A DNA stretch of 64,000 bases from an uncultured Trueperaceae bacterium (GTDB lineage Bacteria > Deinococcota > Deinococci > Deinococcales > Trueperaceae), in the NCBI GenBank assembly GCA_963815215.1, contig CAWFFU010000011.1, positions 288,001-352,000 of the forward strand, in the 5' to 3' direction. Shown piece after piece: positions 1 through 64,000 of the stretch; position 1 is the stretch's first letter; each line of letters begins with the position of its first letter. A program made the translations under genes and the position numbers. The notes below the pieces were generated by a model. The model was given only the letters and a program-made list of their open reading frames with translations, was not told where the DNA came from and did not search any database.

Positions 1-201
1 GTACAGATGGTAGGTGTTGGCGAACAGCAGCTGCGTTCCCGTGGCGGCCACCGCGTCCGGCGCCACCCCCTTGACCGCTGCCTGGGTGCCCACCACGACG
101 AACGCTGGCGTGCGCACCGTGCCGTGCGGTGTCTCGAGCGTACCCAGCCGCGCCGCGCCGCGGCGCTGCTGGAGGGTGAAGGTCAGGGCATGCGTATCCA
201 T
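1..201 (-). CDS. tgt: tRNA-guanine transglycosylase, N-terminal part (runs off window start)
   Basis: Minus-strand translation (absent from the ORF track): MDTHALTFTLQQRRGAARLGTLETPHGTVRTPAFVVVGTQAAVKGVAPDAVAATGTQLLFANTYHLY, carrying the Tgt ARLG..TPHG..TP.F..VGT and NTYHL motifs. Confidence 0.9.
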   Translation of the reverse strand, partial: MDTHALTFTLQQRRGAARLGTLETPHGTVRTPAFVVVGTQAAVKGVAPDAVAATGTQLLFANTYHLY

Positions 202-383
202 GGTGGCGGCCCGCCATCTTACCCGCTTCCCGCCGGCGGCAGCGTTCCGTCAGCCCCACGGCCGAGACGGGACAACGATCCCTCCCGGCACACCGTGACG
301 CCGATGTTAAGCTCCTGTTTGGCGGATTTCACGTGTTCTCACCGACGAGCAGCGTAGTATGCACGTGTCGGGCAGGTCCCGAC

Positions 384-456
384 CTTGGAAGCGATGAAGC
401 CTGTCTCACCACGTGGGCGCTTGAGACGGGTGGAGCGAGTAGCGCAACCGGCCAAG
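384..456 (+). ncRNA. c-di-GMP-II riboswitch aptamer 1
   Basis: P1 CTTGG/CCAAG; GGAAGCGATGAA...GGAGCGAGT kink-turn strands; stem CCTGTCTCA/TGAGACGGG; loop TGGGCGCT pseudoknot with AGCGC; 3' AGTAGCGCAACCGGCC matches the class II consensus AGUAGUGCAACCGAC; candidate -10 TAGTAT at 355-360. Confidence 0.9.
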
Positions 457-573
457 ATGAGTCACCCCTCATCGACAGCCTGACAGTGCCCACGAACGAC
501 CCCTTCCGGGGTCGACCAGGGCGACCACGGTATCCGAGCCCGGTGCATCCGCGCCGCACGCAACGGTCCCGAG

Positions 574-648
574 GCCTTGGACGCGATGAAACCTGTCCTG
601 CACTTGGGCGCTTGGGACAGGTGGAGCGAGTAGCGCAACCGGCCAGGC
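574..648 (+). ncRNA. c-di-GMP-II riboswitch aptamer 2 (tandem copy)
   Basis: P1 (GC)CTTGG/CCAGG(C); GGACGCGATGAA; stem ACCTGTCC/GGACAGGT; loop TTGGGCGCT; identical GGTGGAGCGAGTAGCGCAACCGGCCA 3' half; compensatory stem changes relative to copy 1. Confidence 0.88.
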
Positions 649-712
649 AGGTCCGCAGGTTTGCAGGCTTCCCATCGTCGGTCAGGCGCCCCGATCTCTT
701 CGCGATGCGAGG

Positions 713-1720
713 ATGGCGATGGCGCAGATGAGCAACCAGCCGAGCCAGACACCTACACGGCGCACCCGCCGCCCCGGTCGGCATGCCATGATCGGTTTCT
801 CCGCCATGCTGGCCGCGCTGCTGCTGGCCACCGGCTGTTCGGGCGTGGCCACCGAGCCGCCCCAGGCGGTCACGAACGCCACGGATGTCAGACCGATGTT
901 CGGCGCCTTCACTTACGGCGGCGTCTGGCAGGGCATGCAACCCGTCCACCAGCTCGAGGACCTGCTCGGCCGAAAGCTCGACGTGGTGCACTGGTTCATG
1001 AGCTGGGACACGCCCTATGACGTTGCGCTGGTCGAGTCCGCCATGGCCGGCGGACGCCTGCCGATGATCACCTGGCAGCCCTACCACCAGTCCGTCAGCG
1101 ATATCGCCGCCGGCACCTACGACGACCTCATGCGGAGCTTCGCTCGCGGTGTACGCGCGACGCCCGGCCTCGTCTACGTGCGGCCCTTCCCCGAGATGAA
1201 CGGCGACTGGGAGCCGTGGAACGGGCAGCCCGCCGAGTTCGTGAAGGCGTGGCGTCGCATGGTCGACATCTTCCGCGCAGAAGGCGCCGACAACGTGCGC
1301 TGGGTGTGGTCGCCGAACATCACCGACCAGCCCCGCACGACCGCCAACGCCATGGAGAAGTACTACCCGGGCAGCGCCTACGTCGACGTCCTCGCCCTGG
1401 ACGGCTACAACTGGGGCACGTCGCAGGGCTGGAGCCAGTGGCGTAGCTTCGACCAGATCTTCGCCGAACCCTATGCCCGCATCACCGCTCTGGGCCCCCA
1501 GCCGGTGTGGGTCGCCGAGGTCGCCTCGACCAACAAGGGCGGCGACAAAGCGGCCTGGGTCGCGAACATGCTCAGCAGCACCAAGTTCCCTCGCATCCGC
1601 GCGCTGATCTGGTTCAACGAGAACAGCGACCTGGATTGGCGCCTGGACAATTCGCTGGCCGTCATCCAGGCCGCTCGCGCGAGCCTCACCCCGAGTCTGC
1701 AGACGACCGCCAGCCGCTGA
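713..1720 (+). CDS. Glycoside hydrolase family 26 (beta-mannanase/glucanase-like), probable lipoprotein; start may be 719 or 728
   Basis: RPFPEMNGDW acid/base motif, WVWSPN, YYPG..YVDVLALDGYN, VWVAEVAS nucleophile; Arg-rich N-terminus, hydrophobic stretch and lipobox LLATGC. Confidence 0.88.
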   Translation: MAMAQMSNQPSQTPTRRTRRPGRHAMIGFSAMLAALLLATGCSGVATEPPQAVTNATDVRPMFGAFTYGGVWQGMQPVHQLEDLLGRKLDVVHWFMSWDTPYDVALVESAMAGGRLPMITWQPYHQSVSDIAAGTYDDLMRSFARGVRATPGLVYVRPFPEMNGDWEPWNGQPAEFVKAWRRMVDIFRAEGADNVRWVWSPNITDQPRTTANAMEKYYPGSAYVDVLALDGYNWGTSQGWSQWRSFDQIFAEPYARITALGPQPVWVAEVASTNKGGDKAAWVANMLSSTKFPRIRALIWFNENSDLDWRLDNSLAVIQAARASLTPSLQTTASR

Positions 1721-1787
1721 GGCTAGCCGGCCGAGCCCTTCGCGTCTCTGTCTCTGAACACGACCGCGCGCGCCACGCCACTTCGCG

Positions 1788-4595
1788 TCAGCGCGCGCTG
1801 GCCGTGTCCGTCGGCGCCACGACGGCGCGCGAGCCCCCCGAGAACAACCGCTGCTGGACCGCGCTGTACACCGCCCCGTCCTCGACCCCGTTCGCCGCCA
1901 CGATGGCGCTGCTGCGCCGGTACGCGGCGGCGAGGTCGAGCTTGCCGGAGGCGACCTCGCCGCTCAACGCCACCAGCTGCCGTTCGGGTGCGGCGAGCGA
2001 CGAAGGATCGACCCGGTAGGCGGCGTAGGCGCTGCCGAGTGCGTCGGCCAACGGGCCGAGGTGCACCATGGCCTCCACCGGCCCGCGCAGTTTCGGCGCG
2101 ACCCGGCCGCTGCGCGTTACGCCGTGCAGCGGATTGATGTACAGAGCGTAGGCGACGGCGTCGTCGGTGACGACCGGGCGCGCCAGCGACCACGCCAGTT
2201 TCGCCGCGCCGGCACAGACCGAGAAGTCGGGATCGAAGACGTTGAACGAGCCGCTCAGCAGGTGGGGATTGTACAGCGCGGAGTTCGGATCCTCCGAGAC
2301 CGCCCGCAGCAGCGTCAGCGCGTCGGACGTCATCTGCGACAGTCCCTTGTCGCCGGTCTCCCCTACCGCCAGGGGGTCGAGGTAGGACTCGTTGATCAGG
2401 ACCTGCAGCATGAGGCGCACCGGAACGTCGTAGGTCGAAGCCGCCTGCTCGATGTAGGGCTCGATCGGGGCGAGCCGGCCCAGCATGAGCAGCTCGAACG
2501 GGTCCAGTGGCTGGTAGGCGCCGGCCGAGCCCGGGAGCGGCTGCGGGGCGGCGCTGGGATGCCGTAGGAAGACCGGCCGGCAGTACGCGGACAGCGTGGA
2601 GATCGGCTCGAGCACGGACCCGGTGCCGGAGCCGGCCCTGGAGCCGGCCGCGGAGCCAGTCGCGGACGGCGCGAGAGCGGTCCGTGTCGCGGCACTGTCG
2701 GTCCGGGAGATCACGGCGAAGGCCCCGGGGGCCGCCAGCGCGACCGGCCCTGCCAGCGTGACGCGGACCTGTGGCGCCGTCAGCGACAGCGCAGGGAGCG
2801 GCGAAGAGCGGAGCGGCAGGGCGATCGAAGCCTGGAGCAGCGGGATGGTGGCGCTTTGGGAGCCCGGGCTCAGCAACGCGGGAGCCACCTGCGCGACCGG
2901 CAGCGGCAGGTCGTCGTGTTGCGCCATGTCGAGCGGGGTCGTGCGAGCCAGCAGCCGCTCGATCGCGAGCTGGTCGGCACCCGATGCGGGCGCCAGCGCC
3001 AGGATGGCCACGAACACCACCGACAGGGCGGCGACGATGGAGGCCGCCGTTCCAACGGTGCGGCCGTCGACACCCCGCGTGGTGGGCCGCTCCCACGCCA
3101 CGCCCTGCGTGCGCGTGACCACGCTGCGGCTCGCCGCGCGGCGTTCGGCCAGGAACGCCGGGATCACGCTGGTGGCCGCCGCCACGAAGCTGACGGGGTT
3201 GGCCACCTTGAGAACCATATAGGGCAACCACGTGCTGACCAGCCGTCGACCCGCGAAGCGCGCCGCGGAGCCGCGCCGCCGGCGACCGTCACGCGCCTGC
3301 ACGTAGAAGCCCGAGAAGGTCATGAGGCCGGTCGCTGCCAGGTCCAGCCCGAACCAGGTGGCCAGGATGCGCACCAGGTCGGTCGTTCCGATCGTTCCCG
3401 CCGCGGTGAGGGCCAGCATCACCGGCAGCAGCAGTAGCAACAGCAACCCCAACAGGTTCTCGACTTGCGCAGCCCACAGCGTGAAGCGCACGTTGGAGCT
3501 CATCACCCTGTCGCCCGGATCCCCCAGGACCCGTTTCAGGGCGTTCTGGATGCCGCCGCCGTTCCAGCGTTCGATCTGCCGCAGGTAGCCGCCGACGTGC
3601 GCGGGATCCTCGGTGTACATCAGCGCGTCGCCCACGAAGCGGGCGTTCCCGCCGTGACGAAGCTCGATCACGTCGTGGCGGTCGAAGGCCTCCTCGAAGG
3701 GCAGCTCGGCGCCGTCCACGACGATCCGGAAGCCGCGCCGGGTGAGCTCGGCGGGCGTCAGGCGCTCGTCGTGCCGCGGCACTCGCTGCGCCGTGAGCGT
3801 CAGGTCGTGGTCCTCGGTCTGGGTGTCGGGCGGCATGGGCAGGACGTTGCGCCGCACCACGAAGCCGCAGCCGACCACCGTGTACAGGCGGCTGGCCCCC
3901 CACAGGCCGCCGTCACCCAGCATGCCGGCCTGGCCCCGGCGCAGCACGGCGGCGAAGGCGTACTCGGCCGAGCGACCGGCCGCGATGAAGCGCTGGGTCG
4001 GCCCGGCCCCCTCAGGAACGTAGGACATCACGGACCCGGACTGGAGGGCGTAGTCCTCGAGCACGGGCCGGCCGGCGATCCAACGCAGGCGGTAGAAGTT
4101 CCTCTCGAGCGCGGCGACGAACTCCGGATCGAAGACCGTGTCGCCGTCCACCAGAAGCACGCGCTCGGAACTCAGGATGCGGCTCGCCACCAGGTTGTTG
4201 ATCGCCTCGGACTTGGCCGTCCGCTGCGCGTACACCACCACCGCCACGCCCATGGCGTGATCGTGGTGGCTCCAGCGTTCGAGCGTGGCGCTCAGCCCCG
4301 GGGCACGGCCGGCCGAGTCCAGCTCGAACCCGTGCCCGACCAGGGTCGCGCCGACGACCTCGTGGGTGCGGTCGGTCCCGCCGTTGATGCTGACGATGAG
4401 TTCGTCGGGCAGGCGGCGCTGCGACAGCAGCGACGTCAGCGCCCGCCTCGCTCCGACCTCTTCGTTGTACATCGGCGAGACGACCGCCAGCCTGTCGGGT
4501 CCGCGGACGGGCAGACTACGGTCAGGGACCGTACTGAGCGCTGCGTTGAGAAGGGTTGTGGGCATCCCGGACAGGCCGAAGAAGTTGGGCATCAC
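1788..4595 (-). CDS. Processive glycosyltransferase family 2 fused to a C-terminal SLT/lysozyme-like transglycosylase domain
   Basis: PMYNEE, INGGTD, K..A.N, VDGDT (DxD), TED and RQIERW (QxxRW) motifs, several TM helices, Ala/Pro/Ser linker, then IEQAASTYDVPVRLMLQVLINESYLDPLAVGETGDKGLSQM...FDPDFSVCAGAAKL (SLT ES..GL.Q signature). Confidence 0.85.
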   Translation of the reverse strand: MMPNFFGLSGMPTTLLNAALSTVPDRSLPVRGPDRLAVVSPMYNEEVGARRALTSLLSQRRLPDELIVSINGGTDRTHEVVGATLVGHGFELDSAGRAPGLSATLERWSHHDHAMGVAVVVYAQRTAKSEAINNLVASRILSSERVLLVDGDTVFDPEFVAALERNFYRLRWIAGRPVLEDYALQSGSVMSYVPEGAGPTQRFIAAGRSAEYAFAAVLRRGQAGMLGDGGLWGASRLYTVVGCGFVVRRNVLPMPPDTQTEDHDLTLTAQRVPRHDERLTPAELTRRGFRIVVDGAELPFEEAFDRHDVIELRHGGNARFVGDALMYTEDPAHVGGYLRQIERWNGGGIQNALKRVLGDPGDRVMSSNVRFTLWAAQVENLLGLLLLLLLPVMLALTAAGTIGTTDLVRILATWFGLDLAATGLMTFSGFYVQARDGRRRRGSAARFAGRRLVSTWLPYMVLKVANPVSFVAAATSVIPAFLAERRAASRSVVTRTQGVAWERPTTRGVDGRTVGTAASIVAALSVVFVAILALAPASGADQLAIERLLARTTPLDMAQHDDLPLPVAQVAPALLSPGSQSATIPLLQASIALPLRSSPLPALSLTAPQVRVTLAGPVALAAPGAFAVISRTDSAATRTALAPSATGSAAGSRAGSGTGSVLEPISTLSAYCRPVFLRHPSAAPQPLPGSAGAYQPLDPFELLMLGRLAPIEPYIEQAASTYDVPVRLMLQVLINESYLDPLAVGETGDKGLSQMTSDALTLLRAVSEDPNSALYNPHLLSGSFNVFDPDFSVCAGAAKLAWSLARPVVTDDAVAYALYINPLHGVTRSGRVAPKLRGPVEAMVHLGPLADALGSAYAAYRVDPSSLAAPERQLVALSGEVASGKLDLAAAYRRSSAIVAANGVEDGAVYSAVQQRLFSGGSRAVVAPTDTASAR

Positions 4596-4796
4596 GAAGT
4601 CCTATCCGTTGGAGCTCTTCCACTCGAGGGCGGCGGCGGGGGCGGGGCGCCGCACTTTCGTCGCGCCTGTCGGGCCGCGACGACCCGCTGTGAAACCTCT
4701 CGCTCTCTATGTAACACTGCTCTCCCCGCCCTGTTGTCCAGCCGTCACAGCCCTGTGCGCTGGGTGGTTTACGATCGTGTGATTTGGGAGGTGCGC

Positions 4797-5420
4797 ATGG
4801 CACTTCACATCAGCGGTAAGCTCGTGGCCGTAGGCCTCGTCCTGGCCGCACTGATCACCGCATTCAGCGCCCCCCGCAGCGTACAGAACGCGGGTGTCGC
4901 CTTGACCCTCACCCCAACCGCCACGGTCCTCACCACGCCTGCCTCGCCGGCGCCGCTGCGGGCCGGGTCGGTCGGGCCCGAGGCCAATCCTGTGTTCACG
5001 CTGCGGGCCACGGGTTACAACTCGATGGTCGACCAGACCGACGCCACCCCGTTCATCACCTCGACTGGACAGCGTACCCGTTTCGGGATCATCGCGGTGA
5101 GCCCTGACCTACTGGCCCACGCCCTGCCGTACGGCAGCCTGGTGCGCATCCGGGACCTCGGCAACTACTACACCGGCCGCGGCTACGGGCACTACCAGAG
5201 CCTGCTGGACGGCCAGGGACTGTTCATCGTCGAGGACACCATGCACTACCGCAAGCGCGATCAGATCGACATCTGGTTCAGCGACTACGCCAGCGCGGTG
5301 AACTGGGGCATGCGCAAGGTGAGCGTCGAGGTCATCCGTTATGGGCGCAACGGCCCCAAACTCGAACCCTCGCGTGCCAACGACTTCAGCGGGACACCGC
5401 AACTGTTCGCCTCGCGCTGA
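4797..5420 (+). CDS. Secreted 3D-domain (MltA/Sps-like) cell-wall protein
   Basis: SD GGGAGG before ATG 4797; signal peptide; ATGYNS..QTD.TPFITSTG, IIAVSPDLL, LPYGS, IVEDT, IDIW (three-Asp 3D motif). Confidence 0.85.
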   Translation: MALHISGKLVAVGLVLAALITAFSAPRSVQNAGVALTLTPTATVLTTPASPAPLRAGSVGPEANPVFTLRATGYNSMVDQTDATPFITSTGQRTRFGIIAVSPDLLAHALPYGSLVRIRDLGNYYTGRGYGHYQSLLDGQGLFIVEDTMHYRKRDQIDIWFSDYASAVNWGMRKVSVEVIRYGRNGPKLEPSRANDFSGTPQLFASR

Positions 5421-5561
5421 CGGCGCCGACCGGCCGCACTCGCAGCGATCGGTCCTCAACCCGCGGCCCCGGACCGCAGTGACGTCCGCGGATGTGGCGC
5501 GCGCGGCCGGCACGGGCCGGGGGCGTCTCCGGCAGCCTCAGGCCGCACGGTAGACTGGCCC

Positions 5562-6743
5562 GTGCGGAGCCTCGTACCGTACCTGGCGTGGCGGCACGTC
5601 CGCCGACGCGGCCTGCAATCCGGCCTCACCGTGGTCGGCGTGGCGGTCGGCGTCATGGTCCTGATCGTCGCGCTGTCGCTGACCAACGGCTTCGTGGACG
5701 AGCTGATCCGCAGCACCCTGAAGGCCACCCCCATGCTCACGCTCGAGAGCTACATCTCCGGGCAGACGGTGCCGAACGACCCCGCGGTCGGCCGGGCCCT
5801 GGCGGGTCGCCCGTCGGTCACTGCGGTCGCCCCCTTCCTCAGCACCCAGGCGCTCATCGCGCGGCGCGCCAGCGCCAGCCTCGGGATCACCGCCCGGCAG
5901 GGCTACACCCAGATCGTGGGCATCGACCCGGCGCAGGAGACGCAAGTCCTCGACCTGCCGATCCTCCAGAAGCAGGCGACGGCCCTGGCCCGGCGGGACG
6001 GCATCGTGCTGGGCGCCTCGCTGGCGCAGCAGCTCGGCGTGATCGCAGGGGACAAGGTGGTGCTGCGCGACATCACGGGCCACACCGCCGAGCTCACCGT
6101 GGCAGGCACCTTCCGCGTCGGCAACGAGCTCATCGACGGGATCGCGTCGTACATGTCGCTGGCCAACCTGCAGCAGTACATGCACGTGGGGGACCGGATC
6201 AGCGGCTACCACTTGCGACTGGCCGACCCGCAGCGCGCTTCGGCGCTCGGTGTGACGCTCGGCGACGCCTTCGGCCTGCGCCCGGTCTCCTGGGACAGCC
6301 TGTTCGCCAACCTCATCAGCCAGCTCCGCCTGCAGAAGGCGGTCATCGCGGTGGTGGTGTTCCTCATCGTCCTTGTCGCCGCCATGGGGATCGCCAATAT
6401 CCTGGTGTTGACGGTATCGGAGAAGACCGAAGAGATCGCCATCCTGCGGGCGCTGGGCGCTACCGAGCGGCAGGTGCTGGCCGTCTTCACGCTGGAGGGG
6501 CTGCTGCTCGGCGCCACCGGCACGCTCCTGGGAGCCCTCCTCGGGCTGGGCGTGAGCACCTACTTCCGTCTGCAGCCCTACCCCCTGCCGGGCAACCTCT
6601 ACTTCATCACCCAGCTCCCCGTGCAGCTCCAGCCGACCGACGTGCTGTGGGTATGCGCGCTGTCGATCGGCACCAGCGTGCTCGCCGGGCTCTTCCCCGC
6701 GCGGCGCGCGGCCAACCTCGACCCCGTCGACGTCCTGCGCTGA
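5562..6743 (+). CDS. Lipoprotein-releasing ABC transporter permease (LolC/E, FtsX family)
   Basis: GVAVGVMVLIVALSLTNGF, EKTEEIAILRALGA, PARRAANLDPVDVLR motifs. Confidence 0.88.
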   Translation: MRSLVPYLAWRHVRRRGLQSGLTVVGVAVGVMVLIVALSLTNGFVDELIRSTLKATPMLTLESYISGQTVPNDPAVGRALAGRPSVTAVAPFLSTQALIARRASASLGITARQGYTQIVGIDPAQETQVLDLPILQKQATALARRDGIVLGASLAQQLGVIAGDKVVLRDITGHTAELTVAGTFRVGNELIDGIASYMSLANLQQYMHVGDRISGYHLRLADPQRASALGVTLGDAFGLRPVSWDSLFANLISQLRLQKAVIAVVVFLIVLVAAMGIANILVLTVSEKTEEIAILRALGATERQVLAVFTLEGLLLGATGTLLGALLGLGVSTYFRLQPYPLPGNLYFITQLPVQLQPTDVLWVCALSIGTSVLAGLFPARRAANLDPVDVLR

Positions 6744-7375
6744 TGGACCGGAGCGCTCCGCTCGACCGGGACCGGGCCTGGACCTACTTGCTCGATCTGC
6801 TGACGCGGCGCGACTACACCGAGGCCGAGCTGCGGGCCAAGCTACAGCGCAGGAAGGTGGACGCCGACGTCGCCGACACTCTGCTCGCGCGTTTGCGCGA
6901 GCTCGGTCTGGCCGACGACGCACGCTACACCGAACACTACGTGGCCTCGCGCCGGCGCTCCCGCGGCCGCCTGGCGCTGCGAACGGAATTGCGCCGCAAG
7001 GGCGTCGACCCCTCTGTCGTCGAGCGTGAGCTCGAGCCGCTCACGGAAGGGCAGCAGCTCGAGGCGGCGGCGGCGCTGTTGCGCCGCTTCGCCTGGCGCT
7101 ACCAGCCCGGCAGCACGCGCCGGCGGCGCACCGCGACCCACGCCCAGGAACCCGAGAAGGAATCCGCGTCGGCGCCCGGCACGCCGTCGGGCTCGGGTGC
7201 CGACGCGGGCCGGGACGCGAGCCGGGACGGGGGCCGCGACGCGGAGGCGCAGGCGCGACGCGACGCCCTCGCCGAACGCGCCCGCGCCTTCGCCTTCCTG
7301 GCCCGGCGCGGCTTCACCGGCGCGGTGGCCGGCGACGCGATCCGCGTGCTCGGCTGGTGGCAGGACGCGTCCTGA
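6743..7375 (+). CDS. recX: Regulatory protein RecX
   Basis: LLTRRDYTEAELRAKL, LADDARY, GRLALRTELRRKGV, AFLARRGF; TGATG coupling with the upstream gene. Confidence 0.88.
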   Translation: MDRSAPLDRDRAWTYLLDLLTRRDYTEAELRAKLQRRKVDADVADTLLARLRELGLADDARYTEHYVASRRRSRGRLALRTELRRKGVDPSVVERELEPLTEGQQLEAAAALLRRFAWRYQPGSTRRRRTATHAQEPEKESASAPGTPSGSGADAGRDASRDGGRDAEAQARRDALAERARAFAFLARRGFTGAVAGDAIRVLGWWQDAS

Positions 7376-7457
7376 GCGGGCCGCTGCGGGGCGCGTCGAA
7401 GCCGGCGCCGCGCGCCTTGACCCCCCGGCCCGGGGCTAGTAGAGTTGTTAGTTGCGT

Positions 7458-7535
<78 letters not shown>

Positions 7536-7537
7536 AC

Positions 7538-7573
7538 CGCGGGACCTCCACTCGAACGGAGGTCCCGCGTTCT
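7538..7573 (+). terminator. Hairpin terminator after tRNA-Pro
   Basis: CGCGGGACCTCC/GGAGGTCCCGCG 12-bp stem followed by TTTC. Confidence 0.7.
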
Positions 7574-7612
7574 CATCGCGCATTCTCGCGCCCCGTTCGC
7601 GCGCCTCGTTTC

Positions 7613-8044
7613 TCAGGGCTCGCTCCCCGTCGGCGCGTCGAGCAGCGCCAGCGTGCAGCGTGAGACGCACACCAGCCGTCCCGCCTCGTCGCGGATCTCC
7701 ACGCTCCACAGCTGGGTGCTTCGCCCCAGGTGGAGTGGCGTCCCCACCGCCGTCAACGTCCCGTCTCGCACCGACCGCAGGTGGTTGGCGTTGATCTCCA
7801 GGCCCACCGCGCGCCGGCGCGCGGTGTCGATGCTCACCGTGGCGCCGTAACTCGCGACCGTCTCGGCCAGCGCCACGGACGCCCCACCGTGCAGGATGCC
7901 GTACGGCTGGTGGTGCGCCGGGGTCACCGGCATGGTGGCCACGACCCGCTCCGGGGTCGCCTCCGTGATGACGATGCCCAGCGTCTCCATCAGTGTGTCG
8001 GGCTGCGTTCCGAGGATCGGGATGGAGCGGGCGTGCTCGGCCAT
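7613..8044 (-). CDS. PaaI/hotdog thioesterase (MenI/YdiI-like)
   Basis: [35 protein letters not shown]. Confidence 0.88.
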
Positions 8045-8134
8045 GCTGCCAGGCTACACCTTGCTATACTGTCCGCCGTTGACCCGGGCGGGAGGTGACA
8101 TCACCGCCCCGGGCGCTCTCTCGAGGAGGCCCCC

Positions 8135-9052
8135 GTGTCCCGTGCCAACAGCATCCTCCCTCCAACCACGCTGGGCCCGACGCTGCTCGCCGGCGTGGCG
8201 CTCGGGCTCGTCGCCGCGCTCGGCAACGGGCTGTTGTGGCGGCTGTCGCAGTTCGGGCGGCACCCGTACCCGGTGTTGCCGGTCACGCTGGTCGTCCTGT
8301 TCGGGTTGCTGTTCACCGGCCTGCTGATCGATCTGACGTCGGGACTGCGCGCCCGCCGGGCCGCCGTGGCCCTGCTCGCCGCGCTGGCCGCGGGAACCCT
8401 GGCCGCGATCGTCGTGCCCTTCGCCGAACCGCGCTACGCTCTGGCGCCCCTCGCTGCTGTGGCCGCGGCGGCGCTTCTGCGCTCGGGCGCGCGCCGGAAC
8501 TCGGTGATGCTCGGCGCCATGGCCGTCTACGTAAGCTGCACCCTGCTGGCCAACTACACGTTCGACAGCTTCCTTCCCGTCGGGGGGTTCTTCCTGCTCA
8601 ATGTCGGCACCCTGTTCTTCGGCGTCACCTTCACGCAGCGCGATCGCGTCCACGGCTTCGGGCGTCGGGCCGTGTACGCCATGATCCTGGCCGCCGCCGT
8701 CGCCAACGTGGCGCTGTCATCGCACCTGGGGACCCCGCTGCGCTACGTGGCGGTGAGCTTCCTGTCGATCGTACTGTCCGAGACGGCCGACACCGAGATC
8801 TACCAGCGCCTCATCCACCGCCGCTGGATCACCCGCGTGGCCACCTCCAACGCCGTCAGCGCTCCCATGGACACCCTCATCTTCACGTTCCTGGCGTTCC
8901 TGGGGCAGGACTTCGCCACACCCCGCTGGTTCGTGCAGGTGATCGCCACGGACATCGTCGTGAAGTACGCCAGCAGCATGATCGCCGCCACCCGAATGCT
9001 CGATCTGCCGAAGGTGCTGGCACGGCGCGCCGCATCGATCGACGCCCCCTGA
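8135..9052 (+). CDS. VUT family (queuosine-precursor transporter-like) membrane protein with N-terminal TM extension
   Basis: LLAN, GTLFFGVTFTQRDRVH, SETADTEIY, RVATSNAVSAPMDTLIFTFLAF; SD GAGGAGG. Confidence 0.75.
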   Translation: MSRANSILPPTTLGPTLLAGVALGLVAALGNGLLWRLSQFGRHPYPVLPVTLVVLFGLLFTGLLIDLTSGLRARRAAVALLAALAAGTLAAIVVPFAEPRYALAPLAAVAAAALLRSGARRNSVMLGAMAVYVSCTLLANYTFDSFLPVGGFFLLNVGTLFFGVTFTQRDRVHGFGRRAVYAMILAAAVANVALSSHLGTPLRYVAVSFLSIVLSETADTEIYQRLIHRRWITRVATSNAVSAPMDTLIFTFLAFLGQDFATPRWFVQVIATDIVVKYASSMIAATRMLDLPKVLARRAASIDAP

Positions 9053-9123
9053 GCGGACGTCGCCGCTGGTAGGCTGTCATGAGGCCCGACGCCGCCGTGA
9101 CGGGCGGACCCGATAGGAGCTCC

Positions 9124-9585
9124 ATGGCCACCATGACCTTCGCCGACTTCCGGGACGCAGCGGGGCGCGATCTCGGCGTCTCACCCTGGATCGGCATCGA
9201 CCAATCTCGCATCGACGCCTTCGCCGAGTGCACCGACGATCACCAGTGGATCCACGTCGATGCCGAACGCGCGGCCGCCGGCCCGTTCGCCACCACGATC
9301 GCCCACGGCTACCTGACGCTCTCATTGCTGGTGCCGATGCTCGAGGGCGTGGGCGCGTTCCCCGGGGACGGGACCACCGTCGTCAACTACGGCCTCGACC
9401 GGCTGCGGTTCCTCTCACCGGTACCGTCCGCTTCTCGGGTACGCCTGCATGCCCGCGTCGCCGACGTGCGGCCCAAGGGCGACGACCGCCTGCTGGTGAG
9501 CTTCGACTGCGACGTGGAGATCGAAGGCCACGACGGCCCGGCTCTCGTCGCTCAGGTGCTGCACCTACTGGTGGCGCCCACCTGA
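9124..9585 (+). CDS. MaoC-family dehydratase
   Basis: IDAFAECTDDHQWIHVD, TIAHGYLTLSL, NYGLDRLRFLSPV; SD AGGAG before ATG 9124. Confidence 0.9.
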   Translation: MATMTFADFRDAAGRDLGVSPWIGIDQSRIDAFAECTDDHQWIHVDAERAAAGPFATTIAHGYLTLSLLVPMLEGVGAFPGDGTTVVNYGLDRLRFLSPVPSASRVRLHARVADVRPKGDDRLLVSFDCDVEIEGHDGPALVAQVLHLLVAPT

Positions 9586-9610
9586 GTGCGCCTGGGCGGT
9601 GGGCGCTCGC

Positions 9611-10972
9611 CTAGCCTTCGTGCCCGGCGAGGGCGCGGGCGAGACGCCGGGCGATCCCCAGGGCCAGCCCCTCCTCGCCCGGCCGAGTCGCCACCATCAG
9701 ACCCACCGACAGCCCGTCGGGTGTATCGCCGGCCGGAACGCTCGCCGCGGGCGAGGCCAGCACGTTGAACACCGTGGTGTTGCGCAGCATCCGGGCGTTC
9801 GCCTCGAAGTAGGCGCCGTCGTCGCTAAGCGCGTCGATGCGCGGCGGGACGATCGCCAGGGTCGGCGCCACGACCGCGTCCACGCCGGCCAGCTCGGGCC
9901 AGAAGCGGCGCCGAAGGGCGGCCCGGGCGTACCCCAGCCGGATGTAGTCGGCCGACGGCCGGCCGCCGACCTTCAGGATGCGCGCCACCACGCGCGGGTC
10001 CATGGCCTCGCCACGTTCCTTCAGGATCGCTTCGTAGAGGGCGAACGCTTCGTGGCTGGCGAAGCTGCCGTAGCGCCGGTATAGCTCCGGGATCTCCGCT
10101 AGCATCGGCAGCGCCTCCTGCCGCACCTCCATGCCGAGCGCCGCCAGCCGCTCCAGCGCGGCCCGGAAGACCCGCTCGACCGCCGGCTCGAGCTCTGCCT
10201 GCAGCACCGTGGTCGGGGCGAGCACCACCAGCTTCTGAGGCGGCTCGAGAAGGTCGTGGTGGGGTTCGGCCGCCATCGCCTGGTACAGCGCCCAGGCATC
10301 GTCGGCATCACGCGCCAGCGGTCCCAGGGTGTCGAGGGTGGTGGAGAGCGGCACCGCTCCTTCGGTGGGGATGCGACCGTCGGTGGTCTTCAGACCCACG
10401 ATGCCGTTCACCGACGCCGGGATGCGCACCGAACCGCCGGTATCCGAGCCCAGCGCCGCCGCCGCCAGGCCCGCCGCCACCGCCACGCCCGAGCCCGACG
10501 AGGACCCGCCGGGCACGCGCTCGGCGTCGCGCGCGCAGGGCGGCGTGCCGAAGTGGGGGTTGATGCCGATGCCGGAGAACGCCAGCTCGGTCATGGTGGT
10601 GCGGCCCAGGAACACCGCCCCGGCGGCGTCGAGGCGCGCCACCACCGGCGCGTCCTCGTCGGCCGGCGGTCGCTCCAGCAACACCTTGGATCCGGCTGCG
10701 CTGACCTCGCCCTCCATGTCGAGCAGGTCCTTGATAGCGATCGGTACGCCCTGCAACGGGCCGGTGTCGACCCCGGCCCGCAGCAACCGGCTGGCCTCCT
10801 GCGCCTGCCGGCGCGCCCGCTCGGCGGTGACGAGCCGGTACACGAGTCCGCCGGCCGGGTGCCGGTCGATCGCAGCCAGGTAGGCTTCCGTGACGTCGAC
10901 GGGATCGAGCTCGCCCGCACGGTAGGCCCGAGCCAATGAAAGGACGGTCAGGGACGTGGGTTCGGCGGCCAT
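9611..10972 (-). CDS. Amidase signature family enzyme
   Basis: GPLQGVPIAIKD, PGGSSSGS, GSDTGGSVRIPAS. Confidence 0.92.
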   Translation of the reverse strand: MAAEPTSLTVLSLARAYRAGELDPVDVTEAYLAAIDRHPAGGLVYRLVTAERARRQAQEASRLLRAGVDTGPLQGVPIAIKDLLDMEGEVSAAGSKVLLERPPADEDAPVVARLDAAGAVFLGRTTMTELAFSGIGINPHFGTPPCARDAERVPGGSSSGSGVAVAAGLAAAALGSDTGGSVRIPASVNGIVGLKTTDGRIPTEGAVPLSTTLDTLGPLARDADDAWALYQAMAAEPHHDLLEPPQKLVVLAPTTVLQAELEPAVERVFRAALERLAALGMEVRQEALPMLAEIPELYRRYGSFASHEAFALYEAILKERGEAMDPRVVARILKVGGRPSADYIRLGYARAALRRRFWPELAGVDAVVAPTLAIVPPRIDALSDDGAYFEANARMLRNTTVFNVLASPAASVPAGDTPDGLSVGLMVATRPGEEGLALGIARRLARALAGHEG

Positions 10973-11064
10973 GGGCCAGCATACCGTGTCGATCCCCGGC
11001 GCCGGAACGCGCCCGCAGCGCTCCGGGCTCCGCTCCCCCGTCGCGAGGGGCTAGAGTAGGGACC

Positions 11065-11334
11065 ATGCAGCGGACCCGCGCCGAACTCGAGGCCATGAGC
11101 CACGACGATCTCGTCAACCGCGTGCTGGAGCTCCAGGACATGCTGCGTGAGGGCCTGGCCGTGCGGGAGTCGCTCCACTCGGTGCTGAACAGGATCCTCA
11201 ACGCCAAGGAGGACGAGGTCGCACGCTACGCCGACCTGCCGGCCTCCGAGCTCGGCGGTGACCAGGTCGAACTCAAACGCGCCTGGGAGGCCGCCCGGCA
11301 CGCGGTGTCGAACCCCCTGGGACTGACGCGGTAA
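11065..11334 (+). CDS. Small helical hypothetical protein
   Basis: Typical GC3 codon bias; -10 TAGAGT 7 nt before the ATG. Confidence 0.7.
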   Translation: MQRTRAELEAMSHDDLVNRVLELQDMLREGLAVRESLHSVLNRILNAKEDEVARYADLPASELGGDQVELKRAWEAARHAVSNPLGLTR

Positions 11335-11351
11335 GCGCTCCGGGCGCCAGC

Positions 11352-11909
11352 ATGAAGGCCGTCGTCACGACGCGGCACGGCGGCACCGAGGTCCTGCGCT
11401 ACCGCGACGTCCCCGTCCCGCAGCTCGGGCCGGGAGACGCACGGGTGGAGGTCCGGGCCGCCGGCGTGAACAACACCGACATCAATCTACGGCTCGGCGG
11501 GTACGCCTCGTGCGTGACGGGCTCCACTGGGACCGCGGGCGGCGGCGAGGTGATCGCCGTGACCAGCGCCCGCCGTCGGCGTGGTGGCGGACAACGTCGC
11601 GGGCGAGGGGTTCGCGTCCATGCTGAAGGCGCTGCGGCCCGGCGGCCGGCTGGTCAGCCCGGGCGCGATCACCGGACCGATGGTGGACCTCGACATGCGC
11701 GACCTCTACCTGAAGGACCTCACCCTGCCGGGCAGCACCGCCTGGGGCGAGACCGTCTTCCCCGATCGGATCGGCGCCATCGAACGCGGCGAGATCCGGC
11801 CGGTGGTCGAGCGGACCTATCCGCTGGCGTCGATCGTGGAGGCCCAGGAGACGTTCCTGAGCAAGCGGCACGTCGGCACAAGCTGGTGTTGCTGCCCTGG
11901 CAAGGCTGA
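11352..11909 (+). pseudogene. Degraded zinc-binding alcohol dehydrogenase/quinone oxidoreductase
   Basis: N-terminus MKAVV..HGG.EVL..V.AAGVNNTDIN.R.G; central domain missing; C-terminal segment (DNVAG..LRPGG..GAI.GP..DLD.RDLYLKDL..IRPVV.RTYPL..I.EAQ..F.SK.H.G) lies in another frame, then a second shift to KLVL.P. Confidence 0.8.
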
Positions 11910-11992
11910 CGGCGCGGCGGGGTGCGCACAGCGGTGGGCGCGATGCTGGTGCGGGGTGTGTGCCCGCGCTCCTACGCCGTGCTCGGTCGTTC

Positions 11993-12027
11993 AAAACGAG
12001 GGCCCCGTCGTCGACGGGGCCCTCGTT
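11993..12027 (-). terminator. Intrinsic terminator after tRNA-Asn
   Basis: AACGAGGGCCCCGTC/GACGGGGCCCTCGTT 15-bp stem ending in TTTT on the minus strand. Confidence 0.75.
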
Positions 12028-12101
12028 GGCTCGGCGGGTAGGATTCGAACCTACGACCAATCGGTTAACAGCCGACCGCTCTACCACTGAGCTACCGCCG
12101 A
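12027..12101 (-). tRNA. tRNA-Asn(GTT)
   Basis: Reverse complement TCGGCGGTAGCTCAGTGGTAGAGCGGTCGGCTGTTAACCGATTGGTCGTAGGTTCGAATCCTACCCGCCGAGCCA. Confidence 0.97.
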
Positions 12102-12258
12102 CCGCGCGCCCTGGGGCACGAAGCCCCGCCGAAAGCGAAGCGTAGTCTACCAGAGGCCGTAGGCCGGTGCAAGGCGCGCCGGCGCCGTGCCCGGCGTGGC
12201 TCCGAGCGGCCGCCGTGCGCGGCGCTCCACCCGCAGCACCAGCCGGTACGATGGCGCC

Positions 12259-12597
12259 ATGACGCTCGACGAGTACCAGGCCCAGGCCCGCAGCACCGCC
12301 ATCTACCCCGAGGAAGCGCGCGTGCTCTACCCCACCCTCAAGCTCGCCGGCGAGGCGGGCGAGGTCGCCGAGAAGCTCGGCAAACTGATGCGCGACGAGG
12401 GCCTGCTTCCCGGCGACAGCCTCGACGACGCCCAGCGCGACGCGCTCGCCAAGGAGATCGGCGACGTGCTGTGGTACGTGGCCAACCTGGCGGCCGACCT
12501 GGGCCTGTCACTGGAGGCGATCGGCCGCACCAACCTCGACAAGCTCGCCAGCCGCCGCGTCCGCGGCGTGCTGGGCGGCTCGGGAGACGAACGCTGA
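12259..12597 (+). CDS. MazG-like NTP pyrophosphohydrolase
   Basis: YQ..A..TAIYP, LAGEAGEVAEK, KEIGDVLWY, NLDKL.SR..RG...GSGD.R. Confidence 0.9.
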   Translation: MTLDEYQAQARSTAIYPEEARVLYPTLKLAGEAGEVAEKLGKLMRDEGLLPGDSLDDAQRDALAKEIGDVLWYVANLAADLGLSLEAIGRTNLDKLASRRVRGVLGGSGDER

Positions 12598-12635
12598 GCT
12601 CGCACGGCCAGCGGGCGTTCCGGTAGGCTCGGGGC

Positions 12636-13748
12636 ATGCGAATCGCCCCGTTCCGCATCGAGCACTACTACGCCAAGTACGAGTTCAGCGCCGGCTTCAT
12701 GCTGTCGAGCTCGGACGCCGAGAGCCGTAGCGTCGGCGAGTTGCTGGCGCTCGAGGAGGGCGCCCTGGAGCGCTTCTCGGAGCAGCGCCTGGGCTACACC
12801 GAAGCACCGGGCTCGGCGACCCTGCGCCACCAGGTCGCCCGCGTCTACGACACCCTGGATGCCGACGACACCCTGGTGTGCACGAGTGCCGAGGAGGGTA
12901 TCTTCCTCCTCTACCACACGCTTCTGGGCCCGGGCGACCACGCCGTGGTGGAGACGCCCTGTTACGAGTCCGCTCTGCAGCTCGCACGCAGCACCGGGGC
13001 CGAGGTGAGCGTCTGGCGGCGTCACGCCGAGGACGACTGGACGCACGACGTGGACGCTCTGGAAGCGCTGCTGCGGCCGAACACCCGGGTCGTGTACATC
13101 AACACGCCACACAACCCCACCGGCCTGCTCATGCCGCGCGCGGTGTACGACCGGGTGCTGGCGCTGGGCCGTGAACGGGATTTCACGGTCTTCAGCGACG
13201 AGGTCTACCGCGAGCTCGAGCACGACCCGGCCGACCGGCTGCCCGCCGCCTGCGACCTGGAGAGCGGCGCGGTGTCGCTCGGGTCGGTGTCGAAGACCTA
13301 CGGCCTGCCCGGGTTGCGGCTCGGCTGGCTCGCCAGCAAGGACCGGGAGCTGCTGCGGCGCGTGATGGAGCTGAAGTACTACACCACCATCTGCAGCCCC
13401 GCCCCCAGCGAGTTCCTCACCGAGCTGGCGCTCCGTCACCGGGAGACGCTGGCGGAGCGCAACCTGGCCATCGTGCACCGCAACCTGCCACTGCTCGACG
13501 ACTTCCTTGAGCGCCATGCCGACCTCCTCGGCTGGGTGCGCCCCAACGCCAGCCCGATCGGGTTCCTGCGCTACCTTGAGCAGGGTGACGTGCAGGCGTT
13601 CTGCGAGCGCGTGGTGGCCGGCGCGGACGTGCTGCTCCTGCCGGGCACCGTGTACGACGAGCCGGGCCACCTGCGCGTGGGGTACGGACGGGCCAACATG
13701 CCCGAAGCGCTCCAGCGGCTCGAGGCCTTCCTGACCCGCGCCGCCTGA
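12636..13748 (+). CDS. PLP-dependent aminotransferase class I/II
   Basis: NTPHNPTG, FSDEVYR, SVSKTYGLPGLRLGW. Confidence 0.9.
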   Translation: MRIAPFRIEHYYAKYEFSAGFMLSSSDAESRSVGELLALEEGALERFSEQRLGYTEAPGSATLRHQVARVYDTLDADDTLVCTSAEEGIFLLYHTLLGPGDHAVVETPCYESALQLARSTGAEVSVWRRHAEDDWTHDVDALEALLRPNTRVVYINTPHNPTGLLMPRAVYDRVLALGRERDFTVFSDEVYRELEHDPADRLPAACDLESGAVSLGSVSKTYGLPGLRLGWLASKDRELLRRVMELKYYTTICSPAPSEFLTELALRHRETLAERNLAIVHRNLPLLDDFLERHADLLGWVRPNASPIGFLRYLEQGDVQAFCERVVAGADVLLLPGTVYDEPGHLRVGYGRANMPEALQRLEAFLTRAA

Positions 13749-13823
13749 ACCCTTGGACGGTCCTTCATGGGCGATGGGGCAGGGGCCACAGGAGCCCCGG
13801 CCGGCGGCGAGTAGCATCGCAGC

Positions 13824-15920
13824 ATGGGAAACCGTGTCCGCAGGGCCATCGAGAAGGTGTTGCTGGCGACGCTGCTGAGCACCGCCGCCGTCTCGGCGGC
13901 GTTCGCTCAGGACGCTACCGCCGCTCCGAGTTCCGCCGCACCGCCGGCGGATCTTCCGGTCACGAGGGTGGTTCTCTTCACTACCGGGGTAGGGTACTTC
14001 GAGCACAGCGGTACGGTGACCGGCACGCAGCAGCTCGACCTGCCGGTCGCGGCGGGCCAGATGGACGATCTGCTGCAGAGCCTGGTGGTGCAGGACTTCG
14101 ACGGCGGCACCATCCGACCGGTACGCTATGCGTCGCAGGATCCGCTCGGCCGGGTGCTCTCGGGCTACGCCCTCGATCTGTCGAACGACCCCACGCTGGC
14201 GCAACTGCTGGCGCAGGCGCGCGGGGAGGCCGTCCATCTCGAGGCCGGCCAGCCGCTGGACGGGACCATCGTCAACGTAGAGCGCGTGCAGACGCAGGAC
14301 GGCCCGCCCACCACCTACCTCACCCTCCTGACCGCGAACGGCCTGCAGCGCGTCGGCCTCGACGAGGTGCGTAACGTCCACTTCGACAGCGCCTCGCTGC
14401 AGGCGGATCTGGAGGCCGCGCTCGCCGCTATCGCCCGCTACCGCGGCAACGCCGCGAACGCCGTGCACATCCTGTTCTCGGGTGAGGGCGCGCGCCGCGT
14501 GCGCGTCGGCTACGTGCGCGAGATGCCGGTCTGGAAGACCAGCTATCGTCTGGTGCTCGGCGCCGCCGGCACCGCCGACCTGCAGGGCTGGGCCATCGTC
14601 GACAACCCGACCGATATCGATCTGAACGACGTGCAGATGTCCTTCGTGGCGGGTCGCCCGATCTCCTTCGTCACCAGCCTCTACGATCCGATCTACCTCC
14701 AGCGCCCGCACGTGGCGTTCGATCTGGCTCAGAACTTCGTCCCCCAGGCCTACGCCGGGGACAGGGCGCCGGCCGCCAAGAGCGCGGACCGCGCCCTGGC
14801 GCCCAGTCCGGCCGAGAGCGCCGTGACCGGGCTGGCACAGGCGCCGTCCGCCCCGCAGCTCAGCGGCGCCGGGGTGACCGCCATGGCCCAGGGCACGGCC
14901 ACCGGCGCGACGTTCAGCTATGACGTGCAGCAACCGGTGACGGTGGCGCGGCACGAGTCGGCCATGATCCCCATCGTGCTGAAGACGGTGCCGGCGCAGC
15001 GCCTGTCCGTGTTCGACCCGTCCGTGCTGGGCGCGCACCCGTTGCGCGCCGTGCGGCTCGCCAACGACACCGGCCTCCACCTGGCCGCAGGCCCGGTGAC
15101 GGTGTTCGACCGCGGCGGCTTCACCGGCGACAGCCGCATCAGCGACATCGTGCCGGGCGACGATCGGCTGCTCACCTACGCCGTCGACCTGGGCGTCGAC
15201 GTCACGACGCAGGGCTCGAGCGAGCCCGAGCGCGTCACCGCAGTCACCCTCGTCAACGGCGCCGTCACGACCACCGTCAAACAGCGCCTGCGCACCACCT
15301 ACAGCCTCACCTCGCGCGACGGGGCCGCGCGCTTCGTGGTCATCGAGCACCCGAAGCGTCCGGGATACGATCTGGTCTCGCCCGCCGCAGCGCCGGCCGA
15401 GACCCCGCAGAGCTACCGCCTCGGCGTGGCGTTGGCCGCCGCCGACGGCACCGCGCCCGAAGGCGACGCCACCGTCCCGACCGTCACCCACTGCGGCAGG
15501 GCCGGTCCCTGCACCCTCGAGGTCGTCATGGAGCGCACCGTGCGTCGCACGGTGGCGCTGTCCAACCTCTCGAGCGACGTCATCGCCAGCTACCTCGCCA
15601 ACGTCGACCTCAACAGCCAGGACCGCGCGACGCTGCGCCAGATCCTCGACCTGAAGGGCCAGATCGCCGATCTCGACCGCGCCATCGCCCAGCACCGCTC
15701 GCAGATCGACGCGATCTTCCAGGATCAGAGCCGCGTCCGGCAGAACATGGCGGCGCTCGACCGCACCAGCTCCCTGTACAAGCGCTACGCCACGAACCTG
15801 GAGCAGCAGGAGAACCAGTTGCAGACGCTCCGCAGCGAACAGGACGACCTGCAGGCACAACAGAGCGCCCGCCAGGCCCAACTCGACGCCCTGCTGCGGT
15901 CGCTGACGGGCAAATCCTAG
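13824..15920 (+). CDS. Secreted DUF4139/DUF4140-like protein with C-terminal coiled coil
   Basis: Signal peptide; LPV.RVVLF..GVGYFEH, DDLL.SLVV.D, PVWKTSYRL, LQGWAIVDN, ESAMIPI, IF.DQ.R.R.N. Confidence 0.75.
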   Translation: MGNRVRRAIEKVLLATLLSTAAVSAAFAQDATAAPSSAAPPADLPVTRVVLFTTGVGYFEHSGTVTGTQQLDLPVAAGQMDDLLQSLVVQDFDGGTIRPVRYASQDPLGRVLSGYALDLSNDPTLAQLLAQARGEAVHLEAGQPLDGTIVNVERVQTQDGPPTTYLTLLTANGLQRVGLDEVRNVHFDSASLQADLEAALAAIARYRGNAANAVHILFSGEGARRVRVGYVREMPVWKTSYRLVLGAAGTADLQGWAIVDNPTDIDLNDVQMSFVAGRPISFVTSLYDPIYLQRPHVAFDLAQNFVPQAYAGDRAPAAKSADRALAPSPAESAVTGLAQAPSAPQLSGAGVTAMAQGTATGATFSYDVQQPVTVARHESAMIPIVLKTVPAQRLSVFDPSVLGAHPLRAVRLANDTGLHLAAGPVTVFDRGGFTGDSRISDIVPGDDRLLTYAVDLGVDVTTQGSSEPERVTAVTLVNGAVTTTVKQRLRTTYSLTSRDGAARFVVIEHPKRPGYDLVSPAAAPAETPQSYRLGVALAAADGTAPEGDATVPTVTHCGRAGPCTLEVVMERTVRRTVALSNLSSDVIASYLANVDLNSQDRATLRQILDLKGQIADLDRAIAQHRSQIDAIFQDQSRVRQNMAALDRTSSLYKRYATNLEQQENQLQTLRSEQDDLQAQQSARQAQLDALLRSLTGKS

Positions 15921-15950
15921 GCGGGCGACCTCCCCGCCGAGCCTCCCACT

Positions 15951-15994
15951 AGCTGGGGCGGGCCCACGGTCATCGACGTGGGCCCGCCCCAGCT
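15951..15994. terminator. Perfect 18-bp hairpin between convergent genes
   Basis: AGCTGGGGCGGGCCCACG-N8-CGTGGGCCCGCCCCAGCT. Confidence 0.7.
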
Positions 15995-16019
15995 CCCTTG
16001 ACGCGGAGTTACCGCCGAG

Positions 16020-18710
16020 CTAGCCGCACTTGGAGTAGCCGCAGCTCTCGCACTTCTGGCAGCCCTCCTCGAACCGCAGCGGCGCCCCGCAGTCGGGGCA
16101 CGCCTTGCCGCGGTTGAGGACGTTCTCGGCACCCGCCGTCTCCAGGGCCACGGCCAGCAGGTCGGCCTTCGAGGCCACCAGGCGCCCGTGGTAGCTGCCG
16201 TACATACCACCGTTGATGCCCCGCAGCGTCTTGATGAGCGCCTCGGCGGGCACGCCGTACTGCAGCGCGATCGACACCACCCGGCCGAGCGCCTCGCTGT
16301 CGGCGTTGGCCTCGTCGCCGGCCTTGCCCGAGACGATGAACACCTCGGTAGGCAGGCCGTCCTGCTTGTTGACGGTCACGAAGAACCCACGCTTCTCGCC
16401 GTTAGGCAGCATCAGCTTGACCGCGTCGGTGAAGCCGGTGAGGCGCAACGGCCGCTCGAACAGCGGCTCGCTCGGCAGGCGGTCGAGGCGCGCCTCGTGC
16501 CGCAGCGATGCGCCGTGGCCGTCGCCGGCGGCGTCGGCCTCGGACGAGCCGACCGGAGCCGCCGAGGAGGCGCTCACGCCGGCTGCGGTGTCGGCGTCCT
16601 TGGTGACCTTCGTGGAGAGCACCTGGAAATCGCGCGAGCCGTCGCGGTACACGGTGACGCCCTTGCAGCCGGTCTCGAAGGCCAGCGCATAGGCCTCGAA
16701 GACGTCCTGTGTCGTGGCGTGCCTGGGAAGGTTGATGGTCTTGCTGATGGAGTTGGCCACCAGGTCACCACCGTCGAACGCCCGTTGGACCACCCCCTGC
16801 ATCCGGACGTGATCGGCCGGCGCGATGTCGTGCGCGCAGATCAGCACGGTCTTGACGGCGTCGGGGATGAAGTCGAGCCCCTGCACGCTACCGTGGTTGG
16901 CCTGCACCGCCTCCACCACCTTGTCCCAGTCCCAGCCGCCGTCCACGGCGAGGTCGGGGGGCGCGGCGTGCTCCTCCATCAACTCCCGGAACAGCGGATG
17001 CACCAGCGCGGCGTAGTCGCTGCCGATCTTGCGGTAGATGAAGGGCGCGAACACCGGCTCCACGCCCGACGACACGCCCATCAACATGCTGGTGGTGCCG
17101 GTGGGCGCGACCGTCAACACCGCGATGTTGCGACGGGGCGTGTCCAACCCGCTCTCGGCGAACATCGGGAAGGGCGCGCGCTCGTCGGCCAGGCCCTCAC
17201 TGGCCGCAGTGGCCGCCTGGCGCAACTCGCTGATCATGGTGTGGACCGCGTCGCGGCCCTCCTCGGTGTCGTAGGCGAAGCCCATACGGATGAGCGCGTC
17301 GGCCAGCCCCATCACCCCGAGGCCCAGGCGGCGCAGCTTCATGCTCATGGTCCGGTTGTCCTCCAGGGCGAACCGGTTCACGTCGAGGACGTTGTCCAGG
17401 AAGCGCACACAGGTGCCCACGTCGGCTCGGAAGGCCTGGCGGTCGAAGCCTTCCATCCCGACCCCGGGCCGACGCACGTAGGCGGCAAGGTTCATCGCCC
17501 CCAGATCGCACGGCTCCCCCGGGTAGAGCGGGATCTCGCCGCACGGGTTGGTGGCCTTGATGTCCCCCATCGTCTCGCGCATGGGGTTGAACTCGTTGAT
17601 GCGATCGACGTAGATCAGTCCCGGCTCGCCGGTCTGCCAGGCGTGCCGCGCGATGGCCTCGAGCACGTCGCCGCCTTCGCGGGCGATGCTCTGGCGCATG
17701 AAGGCGTCGCTGACCAGCACCGAGATGTTGAAGGTGCTGATATCGCCTTCGGCCTGCTCGCGCTCCAGGTCCTTGGCGGTGATGAAGTCGCGCACGTCGG
17801 CGTGGGTGATGGAGATGGTGGCCATGCCGGCGCCGCGCCTCGTGCCTCCCTGGCGGATCACCCGCAGGGTGGGCGCGAAGATGTATCGCAGCGTCGCTAC
17901 CGGGCCCGCGAAGTCGGCGCCACCGAGCGCCGCCCAGATAGCGAAGTTGTCGAACACTTCGACCGCGAAGCTGGACGGGCCGCTGGAGCTCCCGCCCGAT
18001 CCCTGCACCGGCGTTCCCTCCGGGCGAAGCGCGCTGAGGTCGAGCACTACGTCATCGCCTCGGAGAAGCGCGGTGATCATCGCGCCACCCCCCTGCCAGA
18101 TGCCCTCCACCGAGTCGCCCACGGTCTCGAGCTGGGCACCGGAGGGGGCGTCCTGGCGTTCCACGAAGGTGGCGGCGCGATAGCCGCGCGTGACGTACTC
18201 GCCCCGGACCAGATCGAGGAACGTGCCGCTACGGACCTTGTCGTAGTCGTCGTGACCGGGGTCGATCGTGAGGTACAGCCGCCCGCTGCGGCCCGTGAAG
18301 GCGCGCTTGGGGCGGATCGGGTCGAGGTTGAGGCCGTTGCCCCCGCCCACCTTGGTGACCAGCGCCAGCTTGGTGGCGAGCCGCAATACCCAGGGGGTGG
18401 TCGCCGGGCTCTCCGGGCTGCCGTCCTGAACGAAGCAGTTGAGCACGTTGCCGTGGCCGGTGGCCGCGCCGGCGAGCACCCTGCCACCGGGACAGAAACG
18501 CTTGCTCGCCATCAGCTCGTAGAATCGTTCGGCCATGTCCACCCGCACGTCCTCGCGTTCGGGGCTCGCCACCCAGCTCGCGACGCGCGCGAACATGTCC
18601 TCCAGCGTGGCGTCATCGGGCTGGAAGTACTGCCGCTTGGCGATCGCCCGTGCGTGGTCGTCGAAGCCCACGAGGGTGCCTGCTTCGTGAGGTGTACGTG
18701 CACTGCCCAC
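16020..18710 (-). CDS. nrdJ: Class II (adenosylcobalamin-dependent) ribonucleotide reductase with C-terminal TSCPD/Zn-ribbon; alternative start 18716
   Basis: PGGRVL, NCFV, QGG.RRGA.M, GEPG..Y.DRIN, TNPCGEIPL...CDLG, RRLGLGVMGLAD, APTGTTS, SISKTIN, GCKGVTVYRDGSR, CPDCG..EEGCQKCESCGYSKCG. Confidence 0.95.
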   Translation of the reverse strand: MGSARTPHEAGTLVGFDDHARAIAKRQYFQPDDATLEDMFARVASWVASPEREDVRVDMAERFYELMASKRFCPGGRVLAGAATGHGNVLNCFVQDGSPESPATTPWVLRLATKLALVTKVGGGNGLNLDPIRPKRAFTGRSGRLYLTIDPGHDDYDKVRSGTFLDLVRGEYVTRGYRAATFVERQDAPSGAQLETVGDSVEGIWQGGGAMITALLRGDDVVLDLSALRPEGTPVQGSGGSSSGPSSFAVEVFDNFAIWAALGGADFAGPVATLRYIFAPTLRVIRQGGTRRGAGMATISITHADVRDFITAKDLEREQAEGDISTFNISVLVSDAFMRQSIAREGGDVLEAIARHAWQTGEPGLIYVDRINEFNPMRETMGDIKATNPCGEIPLYPGEPCDLGAMNLAAYVRRPGVGMEGFDRQAFRADVGTCVRFLDNVLDVNRFALEDNRTMSMKLRRLGLGVMGLADALIRMGFAYDTEEGRDAVHTMISELRQAATAASEGLADERAPFPMFAESGLDTPRRNIAVLTVAPTGTTSMLMGVSSGVEPVFAPFIYRKIGSDYAALVHPLFRELMEEHAAPPDLAVDGGWDWDKVVEAVQANHGSVQGLDFIPDAVKTVLICAHDIAPADHVRMQGVVQRAFDGGDLVANSISKTINLPRHATTQDVFEAYALAFETGCKGVTVYRDGSRDFQVLSTKVTKDADTAAGVSASSAAPVGSSEADAAGDGHGASLRHEARLDRLPSEPLFERPLRLTGFTDAVKLMLPNGEKRGFFVTVNKQDGLPTEVFIVSGKAGDEANADSEALGRVVSIALQYGVPAEALIKTLRGINGGMYGSYHGRLVASKADLLAVALETAGAENVLNRGKACPDCGAPLRFEEGCQKCESCGYSKCG

Positions 18711-18800
18711 AATCATCCTCCCTGTCTCGAGAGCGTTCGGCGACGCTCGAGAAGGCTGTCTACCCTGATCGGCCGCACCCGGCAGGCGGCGCCGGTCAGT

Positions 18801-18847
18801 TCGCTACATAGTGTCTGTTGATGCTAGCAACATACAACATCTTGTCA
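18801..18847. promoter_or_regulatory. NrdR box pair 1
   Basis: TCGCTACATAGTGTCT (18801-18816) and ATACAACATCTTGTCA (18832-18847) match acaCwAtATaTwGtgt, offset 31 bp, upstream of nrdJ. Confidence 0.8.
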
Positions 18848-18966
18848 CGGTAAGGGGTTTCACACCGTCTCGAAAGTGCGCCAGCCGACCCGCGGCGGCC
18901 CCTCGTCGCGCCCCATCCTCTCGACCCCCAACCTATCATCGAGGGCGGGTCGCATCAAGGGCCGGC

Positions 18967-19013
18967 ATTCATCATCTGGGTACACGAACGCCCGTGCATA
19001 CCACATCTTGTAT
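18967..19013. promoter_or_regulatory. NrdR box pair 2
   Basis: ATTCATCATCTGGGTA (18967-18982) and ATACCACATCTTGTAT (18998-19013), offset 31 bp. Confidence 0.7.
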
Positions 19014-19132
19014 GCACGGGCGTTCCGTTGGGATTCCCTGCTTCGACCGGCGCCGTTCGGGCGGGCGTCCGCCGGCCGGCCCCACACCGGCGTCACGACC
19101 AGCCTACCCCCACCGGGCGCCTGAGGTCGGCG

Positions 19133-20650
19133 TCAGTGCTTGAAGTGTCGCTCCCCCGTCAGGACCATGGCCATGCCGCGCTCGTCGGCCGCCTCGATCA
19201 CCTGCTCGTCACGGATCGACCCTCCCGGCTGGATCACCGCCGCCACCCCCGCGTCGGCCGCGGCATCGACCCCGTCCCGGAACGGGAAGAAGGCGTCGCT
19301 CGCGCAGGCGCCGCCGCGGGCCCGCCCCGCCGCCTTCTTGGCCGCGATCTCGACGGCATCGACGCGGCTCTGCTGGCCCGCCCCCACCCCGACCGCACTG
19401 CCACCGGCAGCGAAGACGATGGCGTTGGACGACGTGAACGCGCACACCCGATAGGCGAGCTCCAGGTCGCGCCACTGCTGCTCGGTGGGCTGCGCCCGGG
19501 TCACGACCTTCCACTCGCCGCGCTCGACCCGTACCGGGTCGGGTTGCTGCACCAGGAAGCCGCCGTCGATCCGGCGCAGCTCGAGCCCGCGCTCGCCCGG
19601 CGGTTCGGCCTCCAGCACACGCATGTTCTTGCGCTTGCGGGCGAACAGCTCGAGCGCCTCGGGCGCGAAGCCGCGGGCGATGAGCACATCCGCTTTGGGA
19701 TTCGCGACGACGGCCCGCGCCAGCTCGGCATCCACCGTGCCCGGCAGTGCCACGATCCCGCCGAAGGCCGACTTCGGGTCCGCTTCGAACGCCGCGGCGT
19801 AGGCCGTCGTGAGATCGCCTGCCAGCGCCGCCCCGCACGGGTTGGCGTGCTTGGCGATGACGGCCGCGCGCCCCGCTCCGAGCTCGAACGCGAGCCGCCA
19901 GGCGGCGTCGGCATCGAAGAGGTTGAGGTAGGACAGGGCCATGCCCGAATGCTGCACCACCGAGTCCCACCACCCGCGCGAGCCGACCTCGCGGTAGCGG
20001 GCGCCGTGTTGGTGCGGGTTCTCGCCGTAACGGAGTACCTCGGCACGCTCCAGAGCCAGGTTGAGGTGCTCCGGCAACGCCTCATCGCGCTCCATCCAGG
20101 CCACGATGGCGGCGTCGTACGCCGCGCTATGGGCGAAGGCCTTGCGGGCCAGCGAGCGCCGCAGCGCCTCGTCGGGGCCCGCACGCACGGCGTCGAGCAC
20201 GGCCGGGTAGTCGTCGGGATCGACGACCACCAGCACGGACGGATGGTTCTTGGCCGCCGCGCGCAACATGCTGGGGCCGCCGATGTCGATGGTCTCCAGC
20301 GCCTCCGACCAACCGACGCCGGCACGCGCCACGGTCTCGCGGAACGGGTACAGGTTGACGGCGACCAGATCGATCGGGGTGATGTCGTGCTCGCGCAGCT
20401 CGGAGAGGTGAGCCTCCTCGCGTCGCGCGAGAAGGCCACCGTGGATGCGCGGGTGCAGCGTCTTGACCCGGCCGTCGAGGATCTCCGGGAAGCCGGTGAC
20501 GTCCGCCACGGCGACGGCGGGGACCCCGGCATCGCGCAGCGACTGTAGGGTACCGCCGGTGGACACGATCTCGTAGCCGAGACCGCTCAGGCCGCGCGCG
20601 AAGTCTGCCAGACCGCGTTTGTCCGAAACGCTCAGCAGGGCTCGGGGCAT
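19133..20650 (-). CDS. purH: Bifunctional AICAR transformylase/IMP cyclohydrolase
   Basis: [58 protein letters not shown]. Confidence 0.97.
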
Positions 20651-20711
20651 GACGGAACCACCTCCGGTGGTGCGGTCGGCGGGCGCTCCTCGGAGCGCCC
20701 GCCGTCAGGAA

Positions 20712-22820
20712 CTAGTTACCGCTGCCGGTCTTGCCGGACCCCGACGAGCCGTTGGCGGGGCTGGCGGCCGGTGGCGTGGTCGACGATCCGGAGGACGTCG
20801 TTCCGGAGGAGCCCGTCGAACCTGAGCTGCTGGAACCGGAACTCGAGCCTGAACTGGAGCCGGAGCTCGAGCCCGCGCCGGTCGATCCGGAGCCCGTGCC
20901 CGTCGCGCCGCCGGTACCTGATGACTTCTGCTGGAGCTGCGCCAGGTCGTTCTCGACCTTGATCTGCTTCTTCAGCTTGTCGAGCCAGTCGGTGCGGAGC
21001 TGCTGCTGCTGGTTCGAGAGCACCGCTGCGCGAACCTGGTCCTTGACCTCGTTGAACGTGCGCGTGCGCTGGGGCGTGCGAACGGCCAGCAGGACCACGT
21101 AGGTGTCCACCGTCTTGGGCGGCGACGCACTGCTCCCCGCCGCCCCGCTACTGCTGGACGAGCTGCTGCTCGAGCTGCTTGCAGCGGCACCGTTGGACGT
21201 CGATCCGGTGGTGCTCGAGCTACCGGTCTTCGCCGGCTGCGACAGCACCAGCACGTCAGAGATCCCCTGCTGGCTGCTCGGGAGCGGGCTGAAGGCGTCG
21301 GTCTTGAACAGCGCGGTGTCGAGCTCGGTCACCAGGTCGCCGGGTTTCACCGTGCCCAGGTCCTTGACGGTACCGCTGTCGGCCTTGGCGGTGGCATCGA
21401 GGGCCTTGCCCTGCAGCATCGCCGACCGGAAGGCTTCCGCTCCGGCCTTGCTGGTGAAGTCGACACGCGTAGCCTCGGCCTCCGCCGCGATGGTGAAGCT
21501 CGAGGTGTTGCTGTCGTAGTACTTCTGCATGGCGTCAGGCGTGGCCTTGGCGTCGCGCGACACGTAGTTGAGCGCCGCCTGTGCGACCATCTGCCGGGTC
21601 CCGACCAGCTGGAGCTTGAGGGACTGAGCGCCCTGGTACGCCACGTAGCTGTCGATGAGCTGTCCCAGCACCGCCGGCTTGAAGAACTGGGTGACCAGGG
21701 AGGCGCTCTGCGGTGACAGCGCCCGCTGGATCTGCGGGTTGGTGTACGTGGCGCGATCGAGCTCGGCGGCCTTGATGCTGGTGTCGCCGACCTTGGCCAC
21801 CGTGGGATTGTCGTAGGTTAGCTCGCTGCCCGTGGGGACCGTGATCTTGGCGTCGCTCATGAGCTGCTCGATCTTCTGCTCCACCACGCCCGTCTGCTTG
21901 GCCTTGAGGGCGTCCGCCTTGACCTGGTCCTTGACCTTGTCGAACGCCTTCGGCGCGGCCGGCAGGTAGGTCTCGACCTTGACGATGTAGAACCGCCCCG
22001 CGGCATTGACGACATCGGTGATACCCGGACCCTGCAAGCCGAAGGCGGCGTCCGCCACCGCGGTGGGGAGCGCCGGCTTACCGACCGGCTGCGGCGTACT
22101 CTCCCCCTTGGCCGCACCGAGCGCGCCGCCGCGATCGGCCAGCTCCTTGCTGTTGGCCTTGGCGAGGGCGGCGAAGTCGGCGCCGCCGACCGCCTTCTTC
22201 TGCAGCTCGACGGCGAGGGCGGCGTCGTCGACGACGATCTCGCGGGCTTTGATCTGCGGATCGCTCTGATAGCTGGTGGGGTGCGTGTCGTACCAGTCCT
22301 TCACCTCGGCGTCGCTCACCTTGAGATCCTTGGTGAGCTGCGTCTCCCATTTGGTCTGCCGCAACGACTCGCGCACGTAGTCGCGGAAGGTGGCGTCGGT
22401 GAAGCCGGCGTTGCCGATGAGGTTGAGGTAGGCCTGGTCGTTGCCGCGACCCGCGACGCCGCGCGTCTTCCGGAAGTCGTCGACCGACTTGTTGACCTCG
22501 CCGCCGGAAACGCGGATCTTGGCCGAGGCCTGCGACAGGACGGCGTTCTGGATCAGGTTGTCGACGAGCAGCAGCTGCAGGTCGTTGGCTACTTCGCCCT
22601 GCGACACAGCGCTGTACAGCGGGTTCTGGCGCGCGCGGGCCACCGCGTCCTGGTAGATGGGTTGCCCGTTGACCTGCAGCTCGACCGAGCCGTGGCTCGC
22701 GCCGCCGCCACCCCCGCCGAGGCGTCCGAGCGTCGGCGTGAAGGTGATGATCATGCCGAGCAGCAACCCGATGGAGATGATCCACAGGATGATCGTGTTG
22801 GTGCGACGGTTGAACTTCAT
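20712..22820 (-). CDS. SurA/PrsA/PpiD-like peptidyl-prolyl isomerase chaperone with Ser/Gly-rich tracts
   Basis: N-terminal TM anchor, SurA-N-like region, DFAALAKANS..ADRGG.LG parvulin motif, low-complexity S/G tail. Confidence 0.8.
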   Translation of the reverse strand: MKFNRRTNTIILWIISIGLLLGMIITFTPTLGRLGGGGGGASHGSVELQVNGQPIYQDAVARARQNPLYSAVSQGEVANDLQLLLVDNLIQNAVLSQASAKIRVSGGEVNKSVDDFRKTRGVAGRGNDQAYLNLIGNAGFTDATFRDYVRESLRQTKWETQLTKDLKVSDAEVKDWYDTHPTSYQSDPQIKAREIVVDDAALAVELQKKAVGGADFAALAKANSKELADRGGALGAAKGESTPQPVGKPALPTAVADAAFGLQGPGITDVVNAAGRFYIVKVETYLPAAPKAFDKVKDQVKADALKAKQTGVVEQKIEQLMSDAKITVPTGSELTYDNPTVAKVGDTSIKAAELDRATYTNPQIQRALSPQSASLVTQFFKPAVLGQLIDSYVAYQGAQSLKLQLVGTRQMVAQAALNYVSRDAKATPDAMQKYYDSNTSSFTIAAEAEATRVDFTSKAGAEAFRSAMLQGKALDATAKADSGTVKDLGTVKPGDLVTELDTALFKTDAFSPLPSSQQGISDVLVLSQPAKTGSSSTTGSTSNGAAASSSSSSSSSSSGAAGSSASPPKTVDTYVVLLAVRTPQRTRTFNEVKDQVRAAVLSNQQQQLRTDWLDKLKKQIKVENDLAQLQQKSSGTGGATGTGSGSTGAGSSSGSSSGSSSGSSSSGSTGSSGTTSSGSSTTPPAASPANGSSGSGKTGSGN

Positions 22821-22870
22821 TCCCTTGACTTCCTCCCAGAGCCTCTGATAGCTTTCTTAATTGACTTCGC

Positions 22871-22947
22871 GCGCCCGTAGCTCAGCCGGATAGAGCGTTC
22901 GCCTCCGGAGCGAAAGGTCACAGGTTCGAATCCTGTCGGGCGCACCA
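22871..22947 (+). tRNA. tRNA-Arg(CCG)
   Basis: GCGCCCG-TAGCTCAG...TTCGC-CTCCGGA-GCGAA...GGTTCGAATCC...CGGGCGC-ACCA. Confidence 0.97.
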
Positions 22948-23149
22948 CACGATCTTCCTCGTGCACAGCGGAGAACCGATCTGGTGATGCGTTCGGGGCT
23001 CAAAGCAGAGGAAGTGTACCACGGGCTTTCCATGAGAGTTTCTAGTCGGGCGACGGCCCCACAGGTGGCCGCGCTCCCGTCCTGGAGGCGTTCGCGCTCC
23101 GTCTGACGGCCGCTGTTGCGCAGACCTCGCGCGAACCGCGGGCAACGGC

Positions 23150-24499
23150 TCAGAACAGCCGGCCGGGATCGAATGGCAGGTCCTGGAGAAGCGCGCGGGC
23201 GGCCGCCAACGGGGCGTCGTAGCCGCGCGCCAGCCCTTCCAAGCTGACCTGCGCCGTGACCGCGGGGATGACACCGCCGTCGAAGGCGCGTCCGTCGATC
23301 CCCTCCAGGTTCGCGATCGCCACCATCACTACACTGCCATCGGGCAACGTGAAGCCCTGCACGGCCTCGACGTTGCCGTGGGTGCGCTCGCCCACCACCC
23401 GAGCCCGTCCGAGGTCCTGCAGCACCAGCGGCCCCACCTCGCCGGCCGAGCTGTTCTCGCCGTCGACCAGCGCGATCAGCGGTCCGTCGAAGCGCACCGG
23501 CCGCGCCAGCCGGTCTTCCTCCACCATCGTGCCGTCGCCGGCCACCAGGGTCGACACGCCCTCACCGTCCACGACCGTGTAGCGCCCCTGCCACACCACC
23601 GCACCACGGCTGACCGCCTGGCCCCAGGCGCCCTGGATGAACGCGCCCAGCACCAGCCCGAGCTGGCCCAGGCGCCCGCCGTAGTTGCCGCGCATGTCCA
23701 GGATCAGCGAGCGAGCACCCTGTCGCTCGAGCTCCCCCAGGAGCTCGTGGAAGCGCGCGCCGGTGGTCGGCAGGTTGAGGCTGGGGAGGTAGATGTAGCC
23801 GGTAGCGCCGTCCAGCATCCGGCCGACAGGTTGCTCGGTCAGGGCGCGCTGCGCCAGCAGCGCAGGGTGCAGGATGCGATCGAACGCCTCGTAGCCACGA
23901 CGCAGGCCGAGCGCGACGTCGCCGCGTTGAACCGCCCGACTCAGCACCGTGCCCGCATCCCAGCGAGCTGCGCCGTCGAGCGCTTCGCTCCCGACCCTGG
24001 TGATGACGTCGCCGCGACGCAGCCCGGCGTCCTCCGCCGGTGAGCCGGGCAGCACCCGGGTGACGACCAGGCCCGAACCCTGTAGGTAGGCGGTCTCGAC
24101 GCCGATGGTGGGCGTCGCCTGGGGAGCTGTGGTACCTCCCTGGTACGAGGCCAGGCCCAGCCAGCTCGAATGATCGTCGTGGACGGCATCGACCATCTGC
24201 CTCATGACACTGTCGAAGCCGGCCCGCGTGCCCGCCCCATCGGCCGCCGAGCGGTAGCGGTCGGCCCATGCCTGCCAGTCCATCCAGCCGGGATCCCAGT
24301 AACGGTCGCGGAAGACGTCGACCATTGCCTGGAACACCCTGTCCCTGCCCTGGCTCGACGCCCACAACGGTTCCGCCGCCAGCACCGGCGCGCTTAGCGT
24401 CAGCGCGCACACGACCGTCAGGGCGAGCCGCACCCAGCGGCGCCCGTCGGCCCGGCCGCGGCCGCCCGTCACCGCTCCGTCACCGGTGCCGGCTCCCAC
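23150..24499 (-). CDS. S41 family peptidase with PDZ domain
   Basis: Signal peptide, DDHS, PDZ (VLPGSPAEDAGLRRGDVI), GYIYL, LILDMRGNYGG, LVD..SSAGE, VVGERT.G. Confidence 0.88.
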   Translation of the reverse strand: MGAGTGDGAVTGGRGRADGRRWVRLALTVVCALTLSAPVLAAEPLWASSQGRDRVFQAMVDVFRDRYWDPGWMDWQAWADRYRSAADGAGTRAGFDSVMRQMVDAVHDDHSSWLGLASYQGGTTAPQATPTIGVETAYLQGSGLVVTRVLPGSPAEDAGLRRGDVITRVGSEALDGAARWDAGTVLSRAVQRGDVALGLRRGYEAFDRILHPALLAQRALTEQPVGRMLDGATGYIYLPSLNLPTTGARFHELLGELERQGARSLILDMRGNYGGRLGQLGLVLGAFIQGAWGQAVSRGAVVWQGRYTVVDGEGVSTLVAGDGTMVEEDRLARPVRFDGPLIALVDGENSSAGEVGPLVLQDLGRARVVGERTHGNVEAVQGFTLPDGSVVMVAIANLEGIDGRAFDGGVIPAVTAQVSLEGLARGYDAPLAAARALLQDLPFDPGRLF

Positions 24500-24565
24500 G
24501 CCTCAGCCTGGGAGGGAGGACGCGACGGGTCGGGAATCGGCTGCACGCCGGCGCGCCCGCCGTCA

Positions 24566-25093
24566 TCACCACACCGGCCGTTCGGGGAAGGCGGCGCGAC
24601 GCCAGGGACTGGCGACCTCGATCCCTTCGCCCGAGAACGTCGTCACCCGTCGCCCTTCGATCTCGAGCACCACGCCCTTGACGTCGGTCGGCCGGGTCAA
24701 CGTGTAGTACAGCTGGTTGAGCCGTCCGACGATCATGGCGCTGCCCCCTCCGCGCTCGAAGCCGGCGGACAGGTCGATCGTCAGGATGCCGGCGTCCAGC
24801 TTCGCGCTCCGTACCAGCGTGTCGGCGGGCACGGCGCTGCTCAGCCCGCGCGCGGCCTCGTCCGGGGTGGGACCTGCGGCCAGCGCCGCGACGGCGCGCT
24901 CGGCTCGGGACGCGGCGTCGCCGCGTCCGCCGCGACGGTAGACCTGCGTCAGGTGGAAGTTCGTGCCGTCCGAGGCGATGAAGTAGACGACCGTGTCGGG
25001 CAGCCGCTGCAGGGTGCGTACGGTGATGACGGCGACCAACGCCAGCAGCAGTAGCAGTGCCAGCGCCGACACGCGCAGCACCACCGTACGCAC
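24566..25093 (-). CDS. GerMN domain protein
   Basis: N-terminal TM; AL.AGPT..E...GLSSAVP, IDLS..F..GGGS, L.QL.YTLT, V...IEG. Confidence 0.85.
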   Translation of the reverse strand: MRTVVLRVSALALLLLLALVAVITVRTLQRLPDTVVYFIASDGTNFHLTQVYRRGGRGDAASRAERAVAALAAGPTPDEAARGLSSAVPADTLVRSAKLDAGILTIDLSAGFERGGGSAMIVGRLNQLYYTLTRPTDVKGVVLEIEGRRVTTFSGEGIEVASPWRRAAFPERPVW

Positions 25094-25097
25094 CGGA

Positions 25098-26804
25098 TCA
25101 GCGCCTTCGGATGGGGAGGTAACGCGCCTCCCACATCGCTTCGTCGATGCGCGCGCTCAGGTCGTCGCCCAGCTCCGCACGCGCCACGCCGGCGCTCACC
25201 GCTTCCTGCGCCACGGCGGTGGCCACGTAGCGGCTCACGCGGCGCATGGCGCTCACCCGTGGGTAGACCGCGCCCTGCAGGATACGGCCCTGGTCGGTGT
25301 AGTCGGCGAGCGCTTCGGCCGCCGCGCTGAGCATGCCCGGCGTCACGGACTTCGCTCGGGCCACCTTCACGCCGAGGCCCAGGCCCGGGAAGATGAAGGC
25401 GTTGTTGCCCTGGCCCACGCTGTAGCGCACGCCCTTCCAGGTGACTTCGGGGAAGGGGCTGCCGGTGGCGACGATGGCGCGCCCGTCGGTCCAGCGGTAG
25501 ATGTCCTCCGGGATCGCTTCCGAGTAGTCGGTCGGGTTCGACAGCGGGAACACGATGGGCGACGGGGTGTTGGCCGCCACCGCCTCGACGATGCCCTGGT
25601 CGAAGCCACCGCGTTGACCCGAGAGGCCGATGAGGGCCGTGACGTTCCCCTGACGGACCGTCTCGAGCAGGGTCGGGATCGAGCCCGCCACCTGCCAGCC
25701 CGCCACGCGCGAAGGGTCCTGCGCCAGGTCGGCCTTGTAGGCGTCCAGGCCCGGGCGGTCGCTCAACACCAGGCCGCGCGAGTCGACCACGAAGATCCGC
25801 TCGGAGGCCTGGCGCCGGTCGAGCCCCTGACGGATCAGGCCGTCGCGGATCTGGCTGGCGACACCCACCCCGCCGGCGCCCGCACCGTAGACCAGGAACA
25901 CCTCGTCGGTGAGCGGCCTGCGCGACTTTCGGGCAGCCGCCAGCAGGCCGGCGAGCACGACCGCGCCGGTGCCCTGGATGTCGTCGTTGAAGCTGGGGAG
26001 GACGTCCTGATAGCGTTCGAGAACGCTGAAGGCCTTCTGTTTGGAGAAGTCCTCCCACTGCAGCACGGCGTCCGGGAAGCGCTTCTTGAACGCCGTCACG
26101 AAACGCTCCATGAAGTCGTCGTACGCCTGACCCGTCAGCCGCTCGTGCCGCACGCCCAGGTAGAGGGGGTCGTCGAGCAGGTCCTGCCGGTTGGTGCCGA
26201 CGTCGAGCTCGATCGGCAGGGTGGTGGCCGGATCGATCCCGGCCGCGGCCGTGTAGATCGAGAGCTTGCCGATGCAGATGGCCATGCCACCGTAGCCCTG
26301 ATCACCGATGCCGAGGATGCCCTCGGAGTCGGTGGCGACCACCAGCCGAACGTCCGGGATGGGGGTGTTCTCGAACACCTCGTCGACGCGATCGATGTTC
26401 TCCGTGCTGACCACCAGGCCGCGCGGCCAGCGGTAGATGAGGCTGAACTTCTGGACCGCCTCGGCCACGGTGGGGGTGTAGATGATCGGCAGCATCTCCT
26501 CGAGATGCCGCTGGATCAGGGCGTAGAACAGCACCTCGTTGCGGTCCTGCAAGACCCGCAGGTAGATGTGCTTGTCGAGGTTGGTGGTGAAGCGCTGGAA
26601 GTTGGCGTAGGTACGCTGTACCTGTTCGCCGAGCGTCGACACGTGCGGCGGGAACAACCCTTCCAGCCCGAGCTCCTTGCGCTCCTCCAGGCTGAACGCC
26701 GTGCTCTTGTTCAGCAGCGGGAGGCGTGTCAGCACCAGCCCGGGTAGGTCGGTCGCCAGATAGGGGGTTCCTGAATCGTCGGTGAGGCGGTCGTACTGCT
26801 TCAT
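25098..26804 (-). CDS. maeA: NAD-dependent malic enzyme
   Basis: NKSTAF..EER, PIIYTPTV, ILGIGDQG, QWEDF, FNDDIQGTG, GAGAGG, FPLSNPT, QGNNAFIFPG. Confidence 0.93.
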   Translation of the reverse strand: MKQYDRLTDDSGTPYLATDLPGLVLTRLPLLNKSTAFSLEERKELGLEGLFPPHVSTLGEQVQRTYANFQRFTTNLDKHIYLRVLQDRNEVLFYALIQRHLEEMLPIIYTPTVAEAVQKFSLIYRWPRGLVVSTENIDRVDEVFENTPIPDVRLVVATDSEGILGIGDQGYGGMAICIGKLSIYTAAAGIDPATTLPIELDVGTNRQDLLDDPLYLGVRHERLTGQAYDDFMERFVTAFKKRFPDAVLQWEDFSKQKAFSVLERYQDVLPSFNDDIQGTGAVVLAGLLAAARKSRRPLTDEVFLVYGAGAGGVGVASQIRDGLIRQGLDRRQASERIFVVDSRGLVLSDRPGLDAYKADLAQDPSRVAGWQVAGSIPTLLETVRQGNVTALIGLSGQRGGFDQGIVEAVAANTPSPIVFPLSNPTDYSEAIPEDIYRWTDGRAIVATGSPFPEVTWKGVRYSVGQGNNAFIFPGLGLGVKVARAKSVTPGMLSAAAEALADYTDQGRILQGAVYPRVSAMRRVSRYVATAVAQEAVSAGVARAELGDDLSARIDEAMWEARYLPIRRR

Positions 26805-26835
26805 GCCCAGCTCCTGCCTTCTACGCCGCGAGGGG

Positions 26836-28281
26836 TCACTGACCCGCGAGGCGCTTGGATTCCCGTTCGAAGTAGGCGTAGTTCTGATCGTCGGGCTTCA
26901 GCTTCAGGGCATGAGCGAATGCATCGGCGGCATCGGCGTAGCGCTGCTGCTGGAAGTAGAGCCGTCCGAGCGTGCCCCAGGCCGAGGGGAAGGCGGGGTT
27001 CGCCTGGATGGCGGCCTTGAGGTCCTTCTCGGCAGCATCGAACTGGCCCGACTGATACTCCTGGACCCCGGCAACGTACGCCTTGCCGGCGTCGGGGCCG
27101 TAGTCGAGCTGGTGCTTGGCCTGATCGAGGAAGTACGTGGCGCGGCTGTCGCCGGGCGAGCGCTGCAGCACGCCCTGCCAGTACAGGATGGCGTCGCCGT
27201 AGTTGCCGAGTTCCTGGCTGGTGCGGGCGGCCCACACCCACGCCTCGAGGTAGGCGTTGTTGGCCCGCAACGCCGTGACGAAGGCGTCGCTGGCGGCCTG
27301 GACCTGCCCCTTCTGGTACAACGATTGCCCCTCGTAGAAGGCCTTTCCGGCGGCCGTCCCCCAGGTCGCCTCGGCCTGCGCGAGCTGGAGGAAGTAGGCG
27401 GCGCCCTTATCGCTGGGACGGGCCTGGGTGACCCGCTTCCAGTAGCCCACGGCGGTCTCCGGCCGGCCCAGGTCGAGCGCGGTCCGGCCCGCCCACACCG
27501 CCGCATCGGTGAAGTCTGGGTTCGCCGACAGGGCCTGCTCGAAGAGGCTCAGCGCCTGCTGCTTCGATCCCTTGTCGTAGAGGTCGAGGCCGCGCTGGTA
27601 GGCGTCGCTGGCGTTCACGCCCACACGGACCTGCTCCTGCGTGCGCTGCAGGTAGTAGCGGGCGGCCTGGTCGTCGGGCTTCACGCCAACCAGCGCCTGC
27701 CAGTACGGCAGCGCCTTCTGTGGGTCGCCCTGCTCGTAGTAGATCCTCCCCAGCCAGCGCAGCGCCAGCGGGTCGTCGGGCAGGACTTCGTGCACCTTCT
27801 GGTAGTAGCTCAGCGCCGCCGCCTTGTCGCCGGCCTGGTAGCGCAGGAACCCGAGCTGCGTGCCGGCCTCCTCGAACATCGCGGTGTTGCTCACGGCGTC
27901 CGCAGCCAGGCCGCTCATGTCACCGAGCGAACCACCGTCGTTGAGGTAGGCGAGCCACATATTGTAGGCACGCACGTACCACTTGAGCGTGCTGTAGGTG
28001 CGTGCCAGGAACCGCTCGATGGCGGTGTCGTGGGGCGCGGCCTGCAGCGCCTGCTCGCCCGTCCGCCAGGCCAGGCTCCAGTGCGGCTGGTCGGGGTTCG
28101 CCGGCTCGCTCAGGGAGATGGCCTGCTGCCGCGCCTGCTGCGCCTGGCTGAAGAGCTGGTCGGCGTTCGCCGGTCGCTGTGCGGCCGCGGCGGCGAACAG
28201 GCCGAGCGCCAGCAAGGCGCACAGCAGCACGCTGGGGCGCACGCCCGGCCGGCCCGTCATTTCGATCGTGCGGTGAGCCAT
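26836..28281 (-). CDS. Secreted tetratricopeptide-repeat protein
   Basis: Signal peptide and multiple TPR-like repeats (LGRIYYEQGDPQKALPYWQ, AWGTLGRLYFQQQRYADA). Confidence 0.88.
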   Translation of the reverse strand: MAHRTIEMTGRPGVRPSVLLCALLALGLFAAAAAQRPANADQLFSQAQQARQQAISLSEPANPDQPHWSLAWRTGEQALQAAPHDTAIERFLARTYSTLKWYVRAYNMWLAYLNDGGSLGDMSGLAADAVSNTAMFEEAGTQLGFLRYQAGDKAAALSYYQKVHEVLPDDPLALRWLGRIYYEQGDPQKALPYWQALVGVKPDDQAARYYLQRTQEQVRVGVNASDAYQRGLDLYDKGSKQQALSLFEQALSANPDFTDAAVWAGRTALDLGRPETAVGYWKRVTQARPSDKGAAYFLQLAQAEATWGTAAGKAFYEGQSLYQKGQVQAASDAFVTALRANNAYLEAWVWAARTSQELGNYGDAILYWQGVLQRSPGDSRATYFLDQAKHQLDYGPDAGKAYVAGVQEYQSGQFDAAEKDLKAAIQANPAFPSAWGTLGRLYFQQQRYADAADAFAHALKLKPDDQNYAYFERESKRLAGQ

Positions 28282-28739
28282 ACGACCTCCTGTGACGTTC
28301 GGATCACGTACAGCAGGCGTTCCCCGTCGTTCCCCTGGAACACGATGTGGGTGCGGTCCTCGGCACCGACCGTCTGCTCGGTGCGGTCAGATTGGAAGTA
28401 GCCGTCGACAGCGAACGCCGTCTCGATGTTATGGACGTAACCGGCCTGCAGGCTCTTGAGGAGCCCGCTGGCCTCGTACACTTCCCAATCGGTCCAGCGG
28501 TCCCGGTCGGGGACGCGCGCGATCACCGCCTCCGTCCCCTTTCCGACGGCCCGCAAGGTCCCGCGGGGCAGGCTCAGCGAGGGGTCGAACGTCGCGGAGA
28601 TGGCGGTGCTCACCATCACGTCCGCCAACAGCTGGGCGTGCGCCGCCGGAGCCAGCACCCCCACCGCGCACAGCGCCGCCAGCGCCACCGCGCGCCCGAG
28701 AACGCCGTGCGCAGGACGGTTGTGCCGTGGGCTCGCCAT
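28257..28739 (-). CDS. Hypothetical secreted protein
   Basis: Signal peptide ending AHA; -10 TAGACT 6 nt before the ATG; overlaps the TPR gene start. Confidence 0.7.
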   Translation of the reverse strand: MASPRHNRPAHGVLGRAVALAALCAVGVLAPAAHAQLLADVMVSTAISATFDPSLSLPRGTLRAVGKGTEAVIARVPDRDRWTDWEVYEASGLLKSLQAGYVHNIETAFAVDGYFQSDRTEQTVGAEDRTHIVFQGNDGERLLYVIRTSQEVVWLTARSK

Positions 28740-28870
28740 GTGCCGAGTCTACCACCGGCAGTTGAACGTGCCATGAAGCCGCTGGGAGTCTGAGTAAACG
28801 CCGGGGCACGGCGCGCCCGGTAGCGCTGCCGCCACGGACGGCGCCGGGGCGCACGGTAGAATGCGAAGCC

Positions 28871-30184
28871 ATGTTCCAGAGCCTCGGCGACCGATTGCAA
28901 AGCGTATTCGACGGCCTGCGCGGCAGGGGCCGCCTGAGCGAGGCCGATGTCAAGGCGGCCCTGCGCGAGGTGCGCATCGCCCTGCTGGAGGCCGACGTCA
29001 ACCTCGAGGTCGCCCGCGACTTCACCAGGCGCGTCCAGGAGAAAGCCATCGGCTCCGACACGCTGATGTCGCTCAACCCCGATCAGCGCGTGATCGCCAT
29101 CGTGCAGGAGGAATTGGTCGAAGTCCTCGGCGGCAAGGCCGTGCAGCCCACCCTGGCCAACGACCGCAACGTTTGGATGCTCATGGGCCTTCAGGGAGCC
29201 GGCAAGACCACCACCGCCGGCAAGCTGGCCTACAAGTACAAAGGTCAGGGCCGCCGCCCGTTGCTGGTGGCCGCCGACACCCAGCGCCCCGCCGCACGCG
29301 AGCAGCTCAAGGTACTCGGCAGGCAGATCGGGGTGCCGGTCTTCGAAGTGCAGGACGACGAGGCGCCCACGAGCATCGCCCGGCGCCTGGAGGCCCACCT
29401 GCGGCAGGACTTCCGCGACCTGGTCATCGTCGACACGGCCGGCCGCCTGCAGATCGACGACGCCTTGATGGAGCAACTGGTGCAGCTCCGCGATCAGATC
29501 GGCCCGAGCGAGCGCATCCTGGTGGTCGACGCCATGACCGGGCAACAGTCGCTGCCGGTCGCCAACACCTTCGACGAGCGCGTCGGCGTCACCGGCCTGG
29601 TGATGACGAAGCTCGACGGTGACGCCCGCGGCGGCGCGGCGCTGTCGGCCCGGCACGTGACCGGCAAGCCCGTCTACTTCGCCGGCATGAGCGAGAAGAT
29701 CGACGGGCTGGAGCCGTTCCATCCAGACCGCATCGCCGGACGCATCCTGGGGATGGGCGACGTGCTCACCCTCATCGAGAAGGCCCGGGCGCTCGAGGGC
29801 GACGAGGAGGAGCTGGACTCCAGGAGCCTATCGGACTTCAGCCTGCAGGACATGCTCACGCAGATGCGACGGATCAAGCAGATGGGCTCGTTCGGCGACG
29901 TGCTGAAGATGATCCCGGGCGCGTCCAAGGTGCTGCCGGCCGAAGGGGTCGACGAGCGTGAGATCCTGCGGGTCGAAGCGATCATCTCGAGCATGACCGA
30001 GAGAGAACGGCTCAAGCCGCGCCTGCTCAACGCCAGCCGCCGCAAGCGCATCGCGCGCGGATCGGGGACGACGGTACAGGACGTGAACCGCCTCATGCGC
30101 AACTACGAGGAGATGCGCAAGATGATGAAGCGCATGGGCCGCCGGGCTCCGGGCAAGCGCATGCCCCCGGGCTTCCGGGGCTGA
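28871..30184 (+). CDS. ffh: Signal recognition particle protein
   Basis: [32 protein letters not shown]-domain [11 protein letters not shown]. Confidence 0.97.
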
Positions 30185-30316
30185 TGCTCGTGGTCAACGA
30201 CCGCGTCGACGGCGAGCAGCGAATGGCGGCTTTGCGCCGGCGCCGGGGAACCGTGTAGACTGGACCACTGCGACGGCTGCGGCGTAAGGTCCGCGTGCCC
30301 GACCGACGGAGGCAGC

Positions 30317-30619
30317 ATGGTCAAGATCCGCCTGACGCGCATGGGCTCCAAGCGCAACCCCCACTACCGGATGGTCGTGGTGGACGCGCGCAAGAAGCGC
30401 AGCGCCGACTACATCGAACAGATCGGCTACTACGATCCGCGCGAGACGACCCCCAACGCTTTGCGGGTCGAAGCTGAACGCGCCAGCTACTGGCTCGAGC
30501 AGGGTGCCCAACCTACCGACACGGTGGTCCGCCTGCTGGAGAAGGCCGGCGTGAGCGTGCCGGGCGTGGAGGCCAAGAAGCGGGCCGACTACGTACGCCG
30601 CACGGAGGCTCGAGCCTAG
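30317..30619 (+). CDS. rpsP: 30S ribosomal protein S16
   Basis: [33 protein letters not shown]. Confidence 0.97.
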
Positions 30620-30642
30620 GCCCGGCCTAGGCGAGGCGCGCG

Positions 30643-30873
30643 ATGCCCCTCGAGCTCGTCACCTACATCGTCCAGAACCTCGTTGCCGAACCCGAGCAGC
30701 TCGGCATCACAGCGCAGCGCGGCGACAAGGGCCTGCGCATCGAGATCCGTTGCGCGCCCGACGACGCCGGGCGAGTGATCGGTCGCGGCGGCCGCGTGAT
30801 CAACGCCATCCGCACGCTGGCGCGGGCGGCTGCCGACGGTCGCCAGCGCGTCGAGGTCCAGCTGATCGACTAG
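30643..30873 (+). CDS. khpA: KH-domain RNA-binding protein
   Basis: D.GRVIGRGGRVINAIRT; conserved position after rpsP. Confidence 0.9.
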   Translation: MPLELVTYIVQNLVAEPEQLGITAQRGDKGLRIEIRCAPDDAGRVIGRGGRVINAIRTLARAAADGRQRVEVQLID

Positions 30874-30908
30874 GGCGCGGGGCCCGCTTCCGGCCCGGGA
30901 GAGGGCGC

Positions 30909-31427
30909 GTGCCCGGAGACCCCACAGCCACCATCCCCCCCGAGGGGTTCATCAAGATCGGCGTTCTGGGACGGGCGTTCCAGCTCGAAGGCGGAGTGCG
31001 CCTCCATCCCGGGCCGGCCGCTGGGCCGCTCGTGCTCGATCGCGTGCAAGGCGTGTTCGTGATGGGTTACGGTCCGGCGTCGATCCGACAGGTTCGCCGG
31101 CACGGGGACGATATCCTGCTCTACCTGCAGGGCGTGCGTGATCGCGAGGGCGCCCAGCGGCTCACCGGAGCGGAGGTGTTCGCACCGTCGTCGGCCGTGC
31201 CCGACGACGCAGACGACGCCTCGTCGCTGACGGGCGCCGAGGTGATGCAGCTGGGGCGCGCCGTGGGCCGCGTGCACGAGGTCCGCCACAACGCCGTCAA
31301 CCCGTTGCTGGTGATCCTCACCGCCGGCGGTGAGGTGCTGGTGCCGTTGAACGCTCCCTACGTGGTGGTGCAGGCCGGCCGCGTCGAGCTCGTCGACCCT
31401 CCCGAGGGGCTGCTGGATCCCACGTGA
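30909..31427 (+). CDS. rimM: 16S rRNA processing protein RimM
   Basis: IG.LGRAF.L.G.V, DRE.A..L.G, EVLVP, PPEGLL; located between the KH gene and trmD. Confidence 0.88.
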   Translation: MPGDPTATIPPEGFIKIGVLGRAFQLEGGVRLHPGPAAGPLVLDRVQGVFVMGYGPASIRQVRRHGDDILLYLQGVRDREGAQRLTGAEVFAPSSAVPDDADDASSLTGAEVMQLGRAVGRVHEVRHNAVNPLLVILTAGGEVLVPLNAPYVVVQAGRVELVDPPEGLLDPT

Positions 31428-32161
31428 AGGTCACCGTCTACACCCTGTTCCCACAACTCGTCACGCCCTATCTGCAGGAAGCGCTGCTCGGCCGCGCCAT
31501 CGAGCGCGGCCTGCTCACGGTCGAGACACGCGACCTGCGGCGCTTCGCCGGCAACCGCACCGGCCGCGTCGACGACGCACCCTACGGCGGTGGCGCCGGC
31601 ATGGTCATCCGCGTCGATGTCGCTGCGGCGGCCGTACGCGAAGCCCAGCGCGACGCGCCGCCCCCCGACGAGACAGTGCTCCTCTCTCCCGCCGGCCGGC
31701 CGCTCGACCAGGCGCTCGTCGAGCACTGGGCAGGCCTGCAGCACCTGGCGTTGATCGCCGGCCGCTACGAGGGCTTCGATGCCCGCGCTGAAGCGCTGGT
31801 GACCCGCGAGGTATCCGTCGGAGATTTCGTACTCATGGGCGGTGAGTTGCCCGCCCTGTGCATCCTGGAAGCGGTGGCGCGGCTGCTGCCAGGCGCCCTT
31901 GGCGACGCCGAGAGCCATCGCCAGGACTCCTTCACCACCGGGCTGCTCGACTACCCGGAGTACACCCGCCCGCTGGTCTTCGAGGACGCCGAAGTGCCCG
32001 AGGTGCTGCGGTCGGGCCACCATGCCCGCATCGACGCCTGGCGCCGGCGCGAGGCCCTGAAGCGCACCCTGGCCCGGCGCCCCGACCTGCTCGAGCGCGC
32101 CCCGCTCGATGACGACGACCTGGCCGTGCTGGCGGCGCTGCGCGCCGAGCGCGAGGCTTGA
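31424..32161 (+). CDS. trmD: tRNA (guanine37-N1)-methyltransferase
   Basis: TLFP, VDDAPYGGGAGM, GRYEGFD.R, SVGDFVLMGGE, YPEYTRP. Confidence 0.97.
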   Translation: MKVTVYTLFPQLVTPYLQEALLGRAIERGLLTVETRDLRRFAGNRTGRVDDAPYGGGAGMVIRVDVAAAAVREAQRDAPPPDETVLLSPAGRPLDQALVEHWAGLQHLALIAGRYEGFDARAEALVTREVSVGDFVLMGGELPALCILEAVARLLPGALGDAESHRQDSFTTGLLDYPEYTRPLVFEDAEVPEVLRSGHHARIDAWRRREALKRTLARRPDLLERAPLDDDDLAVLAALRAEREA

Positions 32162-32301
32162 GCGCCGCCACCTCGCCGGGGGCGTCGCGCTCCCGAGGAG
32201 CCCAACGGAACGTCCCCGCCGCGAAGCTAGCGCGGCGGGGACGACCGTTTCCGGGGCCCAGAGGCGTCCGGCTGCGGTCCGGACGATCCTCCCGGCACGC
32301 T

Positions 32302-32829
32302 CTAGCCGCCGGAGGCCGGTATGGCGCCGTCCTTCTTCATCTGGTCGATGACCTGCGGCGTGATGTCGAGGTTCTGGTCGGCGTAGACGACCAGGCCGCT
32401 GCCGCCGCTGCCGGCGGCGCGCGAGTCCAGCACGATGGTGTAGCCGTCCTGCTGGGCAACCTCCTTGATCGCCGTGTTCACCGCGAGGACCGCCGGCTGC
32501 GCGGCGTTCTGGATGTCGGTCTGGTAGCGCTTCTGAACGGCATTGAGCGTCGTGACCAGGGTCTGGTAGCGTTCGCTCTCCTGCGGCGTGAGCTGCTGCC
32601 CCTGCTGCTGCTTCTGCGACAGGGCGTCGATCTTGGTGCGCAGGCCGTTGATCTCGGTCTGCGCCTGCTGCTTGAGCTGGTCGGCCTTCTTGCCCGCTGG
32701 GTGGGCATTGATGGCGGCCTGCGAATCGACGAACGCGATGTGGGCGGGCTGGTTCTGCACGCTCGGGCTGGCCGCCACCAAGGCGACGAGCAGTACGGCG
32801 GCGAGTGCGGCGAGGGTGAGTCTCTTCAT
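32302..32829 (-). CDS. OmpH/Skp periplasmic chaperone
   Basis: Signal peptide, IAFVD, coiled coil, AI.EVA...GY.IVLD, VVYAD..LDIT..VI. Confidence 0.85.
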   Translation of the reverse strand: MKRLTLAALAAVLLVALVAASPSVQNQPAHIAFVDSQAAINAHPAGKKADQLKQQAQTEINGLRTKIDALSQKQQQGQQLTPQESERYQTLVTTLNAVQKRYQTDIQNAAQPAVLAVNTAIKEVAQQDGYTIVLDSRAAGSGGSGLVVYADQNLDITPQVIDQMKKDGAIPASGG

Positions 32830-32963
32830 AGCGCGGGTAGTCTACCACCAGCATGATGAGAAGCTAGGTCTCGCGAGGTTACGTCTGTGTCACGATCTCT
32901 CCTCTGTTCTCGCCCCGGGCCGCGTGCCCTTCACGGCTCCCGGCCCGTCCCGGCAGGACGGCG

Positions 32964-34112
32964 GTGAACTCGCTCGTAGCGGTTTTCGTCGGCGTCCTCG
33001 GCGCGTTGGTTGGGAGCTTCGGCAACGTGGTCGTCTACCGGCTCCCCCGCCGTGAGTCGATCGTCTTCCCGGGCAGCCACTGCCCGACGTGCAACCACCG
33101 CCTGGGACCCCTCGAGCTGGTGCCTCTGCTGTCGTTCCTGGCCCTCCGCGGCCGCTGCCGCTCGTGTGGGGCGCCGATCAGCTGGCGCTACCCGCTGGTG
33201 GAGGCCGCGATGGCGACGCTGTTCGTGGCCCTCGTGTTGCGCTGGCCCCCTCTCGATGCCGGGCTCAGCGCGCTACCGCTGATGGCGGTATTGGCGATGC
33301 TGCTGATGGCAGCGCTCATCGACCTCGATCACTTCATCCTGCCCGACGTGCTGACGCTGCCCGCCCTGGTGTTGGCGTTGGCCGGCAGCCTGCTCTACGC
33401 ACCGGACCGCGGCTTGCCCACCCCGAACGCCGCCCTGGCCGGGGCGGCGGCGGGCGCCGGGGTGCTGCTGCTGATCAACCGCCTCGGCGCCCTGGTGCTG
33501 CGCCGGTTCGCGGACACACGCGAACGGCTGTGGCCCATCAGCCTGGATCAGGCCAACCTCGCGGCGCTGGGCGGTGCGGTCGGCGGATGGCAGGTCGGAC
33601 TGGCGCTGGGCGCGGTCAGCGTGCTGGTCAACCTGATCGCGCGGCGCCCCGTGCGCCTGCCCGAGGGGCCGCTCTACGGGCTGTGGGCTGTGGCGCTGGT
33701 GCTGTCGACGACGAGCTTCACCGTCGCCCCGGCCGTCGCGCTCGGCGGCAGCGTGCTGGCGGCCGGCATATGGGCCGTCATCGGCGCCGTCTTCTGGTGG
33801 ATCAAGGACACGTCGACCGGCGCGAAGGACGAAGCGGAGGCGGAGGACGAGGCCGACGCGGAGCCCGTCGCGATGGGCTTCGGCGACGTCAAGCTGGCGG
33901 CGGTGCTCGGTGCGCTCCTCGGCTGGGAGGTGTTCCTGGTCGGTCTCCTGCTGTCCGTCACGCTGGGCGCGATCGCAGGCATCATCGCCCGCATGTTCGG
34001 CGGCGACCGCGTCATCCCCTTCGGACCGGCGCTGCTGGTGGGCGGCCTACTGGCGCTGTTCGTCGGCCACGACATCGTGGCGTGGTACCTGGGCCTGCTC
34101 GGCGTGGCCTGA
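32964..34112 (+). CDS. pilD: Prepilin peptidase/N-methyltransferase (A24)
   Basis: GSF.NVVVYRLP, SHCPTC..GRCRSC, YPLVE, ID, MGFGDVKL, IPFGP.L. Confidence 0.93.
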   Translation: MNSLVAVFVGVLGALVGSFGNVVVYRLPRRESIVFPGSHCPTCNHRLGPLELVPLLSFLALRGRCRSCGAPISWRYPLVEAAMATLFVALVLRWPPLDAGLSALPLMAVLAMLLMAALIDLDHFILPDVLTLPALVLALAGSLLYAPDRGLPTPNAALAGAAAGAGVLLLINRLGALVLRRFADTRERLWPISLDQANLAALGGAVGGWQVGLALGAVSVLVNLIARRPVRLPEGPLYGLWAVALVLSTTSFTVAPAVALGGSVLAAGIWAVIGAVFWWIKDTSTGAKDEAEAEDEADAEPVAMGFGDVKLAAVLGALLGWEVFLVGLLLSVTLGAIAGIIARMFGGDRVIPFGPALLVGGLLALFVGHDIVAWYLGLLGVA

Positions 34113-34262
34113 GGGCCGACACGGGACGCGGGCCGAATGCGCGGTTGCGGGCCGCCGCCGGCTCGAAGGACCTCAGGCACACCGTGGTAGAGTCGGAACC
34201 ATTCGCCCGGGGCCGTCAGGGCCGCGCATCAGGCGTGAGCCGGTCCCCGGAGAGGGGTGCGC

Positions 34263-35210
34263 ATGGATGTCTTGCGAGTGCCGAGCCTGAGGGGGCGCGA
34301 CCTGTTGTCGCTGGCGGAGGTGAGCTCCGAGGAGTTCCACGGCCTGATCGACAGTGGGGTTCAACTGAAGCGCGCTTGGAAGAATGGCGATCGGCCCGAG
34401 CTCCTGAAGCACAAGACCATCGCCATGATCTTCGAGAAGCAGTCGCTGCGCACGCGCTCGACCTTCGACATCGCCATGGCGCAGCTCGGTGGGCATTCGG
34501 TCCTACTCAGCCAGAACTACATCGGCTGGGGCGTACGCGAGACCATCCGTGATGTCGCACACAACCTGGAGCGCTGGGTCGAGGGCATCATGGCCCGGAC
34601 CTACGGCCACGACACTCTGACCGGACTGGCGCGCCACGCCGACGTCCCCGTCATCAACGCCCTGTCCGATCTGGCGCACCCGTGCCAGTTGCTGGCGGAC
34701 TACATGACGCTGCGCGAGACCTTCGGCGAGTTGCGCGGGCTGAAGCTCACCTTCGTCGGTGACGGCAACAACGTCTGCAACTCGCACATCGAGGCGGCCA
34801 CCCACGCCGGCGTGCAGCTGACCATCGCCTGCCCGGAGGGCTTCGACCCGGACGCCGCGGTGCTGGCGAACGCGCGGGAGCGAGGCGGAGACATCCGCAT
34901 CGTCCGCGACCCGCGCGCGGCCGCCGAAGGGGCGGACGCCCTGTACACCGACGTGTGGATCTCGATGGGCATGGAGGAGGAGGCCGAGGCCCGCCGCAAG
35001 GCGTTCACCGGCTACACCATCACCCCAACGTGGTTCGAGAGCCTGTCGCCGCGCGGCGTGTTCATGCACGACCTGCCCGCCCACTACGGTGAGGAGTGCA
35101 CCGAAGATGCCGTCTACCACGAACGAAGTGTCGTCTTCGACCAGGCCGAGAACCGTCTCCACGCCCACAAGGCCGCGTTGGTGCAACTGCTGGCGGATCC
35201 GGAGGCGTAG
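34263..35210 (+). CDS. argF: Ornithine carbamoyltransferase
   Basis: FEKQSLRTR, HPCQLLAD, GDGNNV, YTDVWISMG, FMHDLPA, QAENRLH. Confidence 0.92.
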   Translation: MDVLRVPSLRGRDLLSLAEVSSEEFHGLIDSGVQLKRAWKNGDRPELLKHKTIAMIFEKQSLRTRSTFDIAMAQLGGHSVLLSQNYIGWGVRETIRDVAHNLERWVEGIMARTYGHDTLTGLARHADVPVINALSDLAHPCQLLADYMTLRETFGELRGLKLTFVGDGNNVCNSHIEAATHAGVQLTIACPEGFDPDAAVLANARERGGDIRIVRDPRAAAEGADALYTDVWISMGMEEEAEARRKAFTGYTITPTWFESLSPRGVFMHDLPAHYGEECTEDAVYHERSVVFDQAENRLHAHKAALVQLLADPEA

Positions 35211-36287
35211 ATGAACGGGCGCCTTCGCGTCGGTGTGCTGGGTGCGAGCGGCTACGGCGGCGCGGGCCTGATCGAGCGCCTCGGTCGCCACGCCGGCGTC
35301 GAGCTGACGGCCGTGGGGTCGCGTCAGTACCTGGGCGAGCCGATCGAGGCCTGCTGGCCCCAGTTCGCCGGGCTCCACCCCGGCCTGCGTTTCGAGAGCA
35401 ATGAGGCGGTGCTGGAGGCCTGTGAGGTGGTGTTCTGCGCTACCCCGCACGGCGCCACCGCGCCGCTGGTGAAGCAGGCGTTGGAGGCGAACGTGGCGGT
35501 CGTCGACCTGTCGGCCGATTTCCGCCTCGACCCGGAGACCTACACGCGCTGGTACGGCGTCGAGCACCCGCACCCCGAGCTGTACGCCCTGGCGCGCTAT
35601 GGCCTGGTCGAGCTCCACCGCGACGAGCTGGCGGGCGGGCGTCTCATCGCCAGCCCGGGCTGCAATGCCACCGCCGCCAGCCTGGCGCTGGCGCCGCTGG
35701 CGGCCGCCGGTCATCTCGGGCCGAGCGCCGTGTGCAACATCGTCACCGGCGTATCGGGAGCGGGCCGCGCGCCCAGCCAGGCGCTCCACTACACCGAGGT
35801 CAACGAGAGCGCCCGACCGTACAAGGTGGCCGGCAAGCACCGCCACACCGCCGAGATCGAAGCGACGGTGGGGCGCGCGCGGGCCGGCGGCAAGCGGCTC
35901 GCCACGCACGAGCCGTTCACCCCCTATACCGTGAGCTTCAACCCGCACCTGGTGCCGATGTCGCGGGGAATCCTGGCGACCTGCACCACGCAGCCCGCTG
36001 ATCCGCAGGAGCTGACGGACGAGCGCCTGCTCCAGGTCTTCCGCGACTACTACGCGGGGGACCCGCTGATCATCGTGCAGGACGATCTTCCGCAGACGAA
36101 GGCGGCTGCCGGGAGCGACCGGGCGGTGCTGAGCGTGCGCTACGATGCACGTGCGCGAACCGTGGTGGCGTTCTGTGCGATCGACAACCTCGGCAAGGGT
36201 GCGGCTGGCCAGGCCGTGCAGGCGTTCAACGTGGCCTTCGGCTTCGACGAGGCGCAAGGCCTCACGCGAGGGGGGATGTGGCCGTGA
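35211..36287 (+). CDS. argC: N-acetyl-gamma-glutamyl-phosphate reductase
   Basis: GASGYGG, DLSADFR, PGCNAT, GVSGAGR, HRH..EI, PHLVPM.RGI, IDNL.KGAAGQA; lies between argF and argJ. Confidence 0.92.
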   Translation: MNGRLRVGVLGASGYGGAGLIERLGRHAGVELTAVGSRQYLGEPIEACWPQFAGLHPGLRFESNEAVLEACEVVFCATPHGATAPLVKQALEANVAVVDLSADFRLDPETYTRWYGVEHPHPELYALARYGLVELHRDELAGGRLIASPGCNATAASLALAPLAAAGHLGPSAVCNIVTGVSGAGRAPSQALHYTEVNESARPYKVAGKHRHTAEIEATVGRARAGGKRLATHEPFTPYTVSFNPHLVPMSRGILATCTTQPADPQELTDERLLQVFRDYYAGDPLIIVQDDLPQTKAAAGSDRAVLSVRYDARARTVVAFCAIDNLGKGAAGQAVQAFNVAFGFDEAQGLTRGGMWP

Positions 36288-37432
36288 AGGTGCCGATGGG
36301 ATTCGAGATCGCCGGGGTGACGGCGGGCCTGAAGGCGTCGGGACGCCCCGACCTGGGCCTGGTGTACTCCCCGTACCCGCTGGCCTGGGCCCTGATGAGC
36401 ACCGACAACGTGGTCAAGGCGCCGTGCGTGTCACGCAACCGCTCCCGCTTCACCAGCGGCGCCGCCGTCCGCGGCATCGTCGTGAACAGCGGCAACGCGA
36501 ACTGCGCCACCGGCGAGCGCGCCATCTGGGACAACGAGGACATGGCCGGCGCGGTCGCCTCGGCGCTGGCGCTGGCGCGCGTGCAGGACATGCTCACAGC
36601 CAGCACCGGCGTCATCGGGCAGACGCTGCCGGTCGACAGGATCCGGCAGGCCATCCCGGGGCTGACGTCCGCCCTGGGCGAGGACTCGGGCACCTTCGCC
36701 GACGCCATCCTCACCACCGACACCACCCCCAAGCAGGTCGGCGCCACCCTGCGCGGCGGCAGTCGCATCGTGGGCATCGCCAAGGGCTCGGGCATGATCC
36801 ACCCCTCCATGGCCACCCTGCTCGCGTTCGTTCTCACCGACGCCGACATCAGCCAGGACGACCTCCGCGCCGTGTGGCCCGGCATCGTCGAGCGAACCTT
36901 GAACCAGGTGACGATCGACGGCGACACCTCCACCAACGACATGGCGGTGGCGCTCTCGTCGCGCCAGATCGGCGCCGACAAGCACGAGTTCGTCGAGGCC
37001 CTCGAAGAGGTCGTCGTCAAGCTGGCGCGCAAGGTCGCGCGCGACGGCGAGGGCGCGACACGGCTGCTAACGGTGCGGGTCACCGGCGCCCGCACTGGCG
37101 CCGAGGCCCGCGCCGCCGCGCGAACGGTCGTGGGCAGCACGCTGGTCAAGGCCGCCGTCCACGGCGCCGACCCCAACTGGGGCCGTATCCTCGCCGCGGT
37201 CGGGCGTTCCGGCGCCGTCTCCGACCTGGCCAACCTCCGCATCGGCCTGCAGGGAGTCGTGGTCTACCACGGAGGCCTGCTGGCCTTCGATGCGGCCGCC
37301 GTGTCGGAGAAGATGGCCGCCGAGGAGGTCATCATCGAGATCGATCTCGCCGCAGGCGAGGCCGTCGGCGAGGCCTGGGGTTGCGACCTCAGCGCCGAGT
37401 ACGTGCACATCAACGCCGACTACACCACCTAG
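36284..37432 (+). CDS. argJ: Ornithine acetyltransferase/N-acetylglutamate synthase
   Basis: NSGNANCATG, STGVIG, KGSGMIHPSMAT, DGDTSTND, DGEGAT, DPNWGR, YV.INADYTT. Confidence 0.95.
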   Translation: MKVPMGFEIAGVTAGLKASGRPDLGLVYSPYPLAWALMSTDNVVKAPCVSRNRSRFTSGAAVRGIVVNSGNANCATGERAIWDNEDMAGAVASALALARVQDMLTASTGVIGQTLPVDRIRQAIPGLTSALGEDSGTFADAILTTDTTPKQVGATLRGGSRIVGIAKGSGMIHPSMATLLAFVLTDADISQDDLRAVWPGIVERTLNQVTIDGDTSTNDMAVALSSRQIGADKHEFVEALEEVVVKLARKVARDGEGATRLLTVRVTGARTGAEARAAARTVVGSTLVKAAVHGADPNWGRILAAVGRSGAVSDLANLRIGLQGVVVYHGGLLAFDAAAVSEKMAAEEVIIEIDLAAGEAVGEAWGCDLSAEYVHINADYTT

Positions 37433-37439
37433 CCAACGG

Positions 37440-37480
37440 GAGCGTGGGGGGCGACGGCTGCACCGTCGCCCCCCACGCTC
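37440..37480. terminator. Perfect 18-bp hairpin between convergent argJ and lpdA
   Basis: GAGCGTGGGGGGCGACGG-CTGCA-CCGTCGCCCCCCACGCTC. Confidence 0.7.
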
Positions 37481-37491
37481 ATGCCGGTCCC

Positions 37492-38883
37492 TCAGCGCCG
37501 CCGGTTGGCGATGTGGATGGCCTGCCCGTGCGCATGCTCCGCGGCCTCCATGACCGCCTCGGCAAGGGTCGGGTGGGCGTGCTGGGTCAGCGCGATATCC
37601 TCCAGCGTGGCCCCCATCTCGATCGCGAGGGCGGCCTCGGAGACGATGTCTCCCGCTCCCGGTCCGACCATGTGGAAGCCCAGCAGCAGGTCGGTCTTCT
37701 CATCCCCCACCAGCTTCACCATGCCTCCCTCGACGCCCAGCGTGGTGGCCCGGCCCGAGGCGGACAGCGGGAACCGGCCGATGCGCACGGCGTAGCCGGC
37801 ATCCCGGGCCTCCTGCTCGGTCATGCCCACGCTGGCGTGCTCGGGGCTGGTGTAGATCACGGCGGGAACCACGGTGTCGTAGCCGCTGGGCTTGCCGCCG
37901 GCATGCTCGGCGGCGGCGAGCCCCTCCTTCATGGCCTTGTGGGCGAGCAGCGGGGCGCGGGCAACGTCACCGATGGCGTAGATGTGATCGACGGTGGTCT
38001 GCATGTGGTCGTTGACGACCTTGACGAAGCCGCGATCGTCGACTTCGACGCCGAGCGCCTCGAGCCCCAGCCCCTTGCCGTTGGGAGCGCGCCCGACGGC
38101 CACCAGGATCTTGTCCACGACGAGCGTGTCGCGCGACCCGTCGGCACCCTCCAGCACCACTTCGGTGCCCTTGGAGGTCTTCTTCTGGCTCACCGCCTTG
38201 GTGGAGGTGCGGATGTGGATGCCCTTCTTCTCCAGGGCCTTGTGCAGCTCTTTCGAGGCGTCGGCGTCGCCCAGCGGGACGATGCGGTCCATCATCTCCA
38301 CCACCGTGACCTCGGAGCCGAGCGCGCTGTAGACGTCGCTGAACTCCAGCCCGATGGCGCTGCCGCCGATGGCGAGGAAGCGCTTGGGCACCTCGCTGAC
38401 GCGGAGCGCGCCGGTGGAGTCGAGGATGCGCTCGCCGTCGAACTCGAAGCCCGGGATCTGGATGGGACGCGAGCCGGTCGCCACGATGAAGCGGTCGGCG
38501 GTGACCTGCTTGTCGCCGACCGTCAAGGTGTGCGCGTCGACGAACGAGCCCTCTCCCTCGAGCAGCGTGACCTTGTTGCCCTTGAATAGCATCCGCACGC
38601 CGCCGGTCATCTTCTGGACGACGCTGTCCTTCCATCCGTTCATGCGCTCCAGGTCGACCGCGGGCTCGCCGAAGCTCACGCCGAAATCCGCGGCGTGCTT
38701 CGCGCCCCGCAGCTCGCCGGCCACGTGCAGGAGCGCCTTGGTGGGGATGCAGCCGGTGTTGAGGCACACCCCTCCGACGGCCGCCTTCTCGACGCACGCC
38801 GTCTTCAGGCCCAGCTGCGCGGCGCGCAGGGCGGCGTGGTACCCCCCTGGGCCGGAGCCGATCACGATCAGGTCAAAGTCCAT
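37492..38883 (-). CDS. lpdA: Dihydrolipoamide dehydrogenase
   Basis: [33 protein letters not shown]. Confidence 0.96.
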
Positions 38884-39118
38884 GGAAGCCTCCAAGGGTC
38901 GAGAGCTGCGGCGCCCTTCGGGCGAACGTCCGCCGGATCGACCGAGCGCCTGCGGTGGGCCCGCGTCCGGCTGTGCGCCGCACGGCGAGCCAGCGCGCGG
39001 CCCGGTTGCCCATCCAGTCTACCCTTCGGAGCGCGCGGGCCGGATGCTCCACGATCGCGGGCGGGTGCGCCCGCGATCGGCACCGCCGACCGGCGCGTGC
39101 CGGCAACCCGGACACGCG

Positions 39119-39147
39119 TTGACAGGCCCAGGGGGACGGACTATCCT
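39119..39147 (+). promoter_or_regulatory. Sigma-70-type promoter
   Basis: TTGACA-17 nt-TATCCT. Confidence 0.75.
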
Positions 39148-39248
39148 GCCTGCATGGCAAGTTGCCGTCACGCCCACGTTCGCCGCGCCGAGCGGCTAGC
39201 TCATGGGAGGCCGATGCGCTGAACCACCGGATCAGGTGGGTTCGTCGC

Positions 39249-39279
39249 CGGCCCCGACATCGGTTCGGGGCCGTTTCTT
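39249..39279 (+). terminator. Intrinsic terminator upstream of leuS
   Basis: CGGCCCCGA-CATCGGT-TCGGGGCCG followed by TTTCTT. Confidence 0.75.
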
Positions 39280-39343
39280 GTGGCGCGACGCACGTGCCGG
39301 GCGTCCCAGAACGTTCCCGCGCGCTTCGTAGACTGGAGAGGCT

Positions 39344-41857
<2,514 letters not shown>

Positions 41858-41873
41858 GGCGCGCGCGGCGACG

Positions 41874-42701
41874 CTACTGAGGCGCCAGCAGCACGACCTC
41901 GCTGAGCGTGGACAGGTCTACCGCCGGTTGCACGATGAAGCTGCGTCTCAGCTCGTTGGGATTGGGCGGTAGTACCTGCTCCACGGTACCGACCAGCACG
42001 CCGTTCGGGAACAGGCCGCCGTAGCTGGACGTCTCCACCTTGTCTCCGACCTCCACCGGCTTCTCGGCGATGAAGTCGGTGACGCGGATGCGGCCGCCGA
42101 CCTCGCCGACGGCGATGCCCTGCCCGCCGCGGCCCCGCACCGTCACGCCGACGCGTGATTGTGGGTCGAGAACGGTGCGCACCACCGCGTTGTGCGGCGA
42201 CACGTTCGTGATGATCCCCACCAGCCCCTCCGGCACCGTCACCGGCATGTTCAGGAGCACGCCATCCTGCATGCCCTTGCTGAGATCGAGGCGGGCGAAG
42301 GCCGGCCCGCTGCTACCTCCGATGACCGAGGCGGTGGTGACGACCCCGGGGGACTGCTCCTGCCGCACCGCCAGCACCTCGCGCAGGCGCTGCAGCTGGA
42401 GCTCCAGGTCGCGGTTGCCCTGCTGCAGCGCCGCCACCGTCTGGTGAAGGGCGGACACCTCGTGGCGCAGGTCGCTGCGGTCCGCGAGGCTGCGCATGGT
42501 CGCTCGCACGTTCATGCCCGAGCGATACAGCAAGTTGTGCGGCAGCGCGACGGAAGCGGAGACGTCGGCCGGAACCCGGCCCACGAAGGCCGTGATGACG
42601 AACGTCAGGAGCCCCAGCGCGAGGAGCACGTACCAGGCGCGAAGCAGACTAGACAAGGCGGACCCCCAGACGCGCGGCGGCCTCGACCACCGTTGCGACA
42701 C
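41874..42701 (-). CDS. mreC: Rod shape-determining protein MreC
   Basis: TM, coiled coil, KG..DGV..NMPV...GLVG, GD.V.TS..GGLFP.G..VG.V, PAVDL..L.EV. Confidence 0.9.
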   Translation of the reverse strand: MSQRWSRPPRVWGSALSSLLRAWYVLLALGLLTFVITAFVGRVPADVSASVALPHNLLYRSGMNVRATMRSLADRSDLRHEVSALHQTVAALQQGNRDLELQLQRLREVLAVRQEQSPGVVTTASVIGGSSGPAFARLDLSKGMQDGVLLNMPVTVPEGLVGIITNVSPHNAVVRTVLDPQSRVGVTVRGRGGQGIAVGEVGGRIRVTDFIAEKPVEVGDKVETSSYGGLFPNGVLVGTVEQVLPPNPNELRRSFIVQPAVDLSTLSEVVLLAPQ

Positions 42702-43224
42702 TCAAGCCCACCACGTTGAAGTAGCACCCATCGACGCGCTCGACCAGCGCGGAGCCGCGCCCCTGGATGGCGTATCCGCCGGCCTTGTCGAGCCCCTCTC
42801 CGCTGGCGACGTAGCGGCCGACCTCCCCCGGGTCCAGCGCCCGCATGCGAACCTCGGTATCGACGACGACGGTCTCGCGCTGTCCGTCCCGGACCAGGGT
42901 GTGGCCCGTGAGCACGTGGTGGGCCCGCCCGGAGAGCCGGCTCAGGAACGCCCGGTTCTCGGCCAGATCGGCCGGCTTTCCCAGCACGACACCGTCGAGC
43001 ACGACCACGGTGTCGGCCGCCACCACCAGGGCCCCGTCATCACCGCGCAGCGTGAGGGCGGTCGCGGCCTTGCTCTGGCTGAGCCGCCGCACCAGAGGCT
43101 CGGCGGCCTCGCCGTCGAACGGCGACTCGTCGATGTCGACAGGGAGCACTTCGAACCGCAACCCAAGGGCGCGCAGCAGATCCTCGCGGCGCGGTGAGCC
43201 GCTGGCGAGCACGATCGTCGTCAC
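42649..43224 (-). CDS. maf: Maf nucleoside triphosphate pyrophosphatase
   Basis: IVLASGSPRR, AADTVV, LGKP, DKAGGYAIQG, GCYFNVVGL. Confidence 0.95.
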   Translation of the reverse strand: MTTIVLASGSPRREDLLRALGLRFEVLPVDIDESPFDGEAAEPLVRRLSQSKAATALTLRGDDGALVVAADTVVVLDGVVLGKPADLAENRAFLSRLSGRAHHVLTGHTLVRDGQRETVVVDTEVRMRALDPGEVGRYVASGEGLDKAGGYAIQGRGSALVERVDGCYFNVVGLSVATVVEAAARLGVRLV

Positions 43225-43328
43225 GCCACCAGTGTACCTGGAGGTGACCGCCCGTCCCCACCCCGACCGGACCGGCAGCGCCGCTACCGGACCCGTCGGG
43301 GACGGTAGACTACCGCGGGAGGCCGGAC

Positions 43329-44021
43329 ATGGACACCTTGGAACGGTGGAAGCGGGAGGCCGCGGAGCGGGCGCTCGCGCTGGTGGAGCCCGGCATGCTG
43401 GTGGGGCTGGGATCGGGCAGCACCGCGCGGCACTTCATCGCCGGTCTCGGCGACCGGCTGAGGTCTGGCGCGCTGGATCGCGTCCTGGCCGTGCCCTCGT
43501 CCCGTGACAGCGAGGAGCAGGCGGCCGCGCTCGGCATCCCGCTCACCGAGCTGCCGGCGACCGGGCTCGACCTGGCCGTGGACGGCATGGACGAGGTCAC
43601 CCCTGCCCTGGACGTCATCAAGGGCCTGGGTGGCGCGCTCACGCGGGAGAAGATCGTGGCCTCGAGCGCGCGCCGTTTCGTGTTGATCGGCGACGACCGC
43701 AAACGCGTGGCGCACCTGGGCGAACGTTCGCCGGTCCCCGTGGAGGTGGTGGCCTTCGGCCTGCGCCGCACCCGCGCGTTGCTGGAGGGGCTGGGCGCCC
43801 GAACCGCCGTGCGCGGCGGGGACGCCGCACCGTTCGTCACCGACAACGGCAACCGCATCTTCGACCTTTCGTTCCCCGCCGGCTTCACGCCGCAGGAGCT
43901 GGCGGCCGCCCTGGCGACGCTGCCCGGCGTGGTCGAGCACGGGCTGTTCCTGGGGATGGCCGAGCGAGCGTTCCTCGCCGGCGAGGACGGCGTCCGGGAG
44001 CTCACGCCGGAGCGCGCGTGA
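43329..44021 (+). CDS. rpiA: Ribose-5-phosphate isomerase A
   Basis: GLGSGSTA, AVDG.DEV, IKG.GGALTREKIV, TDNGN, PGVVEHGLF. Confidence 0.96.
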   Translation: MDTLERWKREAAERALALVEPGMLVGLGSGSTARHFIAGLGDRLRSGALDRVLAVPSSRDSEEQAAALGIPLTELPATGLDLAVDGMDEVTPALDVIKGLGGALTREKIVASSARRFVLIGDDRKRVAHLGERSPVPVEVVAFGLRRTRALLEGLGARTAVRGGDAAPFVTDNGNRIFDLSFPAGFTPQELAAALATLPGVVEHGLFLGMAERAFLAGEDGVRELTPERA

Positions 44022-44028
44022 GGGCGGC

Positions 44029-44409
44029 GTGATCGTCGCCGTCGGCATCGACATGGTCGAGCTCGACCGCATCCGAGCGGTGCTCGAGAGACACCCGGAG
44101 CGCTTCCTGGAGCGCCACTTCCATCCCGACGAGCGCGCCGAGTTGCGCGACCGCGCCGACCCCGTCCCGGGGCTGGCCGCCCGCTTCGCGGCCAAGGAGG
44201 CCTTCCAGAAGTGCTGGGCCGAGACCATCGGCTGGCGAGACGTGTGGGTCGTGAAGCAGGGGAGGCGGCCCCAGCTGGCGTTCTCGCCGGATCTGGCCGC
44301 CGCCCTGCTGGCACAGCGCTTCGAGACCCATCTGTCACTGACCCACACGCGCGAGCACGCCGCGGCGCTGGTGGTGCTGGAGCGGCACGACGGGCCGCCT
44401 CCCCGCTAG
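44029..44409 (+). CDS. acpS: Holo-ACP synthase (4'-phosphopantetheinyl transferase)
   Basis: GIDMVE..RI, LAARFAAKEA..K, G.P, HLSLTH. Confidence 0.92.
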   Translation: MIVAVGIDMVELDRIRAVLERHPERFLERHFHPDERAELRDRADPVPGLAARFAAKEAFQKCWAETIGWRDVWVVKQGRRPQLAFSPDLAAALLAQRFETHLSLTHTREHAAALVVLERHDGPPPR

Positions 44410-45044
44410 GACCCCTCCGCCACCTCGGCCAGGCCCTCGTCATCGAGCAGCACGATGCTGCGGTAGCCGGTGCGGATGAGGCCCGCGGTGCGCAACTCGG
44501 TGATGATCTTCGAGACGCTCTCGCGGGTGCTGGCGGTCCCCTCCGCGACGAGTTCGTGCGTGGCGGCTACCACCAGATGCCCGTCGTCGTCGGCGCGGGC
44601 CAGCGGGGTCTGCGCCAGCGACAACAGGTAGCGGGCCACCCGGGCGCGCAGGTCGCCCGTCTGCAGGTGGTACTCGTAGTCCATCAAGCGACGCATCTGG
44701 TCGGACAGGGAACGCGTGATGTGCATCAGGTGCCCTGCCTCGATCCGCTCCGGGTCGATGGCGTCGATGCTCGCCAGGGTGAGCGTTTCGGCGATCTCAC
44801 CACGCTCGCCGGTCATCAGGGCGTCTTCGCCGAAGAAGTCGCCGGGCAGAACGTGTCGGACGGTCAGGGTCCTGCCCTCGGGAGTCGTTCGCGTGATGCG
44901 GATGAGGCCGTCGCGGACGCGGTAGACCGAGCGGGCCGGGTCACCGTCGAGGTAGAGCGTCTGGCGACGCCGGTAGTTGAGGGTCTGGCTGGGAGCGTCG
45001 AACGCTGTGCGCTCGAGGGTAGAGGCGTTCCGTCGAACGTGCAT
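44406..45044 (-). CDS. ldrP: CRP/FNR-family activator, LdrP-like
   Basis: RHVLPGDFFGE, E.HLQTG.LRAR.ARYLL.LA.TP, RESVSK HTH, as recalled from Thermus LdrP; immediately downstream of litR/carH. Confidence 0.75.
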   Translation of the reverse strand: MHVRRNASTLERTAFDAPSQTLNYRRRQTLYLDGDPARSVYRVRDGLIRITRTTPEGRTLTVRHVLPGDFFGEDALMTGERGEIAETLTLASIDAIDPERIEAGHLMHITRSLSDQMRRLMDYEYHLQTGDLRARVARYLLSLAQTPLARADDDGHLVVAATHELVAEGTASTRESVSKIITELRTAGLIRTGYRSIVLLDDEGLAEVAEGS

Positions 45045-45192
45045 GTGCACCTCCGTGGGCACTCTCCCGATCGACGGGAGGCTGGATGCGGTTGGCTGCG
45101 CCGCGCCTAGTGGGTCGGCAGGGGATGGGGGACGAGGGCCTCGGAGCCCCAGCGCTCGGCGCAGCGCACGTTCGGGCCCGGCCGTGGCCCGT

Positions 45193-46089
45193 TCATGCGC
45201 CGGCCGCCCGGCCGGGGCCCGAGATCTCGTGGAAACGCTTGACGGCCTCGCCGACGTCGTCGGCGAGGTACACGCCTCCCAGGCGCTCGGCGCGGGAGGG
45301 GTCGCGGTCGAAGGCGGCGCCGCCGTATACCACGACCGGCGCGAGCTGCTTGAGCACGTCGATCTCCCGCTCCAGCGCGTCGAGCGCCTCTGGCGCGGAG
45401 GCCGACAGCATGACGGCCGAGGCACCGAGCTGGTGCGCCATGGCGTTGAGGTCGGCCACCGGCGTGTCGGCGCCAACGTAGTACACGGCGTTCCCGGCGC
45501 GCCGGAGCAGCACCGCCAGCATGAGGGCGCCGAGCTCGTGATGGTCGCCGGGGGCGCAGGCCACGATGACCGCGGGACCGTGGACGTGGCTGGCCGCCAG
45601 GCTCATCAGGTGGCGCAGCCATCCCTGGACGAAGCTGGAGCTGAAGTGTTCGGTGGTGGTGTCGATCCGGCCGTCGTGCCACGCCTCACCGATGTCGACC
45701 ATGGCTCCCGCGATCACGTCGGGCACCACCGTCTCGACGGGGTGCAGGGCGTGCGCCTCGCCGAGCACCCGCTCGGCGCCGTCCTCGTCGAGGGCCAGGA
45801 AGGCGTCGACCAAGCGGCGGCGCAGCACGTCGGTGGGTAGCGGGGCGGGCTGCAGGGCGCCGGAACGATCCACCAGCTCGGCGGCGCGGGACGCCGGCAC
45901 GCCGTCGGCGATATGGCGCTTCATCGCCTCGATGGCGCGCAAGTCGTCGTCGGAGTACAGGCGATAGCCCGCCGACGAGCGCTCGGGGTGGGGAACGCCG
46001 TAGCGACGTTCCCACTGCCGCAGCGTGCCGGCGGCGACGGCCGTGCGTTCGACGACTTCGTTGACGGTGTACTTGCCGATGTGGGTCAT
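45193..46089 (-). CDS. carH: MerR-family B12-dependent photoreceptor repressor (CarH/LitR)
   Basis: LRQWERRYG..P.RS..GYRLYS HTH; W-x9-EH (WHDGRIDTTTEH); B12 motif PGDHHELG; Y.GADTP. Confidence 0.88.
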   Translation of the reverse strand: MTHIGKYTVNEVVERTAVAAGTLRQWERRYGVPHPERSSAGYRLYSDDDLRAIEAMKRHIADGVPASRAAELVDRSGALQPAPLPTDVLRRRLVDAFLALDEDGAERVLGEAHALHPVETVVPDVIAGAMVDIGEAWHDGRIDTTTEHFSSSFVQGWLRHLMSLAASHVHGPAVIVACAPGDHHELGALMLAVLLRRAGNAVYYVGADTPVADLNAMAHQLGASAVMLSASAPEALDALEREIDVLKQLAPVVVYGGAAFDRDPSRAERLGGVYLADDVGEAVKRFHEISGPGRAAGA

Positions 46090-46103
46090 AGGTGGGCTCC
46101 GAG

Positions 46104-46241
46104 GCGAGTGTACAACCATCGTCTAAGGTTAGTAGCATGGTAGTACACACCTTGAACGCTGTCAAGTGTCCTCGCCGGACACCGTCCCCTCCTCCCGCGT
46201 CCCATTCGTGTTATCCAGTCGTTCAAGGCTTGTACACTCGC
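46104..46241. promoter_or_regulatory. carH promoter and candidate CarH operator repeats
   Basis: Minus-strand TTGACA(46165-46160)-17-TACCAT(46142-46137); recurring GTACA/TTGAAC motifs at 46104-46115, 46143-46158 and 46220-46241. Confidence 0.6.
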
Positions 46242-46299
46242 TGCCATCGACCGACCGGCCCGGTGAATCGGCCACGCGCTCCGGGGTAGCATGCCTGCC

Positions 46300-46758
46300 A
46301 TGCCCGACCCGAAGAAACAGGTCACCGCCTACACCGATGGGTCTTGTGAGACCCGCAGCGGTGACGGCGGGTGGGCCTACCTCCTGCTGTACAACGGGGC
46401 CCGGAAGCGCGCCAGCGGCTTCGAAGCCGAGACCACCAACAACCGCATGGAGCTCACCGCCGCAGTGCGTGCGCTCGAGGCGTTGCACGAGCCCTGCCAG
46501 GTCACCCTCGTCACGGACAGTCAGTACCTCAAGAGGGCGTTCACCGACGGCTGGCTGTCGAGTTGGCAGCGGAACGGCTGGCGCACCGCCGGTCGCACCG
46601 CGGTCAAGAACCAGGATCTGTGGCAGGAGCTGCTGCGCCTCACCAGCCACCACGCGGTCGCTTGGTCGTGGACGCGTGGACACGCCGGACACAGCGAGAA
46701 CGAGGAGGTCGACGGCATGGCGCTGGCGGCACGCAAGCAACGTCGCGCCGTTCCCTGA
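46300..46758 (+). CDS. rnhA: Ribonuclease HI
   Basis: YTDGSC, TTNNRMEL, TDSQY, W..NGW, VKNQDLW, GHAGH.ENE.VD; -10 TAGCAT 7 nt before the ATG. Confidence 0.96.
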   Translation: MPDPKKQVTAYTDGSCETRSGDGGWAYLLLYNGARKRASGFEAETTNNRMELTAAVRALEALHEPCQVTLVTDSQYLKRAFTDGWLSSWQRNGWRTAGRTAVKNQDLWQELLRLTSHHAVAWSWTRGHAGHSENEEVDGMALAARKQRRAVP

Positions 46759-46875
46759 GCTCCCGGGCGACACCGAGAGAGCGCCTCGAGCCGCGATCGA
46801 CGTGCGCGCCACAGATGCGGTACCGCTGCCAACGCGAGGCCGCGCAGCACGCTTGTCAGTGAGCCTGCCGGAGCG

Positions 46876-48012
46876 TCAGCCGCCGAGCCGGCCGGCGGCC
46901 GGCTCGGCCAGGCAGGCCAGCAGCCGCTCGAACGCGCGGTAGCCGTCGACGAGCGAGGCGGGGTCGATCCACTCGCTGCTGCGGTGGGCGTCGCCGCCCC
47001 GGTAGACGCCGAAGCCGATCGCAGGCAGGCCCCGTGCCAGGGCTGCGTTGGCATCGGTGCTGCTCGCCACCACGACCGCCTGGGGTCCGCCCCCCTCCAG
47101 CGCCCGCAGCGCGCACGACACGAGCTCCGCGTTGTCCACGCTGGCGACGGGGCGGTCGCCGATCTGCGTGAACTCCACCGCGCACCCTGCCCGTCGCGAC
47201 GCCCCCTCGATCGCCATGCGGGCGCGGCGCTCCAGGTCATCGAGCACGGTCGGGTCGAGGCTCCTCAGGTCGAGTGTGAACCCGGCCTCCTGCGCGATGG
47301 CGTTGATCGACGTTCCGCCCCACACCGTCCCCACATTGAGCGAAGAGCGCGGCTCCGCGGGCACGCTCAAGGCGCTGAGGGCGTGGATGGCTTCGCCGGC
47401 GGCGTGCACCGCGCTGGGCGTGGGGTAGTCGCCCCAGGAGTGGCCACCCGCGCCCCTGAAACCCGCGCGCAGACGCCGCGAGCCGACCGCCTGCGCCACG
47501 ATCGTGCCCAGGTGGCCGTCGACCGCGATGAACAGGTCGTGCTCCGCTCCCCGATCGGCCACCAGCTGCCGTGCGCCGCGCAGATCGCCCTCCCCCTCCT
47601 CGCCCACCGTCGCCGCCACCGTGAGCCGCGGTCGGAGGTCGTCCGGGCGTGCTCCCGTCCGCTCCAGGAACACGCTCAGCACCGCCAGGCTGGCGCTGTT
47701 GTCACCGATCCCGGGGGCGCACAGACGGTCGCCTTCGCGCCGCACACGCACGTCAGTGCCGGCACCGAACACGGTATCGAGATGCGCGGCCACCAGCACC
47801 CGCGGACCCCGGCCGCCCGGCAGCGACGCCACCACGTTCCCGGCCGCGTCGCGCTCCACCGGCACACCCGTCCGCGCCCATAGATCAGCGACGAGGCGTC
47901 CGCGCGGCTCCTCGCCGAACGGCGGCGCCGGCACCTCGGTGATGGTCTTCAGATGCCCCTCGAGCGCCCGACTCAGCTCACGTGCCGACGCCGGGCGTGC
48001 TCCCGGAGGCAC
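46876..48012 (-). CDS. M20/M28 family metallopeptidase
   Basis: PAPPFGE..R, AHLDTVF, PGIGDN, TVGEEG.GDL.G, GGHSW, STDAN, AH..EW. Confidence 0.88.
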   Translation of the reverse strand: MPPGARPASARELSRALEGHLKTITEVPAPPFGEEPRGRLVADLWARTGVPVERDAAGNVVASLPGGRGPRVLVAAHLDTVFGAGTDVRVRREGDRLCAPGIGDNSASLAVLSVFLERTGARPDDLRPRLTVAATVGEEGEGDLRGARQLVADRGAEHDLFIAVDGHLGTIVAQAVGSRRLRAGFRGAGGHSWGDYPTPSAVHAAGEAIHALSALSVPAEPRSSLNVGTVWGGTSINAIAQEAGFTLDLRSLDPTVLDDLERRARMAIEGASRRAGCAVEFTQIGDRPVASVDNAELVSCALRALEGGGPQAVVVASSTDANAALARGLPAIGFGVYRGGDAHRSSEWIDPASLVDGYRAFERLLACLAEPAAGRLGG

Positions 48013-48013
48013 C

Positions 48014-48676
48014 TCAGCTATTGTCCTGGAGCGTGGCGATACCCTCACGCAGGGCGTACAGCGCCGCCTGCGTGCGGTTGTTCAGACGCAGCTTGGAGAA
48101 GATCTCCGACAGGCGATTTCGCACCGTCTTCTCGCTGACCCCGAGCGACTGGGCGATCTCCTGGTTGGACGCGCCCTGGGCGAGCAGCCGCAAGATGTCC
48201 TCCTCGCGCTCGGTGAGCTCGCTGATCTTGTGGTCGGGGTGTTCGGGAAGCTCCCCCACCTTGCGGAACTCGTCGAGGATCGACGCGGCCATCTCCGCGT
48301 TCAGGAGCGTCTCCCCTGCCGCGACCCGGCGGATGGCGTCGATGAGGTCGTTGGCGTCGGCGTCCTTCAGCAGGTAGCCGCGCGCGCCCACCTTGATCGC
48401 CTCGAAGACGTACTTGTCCTGTCGGTACATGGTGAGGATGATGACCTTGGCGACCGGCTGCTCGGCGAGGATCGCCTTGGTCGCCGCAACGCCGTCGAGC
48501 TCGGGCATCTGGATGTCCATCAGGACGACGTCGGGCTTGGTCTCGAGGGCATACCGCACCGCTTCACGGCCCGTCGACGCCTCTCCGATGATCCGGAAGT
48601 CGTCTTCGGTCTCGAGGATGCTCCTCAGACCCTGGCGGAACATGGCGTGATCGTCGCACAGGAGCAACCGAATCAT
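48014..48676 (-). CDS. NarL/LuxR family response regulator
   Basis: [47 protein letters not shown]. Confidence 0.95.
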
Positions 48677-48854
48677 GATGGGCCCACTGTACCGTAGTCG
48701 GCGCCGTGATACCGTTGTGTTGCAGCTGCCGGGCTCGTGCCAGGCCGGACCGGTCGCACCCTCATCGCCCCACCAGGCTCGAGTGCGGTCGGCGGCGTGG
48801 CGGGAGCCCGGCAGCTGCACGAAGGGACCAAGAAGACCTTCACGAGGAGGACGC

Positions 48855-49334
48855 ATGGCGCATCCCAAAGGCGTCCTGATCGAACGGCTGCAGAGGTCGG
48901 GCCAGAACCGGCCCGAGTTCCGCAGCGAACGTACCGGTCCGGACCATCAACCCACCTTCCTCAGCGACGTTCTGGTCGACGGGCACGTGCTCGGCACCGG
49001 TCAGGGGGGCAACAAGCGGGAGGCCGAACGGCGTGCCGCCGAAGAGGCGCTCGCTGCTCTCGATCGCGGCGGCACCGTGCTCGACATCGAAGCTTCCGTC
49101 GACATGGAGCCGGACGAGACCTTCCTCGACGACGCTCCCTTCGAGGGGCCCTGGCCGGTGTTCGAGGCGGTCCTGGCCGCCAGCCTGCAGGTCGCCGACC
49201 GTCGCATCCCCGACCACCTGCGTGGCGACGAGGCCCGCACCGCGGTGCGCGACTTCGCGCTGTCGCTCTACAAGGACGTACTGCAAGACCTGGGCGACGT
49301 CGTCGACGACGGCCCCGACGGCGAGGACTCCTGA
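48855..49334 (+). CDS. Standalone double-stranded RNA-binding domain protein with C-terminal helical domain
   Basis: HPKG.L.E.LQ...P.F...GPDHQPTF...[22 protein letters not shown]. Confidence 0.8.
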
Positions 49335-49441
49335 TCCAACCGGGCTAGGACCCGGTCCGCGGGCATGGGGGGAGTTCCAACGGCGGGGGTCACGCCGGAG
49401 CGTCCTCGACCCCGGGGACGGTTGCCGGCAGCGCTCCGCGC

Positions 49442-49777
49442 TCAGGCTCCGCCCGATTCGTCGGTGGCGTCGTCTACGTGGTCGCTGGCGTAACGCTCGA
49501 TACGGCGCAGCTCGGCGGTGGCCTTCTCGCGCACCAGCATCTCGCGCATACGCTCTCCTCCGGAGAACGCTTCCGTGCCCTGAGCCTCGATGAGATCGAC
49601 CATCTTGGCGGCGAAGGCCCGCAACGGGGTCACCATCGACAGCTCTTGCAGGCTCCGCTCGTCAGCCATCGCCAGCGACAGCAGTCCGGCGTCGAGGCCG
49701 CCGGCCTCGTCGTTGACGGTGACGACGACATCACCGTGATCGGTGGTGACCAGGAAGCGCCGCGGCTGCTCGGGCAT
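49442..49777 (-). CDS. Hypothetical protein
   Basis: Good codon bias; -10 TAGGCT 8 nt before the ATG. Confidence 0.65.
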   Translation of the reverse strand: MPEQPRRFLVTTDHGDVVVTVNDEAGGLDAGLLSLAMADERSLQELSMVTPLRAFAAKMVDLIEAQGTEAFSGGERMREMLVREKATAELRRIERYASDHVDDATDESGGA

Positions 49778-49965
49778 CGCGGCACAGCCTATCACGCACG
49801 CCGCGGGCGCCACGACCGCGGACCGGGGGCGCGGGATGCTAGCATGGGTGCCCACCCTGACGCATCCCCCGCGCCGCAGGCGCCGCCCCTCGACCAGGAG
49901 GACCCCTTGCTCGTTCCGCCCCTGAACGGAGCGCCCAGGAGCGCCGCACCCCCGGTGAGACCGGC

Positions 49966-52179
49966 ATGACCCACCGCAGCCTCGAGCGCGATCTCGGCCT
50001 CTACGCGGTCATCACCATCAGTGTCGGTGCCATGATCGGAAGCGGCATCTTCGTGCTGCCGGGCCTGGCCTCCAAGATCGCCGGTCCCGGCGTCATCCTC
50101 GCCTACCTTCTGGCGGGCCTGATCGTGCTGCCCGCAGCGCTCAGCCAGTCGGAGATGGCGACCGCGATGCCGGAGGCGGGCGGCACCTACCTCTACGTCG
50201 ACCGCGCGCTAGGTCCCATGCTGGGCACCATCGCCGGCATCGGCGTGTGGTTCTCGCTGGTGCTCAAGAGCGCGTTCGCGCTGGTCGGGCTGGGCGCCTA
50301 CCTGCTGCTGTTCGTCAACCTGCCCACGAAGCCCGTGGCGCTGGGCCTGGCCCTGCTGGTGCTGGCGGTGAACGCCCTCGGCGTGAAGCAGACGGGCCGC
50401 CTGCAGGCCGTGATCGTCACCGGCGTGCTGGGCGTGCTGTTGCTCTTCGTGCTGCGGGGCGCCGCCGTCGTCGACGCCTCCCGCTATCAGCCCTTCCTCG
50501 CGCATGGCGTGGGCGGCCTGCTGGCCGCGACCGGCTTCGTGTTCGTGAGCTACGCCGGGGTCACCAAGATCGCCAGCGTCGCCGAAGAGGTGCGCGCGCC
50601 GGGGCGGAACATCCCGGCGGGCATCCTGGTCAGCATCGCTCTGATGATGGTCGTGTACACCGGCCTCATCTACGTCGTCGTGGGCACCAGCCCGGCCGCA
50701 CAGCTGCACGGCACCCTCACCCCCATGGCGCTGGCGGCCCGCGACATCCTGGGGGTCGGCGGCGAGATCATCATCGCGATCACCGCCGTCCTCGCGCTGA
50801 CGAGCATGGCCAATGCCGGCGTCCTCTCCTCGTCGCGCTACCCCTTCGCTATGAGCCGCGGCGACCTGGCACCGCCGCTGTTCCAGCGCGTGCACCCCCG
50901 TTTCGGAACGCCGGTAGCGTCGATCGCCCTGACAGGGGCGGTCCTGCTCGCCCTCATCGCGTTCGTGCCGGTGGTGGATCTCGCCAAGCTCGCGAGCGCC
51001 TTCCAGATCCTGGTGCTGTGCTTCGTGAACCTGGCGCTGATCGCGTTCCGCGAGGGCCAGGTTCCCAGCTACCGTCCGACCTTCCGCTCCCCCGGCTATC
51101 CCTGGGTGCAGCTCGGCGGGATCGGCGCGGGGCTGCTGCTGATCACCCAGATGGGATGGCTGTCGGTGCTGGGAGCCGGCGGCATCGTGATCGTGGGGCT
51201 GGTCTGGTTCCGCGTCTACGGCCGCCCCCGTACCGAGCGGGAGGGCGTGGCGCTGGCAGCGCTACGCCGCAACACCGACAGTACCGCGGTGGGTCACACG
51301 CGCCGCGCCTTACACACGCCCGGGCCCCTCAACCTGCTGCTCCCCGTGCACCCGCATATGGCCGCTGAGCGCGAGCGCGACCTGCTCAGGCTGGCGGCCA
51401 TGCTCGCCGGCCCGCGCGACCGCCTGCGTGTGATCCGTTTCGACCAGGTACCCGAACAAGTCGAGCTGCTCGCCATGGCCGCGGGGCCCAGCGCCGAGGA
51501 CCGGGCGTTCGAGACGCGCGTGGAGAACGAGCTGGACGGGCTCGGCACGCGCCTGTACCTGGGCACCGTCGTCGGTCACGATTGGAAGGAGGCGATCGTC
51601 CTCCATGTGCGCGAGCACCGCGTCGACCTGGTGATCACCGACGAGATCCGGGCTCCTACCCCGTTGCGTCCGTTGAGTCGCGATGCGGGCTGGCTGATGG
51701 ACCGTAGCGGCGCCGACGTGGCAGTGCTCGGCCCACGTCCCTTGAACGGCATCTCCGAAGTGCTGGTGATGGGCACGGGTGGACCCTTCGACGCCCTGAA
51801 GGTGGACCTGGCGAGCCGTATCGCACGCGGCCAGGGTGCGCGCATCCGCTTCATGCACGTGGTGGCGGAGAGCGCCCTGCCCGCCCAACTCGACACCCTG
51901 CGCAGCTACCACGATCAGCTCGCCGCGCTCTGCGGCGTCCCCACCGTGAGCGACATCCGCCGCGCCGCGAACCCCCGTTCGGAACTGGTCGAGGCCTCCA
52001 GGAGCGCCGATCTCGCCATCCTGGGCGCGACCGTCCACCGCTACCTCGGGACCCGCGGTGCGCGTGACCTGGCCCACCAGCTCGCCGCCGGCCTGGAGTG
52101 CCCGGCACTGATCGTGCACGCCCAGCTCTCGCACCGGCGCACCGTGCTCGGCACACTGCTCGAACGCATCGCATACTAG
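49966..52179 (+). CDS. APC-family amino acid permease with C-terminal USP-like domains
   Basis: LERDLGL..ISVGAMIGSGIF.LP, EMATAMP.AGG.Y, SYAGVTKIASVAEE; about 12 TMs plus a soluble tail of about 300 aa with USP-like GGP/DL.ILG motifs. Confidence 0.85.
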   Translation: MTHRSLERDLGLYAVITISVGAMIGSGIFVLPGLASKIAGPGVILAYLLAGLIVLPAALSQSEMATAMPEAGGTYLYVDRALGPMLGTIAGIGVWFSLVLKSAFALVGLGAYLLLFVNLPTKPVALGLALLVLAVNALGVKQTGRLQAVIVTGVLGVLLLFVLRGAAVVDASRYQPFLAHGVGGLLAATGFVFVSYAGVTKIASVAEEVRAPGRNIPAGILVSIALMMVVYTGLIYVVVGTSPAAQLHGTLTPMALAARDILGVGGEIIIAITAVLALTSMANAGVLSSSRYPFAMSRGDLAPPLFQRVHPRFGTPVASIALTGAVLLALIAFVPVVDLAKLASAFQILVLCFVNLALIAFREGQVPSYRPTFRSPGYPWVQLGGIGAGLLLITQMGWLSVLGAGGIVIVGLVWFRVYGRPRTEREGVALAALRRNTDSTAVGHTRRALHTPGPLNLLLPVHPHMAAERERDLLRLAAMLAGPRDRLRVIRFDQVPEQVELLAMAAGPSAEDRAFETRVENELDGLGTRLYLGTVVGHDWKEAIVLHVREHRVDLVITDEIRAPTPLRPLSRDAGWLMDRSGADVAVLGPRPLNGISEVLVMGTGGPFDALKVDLASRIARGQGARIRFMHVVAESALPAQLDTLRSYHDQLAALCGVPTVSDIRRAANPRSELVEASRSADLAILGATVHRYLGTRGARDLAHQLAAGLECPALIVHAQLSHRRTVLGTLLERIAY

Positions 52180-52194
52180 GGTCGACGCCTCGGT

Positions 52195-54042
52195 ATGGTC
52201 CATCTCCTCGCCAGCCACCCCGCGCTCGCCATCGCCGCCATCATCACGCTGGGCGCGGGGGCGCAGTGGCTCTCCTGGCGGCTCCGCGTGCCGGCGATCC
52301 TGCCGCTGCTGAGCATCGGATTCCTGGTGGGGCCGGTGCTGGGCTGGCTGCGGCCGTCGCAGGTCTTCGGCGACGCCCTGCTCTACCCCGCGGTGTCGCT
52401 GGCGGTCGGGCTGGTGCTGTTCGAGGGCGGGCTGACGCTGCGCCTGTCCGAGCTCCACGAGACGCGCCGCGTGATCGTCTCCCTGATCACGGTGGGCGCC
52501 TTGGTGACGTGGCTCGGCAGCGCCGCGGCCGCGTACTGGCTGGGTGCGCTCCCGGGCCCGCTCGCGCTGCTGTTCGGAGCCCTGGTCATCGTCACCGGCC
52601 CGACCGTCATCGGCCCCCTGCTTCGCATCGTTCGGCCCACCGCCCGGGTGGCCAACGTGCTCAAGTGGGAGGGCATCATCATCGACGTGGTCGGCGCGAT
52701 GGTAGCTGTGCTGGTGTCCGAGGCGCTGCTGCTGGGCACCGCCCAGTCCGCTCCCGCGCACACCGTGCTGCTGCTCGGGCGCTTCCTGGTGGTGGGCGCG
52801 GCTGCCGGGGCGGTGGCCGGCTACGCGCTGGCCTGGCTCCTGAAGCGCCGCGCCATGCCGGACTACCTGATCAACGTGGTCTCGCTGGCCACGCTGTTCT
52901 CCGCGTTCACGCTGGCCAACGTCGTCACCGACGAGTCGGGGCTGCTGGCAGCGGTGGTCATGGGGGTGGTGCTGGCCAACCTCCGGGTCCCCAACATCGG
53001 TGCGCTGCTGAGCTTCAAGGAGGACCTCAGCGTGCTGTTCGTCAGCATGCTGTTCGTGGTGCTGGCGGCCAACCTGCAGCTCGCTTCCCTCGCCGCGGAG
53101 TTGACCTGGCGCGGGCTGGCGCTGCTGCTGGTGCTGGTGCTCGTCACCCGGCCGGCGGGTGTGCTGCTGAGCAGTCTGCGCTCACCGCTCACCTGGCCCG
53201 AGCGCCTGTTCCTGTCCGGCATCGCGCCGCGCGGCATCGTGGCGGCCGCCGTCAGCTCGCTGTTCGCGTCCAAGCTGACGGCGGCAGGCTTCGAGCAGGC
53301 ACGCTCGCTCCCTCCGCTGGTGTTCCTGATGATCGTCGGCACGGTGCTGCTGGCGAGCCTCTCGGCCCGCCCCCTGGGCGTGCGGCTGGGCGTAGCGGAC
53401 CCCGACCCTCAGGGCTTCCTGATCCTGGGGGCGGACGAGGTGGCTCGAACCGTGGCTCGCGCCCTGCACGCCCAGCACATCCCGGTGCTGCTGGCCGACA
53501 CCAACTGGTCGCACGTCACCGCGGCGCGCGTCGAGGGTCTACAGGCCTACTACGGGAGCCTGCTGTCCGATCACAGCGACGACGAGCTGCGATTGTCCGG
53601 CATCGGCCGGCTGCTGGCGTTGACGTCCAACGACGAGGCCAACGCACTCACCGCACTCAAGTACGCCCGCGAGTTCGGCACCGCCAACGTCTTCCAGCTC
53701 GCGCCCAGCCGCGGCGGCAACGACCGCGGCCGGCTCGGCGGAGAGCGGCGCGCGCGCCTGCTCGTGGGCGACGACGTCACCTTCCCGCGCATGCGGGCGC
53801 TGGTGCACGCCGGCGCTGAGGTGAAGCGGACCGAGCTTACCGAGCGCTTCGGGATGGAGGACTACCTGCAGCGCTACGGCAGCGCCTGCGTGCCCCTGTT
53901 CGTGCAGCAGGGCAAACGCATCGAGGTGGTGGCGGCCGGCGGGGCGGCGCCGGAGCCAGGGTCGGCCCTGTTCGCGTTGGTGCTCGAGCCCGACGACGAG
54001 GGCGGCGGCGGCGAGGTAGCAACGGGCGGCGCCGGGAGCTGA
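52195..54042 (+). CDS. CPA1 cation:proton antiporter (NhaP-type) with C-terminal TrkA-N-like domain
   Basis: LFEGGL.L, VTGPTVIGPLL, LKWEGI.ID..GA, ESGLL, APRGIVAAA. Confidence 0.9.
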   Translation: MVHLLASHPALAIAAIITLGAGAQWLSWRLRVPAILPLLSIGFLVGPVLGWLRPSQVFGDALLYPAVSLAVGLVLFEGGLTLRLSELHETRRVIVSLITVGALVTWLGSAAAAYWLGALPGPLALLFGALVIVTGPTVIGPLLRIVRPTARVANVLKWEGIIIDVVGAMVAVLVSEALLLGTAQSAPAHTVLLLGRFLVVGAAAGAVAGYALAWLLKRRAMPDYLINVVSLATLFSAFTLANVVTDESGLLAAVVMGVVLANLRVPNIGALLSFKEDLSVLFVSMLFVVLAANLQLASLAAELTWRGLALLLVLVLVTRPAGVLLSSLRSPLTWPERLFLSGIAPRGIVAAAVSSLFASKLTAAGFEQARSLPPLVFLMIVGTVLLASLSARPLGVRLGVADPDPQGFLILGADEVARTVARALHAQHIPVLLADTNWSHVTAARVEGLQAYYGSLLSDHSDDELRLSGIGRLLALTSNDEANALTALKYAREFGTANVFQLAPSRGGNDRGRLGGERRARLLVGDDVTFPRMRALVHAGAEVKRTELTERFGMEDYLQRYGSACVPLFVQQGKRIEVVAAGGAAPEPGSALFALVLEPDDEGGGGEVATGGAGS

Positions 54043-54060
54043 GCCGCGCCCGCCTGGGTC

Positions 54061-54762
54061 CTACTCGCTGGCTTCGTCGAGGAACTGCTGCAACCGCCCC
54101 ACGTGCACCGTGATGGGCGCACGCCGGCGACGCACCGCCCCGTACTCGAGCAACCGCGCCAGGCAGTGGCTGACGGTCTCGCGGGTGGCGCCGATCATCT
54201 TGGCAAGGTCCTGCTGGGTGAGGTTGAGGTCGATCACGGTGCCGCGGTCGCCCGTCACACCGAAGTCGTTGGCGAGCCTGAGCAGCAGGTTGGCCAGGCG
54301 GCCGGGCGCGTCGAACGCGCCCACCTCGGCCTGCCACTGCTGAGCCTGCCACAGGCGCGTGCTCATCACCTGGATGAACTTCATGGCGATCTTCGGGTAC
54401 TGCACCAGTAGACGCTGGAAGTCCTCCTCGGGCATGACGATGAGGGTGGTGTCGACCACCGCCTCCGCCTGGTTGGGCCTTCGCTCGCTCTTGAGGAGCA
54501 GCAGCTCCCCGAAGATGTCGTACTGACCGAGGAGCCCGAGGATCATCTCCTTGCCGTTGGGGAAGTACATGGAGATCTTCACCATGCCGTCGCGGATGAA
54601 GTACAGCGCGTCGGCCGGGTCCTCCATGTGGTAGATGATCTCGCCCGCCGCGAACCGCTTGTAGGGGGTGATCCGCGACAGCTGCTCGAGTTCGTCCGCC
54701 GACAGGTCCTCGAACAGCTGGGTGTTCTTCAGGTGCCACACCAAGCTCGGATATTCATGCAT
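54061..54762 (-). CDS. CRP/FNR family transcriptional regulator
   Basis: cNMP-binding FGE..R, LTQQDLAKMIGATRETVS HTH. Confidence 0.93.
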   Translation of the reverse strand: MHEYPSLVWHLKNTQLFEDLSADELEQLSRITPYKRFAAGEIIYHMEDPADALYFIRDGMVKISMYFPNGKEMILGLLGQYDIFGELLLLKSERRPNQAEAVVDTTLIVMPEEDFQRLLVQYPKIAMKFIQVMSTRLWQAQQWQAEVGAFDAPGRLANLLLRLANDFGVTGDRGTVIDLNLTQQDLAKMIGATRETVSHCLARLLEYGAVRRRRAPITVHVGRLQQFLDEASE

Positions 54763-54870
54763 CTAGCGCAGTCTACACGACGCGCTGCACGGGGTAAAGC
54801 ACATCGCAACGCGAGGGGAACCGTGTGGGGCGGGCCTCGTGGGCCCGTTCACGGCTCTGGACGACCGCCG

Positions 54871-55935
54871 TCACGGCTCGATAGGGGCCAGCAAGTACGC
54901 CTCCAGCAGCGCCGCGGTGCGTTCGATCGCCTTGCGGTGCGTGCGCTCGTAGCTGTGGGAGGCGTCGACGCCGGGTCCGATCAGAGCCGCGCGATGGTTG
55001 CCGCCGGCGCGCCAGGAGGCGGTGGCGTCGGAGGCGTAGTACGGGTAGATGTCGATCTTGAGGGGGATGTCGTGCTCATGCGCCAGCCGCCGTAGGCGCC
55101 GGTTCATCCCGTAGTCGTAGGGACCGCCCGAATCCTTGACGCACAGCGTCACGTCGTACTCGGTGCTGGTCTGCCCCTCCCCTACCGCGGCCATGTCGAT
55201 GCACAGCAGTTCCTCGACCTCAGCCGGGATGCCGGTGGCCGCGCCGTGCCCCACCTCCTCGTAGTTGGAGACGAAGAAGTGGGTATCGCCGTCGGGCTTC
55301 ACCTTGCCGGCCACGAAGGCGCGGGTGACCGCCAGCGCGACCGCCACGGCCGCCTTGTTGTCGAGATGCCGGCCCTTCACGAAGCCAGACTCGGTGGCGC
55401 GCGGCGCGCTGTCGAACGACACCGCGTCCCCCACCTCGATCCCGAGCGCCCGCACCTCGTCCGCGCTGTTCGCCTCCAGGTCGAGCCGCACCTCCATGGT
55501 GCCTTCGTCGCGCTTGAGGTCGCGCAGCTCCGGACCGTGGACGTGCGAAGACTGCTTGGTGTTCACTACCGTGCCGCTGACGGCGCGCCCGTCCTCGGTG
55601 TGCACCACGCACTCCGCGCCCTCGATGGTCGCCCAGTCGTAACCGCCGATCGGGCTCAGCCTGATGCGGCCGCCGGCCTTGATCTCCTTGACCATCGCGC
55701 CCAGTGTGTCGATGTGGCTGGCTACGGCGCGAACCGCGCCGCCCTTGCCCTCCAACGTCCACAGCAGGGCGCCCTTCGGTGTGCGGCGGGCGCCCACCCC
55801 CAACGTGTCGAGCTCCGCCTCCACCGCCGCCAGGGCGCGTTCCGTGAAGCCCGTGGGCGACGGGGTCGCCAGGAGCTCGAGTAGGATGCGCAGGCCGTCT
55901 TCGATATCCACCCCAGGTAGGCTCATGCGCTCCAT
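54871..55935 (-). CDS. M42 family aminopeptidase
   Basis: PSPTG, SHIDTLG, RHLDNKA, YEEVGHG, DM, KDS.GPYD, Y.SDA, SHSYER. Confidence 0.9.
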   Translation of the reverse strand: MERMSLPGVDIEDGLRILLELLATPSPTGFTERALAAVEAELDTLGVGARRTPKGALLWTLEGKGGAVRAVASHIDTLGAMVKEIKAGGRIRLSPIGGYDWATIEGAECVVHTEDGRAVSGTVVNTKQSSHVHGPELRDLKRDEGTMEVRLDLEANSADEVRALGIEVGDAVSFDSAPRATESGFVKGRHLDNKAAVAVALAVTRAFVAGKVKPDGDTHFFVSNYEEVGHGAATGIPAEVEELLCIDMAAVGEGQTSTEYDVTLCVKDSGGPYDYGMNRRLRRLAHEHDIPLKIDIYPYYASDATASWRAGGNHRAALIGPGVDASHSYERTHRKAIERTAALLEAYLLAPIEP

Positions 55936-55973
55936 GGTAATCCGGCGACGGGGAGGGCTGCAGCGGTGCTGGC

Positions 55974-56348
55974 TCAGCGTTCCTCGGCCGAGACCTGCGC
56001 CTCGCTCCCCAGCGCCCCCCAGTCGTCCACGCTGCCCTCCTCCTGGAACCACGGCAGACCGCGCAGGTAGGCCGAGCGCGCGATCATGTACCCCGACAGG
56101 GGCGCGGTCAGGAAGAAGAAGCCGGCGATGAGCAGGACCCGCGGGGTGCCGTCGACCGGGAAGAAGGCGATGGCGGCGCCGGCGAAGATCCCCAAGCCGC
56201 CCAGCGTCACCAGCTTGGTGGCGGCGTGCAGGCGGGTGTAGACGTCGGGGAAGCGGACCAGGCCCACCGCCGCGGCCAGCAGGAAGATGCAGCCGAGCAA
56301 TACCAGCACCTGCGCAACGGGGTGGCCGTCGAGCGCCGAGCCGTTCAT
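55974..56348 (-). CDS. mrpG: Mrp Na+/H+ antiporter subunit G
   Basis: GLVRFPDVYTRLHAATK..TLG, LTAP. Confidence 0.93.
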   Translation of the reverse strand: MNGSALDGHPVAQVLVLLGCIFLLAAAVGLVRFPDVYTRLHAATKLVTLGGLGIFAGAAIAFFPVDGTPRVLLIAGFFFLTAPLSGYMIARSAYLRGLPWFQEEGSVDDWGALGSEAQVSAEER

Positions 56349-56605
56349 CGCATCACTCGTCCGCGGAGCAGGTACCGCGCCAGCGCCACGGTGCTCAAGA
56401 AGCCCAGGATGGAGATGATCAGGGCGGCGTCGAGCAGCGAGGTGTAACCGGTGCGCAGCGCGGCCACCACCACCATCACGGCGAGGTTGACGGTGAGGAA
56501 ATCGAAGGCGGTCACGCGGTCGCCCCAGGTGGGACCGCGCACCACGCGATAGGTGGCGAGCACGCCCGAGATGGCGAGGCTGACGATGGCGACATCGATC
56601 ACCAC
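56345..56605 (-). CDS. mrpF: Mrp Na+/H+ antiporter subunit F
   Basis: RVVRGPT..DRV.AFD, LGFLSTVALARY; SD GGGAGG before GTG 56605. Confidence 0.9.
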   Translation of the reverse strand: MVIDVAIVSLAISGVLATYRVVRGPTWGDRVTAFDFLTVNLAVMVVVAALRTGYTSLLDAALIISILGFLSTVALARYLLRGRVMR

Positions 56606-56654
56606 GGTGAGGGTCCTCCCGGCCGGGGCCGGCACCCGGCCGCGCCGAGCGCGG

Positions 56655-57122
56655 TCACGACATGAACCCCAGGATCAGCCGCTCGATGCGCTGCACGCTG
56701 GCGCGCGAGCGTTCCGGATCGGCCTGCAAGATGGCGTGGGCGTAGAGCCAGCCCCGGTCGTCGGACACGCCCATCGCGACCGTTCCCGGCAGTAGCGTGA
56801 TGGCGGCGGACAGCAACGAGATGGCGGCGTCGCTCCGGAGGCGCAGCGGCACCGCGATGATGTGCGGGTGGTAGCGGGGCCTGGGCCGGACCGCCAGCAG
56901 GGCCACCATCACGTTGGAGGTGACCAGCTCCCACAGGAAGCTCACCGTGAAGCGCGCCAGCGCCGCCAGCCGGCGCGGGAACGAGCGCTCGCGTTCGCGC
57001 TCCACCACGCTCAGCAGCAGCACACCGAGCAGCGCGCCGACGACCAGGTTGACGGCGGTCAGCTGCCCCATCAGGAAGCTCCACATGAGCGCCATGCCAA
57101 GTACCGCCAGCAGCGAACCCAT
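56655..57122 (-). CDS. mrpE: Mrp Na+/H+ antiporter subunit E
   Basis: ELV.SN..VA, P.IIAVPL, ITLLPGT, LYAH. Confidence 0.92.
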   Translation of the reverse strand: MGSLLAVLGMALMWSFLMGQLTAVNLVVGALLGVLLLSVVERERERSFPRRLAALARFTVSFLWELVTSNVMVALLAVRPRPRYHPHIIAVPLRLRSDAAISLLSAAITLLPGTVAMGVSDDRGWLYAHAILQADPERSRASVQRIERLILGFMS

Positions 57123-57125
57123 GGC

Positions 57126-58658
57126 TCAGTGTGCCCCTTCCCGCGGCGGCGCGTCCGGGACCAGCACGGCGGCGCGGTAGGCGGCGTTGCCGTCGAGTTG
57201 AGTGGCCACCCGCCCGCACAGCCCGTACAGCGGTCCGGCGAAGACCGCCAGCGACAGCAGCAACGCCACCGCCACCGCCGTCACCCCGCTCATCGCGCGC
57301 GGGATGGCGACCCGGTGGACGGCATCGGCCTCGCCCCAGAAGAACTCGCGCCAGATGCGCATGGTGGCGTAGAGCAGTAACAGCCCGGTCAGCACAGCGG
57401 CGGTCGCCACCGTCACCGGCAGCCAGGCCCCCGTCGCAAGCATCGCTCGCACCAGTGCGAACTTGCCGATGAAACCGCTGGTAGGCGGCAGCCCCGTCAG
57501 CGCCAGCGCGGCCGTGAAGTAGCCCGCACCGAGCCAGGGGTAGAGCCCCAGATGCCCGTGTTCGCGGTAGCGCGGGCCGGCGATGCGCTCCGCCAGCGCC
57601 GCCACCAGGAACAGCACGAAGATGACCGCGACCGAGTTGAGCAGGTAGTACAGCGCCGCCGTCATGCCCCCGTGCGTGCCGATGAACACGCCGGCCACCA
57701 GGTACCCGATGCTGGCGACGTTGGCGAAGGCCATGGCGTGACGCCAACGCCGGCGGGCCACGGCGCCCAGCGCGCCCACCAGCATCGTGACTCCGGCAAG
57801 GGCGAGCAGCAGCGTCGGCACGGCGTGCTCGCTCGGGAACATCAGCGTGAAGGTCCGCAGCAACGCGTACACACCCACCTTGGTCAGCACCGCGGCGAAG
57901 TAGGCGCTGACGGCCGCCGGCGGGACCGGGTAGCTGTCGGGCAGCCAGAAGCCGAGCGGGAAGACAGCCGCCTTGGTGGCGAACACCAGCGCCAGTAGCG
58001 CCGCCAGCAGGGTGATGCGCAGGTCGCCGCCGTGAGCGCTCACCCGCTCGGCGATGTCGGCCATGTTGAGACTGCCCACCAGCCCGTACACCATGCCGGC
58101 GGTGACGACGAACACAGAGGAGGCCATGAGGTTGATGACGACGTACTTGAAGCCCTCGCGCAGCTGCGGCAACTCGCCGCCCAGCAGGAGCAGGCCGTAC
58201 GACGCCAGTAGCATCACCTCGAAGGCCACGAACAGGTTGAAGAGGTCCCCGGTGAGGAAGCACATGTTCACGCCCATGAACAGGAACTGCAGCAGCGCCT
58301 GAGCGCCGAAGGCGTCGCGAGCACGGTTCAGCAGAGCGCTGTCGCCCCGCACCGGGGCGTGCTGCAGGCTCGAGCCCGCGAACACCACCGTGAGCAGGCC
58401 CAGCACGTTGGCCGCCAGCAGCAGCAGCCCCGCCAGCCCATCGGCCGCCAGCGTGATGCCGAACGGCGCCGCCCACGCCGCCATCTGCACCACCAGGACC
58501 TCACCGTGGAAAGTCCGCACGGCGATGGCGATCGACACCGCCAGGGTGGCCGCCGAAACGGCGGTCGACACCCACCGCCGCACCAGGCTGCGGCGCACCA
58601 GCAGCAGCACCGATCCCCCGAACAGCGGTAACAACACCGGCCACGCCAGCACGTTCAC
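57126..58658 (-). CDS. mrpD: Mrp Na+/H+ antiporter subunit D
   Basis: W.APFGI, FLTGDLFNLFVAFEVML.ASY, KAAVFPL.FWLP.SY, LTKVGVY, GLPP.SGFIGK; GTGA overlap with mrpC. Confidence 0.93.
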   Translation of the reverse strand: MNVLAWPVLLPLFGGSVLLLVRRSLVRRWVSTAVSAATLAVSIAIAVRTFHGEVLVVQMAAWAAPFGITLAADGLAGLLLLAANVLGLLTVVFAGSSLQHAPVRGDSALLNRARDAFGAQALLQFLFMGVNMCFLTGDLFNLFVAFEVMLLASYGLLLLGGELPQLREGFKYVVINLMASSVFVVTAGMVYGLVGSLNMADIAERVSAHGGDLRITLLAALLALVFATKAAVFPLGFWLPDSYPVPPAAVSAYFAAVLTKVGVYALLRTFTLMFPSEHAVPTLLLALAGVTMLVGALGAVARRRWRHAMAFANVASIGYLVAGVFIGTHGGMTAALYYLLNSVAVIFVLFLVAALAERIAGPRYREHGHLGLYPWLGAGYFTAALALTGLPPTSGFIGKFALVRAMLATGAWLPVTVATAAVLTGLLLLYATMRIWREFFWGEADAVHRVAIPRAMSGVTAVAVALLLSLAVFAGPLYGLCGRVATQLDGNAAYRAAVLVPDAPPREGAH

Positions 58659-59086
58659 GGGGCGCCCTCCTCGTCGACGTCGGCGGCGGTGCCGATCTCC
58701 GGCGACACCGACGGGTACTCGGGATCGGCGTAGACGATCGGGCTGCGCACCGGGTCGGGACGGTCGGCCAGCTCCTGCACGTGATCGGTGCCGGTGACCT
58801 GGTAGGCGCGAAGCGCCAGCACCAGCAGCAGCGCCGTGGTCGCGAAGCTGATGACGATAGCGGTGAGGATCAGCGCCTGCGGCAGCGGGTCGTTGTACGG
58901 CCCGGCGAGTTGCAGCAGCGGCGGTGCGTCGCGACGCTCGCCCTCGCCCGCCAACAGGATGGCGATGTTGACGCCGTAGGAGATGAAGGAGGCACCCAGG
59001 ATCAGCCGGATGAGGGCGCGCGACAGCACCAGGAACACCCCGGCTCCGATGAGCAGCGCGGCCAGCAAGGGCAACAGCAGCTCCAT
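58655..59086 (-). CDS. mrpC: Mrp Na+/H+ antiporter subunit C
   Basis: DPLPQALILTAIVISFA. Confidence 0.95.
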   Translation of the reverse strand: MELLLPLLAALLIGAGVFLVLSRALIRLILGASFISYGVNIAILLAGEGERRDAPPLLQLAGPYNDPLPQALILTAIVISFATTALLLVLALRAYQVTGTDHVQELADRPDPVRSPIVYADPEYPSVSPEIGTAADVDEEGAP

Positions 59087-59586
59087 CAGCGCTCACCCCC
59101 GTCCTGATGCCGGCCGCCCTCGGGGTCCCGGGGCGGGGTCGGCGACTTGCCGCGCTCCCTCAGCTCCGCCAGACCGCCCTCCTCGGCCAGCAGATCGATG
59201 ATGGTGACGGTGGCGCCGACCACCACCAGGAACACGCCGAAGTCGAACAGCGACGCGCTGGTCCAGTCGAAGGTACCGATGCCCGGGAGCCGCAGCGTGC
59301 CGTGATCGCTGGTCAGGAAGGGGCGTCCGGTGAGCATGGGGGCGACGCCGGTGGCCAGCGCCACCAGCAACCCCACCGGCATGAGCACGTCGCTGCGGAT
59401 GCGCAGCAGACCGCGCCGGCGGGCCATGCGCACCAGCAGCCCGGCCGCCGCCACGATCAGCCCGGCGATGAAGCCGCCGCCCGGAGCGTTGTGGCCGCGC
59501 AGGAAGAAGTTGAAGCCGAGGGCCAAGAGCGCGAACACGATCGGCGTCACCAGGGTGCGGAAGAAGATGTCGGGTCCCTTGCTCAC
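59086..59586 (-). CDS. mrpB: Mrp Na+/H+ antiporter subunit B
   Basis: RGHNAPGGGFIAGL, LFDFGVFLVVVG. Confidence 0.93.
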   Translation of the reverse strand: MSKGPDIFFRTLVTPIVFALLALGFNFFLRGHNAPGGGFIAGLIVAAAGLLVRMARRRGLLRIRSDVLMPVGLLVALATGVAPMLTGRPFLTSDHGTLRLPGIGTFDWTSASLFDFGVFLVVVGATVTIIDLLAEEGGLAELRERGKSPTPPRDPEGGRHQDGGER

Positions 59587-61913
59587 GGCCGCGCCCCCTG
59601 CGACCCGTCGCCGTCGGCCGGCGGCCCTTCGTCGGGGGGCGTCTCGCGCTCGGCCGGCTGCTGCGTCTGCAGCCGCAGCAGCGCCAGCACGCTCGACGCA
59701 GCGATGACGAGCACAGCGATCTCACCCATGGTGTCGTAGCCGCGGAAGTCGACCAGGATCGTGTTCACGACGTTGGCTCCGCCGGCCAGCGTCTTGCTGA
59801 AGCGCAGGAAGAACTCGGCGATGCGCGGAGCGATCGGCTGTTGCACCGACACCAGCAGCGTGAACACGGTGGCCCCCACCGCCACGGCGATCACGCCGTC
59901 GAGCGCCCCGAGCGCCGGTGGGCGCGTGTAGCGGCGCATCGCCGGCAGGAAGCGGAACACCGACAGGAACAGGATGACGGTGACGGTGTCGATCAGTAGC
60001 TGGGTGAGCGCCAGATCGGGCGCGTGCAGCAGCACGAAGATCAGCGTCGAGGCCACGCCGGCCAGCCCCAGGTAGATGAGGGCGGAGAGCCGCGAACGGG
60101 TCAGCAGCGTTCCGCCGATCCCGGCGATCACCAGGCCGGTGGCCAGCGCCATGTCGACCGGCACCGCCGACAGCGTCGGCAGCACCACCCTGTACCCCTG
60201 GAACGCGCCGACCGCCGCGACCGCCACGAACAGGACGCGCAGGTGGGTGGCGAACGAAGCGCCCTGGGTGGCGCGCGTGAAGGAGCCGGCGAAGCGCTCC
60301 AGGCCGGCCAGCACGCCGTAGTAGACGGTGTTGGCGTTCCACCTCGGCGTGATGGCCTCCTGCAGGCGCGTGAAGCGGTCGCGCCCGAAGTGCAGCGCCA
60401 CCCCCACGGTCCACGTCAGCAGCGACAGCGCGAGCGTCGAGGAGAAGCCGTGCCAGAGCGCCAGCGGCTCGGGGTGGAAGCCGAGGCCGGGCGCGGCGAG
60501 GTCGGTGAGGGCGGTCGCCAGCGTCCCCTGCGGGGGTACCAGCCCGAACGCCACCACCGCCACCGTCAGCGGCAGCACCGGCAGCCAGAAGGCGGCGCGG
60601 GGACGGTGCACGTCGGGAGCCTCGGCGCGGTAGGGGCCGAAGAACACCGACAGGAAGCGCAGACTGTAGGCGAAGGTCATCACACTCCCCGTCACCGCCA
60701 GGGTCGCGGCGATCCACCCTTGCTGCTGCATCGCTTCGTAGAACAGCTCCTTCGACACGAACCCGCCGAAGGGGGGCACCCCGGCCATCGACAACGCCGC
60801 AGGCACCGCCAGCAGCGCCGTGATCGGCAAGCGCCGGCCCAGCCCCGACAACGTACGGATGTCGCGGCTGCCGGTGACGTGATCGATGATCCCCACGACG
60901 AGGAACAGCGCCGCTTTGAAGGCCGCGTGGTTGACGAGGTGGGCGGTGGCGCCGAAGGGGTGGCCTGAAGCGTACATGGCGGTCAGGATGCCGAGCTGCG
61001 ACACCGTGGAGTAGGCGAGAAGCGCCTTGAGGTCGTTCTGCCGCAGCGCCAGATAGGAGCCCCAGAACATCGTCAGCAGGCCCGCGTACATGGCGACCTG
61101 CGCCAGCGTGGTGCCGTCGAGCAGGAACCCGAACTTCGCCAGCAGGAACACGCCCGCCTTGACCATGGTGGCCGAGTGCAGGAAGGCCGATACCGGCGTC
61201 GGCGCCTCCATGGCCGTGGGCAACCACAGGTGGAACGGGAGCTGCGCCGACTTGGTGAAGGCGGCCACCAGCACCAGCACCAGCGCCGGCACGAACATCG
61301 GGCTGCTCTTCAACGCCGCGACGTCGAGCCCCGAGACCGTGGAGCTGTGCCCGGCGATGCCGATGAGGGCGACCGCTACCAGCAGCGCCAGGCCTCCGAC
61401 GGCGGTCACCAGCAGCGCCTTGACCGCTCCGTCACGCGCCGCCGCACGGCTGTCCCAGAACCCCACGAGCAGGAACGAAGCGATCGAGGTGAGCTCCCAG
61501 AAGGCGAACAGAGCGATGAGGTTGTCCGACAGCACCAACCCGAGCATGGCGCCGCCGAAAGCCAGCAGGTAGCCGTAGAAGCGCCCGTGACGCTCACCGG
61601 GAACGAGGTACGAGGCGGCGTAGAGGGTGACCAGCACGCCGATCACCGCCACCATCAGGGCGAACAGCAGCGAGAAGCCGTCGGCCCGAAGCGTCAACCC
61701 CAGCCCCAGGTCCGGTACCCAGGTCAGGTTCGACGAGGCCGGCCGGCCACGGAGGGCCGGCGGCACCAAGGCGACGAGCGCCAAGGCCGGCACGAACGCC
61801 AGCCACAGCAGGTAGCCGCTGCGAGCGCGCAGGCGCGGACCCAGCAGCGGCGCCAGGCCCGCGCCCAGGAAGGGTGCGAGCACCGCCAGGGGGAGCAGGA
61901 TCGCGGCGCTCAC
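59583..61913 (-). CDS. mrpA: Mrp Na+/H+ antiporter subunit A
   Basis: FWELTS, TKSAQLPFHLWLP.AMEAPTPVSAFLHSATMVKAG, APDLALTQ, NVVN.ILVDFRGYDT.GE. Confidence 0.95.
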   Translation of the reverse strand: MSAAILLPLAVLAPFLGAGLAPLLGPRLRARSGYLLWLAFVPALALVALVPPALRGRPASSNLTWVPDLGLGLTLRADGFSLLFALMVAVIGVLVTLYAASYLVPGERHGRFYGYLLAFGGAMLGLVLSDNLIALFAFWELTSIASFLLVGFWDSRAAARDGAVKALLVTAVGGLALLVAVALIGIAGHSSTVSGLDVAALKSSPMFVPALVLVLVAAFTKSAQLPFHLWLPTAMEAPTPVSAFLHSATMVKAGVFLLAKFGFLLDGTTLAQVAMYAGLLTMFWGSYLALRQNDLKALLAYSTVSQLGILTAMYASGHPFGATAHLVNHAAFKAALFLVVGIIDHVTGSRDIRTLSGLGRRLPITALLAVPAALSMAGVPPFGGFVSKELFYEAMQQQGWIAATLAVTGSVMTFAYSLRFLSVFFGPYRAEAPDVHRPRAAFWLPVLPLTVAVVAFGLVPPQGTLATALTDLAAPGLGFHPEPLALWHGFSSTLALSLLTWTVGVALHFGRDRFTRLQEAITPRWNANTVYYGVLAGLERFAGSFTRATQGASFATHLRVLFVAVAAVGAFQGYRVVLPTLSAVPVDMALATGLVIAGIGGTLLTRSRLSALIYLGLAGVASTLIFVLLHAPDLALTQLLIDTVTVILFLSVFRFLPAMRRYTRPPALGALDGVIAVAVGATVFTLLVSVQQPIAPRIAEFFLRFSKTLAGGANVVNTILVDFRGYDTMGEIAVLVIAASSVLALLRLQTQQPAERETPPDEGPPADGDGSQGARP

Positions 61914-62005
61914 GATGGCGCGGCCCTCAGGCGCGCGCCTGGCGCCGCTCCGGGGAACGGATCACGGGAGGCGCGCCCCCGGCGCGCGTCTCTCGTCATG
62001 GTCCG

Positions 62006-63088
62006 CTACTGCCCCGTGCCGCCGCCGGAGGGTGCCGCGGTGGCGCCGGCACCCGTGGGCGCGCTCGCCTTGTTCGCGCGCATCGCATCCGACAGGGTGA
62101 TCAGGCGCTCGTAGCTGGCGAGCTGGGTGTAGTCCCCGACCTTGAGCCCGTCCACGAACAGGGTGGGCGTGCCGGTGAGGTGGAGCTGGGCCCCCGCCTC
62201 CTGATAGGCCTTGTCGATCCGCGCGCTGTAGGTGCCGTCCTTGATGCACTGGCTCACGCCGTCGGTGCTGAGTCCTGCGTCCGCGGCTATGCCGATCAGC
62301 GCCGACACCGGATCCGAAAGACCGCTCCAGCTGTCCTGGCTGGCGAAGAGCGCATCGTGATAGGTCCAGAACGACGCCGGGTCGTTGGCCGCCGTCACGC
62401 ACTCGGCCGCCTCGGCGGCGGTCATGGCGTTGGGGTGGATGGTCTTGAGCGGGAAGTAGTGGAACTCGAAGCGCACGTCGCCCTTCGCCAGCAGCTGCGC
62501 CTTGAGCTGCGGCAGCACGGTCTCGGCGAAGCGCGCACAGAACGGGCACTGGAAGTCGGAGAACTCCCGGATCACGTGCTTGGCGTCGGCCGGCCCGATG
62601 CTGTGCGCAGCCGGTGGGAAGGTGGCGGGATCGACCGTCTGCGGCTTGAGCGTGAAGTCGAGGTGGTACGAGGGGGCGTCGCCGGTGACGGTGAGGTTCA
62701 GCTCGAACTCCTCCACGCCGATGGACGTGGGCCCCTTGCCGGCGAGGTCACTCAGCCGCGTGCGGAAGAACTGCGCCGCAGGCGTGGCGATGCCCTGGCC
62801 GTACCCGGTCGCGGCACCGATCAGATCGGCGGCGAAGCGCACGTTGGCGTCGTTCATGACCCCGCTCCCGCTGACGGCCAGGGCGATGTCCGAGGCGCTC
62901 TCGACCTGGAAGTCGAAGCTGGAGGCCGCGGTGAACCCTCCCGCCGTGGCGGCCGGCTGGTAGCTCTTGAGCGCGTCGATGATGGTGGAGGGACGTTCGC
63001 CGATCGACGCAGCAGCGGTGGGCAGCAGTGCCCCGAGCGCGATGAGAGCCAGCAGCAACATCCGATGGAGGCGGGGCCGTGCGGTCAT
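62006..63088 (-). CDS. DsbA/thioredoxin-like protein with extra N-terminal domain
   Basis: Signal peptide; G..DA....EFSDFQCPFC, HYFPL..IHP.A..AA.AAEC, GTPT. Confidence 0.88.
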   Translation of the reverse strand: MTARPRLHRMLLLALIALGALLPTAAASIGERPSTIIDALKSYQPAATAGGFTAASSFDFQVESASDIALAVSGSGVMNDANVRFAADLIGAATGYGQGIATPAAQFFRTRLSDLAGKGPTSIGVEEFELNLTVTGDAPSYHLDFTLKPQTVDPATFPPAAHSIGPADAKHVIREFSDFQCPFCARFAETVLPQLKAQLLAKGDVRFEFHYFPLKTIHPNAMTAAEAAECVTAANDPASFWTYHDALFASQDSWSGLSDPVSALIGIAADAGLSTDGVSQCIKDGTYSARIDKAYQEAGAQLHLTGTPTLFVDGLKVGDYTQLASYERLITLSDAMRANKASAPTGAGATAAPSGGGTGQ

Positions 63089-63513
63089 GAAGTCATCTCC
63101 TTCACGCCCCCGCCCTGGTCGGGCGGCGGGTCGTCGGTGAGCGGTAGGCGGCGGGCCCGAGTGACGCTCAGCAGCGCATCCACCGGCACGCGCAGCAGCA
63201 CGTCGTGCTCGCCTCCGCCACCGTAGACCACGCCGCTCTCGGGAACGCTCAGGCTATCGACCAGGGTGGGAAGTGGCGCGCGGTGGCCGAACGGCGGCAT
63301 CGAGCCGACAGCGTAGCCCGTGATGGCGCGCGTCCGTTCCGGCGAAGCGAGGCGCACGGAACGACGGCCGACGCCCAGCGCACGCGCCAGGGCGCGCGCC
63401 GCATCGGGCACGGTCGGGGTCGGCACACCCGGGTGGACCAGCTCCGCCGCCAGCTCGTGGTCGCGCAGGAAGGCCGCCAGGTCATGCTCGCTCAAGGACG
63501 TCGCACTCGGCAT
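63085..63513 (-). CDS. YbaK/EbsC aminoacyl-tRNA deacylase family protein, apparently with an internal in-frame deletion (possible pseudogene)
   Basis: TPTV.DAARAL joined directly to ARALGV...V.LA; TGY.VGS.PPFGH and VYGGGG present; the usual IVKSL core is absent. Confidence 0.7.
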   Translation of the reverse strand: MPSATSLSEHDLAAFLRDHELAAELVHPGVPTPTVPDAARALARALGVGRRSVRLASPERTRAITGYAVGSMPPFGHRAPLPTLVDSLSVPESGVVYGGGGEHDVLLRVPVDALLSVTRARRLPLTDDPPPDQGGGVKEMTS

Positions 63514-63589
63514 GACGCCCAGTGTAGCCCCCCGTCGGGAGGCGCTCAAGGAAGCTCGTCCCGGCGGTACAGGACCCGGCCGCGCGCCG

Positions 63590-64000
63590 CTACCCCAACC
63601 GGTAGAGCGCTGCGTACTTGCGGCGCAGGTAGGCGAGGTAGGGGGCGGCGTCGAGATCCGATCCGGTGGCACGCTTCAGCAGATCGGCGGGCAGGTAACG
63701 CGCTCCGTGCCGATGGACGTTCTCCCGCAACCAGCCGAGCAGGGTGGCGAAGCGCCCGCCACGGATCTCGCTCGGCAGATCCGGATGGGCGGCGATCGCG
63801 GCCTCGAAGAGCTGCACGCTCATCAGGTTCCCGAGCGTGTAGGTCGGGAAGTAGCCGAACAGGCCGATCGACCAGTGCACGTCCTGCAGCACGCCGAGCG
63901 CATCGTTCGGCGGCGTGATGCCGAGGGCGTCGGTCATGAAGTCGTTCCAGGCGGCGGGCAGGTCGCGCACCGCCAGGTCGCCGCCGATGAGGCCCATCTC
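63590..64000 (-). CDS. Carboxypeptidase Taq (M32), C-terminal part
   Basis: DLP.AWN, GVLQDVHWS.G.FGYFPTYTLGN, WLRE.VH.HG, ATG..L...Y..YL..KY. Confidence 0.93.
   Translation of the reverse strand, partial: EMGLIGGDLAVRDLPAAWNDFMTDALGITPPNDALGVLQDVHWSIGLFGYFPTYTLGNLMSVQLFEAAIAAHPDLPSEIRGGRFATLLGWLRENVHRHGARYLPADLLKRATGSDLDAAPYLAYLRRKYAALYRLG

Follow-up and report, generated by a model that had tools for sequence, protein, structure and literature searches.

The window, which is the whole 64,000-nucleotide stretch of DNA analyzed, comes from an uncultured member of the Trueperaceae (Deinococcota) whose genome assembly comprises 3.3 Mb in 14 contigs, with approximately 70% G+C. Two predicted class II c-di-GMP (c-di-GMP-II) aptamers are located near the start of the window, and both sit within a 516-nucleotide gap between the divergent tgt gene and an open reading frame for a GH26 glycoside hydrolase on the plus strand. 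The 5' end of tgt, which encodes queuine tRNA-ribosyltransferase, occupies positions 1 to 201 on the minus strand; its reading frame (L001:2-1129(-)) starts at position 201 and matches the Pfam TGT family with an E-value of 2.2e-123. This gene lies outside the switch and sets one edge of the intergenic region (202 to 718). The GH26 gene (719 to 1720) is on the plus strand, as are all RNA and promoter features described below, and is the presumed target. Convergent to it is a gene without a riboswitch (1788 to 4595, minus strand), which encodes a GT2 glycosyltransferase fused to an SLT domain (935 amino acids).

The GH26 product matches the Pfam GH26 family (E-value 1e-10; the PF02156 match scores 41.9 bits, where the cut-off is 20.2), and its N terminus includes an export or lipoprotein-like signal. 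Its best solved relative is labeled 'endoglucanase H' (E-value 4.6e-55, residues 68 to 322), which we take to be the Lic26A beta-1,3-1,4-glucanase domain of Clostridium thermocellum. The product is predicted to be a secreted glucanase resembling Lic26A. The likeliest start codon is the predicted ATG at 719, which was chosen because of its spacing to a Shine-Dalgarno sequence, GAGGA (709 to 713), five bases upstream. Other in-frame candidate starts are the ATG codons at 713 and 728.

The initial annotation proposed that one 5' leader carries two class II aptamers, and expected two matches to the covariance model of this family. A scan of the whole window with the Rfam c-di-GMP-II model (RF01786; gathering cut-off, 53.5 bits) yielded exactly two matches above the cut-off. 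Aptamer 1 (378 to 462) scores 64.4 bits (E-value 4.4e-12) and aptamer 2 (573 to 653) scores 71.0 bits (E-value 5.7e-14). Both span the full model (positions 1 to 84 of 84), and their starts are separated by 195 nucleotides. Beyond these two matches, a laxer RNA-family scan of positions 200 to 800 found none with an E-value of 1 or lower. The P1 stem of aptamer 1 comprises only 5 base pairs (384-388 with 452-456). The pseudoknot is formed by 417-421 with 441-445 in aptamer 1 and by 608-612 with 632-636 in aptamer 2, and in both copies it has the annotated sequence GCGCU/AGCGC, where the Rfam consensus (RF01786 alignment) is GCAC/GUGC. By a hand count on the RF01786 alignments, the 34 upper-case consensus positions agree at 29 sites in aptamer 1 and at 30 in aptamer 2, and two of the mismatches in each aptamer are the compensated pseudoknot pair. 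The repeat units 375 to 462 and 565 to 653 carry the same nucleotide in 73 of 90 alignment columns. Compensatory stem change between the copies, which had also been noted earlier, is found in P2, with one double change and two one-sided changes.

Covariation was assessed in an alignment of 57 aptamers, out of roughly 130, that includes both copies in the window. These comprise 7 aptamers of the same genome, 34 from 17 of 20 tandem loci of relatives (three near-duplicate loci were omitted) and 16 from 8 of 25 further tandem GH26 loci. Overall, 93.2% of cells are paired, versus 75.3% in shuffled alignments, and none of 500 shuffles equaled this value. Double-sided changes occur at 17 of 22 pairs, and P1, a short inner helix and P2 are all maintained; every one of the eight P2 pairs has double changes. 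Pairing in the pseudoknot reaches 99.6%, with double-sided changes in three of its five pairs, and a GCAUC/GAUGC version of it is present in 12 aptamers, being carried by the second aptamers of two other leader types. Both copies are almost certainly genuine class II c-di-GMP aptamers.

A -10-like hexamer, TAGTAT (355 to 360), is the probable leader promoter, as judged from a conserved TANNNT pattern. This pattern is found 10 to 45 nucleotides before aptamer 1 in all 34 GH26-type tandem leaders, versus 2 of 34 before aptamer 2. Its extended form, TGNTANNNT, occurs before aptamer 1 in 18 of the 34 and never before aptamer 2. A generic sigma-70 promoter scan found nothing in positions 1 to 2500, and nothing in the leader of a paralogous doublet on contig C8, where the terminator scan likewise gave no site. 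Because the -10-like motif is nearly confined to aptamer 1, a single leader is argued, as the initial annotation had held, and neither a gene nor a further RNA family lies between the aptamers. It is very probable that both aptamers are carried on one transcript. A check for RNA runs that contain positions 200 to 2200 gave none.

The position of TAGTAT suggests that the transcript starts near an extra 5' hairpin, which we call P0 (367 to 383; 367-372 with 378-383; -9.2 kcal/mol, z-score -1.5). P0 abuts the 5' strand of the aptamer 1 P1 stem. Hairpins of this type, with at least 5 base pairs and adjoining P1, are present in 32 of 34 leaders, and their sequences differ; they were counted per sequence, because registers shift between the rows of the 32-row MAFFT alignment.

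The 3' arm of P0 includes the first of two copies of GGTCCCGA (375 to 382). The second copy (565 to 572) lies directly 5' of aptamer 2, and no complementary 5' arm was found for it. Among 23 tandem leaders inspected, this second copy is present only in the window and in its closest relative, G008:C79, and the 8-mer itself is not rare, as the window has 4 copies versus 5.0 expected. The occurrence of GGTCCCGA before each aptamer had been taken as a sign of duplication. Both copies are indeed there, but a local duplication does not follow, since the two aptamer lineages are old and family-wide. For 30 of the 32 aptamers in 16 GH26-type leaders, the nearest neighbor in another leader occupies the same position, first or second, and therefore the two lineages predate the spread of these bacteria. 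Judged from these relationships, aptamers 1 and 2 are separate, old orthologous lineages and not products of recent duplication. Similarity within the window's pair is 0.87, and the other 15 leaders range from 0.70 to 0.86, with one tying at 0.87. The high value in the window could reflect local homogenization.

The genome contains seven RF01786 matches, six of which fall in three same-strand doublets (at this locus, on contig C8 and on contig C3), and one of which is single. Each doublet precedes a different gene. These genes encode the GH26 protein, a 587-amino-acid beta-helix/Big_7 protein weakly similar to pectate lyases, and a 184-amino-acid exported protein of no known family, so that secreted polysaccharide-degrading enzymes are downstream of two of the three doublets. 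Within the genus (ten genomes), a hand tally places 38 of 55 RF01786 matches in 19 doublets. At least one match is present in 33 of 41 related genomes, and doublets were found too in three genomes of other genera.

The doublet before the GH26 gene is kept across the Trueperaceae. We scanned 75 loci with a GH26 relative, 66 of which encode proteins at least 46% identical to that of the window; these orthologue loci come from Trueperaceae or Deinococcales metagenome-assembled genomes, and three of them have DNA identical to loci taken from the genomes of relatives. At least 450 nucleotides of upstream DNA are available for 61 loci, and the upstream DNA of the remaining five is too short. Among the 61, two aptamers are present at 28 loci, one at 28 (one of which scored as the GAG variant, RF03169) and none at five. 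The nine distant GH26 loci (27 to 34% identity; haloarchaea, Anaerolineae and others) yielded no aptamer.

The single aptamer at 28 of 61 orthologue loci would fit a reading in which aptamer 2 alone regulates, with aptamer 1 either a duplicate in decay or part of a short transcript of its own. The lack of a recognizable output, in the form of a U-tailed terminator, behind aptamer 1 in the window would fit as well. However, aptamer 1 scores well over the full model, with all helices and the pseudoknot kept, and its lineage is conserved across the family. Moreover, it has the conserved flanking hairpins found in 32 of 34 leaders and the sole promoter-like motif. We regard this reading as the least probable of those considered.

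Several candidate output elements lie after aptamer 1. Directly 3' of its P1 stem is a small hairpin (456 to 473; 456-461 with 468-473; -7.1 kcal/mol, z-score -4.1) whose stability was equaled by none of 200 shuffles; by a crude criterion, 22 of 34 leaders have a comparable hairpin. A strong two-part hairpin (487 to 523; 487-491 with 519-523, and 497-503 with 508-514) is a candidate output of aptamer 1. Its predicted stability (-21.4 kcal/mol, z-score -3.0) was matched by none of 200 shuffles, and no U tract follows it. A terminator scan of positions 1 to 2500 gave 0 terminator-like sites, where 0.9 were expected, which bears out the annotated lack of a U-tailed terminator behind either copy. 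The base of the hairpin is overlapped by a 9-nucleotide complement (485 to 493) of the pseudoknot-forming loop of aptamer 1 (413 to 421). This loop pairing (9 base pairs, P = 0.10 versus shuffles) is used in the unconstrained fold. The linker as a whole is no more stable than shuffles (z-score -1.15), and linkers range from 33 to 119 nucleotides across GH26-type tandem leaders. In other Trueperaceae, a linker hairpin of the form CCCGAR..UCGGG is conserved, and its strict form is absent from the genome studied here.

A C-rich, G-poor tract (463 to 517; 25 C, 12 G; C/G ratio 2.08) is a candidate rut-like region for Rho loading. In the first 60 nucleotides past aptamer 1, C exceeds G in all 34 leaders, and C is at least 1.5 times as frequent as G past aptamer 1 in 23 of 34 leaders, versus 3 of 34 past aptamer 2. 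The genome encodes rho. The conserved C-rich tract past aptamer 1 fits Rho-dependent control, which the initial annotation had raised alongside translational control. In the Rho-dependent Mg2+ (mgtA) and FMN (ribB) riboswitches of enterobacteria, the aptamer is likewise followed by a C-rich, poorly structured tract with no intrinsic terminator. Unlike for mgtA and ribB, only base composition and the presence of rho suggest that Rho is involved here, and these are the reasons for considering it. Perhaps Rho acts on the output of aptamer 1, an idea that we put forward tentatively.

The linker might instead connect the two aptamers into one cooperative device with a single output, in the manner of glycine riboswitches, or as a relay through which aptamer 1, depending on its state, permits or prevents folding of aptamer 2. 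Positions 515 to 521 are complementary to the 5' strand of the aptamer 2 P1 stem (574-580) and are paired so in the unconstrained fold. Alternatively, they can close the hairpin at 487 to 523, which overlaps at its base with the complement of the aptamer 1 loop. However, complementarity between the linker and the 5' strand of the aptamer 2 P1 stem is at the level of chance in 34 leaders (mean, 5.82 versus 5.84 base pairs, with 0 of 34 leaders at P ≤ 0.05). The relay in which the linker masks the P1 stem of aptamer 2 was dropped for this reason. The wide range of linker lengths also speaks against a cooperative device, as does the single aptamer in about half of the orthologues, and we consider such a device quite improbable.

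After aptamer 2, CCATCGTC (672 to 679) is complementary to GGCGATGG (715 to 722). This pairing was part of the initial annotation; it is present, and it can be extended to an anti-start helix of 9 base pairs, including two G-U pairs, between 672-680 and 714-722 over the start codon. The helix forms in the window's fold when the aptamer is blocked. Taken alone, it is within chance (P of about 0.09; 300 shuffles). The comparison with related sequences used nine close leaders, namely eight GH26-type leaders of relatives that have a GGUCAR landmark, and L063; the G020:C1 leader was left out because the landmark is absent from it. An anti-start segment with at least 7 base pairs to the start region recurs in eight of the nine, with differing sequences, and one has none. 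In two of the nine, the helix has 11 base pairs (P ≤ 0.007). This recurrence is the strongest comparative evidence in favor of the annotated pairing.

The Shine-Dalgarno sequence is enclosed by a local hairpin (697 to 713; 697-703 with 707-713, 7 base pairs), which is present in every predicted state. Because this hairpin forms in all modeled states, the modeled difference between states is small. Between the anti-start segment and this hairpin is a 9-nucleotide complement (683 to 691) of the pseudoknot loop of aptamer 2 (606 to 614), with 9 base pairs (P = 0.145 versus shuffles). In six of nine GH26-type leaders of relatives, and also in L063, this 9-mer is likewise the top-ranking complement of the loop; in G008:C79, the closest relative, the complement is weakened. 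The complement overlaps an alternative closing helix of the ribosome binding site (RBS) structure, and it is free of RBS pairing in the window's own post-aptamer fold. The tail (654 to 745) is no more stable than shuffles (z-score +0.29). Aptamer 2 probably controls the initiation of translation.

The direction of control was approached through the arrangement of these elements. Sequence past the aptamer forms the helices that conceal the start in the window, and no aptamer strand there is complementary to the Shine-Dalgarno sequence or to the start region. We lean toward an OFF switch because such helices are the layout expected of one. In nested folds of the window, RBS openness is 0.18 with the aptamer blocked, versus 0.32 with the aptamer free. 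Across 54 GH26 leaders, no consistent sign of the change in RBS accessibility was found. The mean change is +0.04, and blocking the aptamer makes the RBS more open in 11 leaders and less open in four. After folding of the aptamer, the RBS window of 34 of the 54 leaders is paired with 3 or more nucleotides of the loop complement.

Other leaders suggest how the loop complements might be used. In the paralogous leader on contig C3, the terminator scan flagged a U-tailed terminator past the first aptamer. In this leader and its 10 orthologues, a loop complement of 10 to 11 base pairs coincides with the 5' arm of the terminator in 11 of 11 cases (P ≤ 0.05 in seven). Pairing amounts to 90.9% in the terminator hairpin, which has two compensatory pairs, and to 97.3% in the alternative loop pairing. 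Because the loop complement lies within the 5' arm of the terminator, the unliganded loop would serve as an anti-terminator, and ligand would favor termination. The loop is invariant, so this decoy pairing is beyond the reach of covariation. Three of four single-aptamer GH26 leaders that were folded show a layout similar to that of the C3 leader, with U-rich tails, and one does not; the consensus terminator scan flagged none of the three terminators read by eye.

Two other leader types have an 11-nucleotide perfect complement of the pseudoknot 3' strand, which precedes a hairpin that holds the AUG. In these types, blocking the aptamer lowers the openness of the AUG in 7 of 14 leaders and raises it in none, and only the start codon itself shifts in accessibility. 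In the window, the loop complements extend to 9 base pairs each, compared with a shuffle mean of about 7. Decoy pairing with the loop was rejected as an explanation for the window on its own terms, as both complements are within chance, and it is kept solely by analogy with sister leaders.

The same tandem leader could also consist of two ON switches, in which c-di-GMP frees the RBS and prevents termination, and the glucanase is made together with matrix. Hydrolases encoded in exopolysaccharide synthesis loci offer an analogy, and a relative of the GT2-SLT protein, which is synthase-like, is encoded beside GH26, inside the examined flank, at 32 of 66 orthologue loci. The characterized class II riboswitches of Clostridioides difficile are ON switches, according to a review (PMC11477304). 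Within the genome itself, the P1 5' strand of the singleton aptamer (C11:361343-361426, outside the window) is complementary to a Shine-Dalgarno sequence, and the RBS is 0.37 open with the aptamer blocked versus 0.20, so that this leader models as an ON switch. The 54 GH26 leaders also lean slightly toward being more open when bound. However, the sequestering helices of the window are post-aptamer, without an aptamer strand that complements the Shine-Dalgarno sequence or start region; the window's RBS is modeled as less open with the aptamer blocked; and sister leaders carry the loop complement within the terminator 5' arm. We consider two ON switches unlikely.

Our slightly preferred reading is that two aptamers act in series on one GH26 leader, each with its own output element, to form a two-stage OFF switch. 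Positions 367 to 718 would be the 5' leader of the secreted GH26 glucanase gene. At the first stage, aptamer 1 would set premature termination by means of the C-rich tract (463 to 517) and the U-less hairpin (487 to 523), with Rho as the likeliest agent. At the second stage, the segment 672 to 680 would clamp the start codon (714 to 722) when ligand-bound aptamer 2 releases downstream segments. As long as no ligand is bound, either the 5' half of the aptamer or its pseudoknot loop might pair with 485 to 493, and with 683 to 691 and the 643 to 680 tail. When c-di-GMP binds, the native pseudoknot would be locked, and the freed segments could then complete either the hairpin or the helix over the start codon. 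With two such OFF stages acting one after the other, the shut-off of the glucanase would become steeper as c-di-GMP rises.

A broader version of this scheme is possible, although we offer it with some reserve. Trueperaceae doublets in general may be two-stage OFF switches, in which the free pseudoknot loop works as an anti-terminator or anti-sequestor through a downstream decoy. The first stage might be Rho-dependent at this locus and intrinsic in a paralogous leader, the second stage might be translational, and the outcome would be steep shut-off of secreted, matrix-degrading glycanases.

Trueperaceae appear to channel much of their RNA-level response to c-di-GMP through class II doublets, which hold 38 of 55 aptamers in the genus. 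Genes for secreted enzymes that degrade polysaccharides, and for small exported proteins, lie downstream of these doublets. Should the OFF direction be true, a repressing variant would be added to a riboswitch class known for activation, and falling c-di-GMP would be linked to degradation of the matrix. Also, leaders with one versus two aptamers, and with U-tailed versus U-less outputs, make up a natural series in which the effect of a second aptamer on the dose response could be gauged.

Little seems to be known about c-di-GMP signaling in Deinococcota, and our literature search found nothing specific on this subject, nor on class II riboswitches or their expression platforms in Deinococcus. 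A survey of 2025 (Microb Genom; PMC12452182) found an excess of contiguous c-di-GMP riboswitches in Deinococcota, and its list of genomes includes Truepera radiovictrix. This survey pools class I and class II, and the part of it available to us presents no Deinococcota loci, genes or mechanism. Several complete c-di-GMP riboswitches also occur serially in one 5' UTR in Bacillus thuringiensis, where Bc3-5 is a triple-tandem riboswitch (PMC4759541). Bc3-5 differs in that its aptamers are class I, which are not homologous to class II, and in that its host belongs to the Bacillota.

The experimentally characterized class II switches that we found in the literature are all ON switches (PMC11477304). 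According to this review, those of C. difficile are single transcriptional switches, one of which is coupled to a group I ribozyme. They share with the present aptamers the RF01786 family and a location in the leaders of genes for surface or extracellular functions. In contrast, the aptamers of the window occur as a doublet without U-tailed terminators, probably act at translation or through Rho, and are probably OFF in their direction.

The closest known systems are the class II tandems described by Sherlock et al. (2022, RNA Biol 19:1059; PMC9481103), whose survey counts 59 doublets and nine triplets. These tandems are classed there as 'pseudo-cooperative' and use several expression platforms, and most of them precede a surface-anchor gene (COG4932) in Paraclostridium and its relatives. 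The tandem class II riboswitch is thus an expected and already catalogued arrangement, and the locus is a well-conserved new example of it, not a new kind of element. The literature searched did not include the family-wide link to GH26, the high share of doublets, the extra flanking hairpins, the U-less outputs or the possible OFF logic, and the supplements of PMC9481103 may list Deinococcota doublets. In common with the tandems of that survey, the locus has two complete class II aptamers in series in one leader. Unlike those cases, it belongs to the Trueperaceae, with a genome of 70% G+C, precedes a GH26 glucanase gene, has no U-tailed terminators and seemingly has an OFF-type layout.

Two further class II aptamer doublets are found in the genome that contains the window, on the reverse strand of contig C8 (287590-287833) and the forward strand of contig C3 (1070163-1070436); together they form the pair of loci L057 and L058. 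In both doublets, the second aptamer has a differing pseudoknot, GCAUC/GAUGC, and is followed on its 3' side by an 11-nucleotide perfect complement to the 3' strand of this pseudoknot. After the complement, each leader includes a hairpin that carries the AUG in its stem and the Shine-Dalgarno (SD) sequence in its loop. One downstream gene encodes a 587-aa beta-helix/Big_7 protein with weak similarity to pectate lyases; the product of the other is an exported protein of 184 aa that belongs to no known family.

A lone aptamer of class II is located roughly 9.3 kb past the end of the window (contig C11:361343-361426, reverse strand; locus L059). The 5' strand of its P1 stem is complementary to the SD sequence of a gene for a 157-aa exported protein. 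The modelled unpaired value for the ribosome binding site is 0.37 when the aptamer is blocked versus 0.20 when it is free, and the RNA models as an ON switch.

Most GH26-type tandem leaders (23 of 34) have a near-palindromic hairpin directly 5' of aptamer 2, in which CCCGAR and UCGGG flank 2-4 nucleotides, as in the linkers at L067:2223-2315 and L072:2060-2151. This hairpin was not found in the window's genus, nor was its strict form found anywhere in the window's own genome. In one GH26 orthologue (L108:2179-2264), the aptamer matches RF03169, the c-di-GMP-II-GAG variant, at 47.2 bits and does not score as RF01786. Also, one relative (L062, contig C5 of G004) has two serial GH26 paralogues, each having its own class II doublet (595-865 and 2160-2433).

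Convergent to the window's GH26 gene is a reverse-strand gene (1788-4595) for a 935-aa fusion protein: a family-2 glycosyltransferase, resembling multi-pass membrane synthases, is joined at its C-terminal end to an SLT lytic-transglycosylase domain. Of 66 orthologue loci, 32 show the same gene pairing, and the two genes may represent a synthase/glycanase pair for an exopolysaccharide. The glycosyltransferase gene is separated from a gene for a permease of the FtsX/MacB type (5562-6743) by a forward-strand 196-aa ORF (4830-5420), for which a Pfam search returned nothing at E<=0.01. Rfam identifies three tRNA genes in the window (7458-7531 and 22871-22944, forward; 12030-12101, reverse; 62.7-75 bits).

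The Rho RNA-binding domain of this genome (contig C3:218517-218732; locus L136) sits within a 675-aa open frame. Because this frame far exceeds the approximately 420 aa of enterobacterial Rho, an N-terminal extension is suggested.

Follow-up and report, generated by a model that had tools for sequence, protein, structure and literature searches.

A riboswitch-led GH26/GT2-SLT cassette of Trueperaceae suggests an undescribed way for a glycan to enter or cross the cell wall

The polysaccharide systems Bcs, Pga/Ica, Pel, and Alg combine an inner-membrane GT2 synthase carrying DxD, TED, and QxxRW motifs with a linked hydrolase and control by c-di-GMP. In the Bcs review the passage of synthase-made polysaccharides through the peptidoglycan is described as open, while the recruitment of wall-remodelling enzymes is called an unexplored possibility (PMC8892547). 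In Streptomyces, CslZ and LpmP remodel the peptidoglycan for the passage of a glycan, and the CslA-GlxA-CslZ-LpmP set comprises a GT2 synthase, a glucanase, and a peptidoglycan-remodelling enzyme, together with GlxA as an oxidoreductase-like partner (PMC9040799). A wall-opening enzyme also serves type III secretion, namely EtgA, in which D60 and Q65 are five residues apart (PMC10880428). As regards regulation, class II c-di-GMP aptamers are known to occur in tandem (59 doublets and 9 triplets; PMC9481103).

The locus described here, located in a window of 64,000 nucleotides (the whole stretch of DNA analyzed) from a member of the Trueperaceae, resembles these systems in that it carries an inner-membrane GT2 synthase, a linked hydrolase, and a predicted c-di-GMP-responsive element. 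The tandem c-di-GMP-II aptamers, the GH26 lipoprotein, and the GT2-SLT fusion announced in the original prediction all agree with the Rfam and Pfam matches and with a lipobox-like motif (LATGC) read in the GH26 sequence (Table 1). In a survey of 128 Trueperaceae genomes, which are kin, so that the counts exaggerate independence, the fusion was identified in 77 and GH26 in 74: both were present in 73 genomes, the fusion alone in four, GH26 alone in one, and neither in 50. The GT2 and SLT halves share one open frame in 70 of the 73 loci having both, and the GH26 gene lies no more than 4.5 kb from the fusion in 62/67 evaluable loci. The pair occurs in four gene arrangements and its adjacency is kept despite relocation and re-orientation, including in 12 of the 22 loci without a 3D neighbor (same 4.5-kb limit). 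These data support the original view that the riboswitch, GH26, and GT2-SLT belong together: they form a single conserved unit, the Trueperaceae cassette. Its general layout consists of one or more riboswitches, one or two GH26 genes, usually a GSDH-type propeller gene, and GT2-SLT. The propeller gene, which is present in 49/61 evaluable loci and has been lost from the locus studied here, was overlooked in the layout first proposed, as was the probable OFF direction of the switch. The GT2 tree, a quick one, supports no claim on the donor or on the order of events. No account of the cassette or of any GT2-SLT fusion was found in the literature searched, which falls short of most subscription papers.

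Table 1. Position, strand, and basis of assignment of the features of the locus (window numbering).
Feature	Position	Strand	Basis or remark
5' end of presumed tgt, left flank of insertion site	1..201	-	outside cassette
c-di-GMP-II aptamer 1	378..462	+	RF01786, 64.4 bits
c-di-GMP-II aptamer 2	573..653	+	RF01786, 71.0 bits
Aptamer 2 pseudoknot loop	605-613	+	complements 3' pseudoknot strand, read from sequence
Predicted expression platform	681..721	+	conservation, alternative hairpin, folding energies
Anti-loop element	685-692	+	part of predicted platform
Shine-Dalgarno	709-713	+	part of predicted platform
Likely GH26 start codon	719	+	part of predicted platform
GH26 ORF	713-1720	+	PF02156, E 1e-10
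GT2-SLT ORF, 934 aa	4592-1788	-	PF00535, E 7e-7; PF01464 (SLT, residues 713-803), E 2.8e-6
SLT / GH23 lytic-transglycosylase-fold domain	1833..2600	-	Pfam, alignment, fold search
Periplasmic linker, disordered, Ala/Pro/Ser-rich	2604..2891	-	pLDDT <50, residues 568-663
Membrane part	2994..3497	-	averaged hydropathy, positive-inside counts, model
GT2 catalytic domain	3525..4592	-	motifs, predicted model, fold searches
3D-like secreted protein ORF, flanking core gene	4797-5420	+	Atlas cluster, gene-context searches

The reading to which we give an even chance is that the fusion makes an envelope β-glycan, that its periplasmic SLT domain opens the peptidoglycan locally, and that GH26 erases the glycan at low c-di-GMP. 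The inner membrane would be the site where the GT2 domain polymerises a beta-linked glycan, and the last membrane helix and the flexible linker are predicted, based on topology in silico, to hold the SLT domain in the periplasm, where it might nick the peptidoglycan beside the synthase and let the chain enter or cross the wall. The GH26 lipoprotein, in view of the linkage, would cut the self-made glycan. Conservation and folding suggest that c-di-GMP bound to the aptamer would turn GH26 translation off because the anti-loop element, no longer capturing the aptamer loop, would cover the ribosome-binding site. At high c-di-GMP the glycan would be kept and at low c-di-GMP removed, the control point being the eraser GH26 and not the synthase. 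The polymer is most likely a mixed beta-1,3/1,4-linked chain, either a pure glucan or one including an N-acetylated sugar; the signals about its chemistry conflict, with a glucan indicated by GH26 but GlcNAc by the GT2 motifs and by two neighboring deacetylases (a CE4 deacetylase adjoins the cassette in only 2/74 genomes). Judging by its lichenase-like hydrolase, the cassette may share a beta-1,3/1,4 product with BgsA and RiGT2, the mixed-linkage glucan synthases of bacteria (PMC10374906). A more specific version, in which a one-polypeptide machine with a three-helix GT2 and neither co-polymerase nor porin feeds a mixed-linkage glycan into the opening cut by the SLT domain, possibly grafting it as a wall layer, with c-di-GMP acting solely via a class II translational OFF switch on GH26, is put forward only tentatively.

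The GT2 motifs D149xD151, T259ED, and Q339xxRW were found to be invariant in 73/73 aligned homologs. The first Asp of the D,D,D,QxxRW signature, which is involved in uridine binding (PMC10374906), is replaced by the motif SINGG.D, where position 69 is I, V, or L and N70 is invariant. In the membrane part, three transmembrane helices (centered on residues 389, 418, and 524) are accompanied by an amphipathic interface region, and a W500xRP motif resembles a gating loop. Three helices are too few for a single-chain channel, and a partner or an oligomer would be needed; a homodimer model of GT2 residues 34-532, built with channel completion in mind, obtained a score of 0.00, which has no bearing either way. 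No PilZ match was detected in the fusion protein or the source genome, nor were BcsC_C, Alginate_exp, or Poly_export in this genome, which is 97% complete, and the cassette loci yielded neither a co-polymerase nor an outer-membrane exporter; in the original prediction, likewise, no PilZ-like domain, co-polymerase, or TPR/porin gene had been seen in the locus. In comparison with Bcs, Pga/Ica, Pel, and Alg, in which the corresponding parts are PilZ, a co-polymerase, a TPR scaffold, and a porin, none was found here, and the cassette synthase has a replaced first Asp and a wall-lytic domain as its fusion partner. RiGT2 shares with the cassette the absence of a BcsB partner, but its published architecture sets it apart: it is BcsA-like, with seven transmembrane helices, an FxVTxK gating loop, and PilZ, none of which the fusion has (PMC10374906). 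A role of GT2-SLT as an exporter of long exopolysaccharide is uncertain, given the three helices and the lack of any exporter found.

It is rather unlikely that the GT2 is instead a minimal, non-exporting transferase of the PcManGT or NodC kind making a short or lipid-linked envelope glycan, such as a peptidoglycan or glycolipid decoration, for which the SLT domain would make the attachment site and which GH26 would strip. This is what the three helices and the blank exporter searches would lead one to expect, as would the VIA search with the GT2 model, where PcManGT (PDB 6yv7), a mannosyltransferase of archaeal origin whose cellulose-synthase-like fold is minimal, ranked first (Z 24.9, rmsd 3.6, 328 of 346 residues aligned) above hyaluronan synthase (Z 22.3) and BcsA (Z 21.6). 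Both PcManGT and the fusion have few membrane helices, but the identity is only 19% and the fusion has in addition insertions, a C-terminal transmembrane region, the linker, the SLT domain, and a linked hydrolase. Among the 57 members compared with NCBIfam, 11 weakly match NodC, and a stand-alone sister clade of GT2 proteins (476-517 aa) has its C-terminus just past the gating-loop motif. Foldseek, however, placed true polymerases, the hyaluronan and chitin synthases, on top; the WxRP motif and the interface helices have been retained; and a dedicated endo-type GH26 in which both catalytic Glu are invariant suggests that the substrate consists of several sugars. A phmmer search of the fusion against PDB sequences gave no match at E<=1.

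The SLT domain was predicted in silico to lie outside the membrane, with an intact active site. E735, S736, D748, G750, Q753, Y815, and N820 are invariant; the first two provide the catalytic Glu-Ser, and G750 and Q753 the GLMQ-like motif, that go with the lysozyme-like fold of family 1 lytic transglycosylases (GH23). The eight best structural matches are all lytic transglycosylases, including MltF (Z 12.3 over 142 aligned residues, rmsd 2.7) as well as Slt and MltC with Z scores of 12.1 and 11.7, MltC also being the best match by sequence. In family 1 lytic transglycosylases the third motif is AYNxG, whereas here it appears to read AYAxYINP, with Y815 and N820 invariant. The extra Asp748, which is lysozyme-like, allows for hydrolysis as far as can be judged from the residues. 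The spacing of D748 and Q753 equals that of EtgA D60/Q65, and the SLT fold and catalytic Glu also occur in EtgA/IagB; EtgA differs in that it is a protein of its own, which the type III secretion rod recruits (PMC10880428), and its scores in the fold search were low, at Z 7.0 and 5.3.

The altered third motif (YINP) and the invariant Asp748 could also mean that the SLT domain trims or terminates the product of its own synthase in the manner of a GH23 chitinase or a GH124 glucanase, so that the synthase would be served by two processing enzymes and the wall would not be opened. The fold is indeed common to a Ralstonia GH23 chitinase (Z 9.0) and a GH124 cellulase (Z 8.7), and the GT2 motifs lean toward a GlcNAc polymer: 53/57 members weakly match PgaC_IcaA (TIGR03937, 26.5 bits, far below the cut-off of 422.3), and none of the 12 NCBIfam families matched by the 57 members is a cellulose-synthase model. 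We nevertheless consider this improbable, given the ranking of the lytic transglycosylases, the hydrolase already provided by the separate GH26, and the lengthy flexible linker (36-142 residues among homologs), which fits a reach into the wall.

In GH26, the catalytic residues E161 and E269 are conserved in 49/49 homologs, and the residue preceding the acid/base Glu, which is His in CtLic26A, is Pro in all 49. CtLic26A is the nearest solved relative (E 5e-55 with the single sequence and 7e-65 with the profile, the others reaching 2e-10 or weaker), which favors a lichenase-like type; a mannanase is disfavored, and, with regard to the feeding on mannans raised as an alternative at the outset, the enzyme does not seem to be of the nutritional mannanase kind. 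It is very unlikely that GH26 scavenges external beta-glucan or mannan, its linkage to GT2-SLT being inherited synteny only. The closest characterized relative is admittedly a catabolic cellulosome enzyme and five evaluable genomes, some having up to six GH26 matches, show no linkage between GH26 and the fusion, but 73 of the 74 GH26-positive genomes carry the fusion, the linkage outlasts relocation and re-orientation, inspection of cassette loci revealed no sugar transporter, and the control element is of the c-di-GMP type and not a sugar regulator.

The 3D-like ORF had no Pfam match at E<=0.1 and no NCBIfam match, and its similarity to YuiC was not significant (E 0.33); it belongs at 0.94 to an Atlas cluster in which 21% of the members carry PF06725, and it contains Asp motifs which we take to be of the 3D type. 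It is likely, if weakly shown, to be a 3D protein. It is highly improbable that it belongs to the system as a second part that opens the wall, since, although it is the divergent neighbor of the fusion in 46/68 evaluable loci, it was found irrespective of the cassette in 45/46 genomes searched, including 20/20 family genomes without the fusion, and does not move with the cassette. The gene stays next to lolE-recX, and the left-flank gene, presumably tgt from its sequence, adjoins it where the cassette is missing or elsewhere: tgt-3D-lolE is contiguous in 13/15 loci from fusion-less genomes and 9/15 from fusion-bearing ones. The cassette occupies this otherwise empty tgt-3D site, and 3D is a core neighbor. 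The original inclusion of the 3D protein in the system is rejected on these grounds; of the three-gene linkage, the GH26/GT2-SLT part holds in related genomes, and of the two peptidoglycan-active domains proposed, only the SLT domain is left, with its active site and outer location.

Both aptamers exceed the RF01786 gathering score of 53.5. The anti-loop element was found downstream of 45/55 GH26-proximal aptamers, as compared with 4.3 in shuffles, and an alternative hairpin pairing this element with the G-rich side of the ribosome-binding site can form in 42/52 cases. The energy test for the OFF direction was positive in 36/55 as against 31/55 in the shuffled-linker control, a modest difference. 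Scanning positions 190-5600 yielded no intrinsic terminators and no sigma-70 promoters, so that no terminator-type platform was seen. The pairing of a CAUCG element with the aptamer 5' strand or the start codon was also considered and dropped, since CAUCG is restricted to close kin. On this basis the GH26 leader looks like a translational OFF switch, by which c-di-GMP would silence the hydrolase. The source genome has 22 GGDEF matches. A similar logic is known in C. difficile, where c-di-GMP acts via RNA on PPEP-1 versus adhesins and pili and high c-di-GMP keeps the releasing enzyme off, as proposed here; there, class II riboswitches are ON switches and class I OFF switches (PMC11477304), whereas in the cassette a glycoside hydrolase is apparently turned off at the level of translation by a class II element.

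The Streptomyces set is also similar in its oxidoreductase-like partner, the GSDH-type propeller taking the place of GlxA in most cassette relatives, but judging by the families matched, the parts are non-homologous, the counterpart of CslZ being GH26 and that of the separate LPMO the SLT domain of the fusion; the cassette differs further in its Deinococcota host, its hydrolase under presumed riboswitch control, and its three transmembrane helices (PMC9040799). The cassette suggests an undescribed way for a glycan to enter the cell wall or pass through it. With a synthase predicted to carry a covalent, catalytically intact lytic domain, the question of wall passage becomes testable in a single gene with the point mutant E735Q. 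If the OFF reading is true, the locus would provide a repressing class II c-di-GMP riboswitch and a mode of control in which the hydrolase is the sole target.

Outside the family, a plasmid search with the GT2 half gave a single weak match, and a metagenome scan for the stand-alone sister clade gave one full-length match, which lies on a contig of 2.2 kb; the 79 further loci that were kept are short generic GT2 matches. Related plasmid GH26 genes sit directly after a GT2 gene in 2/6 loci examined. In several lineages the GH26 clade with the His-to-Pro change comes after GT2 genes; this clade may represent a novel specificity and hint at an undescribed polymer.

The cassette combining c-di-GMP-II riboswitches, a GH26 lipoprotein gene and the gene of a GT2-SLT fusion is real and family-wide in the Trueperaceae, and is apparently a variant so far undescribed; no account of it was found in the portions of the literature searched. 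Rfam, Pfam and ORF analyses confirmed in the window each of the three components proposed in the original prediction, namely riboswitches, GH26 gene and fusion. In silico evidence covers these components with their conservation and linkage, the empty insertion site and the membrane topology; polymer synthesis, cleavage of the wall, what GH26 cuts and which way the riboswitch acts are inferred.

Features at the cassette site and beyond it (window positions)
Feature	Position	Strand	Evidence
Two c-di-GMP-II aptamers	378-462 and 573-653		Rfam, both above gathering score
GH26 protein ORF	713-1720	+	GH26 identity, lipobox-like signal
GT2-SLT fusion ORF	4592-1788	-	Pfam matches to GT2 and SLT
3D-like ORF	4797-5420	+	No match in Pfam or NCBIfam searches
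lolE-like ABC permease, recX-like gene and tRNA, after 3D	5562-7531		Conserved core block
Further tRNAs	12030-12101 and 22871-22944		

The fusion is present in 77 of the 128 family genomes and GH26 homologues in 74: both occur in 73 genomes, the fusion only in 4, GH26 only in 1 and neither in 50. The fusion lies close to a contig end in the four fusion-only genomes, and the GH26 match in the sole GH26-only genome is distant (41%). Since the family genomes are kin, these counts are not independent. Regions were fetched for 74 of the 77 fusion genomes (G042, G044 and G090 were left out), seven of these loci being too short to evaluate for a nearby GH26. GH26 lies within 4.5 kb of the fusion in 62 of the 67 evaluable loci and is located elsewhere in the genome in the other five. 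Two GH26 copies are carried by 24 loci; an aptamer was detected in 55 of the 74, and at least two aptamers in 33. The GH26 and fusion genes can be convergent, divergent (G119), in tandem with the riboswitches between them (G066) or co-directional with no riboswitch (G135). In 49 of the 61 loci evaluable for it, a gene for a propeller of the GSDH family (PF07995, E 1e-45) adjoins the fusion; it is missing from the window's cassette, and a 41% paralogue occurs elsewhere on the contig. In L050, L070-L074 and L078, a 505-550 aa beta-helix lipoprotein with Chlam_PMP repeats is encoded directly 3' of the fusion, and in the genera with this arrangement GH26 is often unlinked.

The 3D protein, which had been proposed as a third member of the system, proved to be a flank. 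Its label as a likely 3D protein derives from an Atlas neighbour cluster and a non-significant YuiC match, together with 3D-like Asp motifs. The gene adjoins the cassette in 46 of 68 evaluable loci, followed by lolE in 44 of them (the contig ends in the other two), and GH26 is retained in 12 of the 22 loci without 3D. A quick tree, built from 57 GT2 domains and 4 outgroup rows, places the loci that lack 3D in two groups within the 3D-adjacent ones, plus some deeper positions. The 3D gene was found in 45 of 46 chosen genomes; the 20 fusion-less family genomes and the 10 genomes of other families in this set all have it. In the 30 best-scoring 3D loci, tgt is the immediate upstream neighbour of 3D in 13 of 15 from fusion-less genomes and in 9 of 15 from fusion-bearing genomes, two of the fusion-less genomes with this contact belonging to the window's own genus. 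Thus, the cassette sits in a tgt-3D site that, apart from it, is empty.

A profile of the GT2 half was matched in 58 of 102 family genomes versus none of 198 genomes sampled from four other families of the same phylum. A single open frame spans both halves in 70 of the 73 loci having both. Frameshifts or a stop, due to decay or assembly error, interrupt the fusion in G086 (L112), G046 (L078) and G096 (L088). Among 1.84 billion representatives, a profile search retrieved 44 proteins at E<=1e-30, consisting of the fusions and their fragments, then stand-alone GT2 proteins. The latter form a sister clade of nine proteins of 476-517 aa (P0142, P0144, P0146-P0148, P0151-P0154) plus one of 622 aa, one cluster bearing the name Patescibacteria; they stop just past the gating-loop motif, lacking the last helix and the SLT domain. 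This distribution suggests that the TM-linker-SLT tail was added within the Trueperaceae.

In the GT2 half, D149xD151, TED259-261, Q339xxRW and W500 are invariant in all 73 homologues, the first Asp motif being replaced by SINGG.D. The fusion model (mean pLDDT 86) has a disordered linker at 568-663. Foldseek ranked hyaluronan and chitin synthases above BcsA, and the top VIA match was PcManGT (Z 24.9, rmsd 3.6, 328 aligned), followed by a viral hyaluronan synthase (22.3) and BcsA (21.6). PgaC_IcaA matched weakly in 53 of 57 members and NodC in 11 of 57, all far below cut-off, and cellulose-synthase models matched none of the 57. Averaged hydropathy indicates three membrane helices; from Lys/Arg counts, the GT domain and the gating loop lie on the inner side of the membrane, the SLT domain on the outer. 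Judged against the seven helices described for RiGT2 (PMC10374906), three are too few for a one-chain channel, and it is here that the exopolysaccharide reading is weakest.

The best matches of the separate SLT model (pLDDT 94) are MltF, Slt, MltC and MltE (Z 12.3-11.1), ahead of a GH23 chitinase (9.0) and a GH124 cellulase (8.7), all values below the level of about 13 under which the tool advises care with helical folds. Sequence comparison likewise aligns the catalytic motif with that of MltC (E 0.001). Residues E735, S736, D748, G750, Q753, Y815 and N820 are invariant; MltC has Ala at the position of D748, and this residue, like D60 of EtgA, lies five residues ahead of a Gln. EtgA cuts the peptidoglycan hole for a type III secretion system (PMC10880428). 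On this evidence the SLT domain is probably an active enzyme. Its substrate would be peptidoglycan, and it could act by hydrolysis just as well as by transglycosylation.

In its working, the cassette resembles synthase-dependent systems in general, and most closely Streptomyces CslA-CslZ-LpmP (PMC9040799); on the features tested, it belongs to neither Bcs nor Pga. The accessible part of a Bcs review treats passage through the wall as open, and the terms "transglycosylase", "riboswitch" and "GH26" do not occur there (PMC8892547).

Both catalytic Glu residues of GH26 are invariant in the 49 aligned copies. By far the nearest solved relative is CelH/CtLic26A of C. thermocellum, which is described as the family's beta-1,3/1,4-glucanase (PMC10470212). 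A Pro replaces the His before the acid/base in 49/49 copies, which could mean a different specificity. Two of 74 genomes have a CE4 deacetylase right next to the fusion (L090:10732-11886 in G114; L069:2727-3977 in G135), with a distant homologue in the window's own genome at C8:48109-49254; in 7 of 74 the beta-helix lipoprotein takes this place. The chemistry is mixed, GH26 pointing to a glucan but the GT2 motifs and deacetylases to an N-acetyl sugar; if the GT2 domain makes a polymer on which GH26 acts, a chain with mixed 1,3/1,4 linkage would suit both signals. Related GH26 genes occur on nine plasmid records; among the six examined, GH26 directly follows a GT2 gene in two (Deinococcus taeanensis and a haloarchaeon) and not in four. 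The D. taeanensis operon (NZ_CP083458.1, L244:3729-7810) encodes GH16, a membrane protein, a GT2 that is PgaC-like by motif and a GH26 that shares the Pro-Glu motif of the cassette's GH26. The membrane protein has what we take to be a degenerate GGDEF-like tail, and the operon is possibly a protein-receptor counterpart of the cassette system.

The loci contain 91 aptamer matches, 90 of which were parsed; in 55 cases no further aptamer stands between the match and a GH26. Behind 45 of these 55 there is an element complementary to the aptamer's pseudoknot loop, versus a mean of 4.3 in shuffles, and the loop duplex is better than its own shuffled mean in 52. With a looser motif, the element was found in 52 of 55, and in 42 of these its C-rich tail can pair with a G-rich arm further downstream, often just ahead of the start codon (CCUC:GAGG in 4, CCCC:GGGG in 10). 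The loop-element and tail-arm pairings are mutually exclusive: the ligand would protect the aptamer loop, and the freed tail would cover the ribosome site, an OFF state. When the aptamer was blocked in folding, with start codons picked automatically, opening of the ribosome site became harder in 37 of 55 leaders and easier in 11. On average the shift amounted to +2.0 kcal/mol, against +0.45 with shuffled linkers (+7.6 against +0.3 in the window's leader), the sign count being only 36 versus 31 in this control. It is fairly likely that the GH26 riboswitch is an OFF switch. In C. difficile, class II aptamers act as ON switches, the releasing protease PPEP-1 being under a class I OFF switch (PMC11477304), and class II aptamers in tandem are already known (PMC9481103).

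With c-di-GMP-II switches in 115 of 128 family genomes, and seven aptamers, 22 matches to GGDEF and none to PilZ in the window's own genome (PilZ had been noted as absent from the locus), RNA-level c-di-GMP output is common in the Trueperaceae and not peculiar to the cassette. The aptamer ahead of a second GH26 copy in G003 (L048:7075-7158) gets its highest score from the model of the c-di-GMP-II-GAG variant (RF03169, 44.7 bits), and this paralogue may respond to a different ligand. In the window's own genome, a single c-di-GMP-II aptamer (C11:361343-361426, minus strand) leads an operon at C11:355500-361600 (L230) of what we take, from their appearance, to be pilin, chaperone and usher-like genes; Pfam gave CarboxypepD_reg and weak matches only, and several of the reading frames are broken. 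By its folding, this leader would be an ON switch, the opposite of the GH26 leader. Tandem c-di-GMP-II aptamers also precede a small secreted protein without Pfam or NCBIfam matches (C3:1070163-1070998, L232) and an Ig and beta-helix lipoprotein (C8:285801-287833, L231). The latter resembles PelN, a pectate lyase, at a score far under the cut-off of NF041899 (E 1e-21), and is possibly a second c-di-GMP-gated polysaccharide-cutting enzyme.

Follow-up and report, generated by a model that had tools for sequence, protein, structure and literature searches.

The window, by which we mean the whole stretch of 64,000 nucleotides analysed here from an uncultured Trueperaceae bacterium, contains a gene that joins a predicted glycan synthase of glycosyltransferase family 2 (GT2) to a lytic transglycosylase-like (SLT) domain. 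The gene and its neighbours are as follows.

1788..4595, minus strand: GT2 synthase-SLT fusion gene, one intact 935-aa open reading frame (ORF) counted from GTG 4595
713..1720, plus strand, convergent: lichenase-type GH26 protein with a lipoprotein-like N-terminus (LLATGC), assigned from Pfam, profile and synteny
378..462, plus strand: c-di-GMP-II riboswitch aptamer 1 in the GH26 leader (RF01786, 64.4 bits against a gathering score of 53.5)
573..653, plus strand: c-di-GMP-II riboswitch aptamer 2 in the GH26 leader (RF01786, 71 bits against the same gathering score of 53.5)
4797..5420, plus strand, divergent: small conserved protein with a hydrophobic N-terminus and a weak likeness to YuiC (3D-domain), placed by synteny

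Homologues of the fusion protein open with MPNFFGLS, and ATG 4592 is therefore the likely start. The window's own genome holds one copy of the gene. A search of its 200-bp leader at E <= 0.1 gave no Rfam family, riboswitches included, and scans of positions 1600-5000 and 150-1000 returned neither a sigma-70-like promoter nor an intrinsic terminator. A near-identical database entry (P0122) is annotated as 459 aa only and begins at residue 477.

Conservation and integrity of the fusion

Among 8000 scored candidates, 155 relatives of the full protein were found at E <= 0.001. The best 120 of the 155 all had E values of 1.3e-177 or lower, and 106 of these 120 carried PF01464 in precomputed Pfam annotation. 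The fusion was represented in at least 120 protein clusters and at 61 distinct genome loci. It was found in 59 of 102 Trueperaceae genomes compared with 0 of 198 genomes from the other four families sampled, both counts being lower bounds from a genome search with a stricter first pass. Most of the positive genomes had both halves within one open frame of 814-1479 aa, and genera of the family without the GH26 partner were missing the fusion gene as well.

These data also bear on whether the fusion is an artefact, produced either by chimeric assembly or by a sequencing error that joined two genes. The short entry P0122 would fit such an origin, as would a few genomes (G181, G217, G222, G295 and, with P0123, locus L007) in which the halves lie in separate frames or are cut by contig ends. 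However, the window ORF is free of interruptions, the family genomes carry the fusion mostly in one frame, and the 61 loci come from independent assemblies. In addition, contigs from four public runs (two studies), of which the run with the best coverage may be the window's own sample, tile positions 1700-4700 without indels or joints and also span the linker and transmembrane (TM) junctions (e.g., 2454-3053 and 2989-3686). The chance of an artefact is negligible on this evidence, and an assembly chimera was rejected on the strength of the loci, the family-wide genome counts and the tiling contigs. The fusion is real and under selection. A preliminary description of this DNA had reported a single uninterrupted 935-aa ORF, which we recovered on the minus strand, and had named a chimera as a possible refutation, which the 61 loci and four public runs speak against. 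It had also called the architecture one not recognised from characterised synthases. Literature searches likewise found no published description of it, but the fusion is less rare than that wording implied, since it occurs in more than half of the sampled family genomes. Database entries of the fusion already exist under generic names.

The glycosyltransferase and membrane part

The N-terminal half of the protein comprises the following features.

3597..4493, minus strand: cytoplasmic GT-A (GT2) catalytic domain, residues ~35-333, assigned from Pfam, invariant motifs and fold matches
2994..3596, minus strand: membrane part, residues 334-534, assigned from AF2 secondary structure, hydropathy, loop charges and alignment to BcsA
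3066..3128, minus strand: candidate gating loop on the cytoplasmic side (residues 490-510), in which W501 and R503 are invariant and the family consensus is VTWERP

The GT2 motifs D150-G-D152, T260-E-D262 and Q340-IE-RW344 were each present in all 121 aligned family members. PF00535 matched residues 38-81 with 29.8 bits against a cut-off of 23.3, and PF13632 (26.9 bits) and PF13641 (26.8 bits) fell slightly below their cut-off of 27. The membrane part consists of an interface helix carrying Q340xxRW344, TM helices at 367-398 and 404-436, an amphipathic helix at 441-489, the loop, and a further TM helix at 511-534; neither hydropathy nor the AF2 model gave a hydrophobic segment N-terminal of residue 367. 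Both the GT-A domain with DxD, TED and QxxRW and this order of elements, from the interface helix through the long amphipathic helix to the TM helix behind the loop, are shared with BcsA, class I hyaluronan synthase and chitin synthase. However, in the conserved core of these synthases the GT domain is preceded by two TM helices and the gating loop followed by another two (partial text of PMC8892547), whereas the fusion protein has none before the GT domain and a single one (511-534) after the loop. With only three TM helices, the protein may have to oligomerise or recruit partners to form a full translocation channel. The gating loop of BcsA comes after the interface helix (partial text of PMC8892547), as loop 490-510 does here, and by this analogy we infer that the loop may gate the active site. 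Unlike BcsA cellulose synthase, the fusion has no PilZ domain (no Pfam match at E <= 1), it ends in a lytic transglycosylase domain, and a BcsB-like gene was found neither within 16 kb to the left nor among the genes to the right.

The AF2 model of the full protein had a pLDDT of 87.6 and a pTM of 0.77. Its top Foldseek matches were hyaluronan, chitin and cellulose synthases (E 3e-9 to 6e-6), and VIA-align superposed 370-403 residues on folds of these types with Z scores of 18-22, including hyaluronan synthase (Z 22.3) and BcsA (Z 22.0). A single-sequence search of the PDB returned nothing at E <= 1, so that all matches came from profiles and folds. The ESM Atlas gave generic GT2 clusters only, with a score of 0.84 where 0.9 is the meaningful level. 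Two specific assignments were rejected with NCBIfam models: the PgaC/IcaA PNAG synthase (TIGR03937) at 23.4 bits against a cut-off of 422.3, and the NodC chitooligosaccharide synthase (TIGR04242) at 12.4 bits against 550.

The best VIA-align match of the GT2 and membrane part was PcManGT (PDB 6yv7), with Z 25.2, an rmsd of 3.5 and 324 of 346 residues aligned to model residues 5-482 at 20% identity; a sequence profile matched it as well (E 0.0058). PcManGT is a small archaeal membrane mannosyltransferase, and we know of no role for it as a polymer exporter. The enzyme of Pyrobaculum calidifontis uses GDP-mannose (partial text of PMC12595478). This top match and the small number of TM helices, none of them before the GT domain, would fit a GT2 part that makes a short or lipid-linked glycan in the manner of PcManGT or NodC, the whole protein then taking part in wall glycopolymer assembly. 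We consider this very unlikely, because TED and QxxRW are invariant, the interface helix and the W501/R503 loop occupy the position of the BcsA gating loop, and the alignment with hyaluronan and cellulose synthases runs through the last TM helix; in addition, the partner of the fusion comes from the endo-acting GH26 family, which fits a polymer. PcManGT has 346-356 residues and is without the last TM helix, the linker and the SLT domain of the fusion. The GT2 part is better read as a membrane glycan synthase of the cellulose/hyaluronan/chitin-synthase type, which would both make and translocate a polymer.

The linker, its topology and the SLT domain

Downstream of the last TM helix the gene encodes the following features.

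2607..2888, minus strand: disordered Ala/Ser/Leu/Pro-rich linker, residues 570-663 (94 residues), recognised by pLDDT < 50 and composition
1833..2606, minus strand: SLT/GH23-like domain with a C-terminal helical extension, residues 664-921, assigned from Pfam, AF2 and fold searches
2388..2390, minus strand: codon of Glu736, the putative catalytic residue, which is kept in all 121 aligned sequences and lines up with the Glu of the MltC E-S motif

The linker is made up of 22% A, 15% S, 14% L and 11% P. In the family alignment, loop 484-510 had a mean K+R of 7.0 and a net charge of +5.0, segment 437-463 a net charge of about +4.3, and the 4-residue loop 399-403 a mean K+R of 0.0; the three segments C-terminal of the last helix carried net charges of -1.0, -2.0 and -13.5. 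The VIA-align alignment to Rhodobacter sphaeroides BcsA runs from BcsA residues 110-114 to 545-547. In BcsA the interface helix and the gating loop between TM6 and TM7 lie in the cytosol, with two more TM helices behind the loop (partial text of PMC8892547). Here only one helix follows, so that the chain would end outside. The loop charges and the alignment to BcsA thus make an extracytoplasmic, probably periplasmic, SLT domain the best-supported topology. Unfused SLT-like relatives have an N-terminal hydrophobic anchor or lie behind a TM helix that follows a cytoplasmic DegT domain.

The lysozyme-like core covers approximately residues 693-858. PF01464 matched residues 714-804 with 27.3 bits against a cut-off of 21.3, over profile positions 2-80 of 117 only. 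The motifs are N-E736-S737 and G751-LS-Q754, in which E736, S737, G751 and Q754 were each invariant in 121 of 121 sequences. The AF2 model of the C-terminal domain had a pLDDT of 92.1, every top Foldseek match was a lytic transglycosylase (E 2e-4 to 1e-3), and the domain profile matched MltC in the PDB (E 0.0013) with Glu-Ser and GLxQ aligned. By VIA-align, the best matches were MltF (Z 12.1, rmsd 2.7, 142 residues aligned), Slt (11.9), MltC (11.6), MltE (10.9) and Slt70 (10.4), and across these family-1 lytic transglycosylases 139-155 residues were aligned with an rmsd of 2.7-3.6 and 15-19% identity. Family-1 lytic transglycosylases carry an AYNxG motif. The third motif here, with A815-Y816-A817 and N821-P822 invariant, reads AYxxYxNP, and its spacing is unlike AYNxG. 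The model adds a four-helix extension at 847-917. The only cysteines of the domain are C672 (120 of 121) and C794 (121 of 121); a disulfide between them is possible. Fold and motifs place the domain in family-1 lytic transglycosylases (GH23/SLT), with predicted activity. It resembles MltF, MltC, MltE and Slt70/Slt in its lysozyme-like fold, its Glu-Ser and GLxQ motifs and its SLT score above the cut-off, but it differs from them in the altered third motif, the extension, the cysteine pair and its tether to a synthase, where they are lipoproteins or soluble enzymes.

The protein thus bears out the domain layout of the preliminary description, which had named the DxD/TED/QxxRW motifs with TM helices (three in our analysis), the long Ala/Pro/Ser linker, the SLT-like domain with its catalytic Glu (INES) and GL.Q motif, and a probably extracytoplasmic C-terminus, and had proposed the AlphaFold/Foldseek check that returned a lysozyme-like fold with lytic transglycosylases on top.

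Further VIA-align matches were a GH23 chitinase of Ralstonia (Z 8.8), a GH124 cellulase (Z 8.6), a GH134 mannanase (Z 6.5), EtgA (Z 7.0 and 5.2) and FlgJ (Z 5.1). The chitinase, GH124 and GH134 matches are lysozyme-like folds that act on other glycans, and they allow that the SLT-like domain cuts or releases the product of its own synthase, as BcsZ-type hydrolases are thought to, rather than peptidoglycan. Members of the SLT subfamily fused to a polysaccharide deacetylase (P0167, P0180 and P0220) or to a DegT aminotransferase (P0188) agree with this, because such fusions indicate that the subfamily keeps company with sugar-polymer enzymes. However, lytic transglycosylases of peptidoglycan make up all the best fold matches, with Z scores 2-3 higher, MltC aligns at the E-S and GLxQ motifs, and the neighbouring GH26 gene already supplies a conserved, dedicated hydrolase. 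The lytic transglycosylase mechanism depends on the N-acetyl group and the C6-OH of MurNAc, and a beta-glucan would not offer that N-acetyl group. Cleavage of the protein's own product is therefore distinctly unlikely, and peptidoglycan is the more probable substrate.

A profile search with the SLT-like domain alone gave 110 representatives at E <= 0.001. Its long, strong matches all lay within the synthase-SLT fusion family, and a Pfam scan of 39 of the 110 representatives found no other GT2 fusion of the domain. The unfused relatives include membrane-anchored proteins of approximately 370-420 aa. On the 3.6-kb metagenome contig of one unfused relative, genes for a luciferase-like monooxygenase and a homoserine dehydrogenase lie upstream of the match. 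Anchored relatives of this kind would suit an SLT domain that is an ordinary peptidoglycan-remodelling or -binding module, the fusion merely anchoring it (for example, at growth zones) or tying the synthase to the wall, with no role in polymer passage. The distance from the last TM helix to the SLT domain, anywhere between 37 and 472 residues in different family members, argues in the same direction, as such variability speaks against a precise geometry. We nevertheless judge this reading unlikely: across at least 120 clusters the partner is the same single synthase rather than a variety of anchors, both catalytic centres are invariant, and the absence of the gene from genera without GH26 is more in keeping with a dedicated accessory system than with housekeeping turnover of the wall.

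The probable GH26 partner and a proposed route through the wall

The GH26 protein matched PF02156 with E 1e-10 and 41.9 bits against a cut-off of 20.2. Its family profile matched the PDB chain 'Endoglucanase H', the GH26 module of Clostridium thermocellum, over the full length with E 4.4e-67, and mannanases and xylanases with E 2.6e-12 or weaker. E161 and E269 were invariant and aligned with the Glu residues of HEANGDW and AEFAS in 'Endoglucanase H', which we take to be CtLic26A. Lic26A is a GH26 lichenase (partial text of PMC7157769). A GH26-like gene accompanied the synthase gene at 35 of the 40 loci whose downstream flank reached 3 kb or more, it was downstream and convergent in 45 of the 47 loci possessing one, and 57 of 60 synthase-positive genomes were also GH26 positive; these counts come from related, non-independent genomes, and one ancestral gain could give the same counts. 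The GH26 protein is the probable partner hydrolase of the synthase. Both aptamers cover RF01786 model positions 1-84 of 84, and aptamer 2 was kept in 9 of 10 related loci scanned.

A lichenase-type GH26 partner behind riboswitches points to a c-di-GMP-linked beta-glucan system and against a GlcNAc polymer. The earlier suggestion that the SLT-like domain trims a GlcNAc-containing product is less supported on this account and because the PgaC and NodC models scored far below their cut-offs. BgsA of Sinorhizobium and RiGT2 of Romboutsia ilealis are bacterial mixed-linkage beta-glucan synthases. RiGT2, a GT2 enzyme with D, D, D and QxxRW, makes a lichenase-sensitive exopolysaccharide (partial text of PMC10374906). 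The likeness of the fusion to these synthases is indirect and runs via its lichenase-type neighbour. However, RiGT2 has a C-terminal PilZ domain (partial text of PMC10374906), whereas c-di-GMP would enter the present system through the riboswitches, so that control would sit on the hydrolase rather than on the synthase. The combination of a minimal GT2 synthase, a lichenase-type GH26 protein and tandem c-di-GMP-II riboswitches makes the locus a candidate for a new bacterial beta-glucan system.

We propose that one polypeptide combines a membrane GT2 glycan synthase, a flexible linker and a probably periplasmic transglycosylase that eases polymer passage, a reading to which we give an even chance of being correct and whose wall-cutting step the preliminary description had already suggested. 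The synthase would build its polymer on the inner side of the membrane and pass the chain outward; with glucose as the most likely sugar, the product would be a beta-glucan and might have mixed linkages. Peptidoglycan glycan strands within reach of the linker would be cut by the tethered transglycosylase, and with the wall opened near the synthase, the nascent chain could cross it. The GH26 lipoprotein, under its two riboswitches, would process or release the polymer. PcManGT as the best structural match, the incomplete TM core and the change of AYNxG to AYxxYxNP count against this mechanism. Peptidoglycan pores measure 2-2.5 nm (partial text of PMC8892547) and may let a single glycan chain through without cutting, which would also count against it. 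In its fuller form, one polypeptide would polymerise and export the glycan and then breach the thick peptidoglycan above its own exit by means of a transglycosylase on a leash of 37 to 472 residues; this we hold tentatively, at somewhat less than even likelihood.

EtgA (of type III secretion), FlgJ and VirB1 are lytic transglycosylases dedicated to envelope-spanning machines. The SLT domain would be similar in being a specialised wall-cutting enzyme for one machine. In contrast, they are separate subunits that serve protein or DNA secretion and flagella, whereas here the link is covalent and the client is a polysaccharide synthase. Local remodelling of peptidoglycan by CslZ and the monooxygenase LpmP in Streptomyces coelicolor is proposed to let the CslA glycan pass through a thick wall (partial text of PMC9040799). 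That CslA-GlxA-CslZ-LpmP system likewise combines a cellulose-synthase-like GT2 enzyme, a wall-remodelling activity and a glucanase partner (partial text of PMC9040799), but its wall-active enzymes (an LPMO and a glucanase) are separate, and here a lytic transglycosylase is part of the same polypeptide.

The fusion bears on a recognised gap in knowledge, the route by which exopolysaccharide from the inner membrane gets across peptidoglycan: the wall has been called an overarching challenge for cellulose secretion, and recruitment of wall-remodelling enzymes an 'unexplored possibility' (partial text of PMC8892547). If the proposal is correct, the fusion would be an exopolysaccharide machine complete in itself, for which cutting the wall in cis is an obligatory part of export, and the first synthase-dependent system to carry its own wall-opening enzyme. 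The 'unexplored possibility' of PMC8892547, as worded in its partial text, would then become a testable genetic fact. A family-wide fusion with invariant catalytic residues offers a natural experiment in which synthesis would be separable from wall crossing.

Where at least 1 kb of upstream flank was available (54 loci), the small divergent protein was encoded in 36. It had no Pfam match at E <= 10 and only weak NCBIfam matches, and its top PDB match, YuiC, was not significant (E 0.33 with the single sequence and 0.084 with a profile). It may be part of the synthase system. A GlxA-like oxidase is absent from the window, and GSDH-like dehydrogenase genes are present in related loci.

Integrity and distribution of the fusion gene

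The preliminary description had reported a GT2 synthase and a lytic transglycosylase-like (SLT, GH23) domain in one unbroken reading frame, and this frame is present on the minus strand.

1788..4595, minus strand: GT2-SLT fusion ORF, uninterrupted, 935 aa counted from GTG

Translation probably starts at the ATG at 4592, since homologues open with MPNFFGLS. PF00535 (GT2; residues 38-81) scored 29.8 bits against a Pfam cut-off of 23.3 and PF01464 (SLT; residues 714-804) 27.3 bits against 21.3, with PF13641 (34-346) and PF13632 (313-398) slightly below their cut-offs. The motifs named previously were all recovered as D150-G-D152, T260-E-D262, and Q340-IE-RW344 in the GT2 part and N-E736-S737 and G751-LS-Q754 in the SLT part. 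The Ala/Pro/Ser linker corresponds to residues 570-663, a stretch rich in Ala, Ser, Leu, and Pro (A, 22%; S, 15%; L, 14%; P, 11%) and predicted to be disordered (pLDDT below 50 in the AF2 model).

A search of 5.8 billion proteins yielded 155 relatives at an E value of ≤0.001 among 8000 scored candidates. The best 120 of these all had E values of ≤1.3e-177, and PF01464 was annotated in 106 of them by our own count of a precomputed Pfam column. In the alignment of these 120 with the query (817-1265 aa), D150, D152, T260, E261, D262, Q340, R343, W344, E736, S737, G751, and Q754 were each present in 121 of 121 sequences. When a single genome was scanned for each species, 121 matching stretches were obtained, representing 61 distinct loci, labeled Trueperaceae, Truepera, Deinococcales, Deinococci, Deinococcota, or without a taxon; the two exceptions, L013 (Gemmatimonas) and L044 (Hyphomicrobiales), are both MAG bins. 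Locus L038, from a MAG labeled Truepera radiovictrix, has the gene at 41% identity. T. radiovictrix is a relative that can be cultured and is non-pathogenic. Across 301 sampled genomes of the phylum, the gene was detected in at least 59 of the 102 that belong to the window's own family and in 0/112, 0/62, 0/14, and 0/10 genomes of the four other families, these counts being lower bounds since the search applied a stricter first look. The window's own genome carries a single copy.

An assembly chimera was ruled out, since the fusion recurs at 61 loci and in more than half of the sampled genomes of the family and since contigs of public runs (four runs from two studies) cover 1700-4700 as tiles without indels or joints; the best-matching of these runs may be the window's own source sample. 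Both halves lie within one open frame in most surveyed genomes; in a few cases (genomes G181, G217, G222, and G295 and locus L007 with protein P0123) they are split or run into contig ends. The database entry P0122, called as 459 aa with the start MIPAFL, is nearly identical to residues 477-935 (1788-3167, minus strand); by eye, the one difference is an R in place of the Q of SPGSQSAT. The ORF is therefore split or truncated in some gene call or assembly, while the frame in the window is open throughout.

Fold and predicted topology of the fusion protein

The AF2 model of the whole protein had a pLDDT of 87.6 and a pTM of 0.77, and its closest Foldseek matches were hyaluronan, chitin, and cellulose synthases (E values of 3e-9 to 6e-6). 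For the GT2/membrane part, the top VIA-align match was the Pyrobaculum calidifontis mannosyltransferase PcManGT (Z score of 25.2; 324/346 residues aligned; 20% identity), followed by Chlorella virus hyaluronan synthase (Z score of 22.3; 394 aligned), Escherichia coli BcsA (22.0; 370 aligned), and Rhodobacter sphaeroides BcsA (19.4 and 17.9). PgaC and NodC were rejected as identities, with NCBIfam scores far under cut-off. No PilZ domain was matched in the protein with Pfam, and no hydrophobic segment was found ahead of the GT domain; the synthase is a "minimal" form. That a small mannosyltransferase is the top fold match is a weak point for reading the protein as an exporter, and compared to BcsA-type synthases the channel of a lone protomer looks incomplete.

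Past QxxRW, helices 367-398 and 404-436 lead into a long amphipathic helix (441-489); next come a loop in which W501 and R503 are invariant (consensus VTWERP) and a helix at 511-534. Over the 121 sequences, loop 484-510 has a mean of 7.0 Lys and Arg residues and a net charge of +5.0, and stretch 437-463 averages approximately +4.3, while the 4-residue loop 399-403 has no Lys or Arg and the three segments past helix 511-534 have net charges of -1.0, -2.0, and -13.5. The positive-inside rule would put the two Arg-rich stretches in the cytoplasm and the C-terminal part outside. Comparison with R. sphaeroides BcsA points the same way. According to a review of Bcs (PMC8892547), the interface helix and the gating loop are inserted between TM6 and TM7 on the cytosolic side. 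R499 and E514 are the pivot points of the loop, and between it and the cytosolic PilZ domain come two TM helices. BcsA residues 110-114 to 545-547 were aligned with our model, whose range stops at 537. Helix 511-534 would therefore be the counterpart of TM7, running inside to outside; in contrast to BcsA, only this one helix follows the loop, and with no counterpart of TM8 the chain would go on outside. The proposed extracytoplasmic location of the SLT domain is thus favored by loop charges and the BcsA alignment. Unfused relatives of the domain have a hydrophobic anchor at the N terminus, and P0188, a related fusion protein, is ordered as a cytoplasmic DegT domain, a Pro-rich linker, a TM helix, and the SLT-like domain. 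A disulfide between the domain's sole cysteines, C672 (120/121) and C794 (121/121), would fit a periplasmic location.

Residues 664-935 modeled alone gave a pLDDT of 92.1 and a pTM of 0.90. The core (approximately 693-858) resembles family-1 lytic transglycosylases, with MltF closest (Z score of 12.1; rmsd of 2.7; 142 aligned), then Slt (11.9), MltC (11.6), MltE (10.9), and Slt70 (10.4); GH23 chitinase (8.8), g-type lysozyme (8.6), and GH124 cellulase (8.6) form the next tier. The E-S...GLxQ stretch of the family profile was aligned to its MltC counterpart (E value of 0.0013). The core is extended by four helices (847-917). The domain profile matched 110 proteins at an E value of ≤0.001 among 1.84 billion representatives. 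The 32 strong matches (≤1e-30) are full-length fusions of the family (809-1265 aa) and short pieces, below which E values drop to 1e-17 and weaker. A Pfam scan of 39 of the 110 showed that this weaker tier includes anchored proteins of approximately 320-500 aa, three polysaccharide deacetylase (CE4) fusions (P0167, P0180, and P0220), and the DegT aminotransferase fusion P0188, with no other GT2 fusion among the 39. Tethering to sugar-polymer enzymes may be a recurrent trait of this SLT subgroup.

The GH26 neighbor and its c-di-GMP-II leader

A convergent gene and its leader lie next to the synthase gene.

378-462, plus strand: c-di-GMP-II aptamer 1 of the GH26 leader, complete; 64.4 bits against a gathering score of 53.5
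573-653, plus strand: c-di-GMP-II aptamer 2 of the GH26 leader, in tandem, complete; 71 bits against 53.5
713..1720, plus strand: GH26 gene with lipobox-like LLATGC; PF02156, E value of 1e-10; 67 bp from the synthase stop

A profile of 42 GH26 orthologues matched the PDB "Endoglucanase H" chains over the full length (E value of 4.4e-67), which we take to be the Clostridium thermocellum lichenase CtLic26A, compared to 2.6e-12 or weaker for mannanases and xylanases. The catalytic glutamates E161 and E269 are invariant and aligned to those of the "Endoglucanase H" chain. Lic26A is described as a GH26 lichenase in PMC7157769.

GH26-like genes occur at 47 of the 61 loci (35/40 where the downstream flank is ≥3 kb). 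At 45 of these 47 loci the gene is downstream and convergent (median spacing, 1297 nt), and at eight loci GH26 is kept although upstream synteny is lost. When two genome surveys were compared, which used different samples of related, non-independent genomes, 57 of 60 synthase-positive genomes were GH26 positive; G220 and G279 had no GH26 match, and G284 was absent from the GH26 matches. Among 20 synthase-negative family members listed, only G147 was GH26 positive, weakly (2.9e-68). Tallies by genus were in agreement; examples for synthase and GH26, respectively, are 14/14 and 17/18 (g9), 8/8 and 10/10 (g3), and 0/3 and 0/3 in both g2 and g13.

Of 10 loci scanned from the 61, nine had one to four c-di-GMP-II aptamers each (18 in total) on the same strand as the GH26-like genes and, where compared with GH26 matches, upstream of them. 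The tenth, L013, has no aptamer, and its sequence stops 151 nt past the GH26 match. No aptamer was found ahead of the synthase gene, and no terminator-like expression platform was present in 150-1000. Locus L002 has a second tandem pair (12692-12775 and 12879-12962, minus strand), farther from the synthase than the pair preceding its GH26 gene.

The lichenase-type partner suggests that the polymer is a beta-glucan, possibly a mixed-linkage one, and argues against the previously suggested GlcNAc-containing product. Mixed-linkage beta-glucan is made by RiGT2 (PMC10374906); RiGT2 bears a PilZ domain, whereas the synthase studied here has no PilZ match.

In many relatives the locus has a tandem pair of GH26 paralogues together with a glucose/sorbosone dehydrogenase (GSDH)-type gene; the latter separates the synthase from the GH26 gene(s).

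L002, 9108-9974, minus strand: GSDH-type gene
L020, 9724-10971, minus strand: GSDH-type gene
L028, 8782-10278, minus strand: GSDH-type gene
L033, 8914-10242, minus strand: GSDH-type gene

The window has neither a GSDH-type gene nor a second GH26 paralogue. A sugar-oxidizing partner would be reminiscent of GlxA in the CslA system of Streptomyces.

Possible role of the tethered domain and other neighbors

The best-supported reading of sequence and models is a c-di-GMP-linked exopolysaccharide system in which the synthase would carry a leashed wall-cutting enzyme. The tethered module would aid the glycan in crossing the wall. PMC9040799 gives a Streptomyces precedent for wall remodeling proposed to assist glycan passage, but there the remodeling is by separate proteins, whereas here the putative wall-cutting domain is fused to the synthase. 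A weak point of the passage reading is that a single glycan chain may cross pores of 2-2.5 nm uncut. The preliminary description was confirmed in what it observed and borne out in part in how it interpreted it. Neither the protein nor the locus is described in the literature found, which covered the fusion, Truepera with cellulose synthase, and c-di-GMP-II with Deinococcus and glycosyl hydrolase and largely excluded subscription journals. Database names are generic ("transglycosylase SLT domain-containing protein" and "cellulose synthase/PNAG synthase-like glycosyltransferase"). With the fusion, the question of how a glycan crosses the wall becomes one that can be tested directly.

To the left of the GH26 leader are tgt and housekeeping genes. 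Beyond the synthase gene lie the following.

4797-5420, plus strand: small protein of 207 aa with a hydrophobic N terminus, divergent from the synthase
5562-6743, plus strand: LolE/FtsX-type (LolE/MacB-type) permease
6800-7375, plus strand: RecX
7458-7531, plus strand: tRNA gene

The 207-aa protein is highly conserved (mean column identity of 67% over 37 sequences) and has no Pfam family; in the PDB it resembles only YuiC, a wall enzyme with a 3D domain, and that weakly (E values of 0.33 and 0.084). Where the upstream flank is ≥1 kb, it occurs at 36 of 54 loci and is therefore not tightly tied to the synthase. With synteny at 35 to 36 of the 61 loci, the permease-RecX-tRNA block looks like part of an ordinary, conserved gene order.
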